From: a virus
Taxonomy: Duplodnaviria; Heunggongvirae; Uroviricota; Caudoviricetes
Reading direction: 5' to 3' (one strand)
IMG/VR virus record: IMGVR_UViG_2541047790_000010
Length of the DNA: 5,162 nucleotides
Shown: piece by piece, positions 1 through 5,162 of the stretch
Position numbering within the stretch: position 1 is the stretch's first letter
How the letters are laid out: each line of letters starts with the position of its first letter
Notes under the pieces: model-generated
What the model was told of the DNA's origin: nothing
What the model saw: the letters and a program-made list of their open reading frames with translations, nothing else
Database searches by the model: none
Position numbers and translations under genes: made by a program

Positions 1-1413
1 AGGACTGGCCGGCAAACCGGGTACGCGATCTGTTGCCCTGGAAAGTTGATCTGAGCTCTCAGTAAATATCAATACGGTTCTGACGAGTCGCTTACTTCTG
101 TCCGGTTTACACAGCGAGATATATTCCATCAGGAATGCTCTGGCCATGCCGTTAATGTTGATGTAAGAAAGCCCGTTAACCAGCAGAACGCGGCGCAGTT
201 CTTCCCCGCTACCGCCCAGCATCTCCATCGGCATTGCCCATTTACGGCTGTTTCCGTTGGTATCTTCCCATTCCAGCAAACGCCCGTAATTACTTCCATC
301 AGCATCACTGGTGATTGCCGTCACCCGCAACGGACTGCAAATTTTGATATTACGTATCTCTGTATCACCATCAGACTTATTAACCAGCTTGTCGTACCAC
401 AAATATTCTTTTGTCAGCCGGAACCCTTCTGGTAAACGGGTCTGCCCTTTGCCATGCAGCGTCATTTCTTCACGAAAGGCATCTCTCGCCCGTTCTTTCC
501 CCACTTCCTGCCGATAATCATCCCAGTCAGCCTTATGGCGTACCGGAGGGAGCGTTACCCAGCCATCCACCGCTTTGGCGGCTTTCTCTGCCTGAATACG
601 CCCGGTGTTTTCTTTGCCGTCAGCCAGATCATTATCTCCGGCCAGAATGATCCGGGTTTCCGGCCAGCGTTTTCGGATCTGCTCCGTCACCTTCAGTAAA
701 TTGGTGGCAGCGACAGCCGCCACGATCCATCCTTCAGTCAGCAGACTGACGGTAAGCGCCGTGGCAAAACCCTCAGTGATAATCACCTGTTCAGGTGTTT
801 CAGCGGGTATATCGGTCAGGGCAATGAATGCGCCAGACAGCTGGCTACCGGGCAGCAGACTTTTATCCCCGTCAGGATTGATAAGCTGGCCACCAGTAAT
901 ATTCCCGGAAATATCCGTCAAAGGCAGCAGTAATGAACCGGTGGAAAATGTTATTCCGGCCAGATTCAAAGGCTGTGACAGCAAGGGAAGTGAATACCCG
1001 TGTAAGCTCTTATTTGTCAGATAGACCGGCTCACCATTGCAGGACTGCTGTCTGAGTCTGGTATATCGCTCCGCGCCCGCTTCTTTTCCTGCGGCCTTTT
1101 TCCTGGCTGGCAATGCGGGCTTCTCCTGTATTTCTGGTAATGCAAGCGCCTCAGATACCATCCCGGCGACTTCTTTTATCTTTCTTCCTGTCACCAGACG
1201 AACCAGATCAAGACCATCGCCATGACCGCACTGATTACAAAACCACGTCCCTCGCCCCGCTTTATCGTCCAGTCGAAAACGATCTTTTCCACCACAGGCA
1301 GGGCAAGCCCCATGATGTCCTGCGGACGGTACTTTAATACCTAATGCTGACAGGATATAAGGCCAGCGCCCAATTGCAGCTCCGGAAATCGTGGATACAG
1401 ACGGTGTTTTCAC
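1..1413 (-). CDS. P4 alpha-type DNA primase, N-terminal 471 codons (zinc-ribbon + Toprim + DUF927-like region); 3' end truncated by window edge
   Basis: Open frame with no stop from 1413 down to position 1. GTG start at 1411-1413 overlaps the upstream TGA (GTGA), with AGGAGG (revcomp of 1421-1426) 7 nt upstream. Translation has a four-Cys zinc ribbon (HHGACPACGGKDRF...WFCNQCGHGDG), a Toprim-like glutamate (IITEGFATAL) and DxD (ILAGDNDLADG), then a segment (LEWEDTNGNSRKWAMPMEMLGGSGEEL) resembling the region after Toprim in phage/satellite primases. No ATG-initiated minus ORF was in the ORF track because the stop lies outside the window. Confidence 0.85.
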   Translation of the reverse strand, partial: MKTPSVSTISGAAIGRWPYILSALGIKVPSAGHHGACPACGGKDRFRLDDKAGRGTWFCNQCGHGDGLDLVRLVTGRKIKEVAGMVSEALALPEIQEKPALPARKKAAGKEAGAERYTRLRQQSCNGEPVYLTNKSLHGYSLPLLSQPLNLAGITFSTGSLLLPLTDISGNITGGQLINPDGDKSLLPGSQLSGAFIALTDIPAETPEQVIITEGFATALTVSLLTEGWIVAAVAATNLLKVTEQIRKRWPETRIILAGDNDLADGKENTGRIQAEKAAKAVDGWVTLPPVRHKADWDDYRQEVGKERARDAFREEMTLHGKGQTRLPEGFRLTKEYLWYDKLVNKSDGDTEIRNIKICSPLRVTAITSDADGSNYGRLLEWEDTNGNSRKWAMPMEMLGGSGEELRRVLLVNGLSYININGMARAFLMEYISLCKPDRSKRLVRTVLIFTESSDQLSRATDRVPGLPASP

Positions 1414-1820
1414 AGCAGCACCTCCTGACCTTCCGGCTTCACAAATTCAAAACCTTCGGGTAGTTCGCCATCAGGTGCTCCGAAAATAATATCCCGGTAA
1501 ACCTCACGCATCTCTGTGACACCAAAAACTGACAGGCGAATATTTTCTGACATAAAGCCTGGTTTAAGCATTTTTTCCAGTTTCTCTGCGGCCAGTATGC
1601 AACCAGCATCAGCCCCAAACTCATTCACCCACGGCATTTCAATATGGTAAATAATATTACTCACCACTTTTTCGTGGGAGAGTTCTATTCGTTCGCCATC
1701 TTCAATATAAACAGGTTCATTATGAACACGCACCATTAAGGAAATGAATGCATCAGCAATGTAGTAGCGTAAGACTGCTGTTCGTAAAGCATGCGCCTTT
1801 AAATTTTGATTATTATTCAT
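1410..1820 (-). CDS. Hypothetical protein (136 aa), operon member immediately upstream of primase
   Basis: ATG at 1818-1820 with AGGGAG about 9 nt upstream. Start overlaps the stop of the upstream 78-aa gene by 8 nt, and the stop overlaps the primase GTG start. No family recognised from sequence. Confidence 0.6.
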   Translation of the reverse strand: MNNNQNLKAHALRTAVLRYYIADAFISLMVRVHNEPVYIEDGERIELSHEKVVSNIIYHIEMPWVNEFGADAGCILAAEKLEKMLKPGFMSENIRLSVFGVTEMREVYRDIIFGAPDGELPEGFEFVKPEGQEVLL

Positions 1821-2049
1821 CGCGCATCACTCCCTTAATTGTGCTGGTTTCCTTAACAACGCCATCCAGTTGTTCGGCAATACAGGCCACTAAAGCCGCA
1901 GCGCCTTCCGCTGAAACAGTTCTCGCTCCATTCACTGTGGGCACGGACAAGACCTCTGCAAGAAACTCACTGGCCAGTGCCGCCCGTAACAGACGACTCT
2001 CCCCCTGTTCACTCAATATGCAGCCTTGCTTAAAATTCATGGATTTCAT
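1813..2049 (-). CDS. Hypothetical small protein (78 aa)
   Basis: ATG at 2047-2049 overlaps the stop of the upstream 67-aa gene (ATGA). GGAGGTG 6-7 nt upstream (revcomp of 2056-2062). Alternative in-frame ATG at 2040. No family recognised. Confidence 0.55.
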   Translation of the reverse strand: MKSMNFKQGCILSEQGESRLLRAALASEFLAEVLSVPTVNGARTVSAEGAAALVACIAEQLDGVVKETSTIKGVMRDE

Positions 2050-2249
2050 GCAACCACCTCCCCGGCTCTTTTCACAGGGATACGGGCAGCAAAGCTCAGG
2101 ATAAATTCAGTGGCAAGTTTAAGGCGTGCAGCATGCTCGCATTCTGCGATTACACGCACAGGGCGTGGACGGGCATCACGGTCTGTACGGCGGACAGCCA
2201 GAAAGACAAAGGTAAATTCAGGGTGAGATAAAGCAGGGACTGTAGCCAT
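2046..2249 (-). CDS. Small protein (67 aa), first gene after the immunity leader; candidate Icd-like (P1 immI-type) protein
   Basis: Internal in-frame ATG (2247-2249) of the 196-aa ORF 2046..2636, chosen because GGAGG (revcomp of 2258-2262) sits 8 nt upstream and the upstream part of the long ORF runs through terminator and RNA-structure sequence. Icd-like assignment is by position downstream of a C4-type RNA locus and by memory of how such islands are annotated, not by alignment. Confidence 0.5.
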   Translation of the reverse strand: MATVPALSHPEFTFVFLAVRRTDRDARPRPVRVIAECEHAARLKLATEFILSFAARIPVKRAGEVVA

Positions 2250-2257
2250 AATGGCAA

Positions 2258-2302
2258 CCTCCTTCAGATAGCGGGTAACGCTACCACCGGAGTTCCTACG
2301 CT
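2258..2302 (-). promoter_or_regulatory. Candidate antisense-RNA target site 2 (bipartite blocks) overlapping the Shine-Dalgarno of the 67-aa gene
   Basis: Minus-strand sense contains GCGTAGGAAC (plus 2292-2301) and TATCTGAAGG (plus 2261-2270). The second block runs into the SD (TATCTGAAGGAGG). Both 10-mers recur identically at 2501-2526. Confidence 0.45.
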
Positions 2303-2309
2303 CATGGGT

Positions 2310-2385
2310 GGTAGCCCAGACGGGGGTAGGAATACCGGCTCTGAAGGATACCGGCCAGCCCGAAAGCTGCCCCGCCTGGACTACC
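2310..2385 (-). ncRNA. Candidate C4/CI-type antisense immunity RNA (about 76 nt, structured)
   Basis: Minus-strand RNA 5'-GGUAGUCCAGGCGGGG...CCCCCGUCUGGGCUACC-3' forms a 16-bp closing stem (14 Watson-Crick + 2 G-U) between plus 2370-2385 and 2310-2326. Inside are a CAGC/GCUG hairpin (2356-2369) and a CCGG/CCGG hairpin (2335-2354) whose 12-nt loop carries UCCUUCAGA, followed by single-stranded UUCCUAC. These two segments are complementary to the two blocks of both target sites. Confidence 0.45.
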
Positions 2386-2469
2386 ATAATTCTGATGATG
2401 TGGCGTAAAAAATAAAAAAATACAATCAGCCACCACACCATAAATTTTAGGTGAGTCAAAGCTGCGACA

Positions 2470-2493
2470 CAAAAAAACACGCCTAGCGCGTGT
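2470..2493 (-). terminator. Intrinsic terminator-like hairpin with U7 tail inside the leader
   Basis: Minus-strand ACACGC-GCUAG-GCGUGU (6-bp stem, 5-nt loop; plus 2477-2493) followed directly by a run of 7 U (plus A-run 2471-2477, sharing one base with the stem). Lies 8 nt downstream of target site 1. Confidence 0.5.
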
Positions 2494-2500
2494 AGTATCG

Positions 2501-2526
2501 CCTTCAGATAACACGGGTTCCTACGC
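2501..2526 (-). promoter_or_regulatory. Candidate antisense-RNA target site 1 (upstream copy of the bipartite motif)
   Basis: Minus-strand sense GCGTAGGAAC (plus 2517-2526) and TATCTGAAGG (plus 2501-2510) separated by 6 nt. Same two 10-mers as site 2, where the spacing is 21 nt. Confidence 0.4.
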
Positions 2527-2555
2527 CCGGCTGCCGATTTTGCGGCAACCTTTAA

Positions 2556-2585
2556 ACTATATCCCGCGCATTCCTGGTGAGGCAA
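2556..2585 (-). promoter_or_regulatory. Candidate sigma70 promoter for the leader/immunity transcript
   Basis: Minus strand TTGCCT (plus 2580-2585), 18-nt spacer, TATAGT (plus 2556-2561). A second, weaker candidate (TTGTGT-17-TAAAAT, -10 at plus 2444-2449) lies between the leader terminator and the structured RNA. Sequence resemblance only. Confidence 0.3.
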
Positions 2586-2688
2586 GAAATTTATAACCGA
2601 AAACTGATCATTGCCTGGATTAATTAACGCTGGCATGCTTAAGCCTCTGCTTAAAAATAGTTCTTCATTTTTCCTGATGCTGTAAACG

Positions 2689-2710
2689 AGACCCGCCTCT
2701 GAGCGGGTCT
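2689..2710 (-). terminator. Stable hairpin 14 nt after the capsid-gene stop; possible terminator or RNA-stability element
   Basis: GACCCGC-CUCUGA-GCGGGUC (7 G/C-rich bp plus a flanking A-T pair; plus 2690-2709). The U-tract is poor in both orientations (plus: TTTCT; minus: CGTTTACA), so termination efficiency is uncertain. Confidence 0.35.
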
Positions 2711-2723
2711 TTCTGTCGCTAAG

Positions 2724-3728
2724 TCAATCCGCAAACGTCAGGGTGCACTCATCAACAGCCGCGTACAGTTCAGGTTCACCGAGTGCATAACCTTCATTGC
2801 GCAGGTAGGAATGCACGTATTCACTGCTTTCATCATCAAACTCAGCACGAAACCAGCGTGTTATCGCCTGAGTGTAAATATGCAGATTATCCAGCGTCGT
2901 TACTGCCAGACGCTTACCCGGCATAAACGGGGGAATAAACGCAAAGCGGCCAGCAACAGAACTTGTAGCCATCTGTGCCGCATTCACATCAGACGGGCGG
3001 TCTGCGGCATTAAATAACTTCAGGCGTTGATGTGCTGCCAGCTCTGCCCCAACCAGTACAACCAGACGAGGATCTTCACGAAACTGCTCAGCAATAAGCT
3101 CTGTAATCAGATGGTTGGCCAGAGCATCAATATTTTTCCAGGTGCCAGTCTCTCCCAGAGTGACAGGCTCAGAGATGATTTGCTTTCCGTTCCCGTAGGC
3201 TTTCGCCAGTGCATGCCAGCCAATATTGACATCCTCGCCTTTTTTATTGATTTCCGGGTTTGTAGTATTTGCAATCGACACACCGTTGAAACCGACCCGC
3301 AGCATGTCCAGCGCATATGCCTGGGCAAAAAAGCTCTCAACCGTTTTCTCAAACTCATCCGGCACGCCGGTATGGTAAATATGAGACATATCGGAATAGC
3401 TGATCCGGGCGCAGGTATCCGTCTCTGTCAGAAAGAACTCCGTACCATTGATTGCCATTTTTTTGTGGAAACGGCCACCATCCACACGTCCGGTATACAG
3501 TTCACTGGCACCAATATTGACGGCATTACCTGACACGGCGTTAACATCACGTAGGGTAATATTTTTAATAAGCCACCCGGATTCCAGAATTGAGGTACGC
3601 AGTATATTTTCAGTAGGTTCGCTTAATGCAAAGCGTCTGTTTGATTCTTCCTGATAGTTAGTGCCAGTGACGAATTTATTATGATAACGACGTGCTGCGT
3701 CCGGCCTTTCAGTTTTGAAGGCATACAT
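2724..3728 (-). CDS. Major capsid protein homologue, P2 gpN family (334 aa)
   Basis: ATG at 3726-3728 with AAGGTGA about 8 nt upstream. Translation matches my recollection of P2 gpN in several blocks: FALSEPTENIL...ESGWL, LRVGFNGV, NIGW, IDALANHLITELIAEQFREDPRLVVLVGAELAAHQ, and TLDNLHIY near the C-terminus. Similarity is judged from memory of gpN, not computed. Confidence 0.8.
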   Translation of the reverse strand: MYAFKTERPDAARRYHNKFVTGTNYQEESNRRFALSEPTENILRTSILESGWLIKNITLRDVNAVSGNAVNIGASELYTGRVDGGRFHKKMAINGTEFFLTETDTCARISYSDMSHIYHTGVPDEFEKTVESFFAQAYALDMLRVGFNGVSIANTTNPEINKKGEDVNIGWHALAKAYGNGKQIISEPVTLGETGTWKNIDALANHLITELIAEQFREDPRLVVLVGAELAAHQRLKLFNAADRPSDVNAAQMATSSVAGRFAFIPPFMPGKRLAVTTLDNLHIYTQAITRWFRAEFDDESSEYVHSYLRNEGYALGEPELYAAVDECTLTFAD

Positions 3729-3750
3729 AGTTTTTCACCTTTTTAAGTAT

Positions 3751-4611
3751 TTAAGAAAAGATTTTATTTTTGTACTCAGTAACCAGATTGTATTTCATTA
3801 CATGCTCAACATAATCCCGGTCACTTACGACTGAACGTAATACATAATTATCTGCTCGATAGTACTCCCTGTAAGCCATAGCTCTTGCCATTCCACCGTT
3901 ATTTAATACATAACGATCAGTTGGAACGCTACAACGACTAATAATTTCACTCACGGAATCAGATAAAGACTTGAGTGCATCAGTAATAAATTTAATATCA
4001 CGGACAACGTCACTGTCATTAAATACAGAAATAAAATCAGCAGGGATCTGGCCGGATTGAGGAAATATATTCAGTAAACGCTTATCGATTCCCTTCCCAA
4101 TGTAGTTTCCTTCATCGGCCAGTACTCCCGGCAAAAGCTTGATCGTGCTCAATCGACTATGTTGTTCATTCAACCGGGAAACAGCCAGATGGTAATACCG
4201 TTCAGCATCCGCTCGTTCAGCATGCCCCATTTTATTCGTTTTGGCTTCAGCAATGCTACTGACGCCGTTTTTTGAGAATGTGCTTTTCCATGCAACTTCC
4301 GCATTTGTCACTTCACGCTGCCGGAAAGATAACTCTTCCTCTTCCTGACGACACAACTGGGCATAACGGCTCAGGAGCAGGTTGATCTCATTCGCCACAG
4401 TTTCCGTATCAGGTACTGTTAACCCCGTAAGTGAATACAGCTTTTCACCTTTAGCTCGCAGCTTATTCAGTGAATATATTTCAATAATACGCACAATACA
4501 GGCCGTGTCGCTATGAGTCTCTTTAAATGATCTTACTTTGTAACTATCTAACACCGACACATGTTCGTTCTTAATTGATGCCAATTTCTTCTTAAAAACA
4601 TTGTCAACCAT
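3751..4611 (-). CDS. Hypothetical protein (286 aa), orphan, A+T-rich; function unknown
   Basis: ATG at 4609-4611 with GAGGTGG 9-10 nt upstream; 17 nt after the alpA stop and 22 nt before the capsid start, so probably co-transcribed. No recognisable catalytic motif, Walker A or transmembrane stretch. Charged, probably helical middle segment (LCRQEEEELSFRQREV...). Visibly A+T-richer than the capsid and primase genes. Confidence 0.7.
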   Translation of the reverse strand: MVDNVFKKKLASIKNEHVSVLDSYKVRSFKETHSDTACIVRIIEIYSLNKLRAKGEKLYSLTGLTVPDTETVANEINLLLSRYAQLCRQEEEELSFRQREVTNAEVAWKSTFSKNGVSSIAEAKTNKMGHAERADAERYYHLAVSRLNEQHSRLSTIKLLPGVLADEGNYIGKGIDKRLLNIFPQSGQIPADFISVFNDSDVVRDIKFITDALKSLSDSVSEIISRCSVPTDRYVLNNGGMARAMAYREYYRADNYVLRSVVSDRDYVEHVMKYNLVTEYKNKIFS

Positions 4612-4628
4612 ATATTTGCCACCTCAAT

Positions 4629-4856
4629 TTAGGAGTTTAATTTTCTATTGAGAATATTCTTCTCTATCCATTCATTAACTTCATGCTCCACCCATGCAAC
4701 AGAACGAGAACCGATAGAAACTTGGTTCGGAAATTCATCATTCTTTATCTTTAGATAAATTGTTGACTTGGGTAAGCCAGTCAAATTAATCACTTCTGAT
4801 ATTCTCAGAAGTCTATATCTTTTTTGGGGTGCGTTTTCCCGAGGCAATAAGCTCAT
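4629..4856 (-). CDS. alpA: AlpA-family (P4 Vis-like) helix-turn-helix transcriptional regulator / excision-control protein (75 aa from ATG)
   Basis: Translation KRYRLLRISEVINLTGLPKSTIYLKIKN...SIGSRSVAWVEHEVNEWIEKN follows the AlpA pattern (RxLRLxxVxxxTGxxxSTIY...GxRSVxWxExEIxEW). The ORF-track start at 4871 is a GTG; the ATG at 4854-4856 has AAGGA 8 nt upstream and is preferred. Confidence 0.85.
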   Translation of the reverse strand: MSLLPRENAPQKRYRLLRISEVINLTGLPKSTIYLKIKNDEFPNQVSIGSRSVAWVEHEVNEWIEKNILNRKLNS

Positions 4857-4987
4857 GGCTATGTCCTTCACATTAGATATTTATACTAAGACTTAATTAG
4901 TCTCTATTGGGTGTATATATACTTGCACAGAAGAATTAATACGTAAAGACTGGCACTTTCAAACTCATTCAAAGAATTTGAATACTA

Positions 4988-5018
4988 AATAATGGTGAAT
5001 AATAGTTAATAATGGTGA
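4988..5018. repeat. Two copies of an 11-bp direct repeat AATAATGGTGA with 20-bp periodicity; candidate operator/iteron
   Basis: Exact copies at 4988-4998 and 5008-5018 in the A+T-rich region upstream of alpA. A small inverted repeat AGACT-N5-AGTCT (4889-4903) lies nearer the alpA start, overlapping a TATAAA -10-like element (minus-strand sense; plus 4880-4885). Confidence 0.5.
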
Positions 5019-5128
5019 GTATTACTGAGTGACAACCTTTGCCAATGCTTGTTAATCTCTGATAATAATGAAATTTGACGAATAATATATGTAACAATTT
5101 GTAAACTAAAGACTGCATTAGGTTTGTT

Positions 5129-5162
5129 GGGGCTGGGCTGGGCTGGGCTGGGCTGGGCTGGG
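5129..5162. repeat. Pentanucleotide tandem repeat (GGGCT)n, at least 6 units, running off the window edge
   Basis: GGGGCTGGGCTGGGCTGGGCTGGGCTGGGCTGG directly visible; an abrupt change from the preceding A+T-rich sequence. Full length unknown because the window ends inside it. Confidence 0.9.

Follow-up and report, generated by a model that had tools for sequence, protein, structure and literature searches.

The two-block repeat in the 5,162-nt stretch of DNA analyzed here (hereafter, the window) consists, with a probability that we put at about 0.93, of the cis-acting targets of an RNA immunity system of a P4-like satellite, with a specificity unlike that of P4 itself. The two copies of the repeat flank an antisense RNA of the C4/CI type and are complementary to its two exposed segments, and across related loci, the blocks and the corresponding RNA segments change together. 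The feature is of a well-characterized, already known kind, namely, textbook P4-type seqA and seqC targets.

All features described below lie on the minus strand unless marked otherwise. An exact search of both strands of the window recovered exactly two copies each of the 10-mers GCGTAGGAAC (2526-2517 and 2301-2292) and TATCTGAAGG (2510-2501 and 2270-2261), and no further exact copy of either on either strand. The initial annotation, according to which the two 10-mers occur together twice, at 2501-2526 and 2261-2301, with 6- and 21-nt spacing, and nowhere else, is thereby borne out. In this repeat search, GCGTAGGAAC and TATCTGAAGG represent a1 and b1 in the upstream target copy (seqA/a1b1; 2501..2526) and a2 and b2 in the downstream target copy (seqC/a2b2; 2261..2301), with the spacers occupying positions 2511-2516 and 2271-2291, respectively. 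Of 300 dinucleotide-preserving shuffles of the window, one contained two exact 10-mer direct repeats arranged colinearly within 300 nt. The only near-matches in the reverse orientation, GGGTAGGAAT (2324-2333, plus strand) and GCTCTGAAGG (2338-2347, plus strand), are the complementary segments within the C4-like RNA (inverted repeats I6, I8, I11, and I3).

This RNA, a C4/CI-type antisense RNA corresponding to P4 cI with seqB, occupies positions 2304..2391, exactly between the two target copies and on the same strand, and matches the full 87-position model of the Rfam family RF01695 with 81.1 bits (gathering score, 45; E = 2e-15). The exposed parts of the C4 model are the b' loop, UAUCCUUCAGAG (approximately 2351-2340), and the unpaired a' segment, AUUCCUAC (approximately 2334-2327), of which the former is complementary to TCTGAAGG(A) and the latter to GTAGGAA, as captured by the same four inverted repeats. 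In particular, the a' pairing encompasses 7 nt with each of the a blocks, and the b' pairing spans 8 nt with the upstream b block and 9 nt with the downstream one, the latter complementarity corresponding to TCTGAAGGA (2268-2260; inverted repeat I8). In the minimum-free-energy fold of the whole leader (z = -4.5), the CI loops pair in cis with copy 1; this modeled structure is consistent with the complementarity and is uninformative on cis versus trans action in vivo.

Upstream of the antisense RNA, a consensus scan identified a promoter-like site, TTGCCT-18 nt-TATAGT (2556..2585), the counterpart of P4 PLE, and the CTTGCCT and GGATATAGTTT stretches are unchanged in the alignment between the window and P4. 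The predicted transcript start, around position 2549, falls on the first position of the isrK model (RF01394), which is matched at 2472..2549 with 68.9 bits (gathering score, 50) and is covered fully (positions 1-77 of 77), including the terminator. This IsrK-like leader, equivalent to the P4 seqA region, consists, in this order, of hairpin 1, a second hairpin with a1 in its loop (CCGGG-CGUAGGAA-CCCG), single-stranded b1, and a terminator hairpin followed by a U-run. The c4-a1b1 family (RF03163; "a1, b1 targets of C4 antisense RNA") was matched at 2562-2510 with 43.8 bits, slightly under its gathering score of 46.7. The intrinsic terminator-like hairpin (2477..2493), the counterpart of P4 t1, is followed by T7 (2476-2470), corresponds to the 3'-most hairpin in the isrK model, and is conserved between the window and P4; the hairpin and U7 together (2493-2470) were the sole terminator-like site found in the region by the terminator scan. 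The candidate promoter and the candidate terminator, both of which are to be taken as consensus matches only, lie at the places of PLE and t1 in P4.

Read on the minus strand, the downstream copy continues as TATCTGAAGG-AGG-TTGCCATT-ATG, such that the final two G's of the downstream TATCTGAAGG (G2262 and G2261) are also the opening bases of GGAGG (2258..2262). Direct reading thus confirms that the downstream copy of the 10-mer enters the Shine-Dalgarno sequence of the 67-aa gene, which is overlapped by b2. This gene (2046..2249; ATG at 2249-2247), the first one translated after the leader, belongs to the Kil/Icd-like family, as indicated by a match to the NCBIfam model NF033153 (phage_ICD_like; E = 5.1e-19) and by 53% identity over 59 aa to the 65-aa Kil protein of P4 (E = 7e-18). 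Occlusion of this ribosome-binding site by an antisense element, in the manner of C4 at icd, had been put forward in the initial annotation, and the C4 match between the copies, the IsrK and a1b1 matches on the upstream copy, and the Icd-like gene match all point to such occlusion as the probable mode of action, as far as sequence comparison goes. The kil-like gene is also the end of a 196-aa eta-like ORF in the same frame (2046..2636; ORF list and Pfam), labeled "Icd-like" in RefSeq, which starts upstream of the promoter-like site, remains open through seqA, the CI RNA, and seqC, and matches Pfam Phage_ASH (E = 3.1e-32, aa 26-141). By analogy with P4, the eta frame may be translated from an upstream promoter, which would not explain the blocks.

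The a2 block is presented in the loop of a hairpin (2280..2315; inverted repeat I9 and RNAalifold) formed by GCUACCAC and GUGGUAGC. The 5' arm, GCUACCAC (2315-2308), doubles as the 3' end of the CI stem; the 3' arm, GUGGUAGC (2287-2280), takes up most of the 21-nt spacer. Among 71 distinct sequences, RNAalifold predicted eight pairs, kept in 70-71 of the 71, and three of these eight pairs show compensatory double changes, in 17, 15, and 15 sequences. The initial annotation had taken the variable spacer around conserved blocks as a sign of selection on the blocks; the blocks are indeed under selection, but the longer spacer is not free to vary, its length being due to the 3' arm of the conserved a2-presenting hairpin that lies within it.

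The relationship between the blocks and the RNA loops was assessed across related elements, using 120 IMG/VR loci in which the conserved hairpin before a1 is present. From these, a1/b1, b'/a', and a2/b2 were extracted, with 116 loci yielding the extracted set; the counts given below rest on 96-99 distinct sequences, with the pairs counted in a fixed register. A scan of genome contigs with the degenerate pattern GCAAAATCNGCNNCCGGG produced mostly chance matches in unrelated phyla, and only two loci, L004 (Erwinia) and L102, were kept. In the 96 distinct loci, pairing between the RNA loops and the two target copies extends over almost all positions. For a', all pairs are Watson-Crick, at 672 of 672 positions with a1 and 672 of 672 with a2. 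Among the 768 positions compared between b' and b1, 734 are Watson-Crick pairs, 30 are G-U pairs, and 4 are mismatches, and the corresponding values for b2 are 739, 24, and 5. Each CI RNA is matched to its own downstream target: in 94 of the 96 loci, 14-15 of the 15 positions form Watson-Crick pairs, whereas foreign targets show a mode of 9. The architecture around the blocks is constant: GGAG starts 6 nt into the b2 core, overlapping b2, in 96 of 99 loci, the distance from the beginning of the b2 core to the ATG is 18-19 nt (96-99 distinct loci), and the a-to-b core spacing is fixed in each copy, at 9 nt upstream and 24-25 nt downstream. Thus, the blocks co-vary with the RNA loops in 96 related loci while the flanks stay constant, in line with the earlier claim of selection on the blocks as opposed to a plain duplication.

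The same comparison bears on the possibility that the repeat reflects a constraint at the protein level, with both copies encoding a repeated peptide, RRN...YLK, in the eta-like frame. The two copies do share the frame of the 196-aa ORF (GRRNPCYLKA and ERRNSGGSVTRYLKEV), and this frame, with its Phage_ASH match, is open through the leader and seqA hairpin in 95 of 96 loci. However, the a block encodes RRN, REN, RGN, ICS, IGV, or ISS in different loci, and the pairing of the a block with the RNA remains perfect in the face of these radical changes, so the constraint acts at the level of the nucleotides rather than the peptide. We therefore rejected this explanation, which is highly improbable.

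Equally improbable is that the blocks are operators for a DNA-binding protein, for example, an AlpA-type or Ogr/Delta-type regulator, and resemble RNA targets incidentally. Short motifs that recur near a promoter and the start of a gene are typical for operators, and the element encodes both an AlpA-type helix-turn-helix protein and an ogr/delta gene. Against this stands the third, inverted copy of the motif, which is located in both exposed segments of an RNA with a high C4 score. Furthermore, where the complementarity is imperfect, the deviations are strand-asymmetric: in 52 of the 54 wobbles, U belongs to the CI RNA and G to the target, and only one A:C combination was observed, an asymmetry that is unexpected for duplex-DNA sites and therefore argues for RNA-RNA pairing on the minus strand. 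Moreover, the a- and b-types vary freely, with no obvious matching change in the nearby protein genes, and the homologous sites of P4 are described in a passage of PMC4825925 as genetically defined RNA targets. The operator explanation was rejected on the grounds of the inverted copy in the C4 RNA loops and the strand-asymmetric wobbles, leaving RNA targets as the preferred reading of the two copies.

Additional targets of the CI RNA in the replication genes were considered as well, given that 12 TATCTGAAGG-like sites with at most two mismatches are present in the window, against 4.3 expected. The downstream 2.5 kb of 75 loci contain, however, 0.67 sites of their own b-type compared with 0.76 for foreign b-types. 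Such extra targets were rejected, the own b-type being no more common than the foreign ones, and the excess is attributable to a composition or codon effect.

The genomic setting of the repeat is that of a P4-like satellite in Escherichia coli. The window matches E. coli chromosomes with 100% identity, and at least 80% of it is found in 440 complete genomes. In E. coli SK1144, the window lies within an island of approximately 11 kb at a tRNA-Arg gene, adjoining dsdC, with the gene order integrase, sce7725 and sce7726, ogr/delta, DUF927 primase, two small ORFs, the "Icd-like" 196-aa ORF, a capsid homolog, a 286-aa ORF, and an AlpA-type regulator. The capsid gene is a homolog of the P2-family major capsid protein, and the island is bounded by a 20-bp direct (att) repeat, the copies of which are approximately 11 kb apart. 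The makeup of the island and the bounding repeat therefore identify it as a P4-like satellite prophage. At the distal end of the operon, positions 1..1413 of the window encode the N-terminal part of the replication gene, an alpha-type primase/helicase with the Pfam domains Zn_Ribbon_Prim, Toprim_3, and DUF927 (the full coding sequence is available in locus L001). The two ORFs between the kil-like gene and alpha, of 78 and 136 aa, belong to PHROG families of unknown function, and no homology was found between them and P4 epsilon or orf151; the controlled operon is therefore not identical to that of P4. Searches of the ORFs that follow the icd-like gene revealed no domain of the Ant, KilA, or Bro type.

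Among phages, the best match for positions 2000-2720 is P4, at the old "cI/ash" ORF. The elements of the two systems follow in the same order and on the same strand, with the same three Rfam matches in the same order (the P4 C4 match, RF01695, at the equivalent place scores 74.9 bits), and the conserved parts show approximately 71-80% nucleotide identity. Each of the P4-type features accessible to sequence analysis was found in the window, that is, an RNA between the copies, complementarity to both of them, counterparts of PLE and t1, kil within eta, and alpha at the end. The likeness further includes a Kil homolog (53% identity) in a nested eta-like frame (196 aa in the window vs. approximately 199 aa for eta in P4) and the overlap of the downstream target with the Shine-Dalgarno sequence. 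Both elements also have an alpha-type primase farther downstream, are integrated at a tRNA gene, and measure approximately 11 kb. They differ in their specificity blocks. The a block is GTAGGAA in the window and GTGAGAA in P4, with the a' segments TTCCTAC and TTCTCAC, respectively; similarly, the b block and b' are TCTGAAGG and CCTTCAGA in the window but TTCACAGG and CCTGTGAA in P4. The two systems thus differ by a three-way compensatory change that involves both targets and the RNA loops. In addition, the distance from seqA to CI is 158 nt in the window vs. 185 nt in P4, and the satellite lacks epsilon and carries the P2-family major capsid homolog in the place where P4 has sid-delta-psu.

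The immI region of phages P1 and P7 (a1b1, c4, a2b2, icd, and ant1/2), which in its P1 form had served the initial annotation as a model for the antisense proposal, shows a similar logic, with an RNA of the C4 family, two bipartite targets located upstream and downstream of it, and b2 at the ribosome-binding site of an Icd-family gene. In P1 and P7, the C4-family RNA and its targets stem from one transcript, from which the RNA is released by processing, and in the P1 c4-icd-ant operon, full repression of ant requires C4 (PMC8198154). The analogy holds, but the closer relative of the system in the window is the satellite phage P4, with its CI RNA, seqA, seqC, and kil/eta, rather than P1 immI. 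The window works like immI but is not a member of this group because no ant gene follows the icd-like gene, the genes under control being those for satellite replication instead; nor is there any sign in the window of operator control by C1. The cassette also occurs in other contexts: in linear plasmid prophages (PY54, phiKO2, and their Klebsiella relatives), the C4 RNA and the a1b1 region show 80-83% nucleotide identity over approximately 200 nt. Some of the PY54/phiKO2-type records annotate an adjacent Icd-like gene; the host elements differ, however, with only the RNA cassette being common to them.

On the basis of the anatomy, P4 homology, complementarity, and co-variation observed here, and with processing, translational block, termination, and autoregulation through copy 1 inferred from P4 and P1, the following course of events can be proposed. 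A constitutive promoter (approximately 2585-2556) would transcribe a leader comprising, in this order, the a1 hairpin and b1, the intrinsic terminator, the 88-nt C4/CI-type RNA, and the a2 hairpin and b2 fused to the Shine-Dalgarno sequence, followed by the kil/icd-like gene and the alpha primase. The CI-type RNA would be excised from the leader transcript and accumulate in the lysogen. In both P4 and P1, RNase P is responsible for the 5' cut of the CI-type RNA. CI and C4 belong to the hairpin type of RNase P substrates (PMC5499578), and IsrK and C4 are structural homologs of P4 seqA and CI RNA (PMC3632133). A passage on P4 lysogens in PMC4825925 (citing Ghisotti 1992, Sabbattini 1995, and Briani 2000) describes the CI RNA as being processed from an untranslated transcript and as pairing with seqA and seqC, which flank cI, with premature termination of the replication operon as the result.

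In the window, the two exposed segments of the CI RNA would pair with the a (7 bp) and b (8-9 bp) blocks of new transcripts. Pairing of a' and b' with a2 and b2 would cover G2262, G2261, and A2260 of the Shine-Dalgarno sequence, leaving the 67-aa kil-like gene untranslated, and the untranslated RNA would then be terminated ahead of the replication genes and the primase. Occlusion of the ribosome-binding site would be a step and not the end point, because the outcome documented in P4, reportedly by Forti and colleagues in 1999, is premature transcription termination, with the block on kil translation being the proposed route. The same study and that of Briani and colleagues from 2000 are said to indicate that translation of kil prevents Rho-dependent termination at P4 timm, and that a further P4 terminator, t4, is located between cI and timm. 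Pairing with copy 1, for its part, would favor termination at 2493-2470 and thus limit CI production; in P4, according to what Briani and colleagues are said to have found, CI RNA and seqA enhance termination at the intrinsic t1, so that CI is autoregulated. The sequences of a and b would set the immunity specificity, which would account for the co-variation of these blocks with the RNA loops across elements.

The same RNA system could also have a different main output, with the IsrK-like short RNA acting in trans, as a sponge for CI or an activator of a long isoform, and not only as a cis site. The full-length match to the isrK model, terminator included, agrees with this possibility, as does the pairing of copy 1 with the CI loops in cis in the minimum-free-energy leader fold. 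The relevant precedent comes from Gifsy-1 of Salmonella (IsrK/orf45 [STnc1160]/anrP), in which an IsrK-type leader with a terminator likewise precedes a processed RNA resembling C4; in Gifsy-1, the read-through isoform is acted upon in trans by the short IsrK RNA, which activates orf45-anrP translation (PMC4825925). IsrK-like elements of P4-like prophages were, moreover, required in a TraDIS analysis of Salmonella Typhi (PMC3632133). By contrast, no anrP-like gene was found in the window, which thus has no antirepressor of this type downstream. The reported enhancement of t1 termination in P4, which Briani and colleagues are said to ascribe to seqA together with the CI RNA, also speaks against a trans-acting main output, and we consider such an output unlikely. 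By analogy, the logic of the window is expected to be that of P4-type repression rather than Gifsy-1-type activation.

With respect to specificity, the approximately 100 loci contain 6 a-types and 15-19 b-types, in at least 39 combinations. The exact allele of the window (a1 CGTAGGAA, b1 TATCTGAAGG) was found in 10 of the 116 extracted loci, counting the window itself and the identical SK1144 copy. Because the elements are ordered a1-b1 ... b'-a' ... a2-b2, each reassortment requires a coordinated change at three sites. It is conceivable, although we regard this only as a tentative generalization, that P4-type immunity is a combinatorial two-key RNA code in which the a- and b-types reassort, with the same cassette serving satellites with different payloads. 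To our knowledge, the a/b repertoire has not been described systematically, the subscription literature aside (e.g., a 1996 paper on the immunity specificity of phiR73).

The targets described here open no new mechanism, and their practical use is in annotation. In RefSeq, the entire 196-aa frame is labeled "Icd-like protein" and no RNA elements are annotated in what is most probably an RNA immunity switch; in P4 records, the same stretch is still labeled as a "cI gene product" or a "transcriptional repressor" protein. The a and b blocks would provide a direct readout of the immunity type, from which it may be predicted which P4-like satellites coexist or superinfect. For instance, the specificity blocks of the window (immunity type GTAGGAA/TCTGAAGG) are unlike those of P4, and the element is therefore predicted to be heteroimmune to P4. 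The remaining interest lies in the breadth of the a-by-b specificity repertoire and in the unusual payload of the satellite.

The Pfam family Phage_ASH (PF10554; E=3e-32) covers window 2214-2561 on the minus strand, corresponding to aa 26-141 of the 196-aa eta-like ORF, and this part of the frame is the very stretch that encodes the upstream target seqA, the t1 terminator, the CI RNA and the downstream target seqC. The RefSeq label for the entire ORF is 'Icd-like', its C-terminal 137 aa are named 'cI gene product' or 'transcriptional repressor' in the P4 records, and none of the RNA features of the region is annotated. At least some of the conservation that underlies the Phage_ASH protein family is driven by the RNA. 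In the immunity blocks of 120 IMG/VR loci (L124-L243), a-types and b-types are found in reassorted combinations; the b-type CTTATTGG, for example, is seen together with three a-types (GTAGGAA, GTGAGAA and TTTGCAG). Because the blocks are arranged in the order a1-b1 ... b'-a' ... a2-b2, each a/b swap entails coordinated change at three separate sites. The distance from seqA to CI in these loci falls into discrete classes of 140, 146, 158, 176 and 185-186 nt.

In Escherichia coli SK1144 (locus L001; NZ_AP018784), which carries an identical copy of the window, a 20-bp direct repeat, ATTCCTGCAGGGGACACCAT, is present at L001 209-228 and 11218-11237. The left copy is located at the 3' end of a tRNA-Arg gene, and the right copy lies 151 nt past the right end of the window; together, they bound an island of ~11 kb, the size of P4, located between yfdC and dsdC. 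The region between the integrase and ogr/delta genes, a variable hotspot that is the usual site of anti-phage defence cargo in P4-like satellites, contains sce7725- and sce7726-family genes (L001 1543-3396). Two short tandem arrays are located near the right end: three copies of AATAATGGTG at window 4988-5018, and 12.6 perfect copies of the pentanucleotide (GGGCT), which extend from window 5130-5162 on to L001 11097, inside the element and ~120 nt ahead of the right att repeat.

Between the kil and alpha primase genes, the minus strand encodes ORFs of 78 aa (1813-2049) and 136 aa (1410-1820), in the positions that are held in P4 by epsilon and orf151. Similarity to these two P4 genes was sought in both ORFs and none was found, the only matches being PHROG families 38507 and 5991, both of unknown function. 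This satellite may have a replacement for the helper-derepression function.

A perfect 8-bp inverted repeat, AGACCCGC-N6-GCGGGTCT (2689-2710), lies between the capsid gene, whose stop codon it directly follows, and the start of the eta-like ORF. It looks like a candidate terminator or RNA hairpin separating the two modules; the terminator scan did not call it, since it has no clean T-run. The capsid gene itself (2724-3728, minus strand) encodes a homologue of the P2-family major capsid protein, which matches PF05125 in profile searches (E=9.5e-67), scores 204.6 bits against TIGR01551, under the cut-off of 219.65, and is assigned to PHROG 70, 'major head protein'. The next gene, a 286-aa ORF on the same strand (3751-4611; both genes, L001 8629-10516), had no match in Pfam, NCBIfam or PHROGs. 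Whereas P4 has sid-delta-psu at this position, the present P4-like satellite has its own capsid protein homologue, and may redirect helper capsid assembly by a route other than P4 Sid/Psu.

Follow-up and report, generated by a model that had tools for sequence, protein, structure and literature searches.

Does a short stretch of a viral DNA sequence of 5,162 nt (the whole analysed stretch, hereafter the window) encode an antisense immunity RNA, and if so, in which element and with what target? A preliminary description had read the 76 nt at positions 2310-2385 as an RNA of the C4/CI type and proposed it as the immunity determinant of the element. RNAs of this family have been described experimentally since about 1990, as C4 in P1 and CI in P4, and have been represented in Rfam since 2010.

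The satellite prophage carrying the locus

All genes of the window are on the minus strand. At least 80% of the window was present in 440 of 5426 complete genomes, and the DNA is that of E. coli. In intact copies, the sequence belongs to an island of ~11 kb at a tRNA-Arg gene (argW), adjoining dsdC. This island carries an integrase gene, two genes of the sce7725/7726 family, an ogr/delta-like zinc-finger gene and a gene for a DUF927 primase of 895 residues, together with two small ORFs, an "Icd-like" CDS, a homologue of the P2-family capsid gene, an orphan ORF of 286 codons and the gene of an AlpA-type regulator. With these genes, the host element is identified as a P4-like satellite prophage of E. 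coli. Intact copies have an immunity region 100% identical to that of the window, and 427 E. coli records reach at least 99% identity over it; related copies of the region were found in 1675 of the 5426 genomes.

Window positions 1-95 were recognized as the end of an IS66-family element (ISCro1), which cuts the primase at about residue 439; in intact copies the gene has 895 codons. The satellite in this strain is probably replication-defective owing to the interrupted primase, and most of the operon that the RNA would silence is consequently defective here.

Neither sid nor psu is annotated in the satellite. Two larger ORFs occupy the space between alpA and the eta-like ORF, a position that would place both under the late promoter:

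4611..3751, minus: orphan ORF of 286 codons (orf286), between alpA and the capsid homologue
3728..2724, minus: homologue of the P2 gpN-like major capsid protein (Pfam E = 9.5e-67, below the equivalog cut-off of TIGR01551)

No match to orf286 was obtained in Pfam, PHROG or NCBIfam, or with tblastn in phage genomes, and its best PDB match was non-significant (E = 0.65). In order and sizes, the pair of 286- and 334-codon ORFs is reminiscent of P2 gpO and gpN.

Two repeats were seen in the outer part of the window. At the island's dsdC-side end, 5130-5162 is a perfect pentanucleotide microsatellite, (GGGCT)n, within which the window stops; strain SA186 has 17.6 copies (locus L001, 14035-14122). 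Three tandem units of 10 bp each, AATAATGGTG, lie at 4981-5024 upstream of alpA, where the DNA is AT-rich, and could form an array bound by a regulator or an origin protein.

Family, fold and conservation of the RNA

The whole window was scanned with the Rfam 15 covariance models. The C4 antisense RNA model (RF01695) matched the minus strand at 2391..2304 with 81.1 bits (gathering score 45, E = 2e-15) and over its full length (model positions 1-87 of 87). The scan that had been proposed as a check on the C4/CI-type reading was positive, and the CI RNA of P4 itself obtained a lower score on the same model (74.9 bits). Matches to snoRNA-like and Trp-leader models were below threshold (E of at least 0.05) and were set aside, and ARAGORN found neither a tRNA nor a tmRNA. 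The RNA is an intact copy of an already known kind, that of C4 in P1 and CI in P4. We consider it highly likely that this is the gene for the immunity RNA of a P4-like satellite prophage, belonging to the C4/CI family and orthologous to P4 cI. A stable RNA of ~77 nt and its role in immunity are predicted from homology to P1 C4 and P4 CI. In the literature, P4 CI and seqA carry the Rfam names C4 and isrK (PMC3632133; PMC10111431), and Weinberg et al. 2010 listed "c4 antisense RNA" (RF01695) and "c4-a1b1" for gamma-proteobacteria and phages (PMC2864571). The minimum free energy (MFE) fold gave the following features:

2391..2304, minus: gene of the C4/CI-family antisense RNA (extent of the Rfam C4 match)
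2386-2370 with 2325-2309, minus: closing stem, 17 bp (MFE fold)
2369-2365/2360-2356, minus: hairpin 1, 5 bp, UUUC loop (MFE fold)
2355-2351/2338-2334, minus: hairpin 2, 5 bp, 12-nt loop at 2350-2339 (MFE fold)
Directly before the 3' strand of the closing stem, minus: single-stranded joint of 8 nt, carrying UUCCUAC
~2385..2309, minus: predicted mature RNA of ~77 nt, starting at the conserved GGU of the RNase P site

The minus strand of 2391..2304 folded with an MFE of -47.8 kcal/mol (z = -5.3), and none of 200 shuffled sequences was as stable. The MFE structure was identical to the centroid structure and to the structure of the Rfam C4 model. A closing stem around two hairpins had been predicted for the minus strand, and it was recovered there. 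The extent given for this stem was less accurate: it had been described as 16 bp between 2310-2326 and 2370-2385, about one base off at both ends, and in fact comprises 17 bp. The plus strand of the same stretch folded weakly (z = -2.4), and a structured RNA on that strand was dropped as a candidate for this reason.

Among homologous loci, AUGG/GGU at the stem's 5' end was conserved and the CC after the stem was invariant. The 3' tail past the stem is CCC in the window rather than the CCA of P4 and about half of the loci, and this might affect recognition by RNase P. In P1 and P7, processing of C4 by RNase P at the GGU yields an RNA of 77 +/- 1 nt (PMC5320573).

A primase-fragment search with one genome per species gave 80 loci across Enterobacterales. 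Our own covariance model, built from 13 Rfam-defined C4 hits, retrieved 38 full-length copies in 85 sources; these loci are from Enterobacterales and phages, and the pair statistics were calculated on the 26 distinct sequences among them. Standard pairs were present in all 701 cells (100%) of the 27 pairs, and 17 of the 27 had changes on both sides. Column shuffles gave 10.9 +/- 1.4 such pairs, and 0 of 500 reached 17. The covariation score was 0.53, against 0.07-0.12 when partners were slid by 1-3 columns, and these slid controls were at most 48% paired. An alignment fitted to a covariance model favours the structure that it describes, and the same compensatory pattern was already present in a MAFFT alignment of the 13 seed sequences. 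Conservation of the closing stem in homologous loci, which the preliminary description had singled out for examination, was borne out by compensatory change, as was that of the hairpins. G-U pairs were invariant or common at columns 37-58 and 17-72. A number of pairs were G-U in all or nearly all of the sequences or in the majority of them, and since G-U pairs of this kind form on the minus strand only, the RNA is assigned to this strand.

Specificity blocks, target sites and predicted immunity groups

Two blocks of the RNA are complementary to two sites on the same minus-strand transcript, one upstream and one downstream of the RNA gene:

2348..2340, minus: block b', UCCUUCAGA, within the hairpin 2 loop of 12 nt (fold and complementarity)
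2332..2326, minus: block a', UUCCUAC, in the single-stranded joint (fold and complementarity)
2524..2518, minus: target a1, GUAGGAA, complement of a'
2508..2501, minus: target b1, UCUGAAGG, complement of b'
2299..2293, minus: target a2, GUAGGAA, looped out by a small GAG/CUC hairpin, 5 nt past the Rfam match
2268..2260, minus: target b2, UCUGAAGGA, overlapping the Shine-Dalgarno AGGAGG of a kil-like ORF

This arrangement had been claimed from the letters of the sequence, and a pattern search of the window retrieved it. The minus strand had two occurrences of GTAGGAA-N(5-30)-TCTGAAGG, at 2524..2501 and at 2299..2261, and the plus strand had one, which corresponds to the C4 gene; the chance expectation was 0.00 in 200 shuffles. 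At both sites, the target reads GUAGGAA...UCUGAAGG(A) on the minus strand. Summed over both blocks, the predicted duplex energies at the two sites were -20.5 and -22.7 kcal/mol, compared with about -11.4 +/- 2.6 kcal/mol for shuffled targets, of which at most 1 in 1000 was as strong as observed.

For each locus, complements of its own loop and joint were sought in the 300 nt preceding and the 150 nt following the RNA. Block b' proved hypervariable, with 16 types in 34 distinct loci, and its complement was found at a fixed place, ~35 nt downstream and ~60-145 nt upstream of the RNA. A cognate b'/b2 match of at least 7 nt was present in 94% of the 34 distinct loci, as opposed to 1.1% of 1042 non-cognate pairs. 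The co-variation of blocks and targets anticipated in the preliminary description is evident from these figures. In the same all-against-all comparison, a'/a2 matched in 100% of cognate and 16% of non-cognate pairs. The upstream sites were looser, with cognate matches in 65% of loci for b1 and 100% for a1. Without exception among the loci, b2 merges with a GGAG that is followed 7-9 nt later by an ATG.

Target b1 is often degenerate, with fewer than 7 nt of Watson-Crick pairing in 35% of the distinct loci (L018, L019, L045-L049, L004, L005, L010, L034 and L044), against 6% for b2; a1 and a2 are always intact in the distinct loci. The degeneracy of b1 and the integrity of b2 suggest that the downstream target site is the essential one.

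The blocks also distinguish the element from P4. The P4 block b' (UCCUGUGAA) differs from that of the window (UCCUUCAGA) at 4 of 9 positions, and the P4 a' (UUCUCAC) differs from UUCCUAC at 2 of 7, with the targets changed to match in each element. Cross-duplexes with the targets of P4 had energies of -4.5 to -10.8 kcal/mol, while cognate pairs gave about -20 to -23 kcal/mol. Because the cross-duplexes are this weak, the element is predicted from its sequence to be heteroimmune to P4.

This C4 copy is of an already known kind, and what is specific to it is its specificity blocks. The Rfam C4 and isrK models have already been stated in published work to find relatives of CI and seqA in P4-like prophages. 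Since the b' and a' blocks are hypervariable, immunity groups among P4-like satellites, which are very common, can be read simply from their sequence, and this read-out could predict which satellites exclude each other.

Transcriptional context and proposed control of the replication operon

The sequence around the RNA gene contains the other parts of a P4-type immunity region, which lead into the operon that the RNA would control:

2636..2046, minus: eta-like ORF, 196 codons, in frame with kil (homology to the P4 ORF)
2585-2556, minus: sigma-70-type promoter TTGCCT-18-TATAGT, homologous to P4 P_LE (promoter scan)
2549..2472, minus: leader RNA of the isrK/seqA/c4-a1b1 type (Rfam isrK)
2493-2477 plus U-run, minus: stem of an intrinsic terminator, counterpart of P4 t1 (terminator scan)
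2263-2258, minus: Shine-Dalgarno AGGAGG of the kil-like ORF
2249..2046, minus: kil/icd-like ORF, 67 codons (ATG 2249-2247; NCBIfam Icd-like domain)
2049-1813, minus: orf78, controlled operon
1820-1410, minus: orf136, controlled operon
2049..96, minus: controlled operon as a whole (orf78, orf136 and the P4 alpha-type primase)

The isrK model (RF01394) matched the leader at 2549..2472(-) with 68.9 bits (gathering score 50). The seqA leader of P4 scored 60.8 bits on this model. The motif "a1, b1 targets of C4" (RF03163) matched 2562..2510(-) with 43.8 bits, just under its threshold of 46.7. Transcription is predicted to start near 2549, the base that matches position 1 of the isrK model. From this point the leader contains hairpin 1 (loop CAAAAUC), hairpin 2 with a1 in its loop, the single-stranded b1 and the terminator. 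The consensus of 12 isrK-type leaders had a 7-bp hairpin with the almost invariant loop GCAAAAUC, a 4-bp hairpin presenting a1 in an 8-nt loop, the single-stranded b1 and the terminator hairpin, and 9 of its 15 pairs were compensatory across the 12 loci. The promoter scan gave no dedicated C4 promoter between the leader terminator and the RNA gene, so that production of the RNA would depend on read-through of this terminator.

The kil-like ORF is the first translated gene after the promoter at 2585-2556, and its ribosome site, which b2 overlaps, is the predicted target of regulation. The eta-like ORF, which is 49% identical to a P4 ORF of 197 codons, begins upstream of the promoter and spans the leader, the C4 gene and the targets. 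The NCBIfam Icd-like domain covers only residues 141-188 of its 196 codons, within the last 67 codons. Its frame was open across the C4 gene in 24 of the 38 loci, and in the other 14 an in-frame stop lies between the RNA and the ATG, with the RNA kept. The position of the Icd-like domain had suggested that the 196-codon CDS is an over-extended annotation, and this was dropped given the open frame in the 24 loci and the homology to P4 eta. In RefSeq, 2636-2046 is a single CDS for a "host cell division inhibitor Icd-like protein", elsewhere in E. coli an "ash family protein"; it encloses the promoter, leader, terminator, C4 gene and both target sites. Genome annotation misses the RNA. The only labels given to the stretch in RefSeq are those of an "Icd-like" or "ash family" protein gene, and no RNA feature over the C4 stretch was present among the annotations of the matches shown. 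PHROG "transcriptional regulator" families 995, 821, 3960 and 4908 match residues 72-144 only, which are the translated C4 gene, the downstream target region and the start of kil. In the controlled operon, Pfam recognized zinc ribbon, Toprim and DUF927 domains in the primase (96-1413).

The nearest known counterpart is the immunity region of P4. Window positions 2230-2600 were 70% identical over 87% of their length to NC_001609 8357-8707, and they also matched the icd regions of the N15-like phage-plasmids PY54 and phiKO2. In a pairwise alignment with P4, the promoter (both hexamers), the leader (both hairpins) and its terminator were conserved, and so were CI, seqC, the Shine-Dalgarno sequence and the ATG. 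The order of features is the same, both loci precede an alpha-type primase operon and match the same Rfam models, and the eta and kil ORFs are homologous. The spacer between terminator and RNA is ~30 nt shorter in the window than in P4, and upstream of eta the window has the capsid-like gene and the orphan ORF where P4 has alpA directly. In P4, a constitutive promoter is internal to eta, transcription terminates early through RNA interactions at CI and seqA, and the transcript is processed into CI (PMC10111431). Kil is translated on read-through, while full-length Eta comes only from the upstream late promoter, and its translation prevents termination (PMC10111431). The Rho-dependent terminator timm of P4 was placed at 8365-8209 of X51522 (PMC3177188), coordinates that map exactly onto the first 157 nt of kil.

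Other relatives differ from the window mainly in their cargo. C4 of P1 and P7 (immI operon c4-icd-ant) has the same three-helix architecture, a' and b' blocks and a1b1 and a2b2 pairs, its b2 likewise covers the ribosome site of a small Icd-like ORF, and its RNase P site has a GGU. There the gene downstream encodes an antirepressor, in contrast to the satellite replication operon of the window, and for the P4 lineage the regulatory effect is described as termination of transcription rather than translational repression alone. In the Salmonella prophage Gifsy-1, IsrK is a structural homologue of P4 seqA and is followed by a processed RNA of ~80 nt, STnc1160 (PMC4825925). Its short leader RNA was reported to act as a trans activator of the downstream antirepressor; the cargo again differs from that of the window. 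In PY54 and phiKO2, isrK and C4 matches are followed by icd; the cargo genes are different.

The structure, its covariation, the pairing potential and co-variation of blocks and targets and the synteny with P4 were observed; transcription, processing, termination and immunity are proposed here by analogy with P4 and P1. We hypothesize that the constitutive promoter at 2585-2556 would give a minus-strand transcript from near 2549, most copies of which would end at the intrinsic terminator (2493-2472) as a short leader of the isrK/seqA type. The C4 fold would be present in the read-through transcripts. A cut by RNase P on the 5' side of the conserved GGU (2385), followed by 3' trimming, would release a stable RNA of ~77 nt with a tRNA-like acceptor stem. 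Its b' block (in the hairpin loop) and a' block (single-stranded) would then pair with the two sites on new transcripts from the same promoter. Pairing with a1/b1 would raise termination at the leader terminator and produce autoregulation; enhanced leader termination through pairing of this type was reportedly described by Briani et al. in 2000. The P4 terminators that respond to CI are t1, t4 and timm. Pairing with a2/b2 would cover the ribosome-binding site of the kil-like ORF, and the untranslated RNA would be terminated, keeping the replication operon silent. Such silence would maintain lysogeny and confer immunity to incoming satellites with the same blocks. When the upstream late promoter fires, ribosomes translating the eta-like ORF would cross the region and override the block.

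Silencing might instead follow the mode of P1, in which the RNA would block only the translation of the icd/kil-like ORF and the downstream genes would be shut off by lost coupling, without regulated termination. The overlap of b2 with the Shine-Dalgarno sequence is exactly as described for P1 C4, where b' occludes the ribosome site (PMC5320573), and the overlaps between consecutive ORFs (2049/2046 and 1820/1813) are compatible with coupling. The locus is, however, collinear with P4 and not with P1, as judged from the leader terminator after a1/b1, the nested eta and kil and the alpha-type primase operon, and in P4 the Rho-dependent timm lies inside kil. We regard a purely translational block as unlikely, though deserving some weight; the P1 and P4 modes are compatible with each other, since it is the block of translation that lays the RNA open to Rho. 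The IS66-family end and the truncation of the primase at about residue 439 of 895 could also mean that the whole locus is an inert relic, with an immunity RNA that has no current function in a defective satellite. We find this improbable: the promoter, leader, RNA and targets are all intact, the region is identical to that of intact copies and nearly so in the 427 E. coli records, and an RNA acting in trans could still exclude incoming homoimmune satellites.

It could further be argued that selection on the eta-like protein alone has conserved the region and that the RNA fold is incidental, given a 196-codon ORF that covers it, remains open in 24 of 38 loci, is annotated as a CDS in RefSeq and matches PHROG families. 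Compensatory change in 17 of 27 pairs, with no broken pair, is not a product of protein-level selection, though; moreover, the 14 loci with an in-frame stop before the ATG keep the RNA, and the curated Icd-like domain lies on the last 67 codons only. This makes an incidental fold very improbable. An origin as a tRNA remnant, brought to mind by the acceptor-like stem with its CC tail, or a structured RNA on the plus strand, is scarcely credible in view of the negative ARAGORN result, the plus-strand z of only -2.4 and the conserved G-U pairs, which would become A-C mismatches on that strand. An immunity RNA of the P4 CI type is the reading that we adopt.

Besides the mature fold of this CI-type RNA, a conserved alternative helix, which the transcript can form before it is processed, was found on the minus strand, outside the coverage of the Rfam models. 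The 3' strand of the C4 closing stem with the CC tail (2315-2307, GCUACCACC) can pair with 2288-2280 (GGUGGUAGC), which is a downstream copy of the 5' strand of the same stem, and a2 is then exposed in an 8-nt loop closed by the inner GAG/CUC stem. Across 24 loci, 7 of 12 pairs of this helix were compensatory. It is mutually exclusive with the mature C4 fold. We tentatively suggest, as a possibility that is rather doubtful at present, a co-transcriptional switch between processing of a read-through transcript to immunity RNA and its termination or retention as mRNA. The helix might also be the structural basis of the atypical terminator t4 of P4.

Some minor features of the region and its relatives were also recorded. 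In the loci L038-L049 (Pectobacterium, Lonsdalea, Serratia, Morganella, Edaphovirga and Chania), the ORF after b2 has 22 codons and not ~65, and in L038 and L044, the two members of this group that were scanned with Rfam, STAXI and EFASI RNA motifs lie upstream of C4 at a distance of 1-2 kb. The 13 nt at 2431-2443(-) of the window, UUAUGGUGUGGUG, which separate the leader terminator from the C4 gene in part, are identical in P4, while their flanks have diverged and differ in length; the sequence resembles the 5' stem strand of C4, AUGGUAG.

Follow-up and report, generated by a model that had tools for sequence, protein, structure and literature searches.

The stretch of DNA analysed here, referred to as the window, comprises 5,162 nucleotides, and megablast retrieved many E. 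coli chromosomes that contain its whole 5.2 kb with 100% identity. In E. coli strain SK1144 (NZ_AP018784), the window lies within an island adjoining a tRNA-Arg gene. This island carries an integrase, two sce772x genes, an ogr/delta-like gene, a DUF927/Toprim primase, two small ORFs, an 'Icd-like' CDS, a P2-family capsid homologue, a 286-aa ORF and an AlpA-type regulator. The element is a P4-like satellite prophage of E. coli: it shares a P4-type primase with phage P4, here accompanied by an integrase at a tRNA, and P4 aligned to the window with 70% nucleotide identity over 2202-2564. All genes of the window are located on the minus strand, and the same placement of every element listed in an earlier first-pass annotation of this DNA was confirmed. 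In the direction of transcription, a leader and a terminator are followed by a C4-type RNA, an Icd-like ORF and the primase gene, all three behind the terminator. All features described below lie on the minus strand.

For comparative analysis, a degenerate pattern for the two leader hairpins was run on species-representative genomes and viral contigs. It yielded 240 loci, mainly from Enterobacterales, Pseudomonas, Aeromonas, Vibrio and Halomonadaceae, which were reduced to 200 unique pattern matches. All three copies of the target word were present in 185 of these, and they were used as the working leader set. The cross-locus control for complementarity of target words amounted to 1.3%. For pairing statistics, a leader alignment of 123 sequences was used, with a shifted partner column as null. 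Terminators were located in each sequence with an energy-ranked detector, and folding shifts were determined with a register-free occupancy measure. RNAalifold, applied to 24 diverse leaders, recovered hairpins 1 and 2 and missed the terminator, owing to a register shift of the terminators in the alignment. For this reason, per-sequence detection and the 123-sequence alignment were relied upon instead.

By consensus scan, a promoter was found at 2585..2556 with the -35 hexamer TTGCCT (2580..2585) and the -10 hexamer TATAGT (2556..2561) spaced by 18 nt. Both hexamers are the same in P4, in which the homologous early promoter is PLE. Neither promoter-like sites (3 found vs 1.4 +/- 1.4 in shuffles) nor terminators (1 found vs 1.3 +/- 1.1) were more numerous than expected by chance alone, and the promoter and terminator motifs were judged real because they are positionally conserved in relatives, not by their single-sequence scores. 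Across the 185 leaders, the -10 element followed the profile T(85%)A(94%)nnnT(94%) at a single fixed offset, and TTG was kept at the -35 offset. Transcription is predicted to start at G2549, which is the first base of hairpin 1 and position 1 of the isrK model. This G was invariant (98% of the 185 leaders) and is located 7 nt past the -10 element, so that an RNA starting at the base of hairpin 1 is a geometry which the window has in common with the whole leader set. The candidate promoter named in the first-pass annotation thus proved to occupy a fixed position in the family, and its start near 2548 lies within 1 nt of the predicted one.

The RNA expected from this promoter corresponds to a known class of small RNA. 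The Rfam model isrK (RF01394) matched at 2549..2472 with 68.9 bits (cutoff 50) and over its full length (model positions 1-77 of 77). An overlapping match to c4-a1b1 (RF03163) at 2562..2510 scored 43.8 bits and stayed under the cutoff of 46.7, as does P4 itself with 44.1 bits. As in other RNAs of the isrK type, two 5' hairpins are followed by a Rho-independent terminator as 3' end. Hairpin 1 (2530..2549; 7 bp, loop CAAAAU) was established by covariation: 99.3% standard pairs were counted in the 123 leaders vs 11-43% with a shifted partner column, several pair types occurred at four positions, and RNAalifold reported compensatory changes in 4 of the 7 pairs. Hairpin 2 (2514..2529) exposes an 8-nt loop that presents the target word b1; it was assigned from the isrK and c4-a1b1 matches and from the complementarity of its loop word. 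The folding energy of the leader was unremarkable compared to shuffles (z = -0.57), and since this value is not significant, stability was not counted as evidence. Sequence identity, RNA structure and covariation of this leader module are shown by these data. The first-pass annotation had recognised neither the terminated leader as the known small RNA IsrK nor its possible role in trans. A classical leader-peptide attenuator of the trp type was also considered and rejected: when the sequence of 2549..2471 was read directly, no AUG or GUG with a preceding Shine-Dalgarno sequence was found, and the only long frame across it belongs to an unsupported 196-aa ORF.

Two target words are displayed by the leader. 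The word b1 (GUAGGAA, 2524..2518) is located in the loop of hairpin 2, and a1 (UAUCUGAAGG, 2501..2510, with the core UCUGAAGG at 2508..2501) in the single-stranded linker behind it. The a1 core is complementary to the loop word CCUUCAGA of the adjacent C4 RNA, and b1 to its word UUCCUAC, as in the a1/b1 and a'/b' pairs that define c4-a1b1. The same relation was found throughout the family. An exact reverse complement of the hairpin-2 loop 7-mer occurred downstream in 188 of the 200 pattern matches (cross-locus control, 1.3%), and an exact second copy of the loop word (b2) still further downstream in 185 of them. For a1, an exact complement of at least 8 nt was found in the C4 loop of 61% of the 185 relatives, vs 1.3% cross-locus. 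These matches were maintained in spite of a large diversity of words, with more than 25 types of b1 and about 100 a1 words. The exact three-way covariation shows that target site 1 is a genuine pairing partner of the downstream C4/CI-like RNA.

The leader ends in an intrinsic terminator at 2471..2493 (isrK model positions 57-77), which was detected by scan. It consists of a stem ACACGC/GCGUGU with the loop GCUAG (2493..2477) and a run of 7 U (2477..2471), the first of which closes the stem; the energy of the hairpin is -8.5 kcal/mol. A run of at least 5 U between the leader hairpins and C4 was present in 173 of the 185 leaders, and a predicted helix ending at most 3 nt from the U-run in 157 of them. 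An earlier and stricter scan had found a terminator in 131/200 unique pattern matches vs 1/200 in a control region. In the 123-sequence alignment, 90% of the stem pairs were standard, including a GC/CG swap. The terminator is placed between the early promoter and the antisense gene, just past the first target, which is the position of t1 in P4. To judge from its sequence, it is the homologue of P4 t1 and the 3' end of the IsrK-like RNA. The 6-bp stem plus U7 described at 2470-2493 in the first-pass annotation was therefore correct to 1 nt. Its statement that target site 1 just precedes the terminator was right in order, but the gap between a1 and the stem is 7 nt and not 8.

Behind the terminator, a spacer hairpin (2395..2441; -18 kcal/mol, z = -2.1) precedes an antisense RNA of the C4/CI type at 2304..2391, which was identified with Rfam C4 (RF01695; 81.1 bits, cutoff 45) and folds with z = -5.3 compared to shuffles. 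Its word a' (CCUUCAGA, 2347..2340) is located in a hairpin loop and b' (UUCCUAC, 2332..2326) in a junction. CI and C4 RNAs are substrates of RNase P and are cut from a longer precursor. Target site 2 (2258..2299) contains exact second copies of both site 1 words, b2 (GUAGGAA, 2299..2293) and a2 (UCUGAAGG, 2268..2261). The latter runs into the Shine-Dalgarno sequence AGGAGG of an Icd/Kil-like ORF of 67 aa (2046..2249, ATG at 2249..2247; NCBIfam NF033153, 68.1 bits over residues 12-59; PHROG 1743). This ORF is the first translated gene of the early operon. A C4 fold thus follows the leader on the same strand, and a second set of a and b words covers an Icd/Kil-type start, which is the composition of a C4/CI module. 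In a review on P1, c4 RNA is described to block translation by antisense pairing with target sequences.

Taken together, the stretch flagged in the first-pass annotation is probably the early (PLE-type) promoter with the IsrK/seqA-type leader and leaky terminator of a C4/CI antisense-RNA immunity module. The layout is that of the known P4-type leader and terminator, and the module, real but ordinary, is already catalogued as an IsrK/seqA leader upstream of a C4/CI RNA. IsrK and C4 were described as structural homologues of P4 seqA and CI RNA by Barquist et al. 2013, and the same homology was stated by Hershko-Shalev et al. 2016, who also reported IsrK to be 77 nt long and to have a Rho-independent terminator of its own as 3' end, which is partly read through.

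The closest known arrangement is that of P4, in which the hexamers TTGCCT and TATAGT are followed by the same two hairpins with target words at the same positions. A 6-bp hairpin with U-tract is found there at the same distance and aligns column for column with the window terminator; as here, it is followed by a C4-type RNA and, over the RBS of a Kil/Icd-like ORF, by a second target site. The words themselves differ, being GUGAGAA and UUCACAGG in P4 vs GUAGGAA and UCUGAAGG in the window, with antisense RNA and site 2 changed to match. As the element has its own specificity words, it should be hetero-immune to P4, and cross-immunity between the two appears unlikely. The spacer between terminator and C4 is shorter here than in P4. 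With Rfam, matches to isrK, c4-a1b1 and C4 were all obtained in the same order in P4 and phiKO2. In the P1-like RCS47 and in Stx phage GER2, isrK and C4 scored above their cutoffs in this order, while c4-a1b1 reached a weak 22.3 bits in RCS47 and had no match in GER2.

The anti-immunity locus of N15, phiKO2 and PY54 contains a small processed RNA upstream of icd-antA-antB. These phages showed 80-83% identity to the window over the leader and C4 segments. In phiKO2, isrK scored 66.8 bits and C4 71.8 bits, and the 3' end of the isrK match coincides with a putative terminator annotated in the phiKO2 record. Unlike the window, phiKO2 has no spacer hairpin between terminator and C4, and anti-repressor genes take the place of replication genes downstream. 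The immI region of P1/P7 (RF01695, RF03163) has the same C4 fold with a' in a hairpin loop and b' in a junction, and two sets of a/b targets, the second of which lies over the start of an icd-type gene, as here; the P1-like RCS47 also has an isrK-type leader with terminator. P1, however, controls icd and ant, and the host element is a plasmid prophage, not a satellite. IsrK of Gifsy-1 (RF01394) and the window leader both have their own promoter and a Rho-independent terminator, followed by a C4-like RNA and a small ORF. In the lambdoid prophage Gifsy-1, the downstream anti-repressor cascade orf45-anrP-isrJ acts on antQ, whereas an Icd-like gene and satellite replication genes are located downstream in this element. 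The documented activity of Gifsy-1 IsrK is activation in trans and not repression. Constitutive C4-like RNA did not suppress the IsrK-mediated growth arrest in Gifsy-1, and the arrest was more pronounced, which speaks there against a simple role as termination factor.

Two other readings of the locus were weighed against the placement in a C4/CI module. The flagged stretch could be the N-terminal two thirds of the 196-aa ORF at 2636..2046, in which case promoter and terminator would be incidental look-alikes. This frame is open throughout, is annotated by PGAP (RefSeq Icd-like protein) and matches Pfam Phage_ASH (PF10554) over residues 26-141 with 111.7 bits. However, the Ash match spans exactly the leader, terminator, C4 and site 2, that is, the region with RNA-type covariation and strong Rfam scores, and the Icd-like domain is confined to residues 141-188, past the Shine-Dalgarno sequence and the ATG at 2249. 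About half of the relatives keep the frame uninterrupted through the RNA region, but stops break it in 81 of 171, and the distance from leader to start codon is not frame-held (48 distinct distances, distributed 21/17/10 by remainder mod 3). For the equivalent 'cI/ash' ORF of P4 only an old unnamed annotation exists, and in later literature the P4 immunity factor is a short processed RNA. A coding function of the stretch is thus considered improbable in the extreme.

The second of these readings concerns TAAAAT at 2449..2444, which had been listed in the first-pass annotation as a second candidate -10 behind the terminator. The hexamer is indeed present, matches TATAAT in 5 of 6 positions and is sited between terminator and C4. 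As part of a promoter it would drive the C4-like RNA separately from the leader, and the terminator could then fully insulate both units. Some 5-of-6 match to a -10 element was found in the terminator-C4 interval of 43/173 relatives, but a promoter-like pair in only 2/173. No usable -35 accompanies TAAAAT: the best one, TTGTGT at 16 nt, agrees in 3 of 6 positions, and the consensus scan of the window reported no promoter there. The hexamer is also absent from the aligned position in P4 and phiKO2 and was judged non-functional as a family feature. In Gifsy-1, deletion of the isrK promoter led to loss of the C4-like RNA, which counts against a separate C4 promoter, as does the processing of CI and C4 by RNase P out of a longer precursor. 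A second promoter at this site is accordingly held to be highly unlikely. As C4 and the genes lie behind the terminator, with a promoter-like site in between in so few relatives, the terminator has to be leaky.

In P4, t1 is said to be a Rho-independent terminator between PLE and cI, and efficient termination at t1 reportedly needs CI RNA and seqA. CI RNA is also reported to enhance termination at t1 in vitro without host factors. Termination at t1 is said to serve mainly the autoregulation of CI, with the main immunity block exerted by terminators further downstream. How an antisense RNA raises intrinsic termination was, to our knowledge, left open in the work on P4. In Hershko-Shalev et al. 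2016, P4 CI RNA is stated to cause premature termination by pairing with seqA and seqC.

The effect of antisense pairing on the terminator was approximated by masking the target words in an equilibrium folding model, which ignores kinetics. In the window, masking of a1 raised the predicted occupancy of the terminator from 0.86 to 0.97, and masking of both a1 and b1 to 0.99. In P4, masking of the target shifted the predicted value from 0.92 to 0.99. The median of the family (134 leaders) rose from 0.74 to 0.98, vs 0.77 with a control mask of equal length. The rise is apparently caused by a small helix in which the 3' end of a1 and its flank (GGCG[C]) pair with [G]CGCC in the terminator 5' arm; in the model, this helix competes with the terminator. 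A helix of at least 4 bp between these two segments was possible in 129/133 leaders and occurred in covarying forms such as GGCGG/CCGCC, GACGC/GCGUC and GAGAGC/GCUCUC. In the window it is present in the weakest form of the family, GGCG/CGCU, with 4 bp including one G-U, compared to GGCG/CGCC as the commonest form; the size of any regulation in this element is therefore uncertain. In leaders of the Pseudomonas type, the competing helix stands out clearly as an alternative hairpin, which the model gives as the default fold; in one such leader the predicted switch on masking was large, from 0.42 to 0.95-0.99. Relatives of the Pseudomonas and Halomonadaceae types follow the scheme GGCGC-N4-GCGCC-N10-16-GGCGC-U7, and the read-through fold is their predicted default. 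According to the model, such an antiterminator design is explicit in these relatives and degenerate in the E. coli element. An overlap of a1 with a helix that competes against the terminator was not found described in the literature searched.

Another potential antiterminator, formed by CGUGU past hairpin 2 and ACACG in the 5' arm of the terminator, appeared in a suboptimal fold (-24.6 vs -24.9 kcal/mol). It was rejected for lack of covariation between these two segments in the relatives. In the minimum-energy fold of a 310-nt read-through RNA, a further outer helix was seen to bracket the terminator, with GUGUCGC (2464..2470) as 3' arm and GCGAUAC (2501..2495) as 5' arm. This helix could form only after read-through. 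Its pairing in the family was 57% vs 33-41% when shifted, and its own energy was -9.1 vs -7.4 kcal/mol cross-locus. The indication is weak, and the outer helix was not counted in the mechanism.

On this basis, the following course of events is proposed. Transcription would begin at about G2549, and the nascent RNA would fold into two hairpins, with b1 (GUAGGAA) shown in the loop and a1 (UCUGAAGG) in the linker. At 7 nt past a1, the short, weak hairpin (-8.5 kcal/mol) with the U-tract would follow. Part of the transcripts would end here and yield an IsrK-like RNA of about 78 nt. The remaining transcripts would read through and carry the C4-like RNA, which would be excised by processing. Next on the read-through RNA, ahead of the primase gene, is the second a/b site, which overlaps the RBS of the Icd-like gene. 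Pairing of a'/b' of the mature C4 with site 2 would block translation and cause downstream termination, as the main immunity step. C4 would also pair with site 1 on the nascent leader; the weak competing helix (GGCG with CGCU) would thereby be removed and the terminator favoured. In this way C4 would limit its own synthesis and add a first layer of repression.

The interpretation of the first-pass annotation, an immunity-controlled attenuator acting as in P4, is partly supported by these data. The layout is homologous to PLE, seqA and terminator of P4, for which antisense-dependent termination is described in the literature. The dependence on the antisense RNA, however, is drawn from this homology and from the small folding shift of 0.86 to 0.99, and termination at 2471-2477 would depend on C4 in this element by analogy and model. 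In this family, the replication genes are expected to be blocked mainly further downstream, at site 2 over the RBS of the Icd-like gene, and not at this terminator. Tentatively, the leader may be regarded as an attenuator that senses an RNA in trans by means of a built-in antiterminator, with pairing of a C4-type RNA switching read-through to termination; for the window, this proposal is possible yet doubtful.

Conversely, the terminator might be constitutive and not tuned by C4, and the IsrK-like RNA of about 78 nt might be a trans-acting decoy or anti-antisense. By binding to the C4 region, its a1 and b1 would then lift the repression of the Icd-like and replication genes, which would make this RNA a positive regulator. 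There is precedent in Gifsy-1, where IsrK, 77 nt long and ended by its own Rho-independent terminator, raised translation of the downstream gene more than 100-fold when provided in trans. The point mutations G28A and G31A in the hairpin-2 loop abolished the IsrK effect, and their partners are located in the downstream C4-like segment. In the window, the isrK model is matched over its full length, formation of the terminator in the absence of C4 is predicted at 86%, and both target words stay exposed in the predicted fold of the terminated RNA. On the other hand, the P4 literature assigns a repressive, termination-promoting role to the pairing of seqA and CI. In addition, a1 overlaps the terminator-competing helix family-wide, which a pure decoy would not need. 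A constitutive terminator with a trans-acting decoy was accordingly rated unlikely; the decoy and attenuator roles are nevertheless compatible and inseparable by sequence. If both the attenuator proposal and a decoy activity hold, one 80-nt leader would have two opposing outputs and could provide a tunable threshold for satellite or prophage induction.

The value of the results is mostly one of annotation and classification, in that the stretch is placed in the RNA immunity switch known from P4, P1/P7, N15 and Gifsy-1; only the connection of a1 with the terminator, as seen across the family, might be worth experimental work. The data set of 185 leaders, with its many b1 and a1 words and the recurrent a1-terminator helix, is ready for comparative tests of how antisense RNA raises intrinsic termination and may serve beyond the window. 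The RefSeq 'Icd-like' CDS and the matching Pfam Ash family run across RNA genes.

Leaders of the isrK type are also present in the P1-like phage RCS47 (locus L245, 922-1000, minus strand, 60.2 bits) and in the Stx phage GER2 (locus L246, 909-984, minus strand, 61.7 bits). In both phages the leader ends in a hairpin with a U-tract and lies upstream of the phage's own C4 antisense RNA; the leader-terminator unit therefore appears to be general to C4-type modules and not specific to P4. Among the retrieved leader relatives L008-L244, Pseudomonas-/Halomonadaceae-type leaders (e.g. L019, L035, L041, L052 and L057) have the arrangement a1-GGCGC-N4-GCGCC-N10-16-GGCGC-U7 in the region after the pattern match, where a1 is the target word of the C4 RNA and overlaps the first GG of GGCGC. 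The middle arm GCGCC is able to pair with either flank. By folding prediction, the terminator of these leaders would be open in the default fold and closed when a1 is masked, which was used as a proxy for bound C4 RNA; for L057, predicted terminator occupancy rose from 0.15 to 0.93 on masking.

Directly after a1 in the window, GCGAUAC (2495-2501, minus strand) can pair with GUGUCGC (2464-2470) directly after the U-tract. The resulting helix encloses the terminator hairpin and is possible only in read-through RNA. Such an outer helix is common among P4-type leaders, and its positions were paired in 57% of cases across the family, versus 33-41% with a shifted partner, a complementarity that weakly suggests a family-wide feature. 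Between terminator and C4, an 11-bp spacer hairpin with a U-rich loop was located at 2395-2441 (minus strand, -18 kcal/mol, z = -2.1). Its 5' arm opens with UUAUGGUG, resembling the 5' end of C4, AUUAUGGUA. In P4 the corresponding spacer is longer and different, and phiKO2 lacks one.

Leader, terminator, C4 RNA and site 2 are all spanned by a 196-aa CDS (2046-2636, minus strand), annotated by RefSeq/PGAP as 'host cell division inhibitor Icd-like protein'. Its Pfam match to Phage_ASH (PF10554), over residues 26-141, coincides exactly with the RNA region, and only residues 141-188, downstream of the ATG at 2249, carry the Icd-like domain. The annotation appears to extend the CDS too far, and the Pfam Ash family seems to consist of conserved RNA genes read as protein.

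The window also encodes, on the minus strand, a homologue of the P2-family major capsid protein (2724-3728) and a 286-aa ORF (3751-4611), together at 8629-10516 of the full locus around the island (L004). The capsid homologue matched PF05125 with 225.8 bits (Pfam) and TIGR01551 with 204.6 bits, under the equivalog cutoff of 219.65; the 286-aa ORF had no match in Pfam, PHROG or NCBIfam. Neither sid nor psu is annotated in the island. Because P4 is described as being without capsid genes, a capsid homologue in a P4-like satellite may represent a different route to redirecting helper capsids. Directly after the capsid-homologue gene, some 100 nt ahead of the early promoter, lies a 9-bp GC-rich hairpin of the GACCCGCCU/AGGCGGGUC type (2686-2710, minus strand, -17.5 kcal/mol, z = -2.7), which has no clear U-tract on the minus strand and was not called by the terminator scan.

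Upstream of the gene for the AlpA-type regulator, the AT-rich stretch contains three tandem copies of AATAATGGTG (4988-5018, 80% matches), which could form a binding-site array for a regulator. Between this gene and chromosomal dsdC, near the presumed island end, a perfect GGGCT pentamer array comprises 6.6 copies at the window edge (5130-5162) and approximately 12 copies in the full locus (11035-11097).

What the first reader, a model, noticed from the sequence alone, without database searches (positions are those of the whole stretch)
2724..3728. Lone P2-gpN-type capsid gene in an AlpA/primase satellite backbone, without scaffold, portal or terminase in view
Canonical P4 has no capsid gene; it remodels the helper capsid with Sid. 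Here a full-length gpN-family homologue sits between alpA and the immunity/replication module, flanked by an orphan gene and a non-coding region, not by gpO, gpP or gpQ homologues. It could be a satellite-encoded capsid variant that co-assembles with or replaces the helper capsid protein to set capsid size or exclude helper genomes, or a remnant of a mosaic event.
Basis: partly seen in the sequence, partly recalled or inferred. Interest (0 to 1): 0.6.

Follow-up and report, generated by a model that had tools for sequence, protein, structure and literature searches.

The report
Phage satellite with own capsid gene
The window is part of an 11-kb P4-related phage satellite at the E. coli argW tRNA gene that has no Sid or Psu but carries its own conserved P2-family capsid gene next to an uncharacterised helical partner gene, an arrangement shared by satellites across the Enterobacterales and absent from the literature I could search.

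Summary
Window 2724-3728 (-) encodes an intact 334-aa P2-family (HK97-fold) major capsid protein. The complete island is 11,009 bp from att to att and has no portal, terminase, full scaffold or tail gene.

The gene is not a mosaic remnant. Satellite capsid proteins from 23 loci (22 species) form one clade nested inside capsid proteins of Quadragintavirus-like Peduoviridae. They are about 48% identical to phage ev015 and about 25% to P2 gpN. dN/dS is about 0.1.

The gene is not really alone. An orphan all-helical protein of about 286 aa lies immediately upstream in every satellite with enough sequence. In half of the satellite loci a protease-only gpO fragment follows the capsid gene. Sid, Psu and epsilon are absent.

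All satellites with enough sequence carry a conserved cos-like element whose invariant core coincides with the physical genome ends of ev015. This points to that phage group, not P2, as the helper.

Best reading, inferred rather than shown: a late alpA-partner-capsid operon makes satellite-specific small capsids, while portal, terminase and tail come from the helper. A Ccm-like co-assembly with helper capsid protein is the main rival.

The window's own copy is damaged by an IS66 element in the primase gene.

The parts
2724..3728 (-). Satellite major capsid protein, 334 aa, P2 family (HK97 fold).
   Evidence: PF05125 E 9.5e-67. PHROG 70. The AF2 model matches gpN 7jw1 and 7oz4. It belongs to a monophyletic satellite clade. 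dN/dS is 0.07-0.13. RRF|A at residues 31-34 aligns with the P2 gpN KKF|T gpO cleavage site (PMC7552001).
3751..4611 (-). Conserved orphan partner protein ('hyp286'), 286 aa, all alpha-helical. It is the candidate satellite scaffold or size determinant.
   Evidence: It lies immediately upstream of the capsid gene in every satellite locus with enough sequence. It has no Pfam, PADLOC, NCBIfam or PDB sequence match. Only 53 clusters match in 1.84 billion representative proteins. AF2 gives pLDDT 87.7 and pTM 0.81, with long helices. hhalign against Sid, Psu, the gpO-type scaffolds and TermS gives probabilities below 1%. dN/dS is 0.15-0.27.
4629..4871 (-). AlpA/Vis-type regulator and first gene of the alpA-hyp286-capsid unit. 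RefSeq starts it at the ATG at 4856.
   Evidence: PF05930 E 6e-20. It is 45% identical to P4 orf88. The gaps to the next genes are 17 nt and 22 nt.
4912..4929 (-). TGT-N12-ACA dyad about 65 nt upstream of the alpA ATG. It has the form of a possible Ogr/Delta-type late promoter element.
   Evidence: It is the only such dyad in the window, but chance expectation is 1.24. It is conserved only in the closest relative, L005. This is a weak lead.
2689..2710 (-). GC-rich hairpin 14 nt after the capsid stop codon, terminator-like, closing the alpA-hyp286-capsid unit.
   Evidence: 9-bp stem, -17.5 kcal/mol, z -3.6. The U-tract is weak, and the terminator scan did not call it.
2472..2562 (-). isrK sRNA and the a1/b1 target sites of the C4 antisense RNA (P1/P4-type RNA immunity leader). 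A promoter-like site lies at 2585-2556.
   Evidence: Rfam RF01394 68.9 bits and RF03163 43.8 bits. Promoter scan.
2304..2391 (-). C4 / P4 CI-type antisense immunity RNA.
   Evidence: Rfam RF01695, 81.1 bits against a gathering score of 45.
2046..2636 (-). Annotated 196-aa 'Icd-like / Ash' ORF. It overlaps the RNA genes above and is homologous to the P4 'cI ORF' region.
   Evidence: PF10554 E 3e-32. 58% identity to the P4 cI ORF translation. dN/dS is 0.36-1.4.
1410..2049 (-). Two small conserved satellite ORFs of 78 aa and 136 aa. The 136-aa one is weakly like P4 orf106 / DUF5375.
   Evidence: PHROGs 38507 and 5991. DUF5375 E 0.076. Both are conserved in satellites.
96..1413 (-). The N-terminal approximately 439 codons of the primase-helicase (Zn-ribbon, Toprim, DUF927). 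The gene is truncated at position 96.
   Evidence: Pfam domains on the intact 895-aa protein. 38% identity to the P4 alpha primase domain. The junction was mapped.
1..95 (+). Right end of an ISCro1-like IS66 element that interrupts or deletes the satellite here.
   Evidence: 100% identical to L002 12001-12095, beside the IS66 transposase gene. The same 95 bases occur in many Stx phages.
5130..5162 (+). Start of a (GGGCT)n pentanucleotide array that lies between alpA and attR.
   Evidence: About 14 units at L001 19035-19104. The sequence is shown.

Best explanation
Shown: the window belongs to an 11-kb integrative satellite related to P4. The shared features are an AlpA/Vis regulator, C4/CI-type RNA immunity, an alpha-like primase domain, an Ogr/Delta activator, a cos-like site beside a defence-gene hotspot, and a tRNA-specific integrase. 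The Sid-Psu capsid-size genes are absent. In their place is a tight three-gene unit, alpA, a 286-aa helical orphan and a P2-family capsid protein, placed upstream of the immunity region. The capsid gene was captured once, long ago, from a Quadragintavirus-like member of the Peduoviridae, and has been kept intact ever since. The cos-like site matches the genome ends of that phage group.

Inferred: when such a helper is induced or infects, the satellite is activated and expresses the partner and the capsid protein. The partner acts as a satellite-specific scaffold or size determinant in place of the gpO C-terminal scaffold domain. The satellite capsid protein then assembles small (probably T=4) shells sized for 11 kb. 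It is processed at RRF|A by a gpO-type protease, which is satellite-encoded in the Yersinia, Pectobacterium, Xenorhabdus and Proteus branch and helper-encoded in the E. coli branch. The helper supplies portal, terminase (acting on the shared cos), head completion proteins and tail. A side effect would be exclusion of the 30-kb helper genome.
For: - Full-length capsid homology and HK97 fold. 103 conserved alignment columns are shared with the phage capsid proteins.
- Purifying selection: dN/dS is 0.07-0.13 for the capsid gene and 0.15-0.27 for the partner.
- The 23 satellite capsid proteins are monophyletic and nested among phage capsid proteins. Satellite-to-phage identity is 39-53%, and 44-50% even for a co-resident phage, so there has been no recent exchange.
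- Contexts split cleanly. 28 loci have primase, Icd/Ash, the partner and usually ogr/Delta, but no TerL, portal, TermS or sheath. 54 loci have the full phage set.
- The partner is always adjacent upstream.
- A Phage_GPO fragment covering profile positions 3-139 of 268 (protease domain only) follows the capsid gene in 12 of 24 satellite loci. A protease without the scaffold domain implies that something else provides the scaffold.
- The first ~33 residues (N-arm; 10 satellite-conserved and 14 phage-conserved columns there, 4 of them alike), the part removed by gpO in P2, are conserved among satellites but differ from the phages. The cleavage motif is retained (PMC7552001).
- No Sid, Psu or epsilon is found in any locus.
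- The element is 11,009 bp against 30,584 bp for ev015, a ratio of 0.36, much like the P4-to-P2 ratio.
- A ~165-nt cos-like element is conserved in all satellites with enough sequence. Its invariant core CTACACCGCACCCGCCTGC coincides with the ev015 genome termini.
- A satellite and a Quadragintavirus-like prophage occur in the same genome in at least 6 species.
- The satellite Ogr/Delta is 51% identical to the helper-type Ogr.
- Precedent: Ccm of SaPIbov5 is a satellite-encoded capsid homologue that redirects capsid size (PMC8569155).
Against: - No expression, particle or transduction data exist for this element.
- The role of the partner rests only on its position, its helical nature and the protease-only fragment in relatives. 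It has no detectable homology to any scaffold, Sid or Psu. Its model is a compact bundle (pTM 0.81) rather than an obviously extended scaffold.
- The E. coli branch has no protease of its own.
- The late-promoter dyad is not conserved in the family.
- ev015-like prophages occur in only 29-48 of 5426 complete E. coli genomes, against 440 with the satellite. Many carriers, including the ST131-type strains, may simply inherit an element that is rarely mobilised.
- The window's own copy has a disrupted primase.
- Nothing here distinguishes a shell made only of satellite protein from a mixed shell.
Confidence: 0.5

Rival explanations
1. Ccm-like co-assembly. The satellite capsid protein does not build shells alone. 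It enters helper-protein shells at particular positions, for example the pentamers, and biases them towards a small T number. The 286-aa protein would have some other role.
For: This is the direct precedent: SaPIbov5 Ccm, a capsid-protein homologue, occupies the pentamers of T=4 procapsids (PMC8569155). The capsid core is well conserved with the phage proteins, with 103 shared conserved columns, so mixed lattices are plausible. The E. coli branch lacks its own protease and must rely on helper gpO, which enters shells through helper scaffold-capsid contacts (PMC7552001).
Against: Half of the satellite loci carry their own protease domain and all carry a dedicated partner. Neither is needed if the helper scaffold-protease organises the shell. 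The N-arm is remodelled in a satellite-specific way. Satellite capsid proteins do not track the co-resident helper capsid proteins (44-50% identity).
Confidence: 0.27
2. Interference only. The protein is a dominant-negative capsid subunit, a poison or decoy, that blocks assembly of invading P2-family phages and so protects the host or the satellite. It has no role in building satellite particles.
For: Satellites of this kind carry anti-phage cargo: sce7725/sce7726 (beta/cII-like) in E. coli and Kiwa in Providencia. The satellite is far commoner in E. coli than its presumed helper. Capsid redirection by P4 and SaPIs does reduce helper yield (PMC6893505).
Against: The gene is not in the variable hotspot. 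It sits in the conserved core next to alpA. The full-length fold, the retained cleavage motif, the accompanying protease domain and the conserved cos all point to productive morphogenesis. There is no PADLOC match.
Confidence: 0.12
3. Decaying remnant. The gene is a leftover of a recombination between a P2-family prophage and a P4-like island, is not under selection and has no function.
For: The window's copy of the island is damaged by an IS66 element. In E. coli the island is largely clonal, with many copies 99-100% identical.
Against: The ORF is intact in hundreds of clusters and in 22 species. dN/dS is about 0.1. The clade is monophyletic with a constant gene order from Escherichia to Xenorhabdus and Providencia.
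Confidence: 0.03

Closest known systems
Satellite P4 (helper P2), with Sid external scaffold and Psu decoration
   Same: Size of about 11 kb and integration at a tRNA gene. Shared parts: AlpA/orf88 regulator (45% identity), C4/CI RNA immunity, orf106-like ORF, alpha-type primase domain (38% identity over the N-terminal ~320 residues), Ogr/Delta activator, cos next to a defence hotspot with beta/cII-like (sce7725/sce7726) genes, and a genome about one third the size of the helper's.
   Different: It has no sid, psu or epsilon. It carries a capsid gene and an orphan partner placed between alpA and the immunity region. The helicase part of the primase is DUF927 rather than the P4 type. The cos-like region found no match in the P4 record. 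The capsid lineage and cos point to Quadragintavirus-like helpers.
SaPIbov5 Ccm (cos-type SaPI; helper phi12)
   Same: A satellite that has no portal or terminase yet encodes a diverged homologue of its helper's HK97-fold capsid protein, which changes capsid size (PMC8569155, PMC5052747).
   Different: The backbone (PICI), host (Staphylococcus) and capsid lineage are unrelated. Ccm converts prolate capsids to isometric ones. Here there is a dedicated helical partner and, in relatives, a protease domain. Function is untested here.
Capsid-forming PICIs (cf-PICI) and enterobacterial PICIs with a capsid-like gene (EcCICFT073, PmCI172)
   Same: Satellites with an int-alpA-primase backbone that encode capsid-fold proteins (PMC10085698, PMC6893505, bioRxiv 10.1101/2022.09.08.507074).
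   Different: cf-PICIs also encode portal, protease, head-tail connectors, TerS and TerL. None of these is present here apart from a protease fragment in relatives. The PICI capsid genes are not reported as P2-family, and those PICIs carry TerS/Rpp, which is absent here.
P2 gpN / gpO morphogenetic module and Quadragintavirus ev015 scaffold-capsid-TermS module
   Same: Same protein family and fold. The basic-basic-Phe cleavage context is retained. The protease domain in relatives is 49-56% identical to the N-terminal half of the ev015 scaffold.
   Different: Identity is only about 25% to gpN and 48% to ev015. The N-arm is different and the C-terminus is 6-10 residues shorter. The gene order is changed, with the partner upstream and the protease downstream. 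The scaffold C-terminal domain, TermS, TerL and portal are absent.

Membership tests
P2-family major capsid protein (PF05125 / TIGR01551) | Sequence match above the curated threshold over the full length. | tested here: met
   Pfam 225.8 bits against a cut-off of 27, covering profile positions 16-326 of 327. However, the NCBIfam equivalog TIGR01551 scores 204.6 bits, below its 219.65 cut-off. It is a family member but not an 'equivalog' by NCBI's rule.
P2-family major capsid protein (PF05125 / TIGR01551) | HK97 fold with N-arm, E-loop, spine helix, P domain and A domain. | tested here: met
   The AF2 model has pTM 0.82. The best PDB matches are gpN 7jw1 (E 1e-23) and phiRSA1 7oz4.
P2-family major capsid protein (PF05125 / TIGR01551) | N-terminal maturation cleavage by a gpO-type protease. 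| tested here: inconclusive
   NRRF|ALSEP aligns with gpN SKKF|TVEPS, which is cleaved between residues 31 and 32 (PMC7552001). Cleavage itself is not testable here.
P2-family major capsid protein (PF05125 / TIGR01551) | Forms the shell of a virion. | not testable with these tools
   This needs particle purification and proteomics or cryo-EM.
P4-like satellites (SatelliteFinder core: Int, AlpA, alpha, Ash/epsilon, Delta, Sid, Psu) | Integrase, AlpA-type regulator, alpha primase, Ash and Delta. | tested here: met
   Tyrosine integrase at tRNA-Arg, PF05930, Zn-ribbon/Toprim 38% identical to P4 alpha, PF10554, and PF04606. SatelliteFinder itself was not run.
P4-like satellites (SatelliteFinder core: Int, AlpA, alpha, Ash/epsilon, Delta, Sid, Psu) | Sid and Psu capsid-hijacking proteins. 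| tested here: not met
   tblastn finds no hit in any of 24 satellite loci. The 286-aa partner shows no profile similarity to Sid or Psu. By the published scheme it would be at best a Type C variant lacking both (PMC10085698).
P4-like satellites (SatelliteFinder core: Int, AlpA, alpha, Ash/epsilon, Delta, Sid, Psu) | cos site shared with the helper, and RNA-based (CI/C4) immunity. | tested here: met
   C4 RNA at 81 bits. A conserved cos-like element coincides with the ev015 genome ends. The helper type differs from P2.
Capsid-forming PICI | Own portal, head-tail connectors, TerS and TerL in addition to the capsid protein. | tested here: not met
   None is present in the 11-kb element or in any satellite locus.
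Ccm-type size redirection (SaPIbov5) | A satellite-encoded homologue of the helper capsid protein, in an element lacking portal and terminase. | tested here: met
   48% identity to the ev015 capsid protein, and no packaging genes.
Ccm-type size redirection (SaPIbov5) | The homologue is incorporated at the pentamers and is required for small capsids. | not testable with these tools
   This requires genetics and cryo-EM.

The most novel reading that the evidence does not exclude
These elements are a distinct, widespread class of P4-related satellites that stand between P4 (no capsid genes) and cf-PICIs (a complete head and packaging set). They would build the whole small shell from their own capsid protein, organised by a new kind of scaffold or size determinant (the 286-aa orphan family) and in some lineages matured by a stand-alone gpO protease domain. 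Only portal, terminase and tail would be taken from Quadragintavirus-type helpers.
Probability: 0.4. Interest if true: 0.8.

Novelty: new variant of a known kind. Interest (0 to 1): 0.62.

Why it matters
P4 is the textbook case of capsid piracy by an external scaffold. This family would show that the same backbone can solve the same problem by owning a capsid gene and a new partner protein. That gives a natural intermediate for asking how satellites gain or lose structural genes.

It also names a probable helper group and a cos site for an island carried by hundreds of sequenced E. coli genomes, including O25:H4 strains, and by many other Enterobacterales. Its hotspot carries anti-phage systems (sce7725/sce7726, Kiwa), so the way it moves bears on how defence genes spread.

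The 286-aa family has no known relatives and is a well-defined target for structural work on capsid-size control.

Published satellite surveys define P4-like elements by a core set that includes Sid and Psu. They may therefore under-count this group or file it as an incomplete variant.

Tried and rejected
- **Exhaustive HMM search.** A search of 1.84 billion representative proteins found only the family itself, 53 clusters.
- **Late promoter.** The single TGT-N12-ACA dyad upstream of alpA is at chance frequency and is not conserved beyond the closest relative.
- **Hidden morphogenesis genes.** None was found inside or beside the island.
- **Prophage fragment.** This reading is rejected by the att-to-att size and the gene content.
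- **cos in co-resident phage loci.** This could not be checked, because the fetched ±10-kb phage loci do not reach cos.
- **Artefact.** One dN/dS value (L008-L009 capsid gene, dN 0.73) came from my codon alignment and is discarded. The two proteins are 89% identical.
- **Literature.** Searches for P4-like satellites with capsid genes, for the RefSeq protein accessions, and inside six of the satellite and defence-island papers opened found no description of this arrangement. The library does not hold most subscription-journal papers.
Full report
**Observation.** The window has an ATG-initiated ORF of 334 codons at 3728-2724 on the minus strand.
- It matches Pfam PF05125 (Phage_cap_P2) at E 9.5e-67 over profile positions 16-326 of 327, and PHROG 70 'major head protein' at E 1.8e-86.
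- An AlphaFold2 model built on 38 homologues (pLDDT 82.6, pTM 0.82) has the HK97 elements. Its best PDB matches are gpN in the P4 procapsid (7jw1, E 1e-23) and the phiRSA1 capsid (7oz4).
- One qualifier applies. The protein is only about 25% identical to gpN of P2 or 186, and it falls just under NCBI's equivalog cut-off for TIGR01551 (204.6 against 219.65 bits).

**Where the window comes from.**
- Bases 96-5162 are 100% identical to an island in many E. coli chromosomes. 440 of 5426 complete genomes hold at least 80% of the window.
- In strain SK1144 the island lies between tRNA-Arg and dsdC. It is bounded by a 20-nt direct repeat (ATTCCTGCAGGGGACACCAT) spaced 11,009 bp apart.
- Its genes, in order, are: integrase, sce7725 and sce7726 family proteins, an Ogr/Delta zinc-finger protein, an 895-aa primase-helicase (Zn-ribbon, Toprim, DUF927), ORFs of 136 and 78 aa, an 'Icd-like/Ash' ORF, the capsid gene, a 286-aa hypothetical protein, and AlpA.
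- Window bases 1-95 are the end of an ISCro1-type IS66 element joined to about codon 439 of the primase gene. This particular copy is damaged, although its capsid gene is intact.

**Relation to P4.** Compared with the P4 record, the island shares:
- an orf88/AlpA homologue (45% identity) and a translated match to the old 'cI ORF' region (58%);
- a primase domain 38% identical to P4 alpha;
- an Ogr/Delta protein and a sce7726-family protein, which is how RefSeq now names P4 cII. PADLOC also calls the island's protein 'cII'.

Rfam finds a C4/CI-type antisense RNA (2304-2391, 81 bits), isrK (2472-2549) and the a1/b1 targets (2510-2562) inside the annotated 196-aa ORF. That ORF has dN/dS of 0.36-1.4, as expected if much of it is RNA genes. 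tblastn finds no Sid, Psu or epsilon in any of 24 satellite loci. The backbone is therefore P4-related, but the P4 capsid-hijacking genes are missing.

**The capsid gene is an old, maintained satellite gene.**
- A word-indexed search found 601 homologues. The top hits, of 330-339 aa, come from Escherichia, Salmonella, Enterobacter, Cronobacter, Kosakonia, Yersinia, Serratia, Pectobacterium, Xenorhabdus, Providencia and Proteus.
- I fetched 80 loci from a collection with one genome per species. I scored them by tblastn with markers from the island and from two Peduoviridae phages.
- The loci split cleanly into two groups. 28 loci carry primase, Icd/Ash, the 286-aa homologue and usually ogr/Delta, AlpA and integrase, with no TerL, portal, TermS or sheath. 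54 loci carry the full phage set.
- In a neighbour-joining tree rooted on Salmonella phage SI7, the 23 satellite capsid proteins are monophyletic. They are nested among capsid proteins of Quadragintavirus-like phages.
- Satellite-to-phage identity is 39-53%. It is 44-50% even for a phage resident in the same genome, so there has been no recent exchange.
- For pairs with unsaturated dS, dN/dS is 0.07-0.13 for the capsid gene, 0.15-0.27 for the 286-aa gene and 0.04-0.08 for the primase. One aberrant pair was an alignment artefact.
- 'Remnant of a mosaic event' is therefore rejected.

**The gene is not alone.**
- The 286-aa ORF (window 3751-4611) lies 22 nt upstream of the capsid gene and 17 nt downstream of alpA. 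A homologue at 22-94% identity occupies the same place in every satellite locus with enough sequence.
- It has no match in Pfam, PADLOC, NCBIfam or PDB sequences.
- An exhaustive profile search of 1.84 billion representative proteins finds only 53 clusters, mostly 276-308 aa, the remainder short fragments and one 886-aa protein.
- Its AF2 model is confident (pLDDT 87.7, pTM 0.81) and entirely helical, with helices of 41, 32 and 28 residues.
- Fold searches give only generic helical-bundle or coiled-coil matches. Profile comparisons with P4 Sid, Psu, the ev015 and SI7 scaffolds and TermS give probabilities below 1%.
- In the Yersinia, Pectobacterium, Brenneria, Rahnella, Xenorhabdus, Proteus and Providencia branch, a 173-177-aa ORF overlaps the capsid stop codon. 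It matches only the N-terminal peptidase part of Phage_GPO (profile positions 3-139 of 268, E 1.5e-40) and is 49-56% identical to the ev015 scaffold.
- In P2, gpO residues 1-141 are the protease and residues 195-284 the internal scaffold (PMC7552001). These satellites therefore carry the protease without the scaffold domain.
- The E. coli branch has neither. Only 87 nt separate the capsid gene from the next ORF. They contain a 9-bp GC-rich hairpin (2689-2710, -17.5 kcal/mol, z -3.6).

**What distinguishes the satellite capsid protein.**
- In an alignment of 23 satellite and about 50 phage proteins, 103 columns are conserved and identical in both groups. 22 columns are conserved but differ between the groups.
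- Apart from these 22 substitutions scattered through the core, the systematic differences are at the ends. The first ~33 residues follow one consensus in satellites (PdaAr.fH..fT.g) and another in phages (LN.rAR.fl..y.aGLA..yG). The phage proteins also extend 6-10 residues further at the C-terminus.
- The HMMER alignment to gpN places satellite N30-R-R-F33|A34 opposite gpN S28-K-K-F31|T32. The gpO protease removes the first 31 residues of gpN, and the extreme N-terminus forms a helix at the inner trimer interfaces of the procapsid (PMC7552001).
- So the part that differs is the part that lies inside the procapsid and is removed at maturation, while the cleavage context is kept.

**Helper and packaging site.**
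- The nearest phage proteins are those of Escherichia phage ESSI2_ev015 (Quadragintavirus, 30,584 bp, 48% identity) and Salmonella phage SI7 (42%). Both have the usual scaffold-capsid-TermS and TerL-portal modules.
- A non-coding stretch between sce7726 and ogr/Delta (L001 about 11714-11878, outside the window) is colinear with the joined ends of the ev015 record. Its first 17 bases, GCACCCGCCTGCGGTTT, are identical to one terminus. The preceding bases match the other terminus, which in the record is followed by a Nextera adapter and so is a physical end.
- The same element of about 165 nt lies 200-450 nt beyond ogr/Delta in every satellite locus long enough to contain it, at 68-81% identity. 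It has an invariant core CTACACCGCACCCGCCTGC and conserved TTTCAG/CTGAAA repeats.
- That search found no match in the P4 record.
- A satellite and a Quadragintavirus-like prophage occur in the same assembly in at least six species: Brenneria populi, Siccibacter colletis, Xenorhabdus vietnamensis, Candidatus Erwinia dacicola, and two metagenome-assembled genomes.
- The size ratio of 11.0 to 30.6 kb (0.36) is close to that of P4 to P2.
- In E. coli the presumed helper is rare, in 29-48 of 5426 genomes. Many carriers probably just inherit the island.

**Mechanism.**
- What is shown: a conserved alpA-partner-capsid unit; a P4-type backbone without Sid or Psu; a helper-type cos; and a protease-only gpO fragment in half of the satellite loci.
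- What I infer: the unit lies upstream of the immunity promoter and RNAs, the position that orf88 and the late promoter PLL occupy in P4 (the PLL layout is from my own knowledge of P4, not a tool result). It would therefore be expressed when the element is activated.
- The helical partner would then replace the gpO scaffold domain, or act like Sid, as the size-determining scaffold for the satellite's own capsid protein. Shells sized for 11 kb would be matured by a gpO-type protease, and filled and tailed by helper proteins.
- The single TGT-N12-ACA dyad upstream of alpA (4912-4929) has the form of an Ogr/Delta site, but it is at chance frequency and is not conserved in the family. I do not rely on it.
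- The main rival is Ccm-like co-assembly with the helper capsid protein (PMC8569155). An interference-only role is a weaker rival, because the gene sits in the conserved core and not in the variable defence hotspot, and has no PADLOC match.

**Comparison and novelty.**
- The element works like P4 in its overall design and like SaPIbov5 in owning a capsid homologue. It fails the Sid/Psu criterion of the published P4-like model (PMC10085698) and the portal, connector and terminase criteria of cf-PICIs.
- I found no description of this arrangement in six of the satellite and defence-island papers I opened, nor in full-text searches that included the RefSeq accessions. The library is incomplete, so earlier description elsewhere cannot be excluded.
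- I rate it a new variant of a known kind. It is of real interest to specialists, with a testable mechanism but no experimental support yet.

Noticed in passing
window 1-95 and junction at 96: The end of an ISCro1-like IS66 element is fused to about codon 439 of the primase gene. In this strain the primase C-terminal half, the iterons, ogr/Delta and part of the cos-like region are deleted or displaced, so this copy is probably not mobilisable.
   Followed up: partly
L002 (NZ_CP082775.1) about 9396-12096: In E. coli O25:H4 strain CU568-3 the same IS66 sits inside the cos-like element, with an 8-bp duplication (cos positions 154-161 occur on both sides).
   Followed up: partly
window 2046-2636: The RefSeq 'host cell division inhibitor Icd-like protein' ORF of 196 aa overlaps the Rfam C4 antisense RNA, isrK and the a1/b1 targets, and has dN/dS of 0.36-1.4. 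Much of it is probably RNA genes rather than coding sequence, like the historical P4 'cI ORF'.
   Followed up: partly
window 5130-5162 (L001 19035-19104): A (GGGCT)n pentanucleotide array of about 14 units lies between the alpA upstream region and attR. Its function and its variability between strains are unknown.
   Followed up: no
L001 12463-12598: Direct repeats containing TGTTACC(TCTGTTACCAGT) lie between ogr/Delta and the end of the primase gene. They resemble P4 crr/ori iterons.
   Followed up: no
L003 (LR597649.1) bases about 30-48: The deposited genome of phage ESSI2_ev015 begins with residual Nextera adapter sequence (the reverse complement of CTGTCTCTTATACACATCT). This marks a physical DNA end but is a contaminant in the record.
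   Followed up: yes
L022, L047, L062: Assemblies titled Vagococcus sp. WN89Y, MAG Bacillota bacterium and MAG Bacillales bacterium carry enterobacterial satellite or phage DNA. L047 is 95-99% identical in protein to E. coli phage ev015 (78% for the scaffold). They are probably contaminated or mislabelled.
   Followed up: no
L001 9543-11396; L086 16322-17914: The variable region between the cos-like site and the integrase holds sce7725/sce7726 (P4 beta/cII-like; PADLOC 'cII') in E. coli and Kiwa KwaA/KwaB in Providencia. It therefore behaves as a defence hotspot, as in P4-like satellites.
   Followed up: partly
MCP alignment: Satellite capsid proteins are more divergent among themselves (median 56% identity) than the phage capsid proteins from a similar range of hosts (median 72%). 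This suggests faster evolution after capture, despite dN/dS of about 0.1.
   Followed up: no

Follow-up and report, generated by a model that had tools for sequence, protein, structure and literature searches.

The GGGCT tract that closes the window, by which we mean the whole 5,162-nucleotide stretch of DNA that was analysed, is a real, perfect, hypervariable, non-coding pentanucleotide VNTR inside a P4-related satellite prophage. Its length alters in 5-bp steps, as slipped-strand mispairing would produce. We consider it rather probable that the tract is no switch but a variable spacer driven by slippage, and that it would at most modulate cross-talk between the alpA side and the att-int side of the element, or transcription. 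The tract belongs to a kind of sequence that is already known, the bacterial microsatellite or VNTR, and no surprising function is demonstrated for it.

The tract and its variation among strains

Tandem Repeats Finder reported a perfect (GGGCT)n array at positions 5130 to 5162 on the plus strand (period 5, 6.6 copies, 100% matches, 0 indels), and direct reading gave gttg, then six GGGCT units, then GGG up to the final base of the window. The original prediction of at least six perfect units at the window edge is borne out, with the small correction that the true start of the tract is 5130, position 5129 being an additional G ahead of the first unit. GC content in 60-nt windows is 0.67-0.75 in the tract, compared with 0.20-0.37 on its left and 0.17-0.28 on its right, in agreement with the abrupt start after A+T-rich DNA that had also been noted. 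The 30-nt pattern (GGGCT)6 occurs once in the window and in none of 200 dinucleotide-preserving shuffles, even with 3 mismatches permitted. The end of the window interrupts the tract, and complete genomes that contain the window at 100% identity carry 2 to 32 units in total. In the coordinates of the 19-kb locus L001 (window position = L001 position - 5001), the tract runs to 10190, with a further GGGG to 10194, and an inverted degenerate unit, ATACACCCAGTCC, lies directly after it. Comparison with relatives showed a ragged left junction, where the indels differ from one lineage to the next, and a highly conserved right flank. A ragged left border is usual for microsatellite edges, and the tract itself consists of head-to-tail copies of a short unit, perfect in every allele read. 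The simple 5-nt tandem unit, found at a median of 1 place per genome, sets the tract apart from repeats of the REP/BIME and ERIC/IRU types, whose units are imperfect palindromes some tens of bases long, scattered over many sites in the chromosome. Rfam searches (E <= 1) returned nothing over the tract, and no publication on this repeat or locus was found within the literature collection searched, in keeping with the earlier view that it is not a standard enterobacterial repeat family.

Tract length was sampled with a 393-bp query (both flanks plus 12 units) that matched 434 E. coli genomes; 59 full-length rows were taken evenly down the ranking of that match list. The matched span differs from 393 bp by an exact multiple of 5 bp in 55 of the 59, and the 53 of these 55 that have near-identical flanks contain 2 to 32 units (median, 15), with no bias in n mod 3 (15/20/18) or in parity (28 odd, 25 even). 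Alleles of 2, 9, 10, 12, 15, 16, 19, and 32 units were read directly, and all are perfect. The following are among them.

AVS0967: 2 units (element otherwise identical)
IMG/VR contig L012: 9 units
D6: 10 units
4/1-1 (faeces): 10 units
JJ1887: 12 units
4/0 (UTI): 16 units
2/0: 19 units
S103EC: 32 units
4/4 (faeces): 32 units

Isolates 4/0, 4/1-1, and 4/4 have identical flanks around 16, 10, and 32 units, respectively, and their names suggest that they are a serial Swedish set from a single patient. Such whole-unit differences in copy number between identical flanks are the polymorphism of a VNTR, and slipped-strand mispairing is the likely mechanism because the steps are whole units. The tract had been expected to be slippage-prone; comparison of unit numbers across strains agrees with that expectation, the tract being variable and not short and invariant.

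It is extremely improbable that these length differences are sequencing or assembly artefacts and that the tract is really invariant. Four of the 59 spans are not multiples of 5 bp, as expected from uncorrected long-read indels, which are most simply their cause, and short-read contigs break at the tract: draft contigs stop at or just before it in Salmonella (L007), C. youngae (L008), and Citrobacter sp. NCU1 (L010). However, the differences in the other 55 are exact 5-bp multiples, the units are perfect, and near-identical genomes agree with one another, LS4 and NQ3 (lengths 1 bp apart) having 12 units each and Esc3, Esc5, Esc7, and Esc27 sharing one common span. With three draft contigs ending at it, the tract is a hazard for short-read assembly.

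The host satellite and its attachment region

The last 1.16 kb of the window is present in 448 of 5426 complete E. coli genomes, once per genome and always in the chromosome, at >=99% identity in 418 of the 448; many of these genomes belong to ST131 (e.g., JJ1887, O25b:H4). The same 1.16 kb had no match in the phage collection, and plasmids gave only one truncated Salmonella match, OX345456.1, a linear 7-kb contig that stops ~65 bp ahead of the tract and is uninformative on it. RefSeq annotation, together with Pfam and PHROG scans, showed that the host element is an 11-kb P4-related satellite prophage at the tRNA-Arg(CCU) gene argW. Its order is argW/attL, int (rightward), variable cargo (sce7725/sce7726 in D6; IS elements in JJ1887), and then a leftward gene string that contains ogr/Delta, a DUF927 primase gene, two small genes, an Ash/Icd-like gene, the gene for a P2-family major capsid homologue (Pfam E = 1e-66), the gene for a 286-aa protein, and alpA, so that all element genes except int read in one direction. 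The alpA product, labelled "excisionase and transcriptional regulator" in PHROG, is encoded at the head of the leftward string, and the alpA start lies 273 bp from the tract, which is upstream of it. In the Ash/Icd region, Rfam matched isrK and the C4 antisense RNA together with the a1b1 target of the latter, which identifies an RNA immunity module of the P4/P1 type. A structured RNA at the tract was considered and rejected, since the only Rfam matches, C4, isrK, and c4-a1b1, lie in other parts of the element. A 20-bp direct repeat, ATTCCTGCAGGGGACACCAT, which is the argW 3' end, delimits the element in D6, where it is exactly 11,000 bp long. Beyond attR on the right, D6 has intS of another prophage, and JJ1887 has the 3' end of dsdC, a gene transcribed there toward the tract and alpA.

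The core set of P4-like satellites has been described as int, psu, delta, sid, alpA, and epsilon, plus alpha (Moura de Sousa & Rocha; PMC8628076). The element studied here has an integrase, delta (ogr-like), alpha (primase-helicase), and alpA; the six proteins scanned gave no match to Psu or Sid, and the capsid homologue and the 286-aa protein are encoded in the stretch between the immunity region and alpA. Gene order differs as well, since in the P4 circle att lies between int and alpha and here it lies between int and alpA. Because psu and sid were not detected and the gene order is not that of the described family (PMC8628076), we describe the element as P4-related, not as a canonical family member. 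A search of the D6 locus for the P2/P4 19-nt cohesive end, with <=3 mismatches, found no match anywhere, and loose G-rich cos patterns in that locus matched only inside genes.

In D6, 123 bp separate the end of the tract from the attR core, and 159 bp separate the int start from attL. attP was reconstructed by joining the right end of the element to its left end, with attP coordinates equal to window position minus 4856 up to the tract. The reconstructed attP is the ~625-bp divergent intergenic region between alpA and int in the excised circle, and the tract occupies attP 274-326, just outside the arm-type motifs and the IHF site. The features of this side of attP that fall in the window are as follows.

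4629 to 4856, minus strand: alpA, 75 aa, AlpA/Vis-type regulator/excisionase (Pfam Phage_AlpA E = 5e-20; PHROG; RefSeq)
4908 to 4916, no strand assigned: TGGGTGTAT, an inverted 9-mer (attP 52 and 331) that contains the arm-type core GTGTAT
4988 to 5018, no strand assigned: ~10-bp iterons, AATAATGGTGA (Tandem Repeats Finder, period 10, 3.1 copies)
5039 to 5066, plus strand: sigma-70 promoter-like site TTGCCA-N16-GATAAT, pointing into the tract (consensus scan)
5045 to 5018, minus strand: promoter-like site TTGGCA-N16-AATACT, overlapping the rightward site back to back (consensus scan)
5090 to 5106, no strand assigned: TGTAAC-AATT-TGTAAAC motif, the left border of the variable slot (alignment of relatives)
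5130 to 5162, to the window end, plus strand (the G-rich strand): (GGGCT)n microsatellite (Tandem Repeats Finder, direct reading, shuffles)

Arm-type motifs of the form G(T/C)GTATA(A/G)(A/C) occur as pairs at attP 369 and 381 (left arm) and at 580 and 592 (right arm), and once more, inverted, over the int start codon. In L001, the arm-type pair GTGTATAAC/GTGTATAGA lies ~40-60 nt beyond the tract and the 20-bp att core is at 10314-10333; an exact IHF consensus, AATCAATTTCTTA, of which 0.09 would be expected by chance, is situated 13 nt away from that core. The inverted 9-mers bracket the tract, with TGGGTGTAT, which is 100% conserved in five relatives, on its left and ATACACCCA directly following it. 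The AATAATGGTGA repeats lie at attP 132 and 152 and, inverted, at 548, upstream of int. Their copy number varies between relatives, PEC1011 having the variant GGTGAACA, and they are candidate binding sites for AlpA/Vis or primase. The iteron of P4 is TGTTCACC. The consensus scan returned 5 promoter-like sites against 3.8 expected, a number near chance that is weak evidence alone; the hexamers are largely conserved in relatives, and the spacer varies. The TGTAAC-AATT-TGTAAAC motif is invariant in all five GGGCT-type relatives, and versions of TGTAA-N-TGTAAA stand ahead of the slot in all six argW lineages compared. Overall, extension of the sequence past position 5162 provided both the length and the context of the tract, and in place of the promoter or coding region that had been envisaged beyond the window it revealed an attR arm of 123 bp followed by the 20-bp core that derives from argW, past which the DNA is that of the host or of another prophage.

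Slot contents in relatives and structure potential

Every relative with this alpA-att module has a perfect tract. E. coli PEC1011 and SC434 have 15 and 16 units between flanks that are 85-87% identical, Citrobacter sp. NCU1, in which the 286-aa protein is 81% identical, has at least 8 units, and the C. youngae contig stops inside the tract. A second C. youngae copy, in which another module replaces alpA, has no tract. More distant argW-integrating satellites (Int 74-90% and AlpA 54-69% identical) were compared over the slot, defined as the stretch from the TGTAA-N-TGTAAA motif to the paired arm sites, with the following contents.

L048/L082: (GGTTGGCA)15
L053/L084: (GGTTGGCA)8
L050, L054, and L055: unrelated unique DNA, about 36, 165, and 180 nt, respectively

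The slot therefore measures 10-160 bp when it holds GGGCT units, 64-120 bp when it holds the octamer, and about 36-180 bp when it holds unique DNA, and three of the six argW lineages have no repeat in it. This tolerance of very different lengths and contents suggests that the tract is not a gene on/off switch and is not needed for basic satellite functions.

The two octamer-bearing satellites are related to different degrees along their length (Int 90%, AlpA 72%, primase 79%, and Delta 53% identical), and the flanks of their arrays are at or near the level of shuffled sequence (left, 0.53 versus 0.53; right, 0.61 versus 0.53); the unit is nonetheless identical in both. By a rough estimate, a neutral 8-mer at the divergence of the right flank would have a probability of ~0.02 of staying unchanged. 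The GGTTGGCA and GGGCT arrays are G-rich on the same strand, with GC skews of +0.6 against +0.5. No protein co-varies cleanly with repeat type, and lineages free of the repeat have equally similar AlpA. When satellites with octamer arrays were sought in E. coli genomes there was no match, long arrays being confined to the two known contigs, and when the DNA upstream of the octamer arrays was scanned for promoters, matches were at chance level, with none upstream of one array. Related satellites have tandem arrays of other kinds (L049, L060, and L086), but these are situated in their cargo regions, away from att. The remaining 17 stretches of viral contig that contain (GGGCT)>=6 belong to unrelated elements; in two of them, L025 and L019, GGGCT/AGCCC occurs in classical gene-associated contexts.

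Some aspects of these comparisons are poorly explained by a neutral spacer, namely the retention of a perfect tract in lineages that are ~13-15% diverged and in two Citrobacter species, the presence of the same octamer at the same place in satellites with chance-level flanks, and the same-strand G-richness of both types of repeat. They may point to selection, or else to recombination that runs through the arrays, and recombination between co-resident satellites via the arrays is an alternative to selection as an account of octamer conservation.

With n >= 4, (GGGCT)n fits the canonical quadruplex motif (four runs of three G with loops of 1-7 nt), and the 19-kb locus L001 has no further canonical G-quadruplex motif on either of its strands; the G4Hunter score of the tract is 1.92. 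For comparison, the whole E. coli genome has only about 65-69 potential quadruplex sequences (reviewed in PMC7015867). ViennaRNA with G-quadruplex energies predicted quadruplexes from n = 4 upward, and only 1 of the 53 sampled alleles, having fewer than four units, fails the motif. Compared with shuffles, folding of the G-rich strand has z = -3.9 (slipped hairpins) and that of the C-rich strand z = -0.3. The octamer GGTTGGCA has runs of two G only and a G4Hunter score of about 0.9, which indicates weak quadruplex potential.

Possible roles of the tract and comparison with known systems

In the reading that we favour, the tract is a hypermutable microsatellite. The slot that holds it lies at the outer edge of the P arm, with the alpA control region (iterons, promoter-like sites, TGTAA-N-TGTAAA motif) on its other side. 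In the excised circle, this slot falls within the divergent intergenic region between alpA and int. Work by Parker and Marinus in 1992 on the E. coli MutHLS system is said to have found that 5-nt loops escape mismatch repair; loops of one GGGCT unit would likewise escape MutHLS, and slippage would probably be assisted by hairpins, formed by slipped pairing, or quadruplexes on the G-rich strand. The tract would most likely be a self-perpetuating variable spacer, and its length and strand-asymmetric G-richness may at most tune communication between the alpA side and the att/int side, or transcription.

It is highly improbable that the tract is an intragenic contingency locus, in which a small ORF would run through it, encoding (PSPAQ)n if minus-strand or (LGWAG)n if plus-strand, and changes in unit number would shift the frame. 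From a minus-strand ATG, translation could run as MDWVYLPQ(PSPAQ)n and continue into any one of three tails; the longest of these has 52 codons in JJ1887, where there is an 83-codon minus-strand ORF; in all five relatives a single tail frame stays open, for 33-40 codons; RefSeq/PGAP annotates a hypothetical protein over the long (32-unit) alleles; and the same pentamer lies within a methyltransferase-like ORF of one unrelated viral contig. However, no Shine-Dalgarno-like sequence precedes the ATG, the longest tail is shut after 2 codons in SC434 and C. youngae, and all three plus-strand frames stop 7-17 codons past the tract. The variable sites of the conserved tail frame are divided 5/6/6 among the codon positions, and JJ1887 and Citrobacter sp. 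NCU1 differ by 12 nonsynonymous versus 0 synonymous codon changes; the lack of bias in n mod 3 likewise speaks against a frame. Because the tail frames have no coding signature, the RefSeq hypothetical protein appears to be an ORF-calling artefact, and coding through the tract was rejected on the early plus-strand stops, the 5/6/6 distribution, and the nonsynonymous excess. The suggestion of a pentapeptide-repeat coding sequence falls with it, the plus frames being closed so early and the minus frame showing no coding bias; the repeats that would be encoded, PSPAQ or LGWAG, are not of the A(D/N)LXX type and have no conserved ORF around them. A role as the spacer between -35 and -10 hexamers was also rejected, since allele lengths of 10-160 bp are incompatible with a 16-18 bp spacer, and the promoter consensus scan found no hexamer pair flanking the tract. 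Inspection for an ORF or for promoter elements around the tract therefore placed it in neither, outside any genuine reading frame and outside a core promoter, so that the phase-variable switch in a promoter or coding region that had been proposed finds no support. It is improbable, too, that the array serves to bind protein, be it as origin iterons for the DUF927 primase-helicase, as a partition or centromere-like site, or as a site for an AlpA/Vis filament. The origins of SaPI and P4 have iteron arrays that are contiguous short repeats beside A+T-rich DNA, and the array here resembles such satellite and plasmid arrays; conservation of a unit between two satellites with unrelated flanks would also fit. 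Against this stand a satellite (L042) with a 99%-identical primase and no GGGCT tract in the 15 kb of its sequence available, the lack of any protein that co-varies with repeat type, and the unusual combination of 2-32 copies with a 5-bp unit, which would put successive sites on opposite faces of the helix. Primase origin iterons in particular were rejected because repeat type does not track primase similarity, whether over the whole protein or over the C-terminal 200 aa.

A tentative alternative, which we regard as possible if unlikely, is that the tract is a selected, tunable cis-element of alpA/att/int control, acting through spacing and phasing or as a barrier to transcription. In the version that resembles nadA, each 5-bp step would alter the distance between the sites on either side of the tract and rotate them by roughly half a helical turn; the sites concerned would be the bracketing TGGGTGTAT/ATACACCCA pair, the repeats AATAATGGTGA, the IHF site, and the arm sites. 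In the barrier version, rightward transcripts would meet a G-rich non-template strand prone to quadruplex or R-loop formation, and leftward transcripts, arriving from the host flank (e.g., dsdC) or by passing round the excised circle, would contain unstructured, C-rich (AGCCC)n RNA on which Rho could load. In both, tract length would set a heritable, reversible probability of excision and integration. Such a role would accord with the inverted 9-mers with an arm-type core that bracket a tract abutting the attP arm, with the promoter-like site that points into it and has hexamers conserved in relatives, and with its being the only quadruplex motif in 19 kb, with strand-asymmetric folding. It would accord also with the second G-rich repeat, on the same strand, in the slot of sister lineages, its unit conserved amid randomised flanks, with the persistence of perfect arrays across diverged lineages, and with the direction of dsdC transcription in JJ1887. 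Furthermore, nadA offers the precedent of a distal, non-coding simple sequence repeat with flanking operators and IHF at the junction (PMC2791445). The absence of a repeat from half of the argW lineages, the lack of parity or other bias in n, and the 2-unit allele in an otherwise identical element all speak against such a role; in addition, the promoter-like matches occur at chance frequency, with none upstream of one octamer array, and the two-G runs of GGTTGGCA mean that quadruplex formation is not a strongly shared property. The broader proposal, that the G-rich arrays (GGGCT)n and (GGTTGGCA)n are a selected, convergently acquired "rheostat" at the inner attP edge of argW satellites, is one that we consider unlikely. 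If it were true, slippage would often reset array length and with it, through the strand-asymmetric barrier or through helical phasing, alpA/int expression, and hence the probability of excision, integration, and transfer, and the array would be a contingency locus for the life cycle of a phage satellite and not for a surface antigen.

Long perfect short-unit repeats are, to our knowledge, unusual in E. coli, and the tract differs between closely related isolates of pandemic ST131, which makes it a ready-made high-resolution strain marker. It also marks a length-tolerant slot in the att/regulatory region of a P4-related satellite that has been little studied and that has a P2-type capsid gene of its own as well as defence cargo. 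Should the arrays prove functional, they would tie the control of satellite mobilisation to hypermutable repeats and perhaps also to G-quadruplex or Rho biology, a link of which we know no previous description.

MLVA typing of E. coli uses VNTR loci. Like those, the GGGCT tract is a multi-allelic tandem repeat that discriminates closely related isolates; unlike those, it lies in a mobile satellite found in only about 8% of complete genomes, and no record of its use as a typing marker was found in the literature searched. It shares with classical contingency loci, among them the phase-variable methyltransferases of phasevarions (PMC5909438), a perfect, short tandem unit in high copy number that undergoes slippage-type changes. 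Their tracts lie inside reading frames or between -35 and -10 hexamers, whereas the GGGCT tract does neither. The penta- and tetranucleotide contingency tracts of Neisseria and Haemophilus genes have units too long for correction by mismatch repair, a property that the GGGCT unit would share. The closest likeness is to the (TAAA)n tract of Neisseria meningitidis nadA, for which a repressor, NadR, and distinct expression classes per repeat number have been demonstrated (PMC2791445). Both are perfect short-unit tracts that are non-coding, lie well upstream of a core promoter, and are polymorphic among isolates, and both are flanked by repeated motifs of a protein-binding type with an IHF site nearby, the motifs being predicted ones in our case. 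However, the gene regulated by the nadA tract is known, while the GGGCT tract is so far an observation on DNA sequence; its range of 2-32 units is also much wider, and it has sister lineages without any repeat.

Two further systems are comparable in the chemistry of the G-rich strand. Mammalian immunoglobulin switch regions contain the pentamers TGGGG, GGGGT, GGGCT, and GAGCT (PMC2442634). The likeness, which extends to sequence chemistry only, is that the same pentamer is G-rich on one strand; organism, scale (kilobases), and machinery (AID) all differ. When switch regions are transcribed with the G-rich strand as the non-template strand, they form R-loops and G-quadruplexes. The pilE quadruplex of Neisseria gonorrhoeae consists of one fixed motif, for which a role has been demonstrated and with which an sRNA promoter is associated. 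It resembles the GGGCT tract, for which the motif is a predicted one, in being a non-coding, quadruplex-forming sequence beside a site of programmed recombination, and it differs in that a fixed single motif stands there and a variable array stands here.

The tract in annotation and assembly, and its neighboring sites

One protein has been annotated on the GGGCT tract:

L003 1698-1913 / L154 1528-1743, plus strand: 71-amino-acid "hypothetical protein" WP_206429866.1 (RefSeq, PGAP)

Nearly all of this sequence is the translated 32-unit tract, and the protein is annotated for long alleles only; WP_206429866.1 is an annotation artefact. The draft contigs from Salmonella and Citrobacter relatives (L007, Salmonella OX345456.1; L008, C. 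youngae; L010, Citrobacter sp. NCU1) end at the tract or within ~65 bp of it, and the repeat evidently breaks short-read assemblies. One of these three contigs has been deposited as a 7-kb "plasmid."

In E. coli SC434, the attR core to the right of the tract is shortened to ATTCCT and is followed directly by the 3' end of dsdC, so the satellite copy there is probably locked in place, yet its tract retains 16 perfect units. In E. coli D6, the intS gene of a second (CPS-53-like) prophage lies immediately after the satellite attR, placing two integrative elements in tandem at argW. Between int and delta, the cargo slot of D6 contains genes of the sce7725/sce7726 family, but in JJ1887 it is filled by IS66 and further transposase genes. 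A copy of IS1A breaks the alpA-tract interval in strain 98889 (NZ_CP173438.1), as judged by a match in two pieces with an annotated IS1 transposase in between.

Iterons, octamer arrays and GGGCT repeats elsewhere

Short iterons lie to the left of the tract and were also compared in the relatives L005, L006 (SC434), L008 and L010:

window 4988-5018: ~10-bp iterons, AATAATGGTGA / GGTGAAYAAT

Their copy number differs among relatives, from 2 to 5, and an inverted copy is found upstream of int in attP of the excised circle. The variant in PEC1011, an E. coli relative with a 15-unit tract, is GGTGAACA, the reverse complement of TGTTCACC, the iteron of the P4 ori/crr. The iterons could be binding sites for AlpA/Vis or primase.

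Two metagenomic argW satellites carry an octamer array in the identical slot, between alpA and att:

L048 236-361 / L082 16433-16558: (GGTTGGCA)15 array
L053 1035-1105 / L084 20249-20319: (GGTTGGCA)8 array

The flanks of these two arrays show mutual identity at or near chance. GGTTGG is the two-tetrad motif of the thrombin-aptamer type. The GGGCT pentamer itself recurs in two unrelated viral contigs:

L025 8297-8426: 26 units, inside an open reading frame with a weak TRM5/TYW2 methyltransferase match
L019 5799-5863: 13 units, 130 nt upstream of a 523-amino-acid DUF4942 gene on the same strand

In both, the pentamer occupies a position that is classical for phase variation.

RNA immunity module, capsid gene and gene layout

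Rfam searches gave the following matches, those in the window lying inside or adjoining the Ash/Icd-like gene:

window 2304-2391 (L001 7305-7392), minus strand: C4 antisense RNA, 81 bits
window 2472-2549 (L001 7473-7550), minus strand: isrK, 69 bits
window 2510-2562 (L001 7511-7563), minus strand: c4 a1b1 target, 44 bits, slightly below the gathering score
L001 2500-2635, outside the window, minus strand: AfaR sRNA, partial match clipped at its 3' end by the limit of the stretch searched, 51.6 bits (gathering score 100)

Together, C4, isrK and the c4 a1b1 target form a P4/P1-type RNA immunity module. Within the cargo region of JJ1887, the partial AfaR match lies close to IS66 and transposase remnants.

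According to Pfam and PHROG scans, the satellite carries a gene of its own for a major capsid homologue of the P2 family:

window 2724-3728, minus strand: P2-family major capsid homologue, 334 amino acids (Pfam Phage_cap_P2, E = 1e-66; PHROG major head protein, E = 2e-86)
window 3751-4611, minus strand: 286-amino-acid protein adjoining the capsid homologue, no match in the Pfam and PHROG scans

These two genes sit where canonical P4 instead carries psu and sid. Every gene of the satellite other than int has the same reading direction, and the att site is placed between int and alpA. In its capsid and 286-amino-acid genes, its gene direction and its att placement, the architecture of the satellite differs from that of the published P4-like family (PMC8628076).
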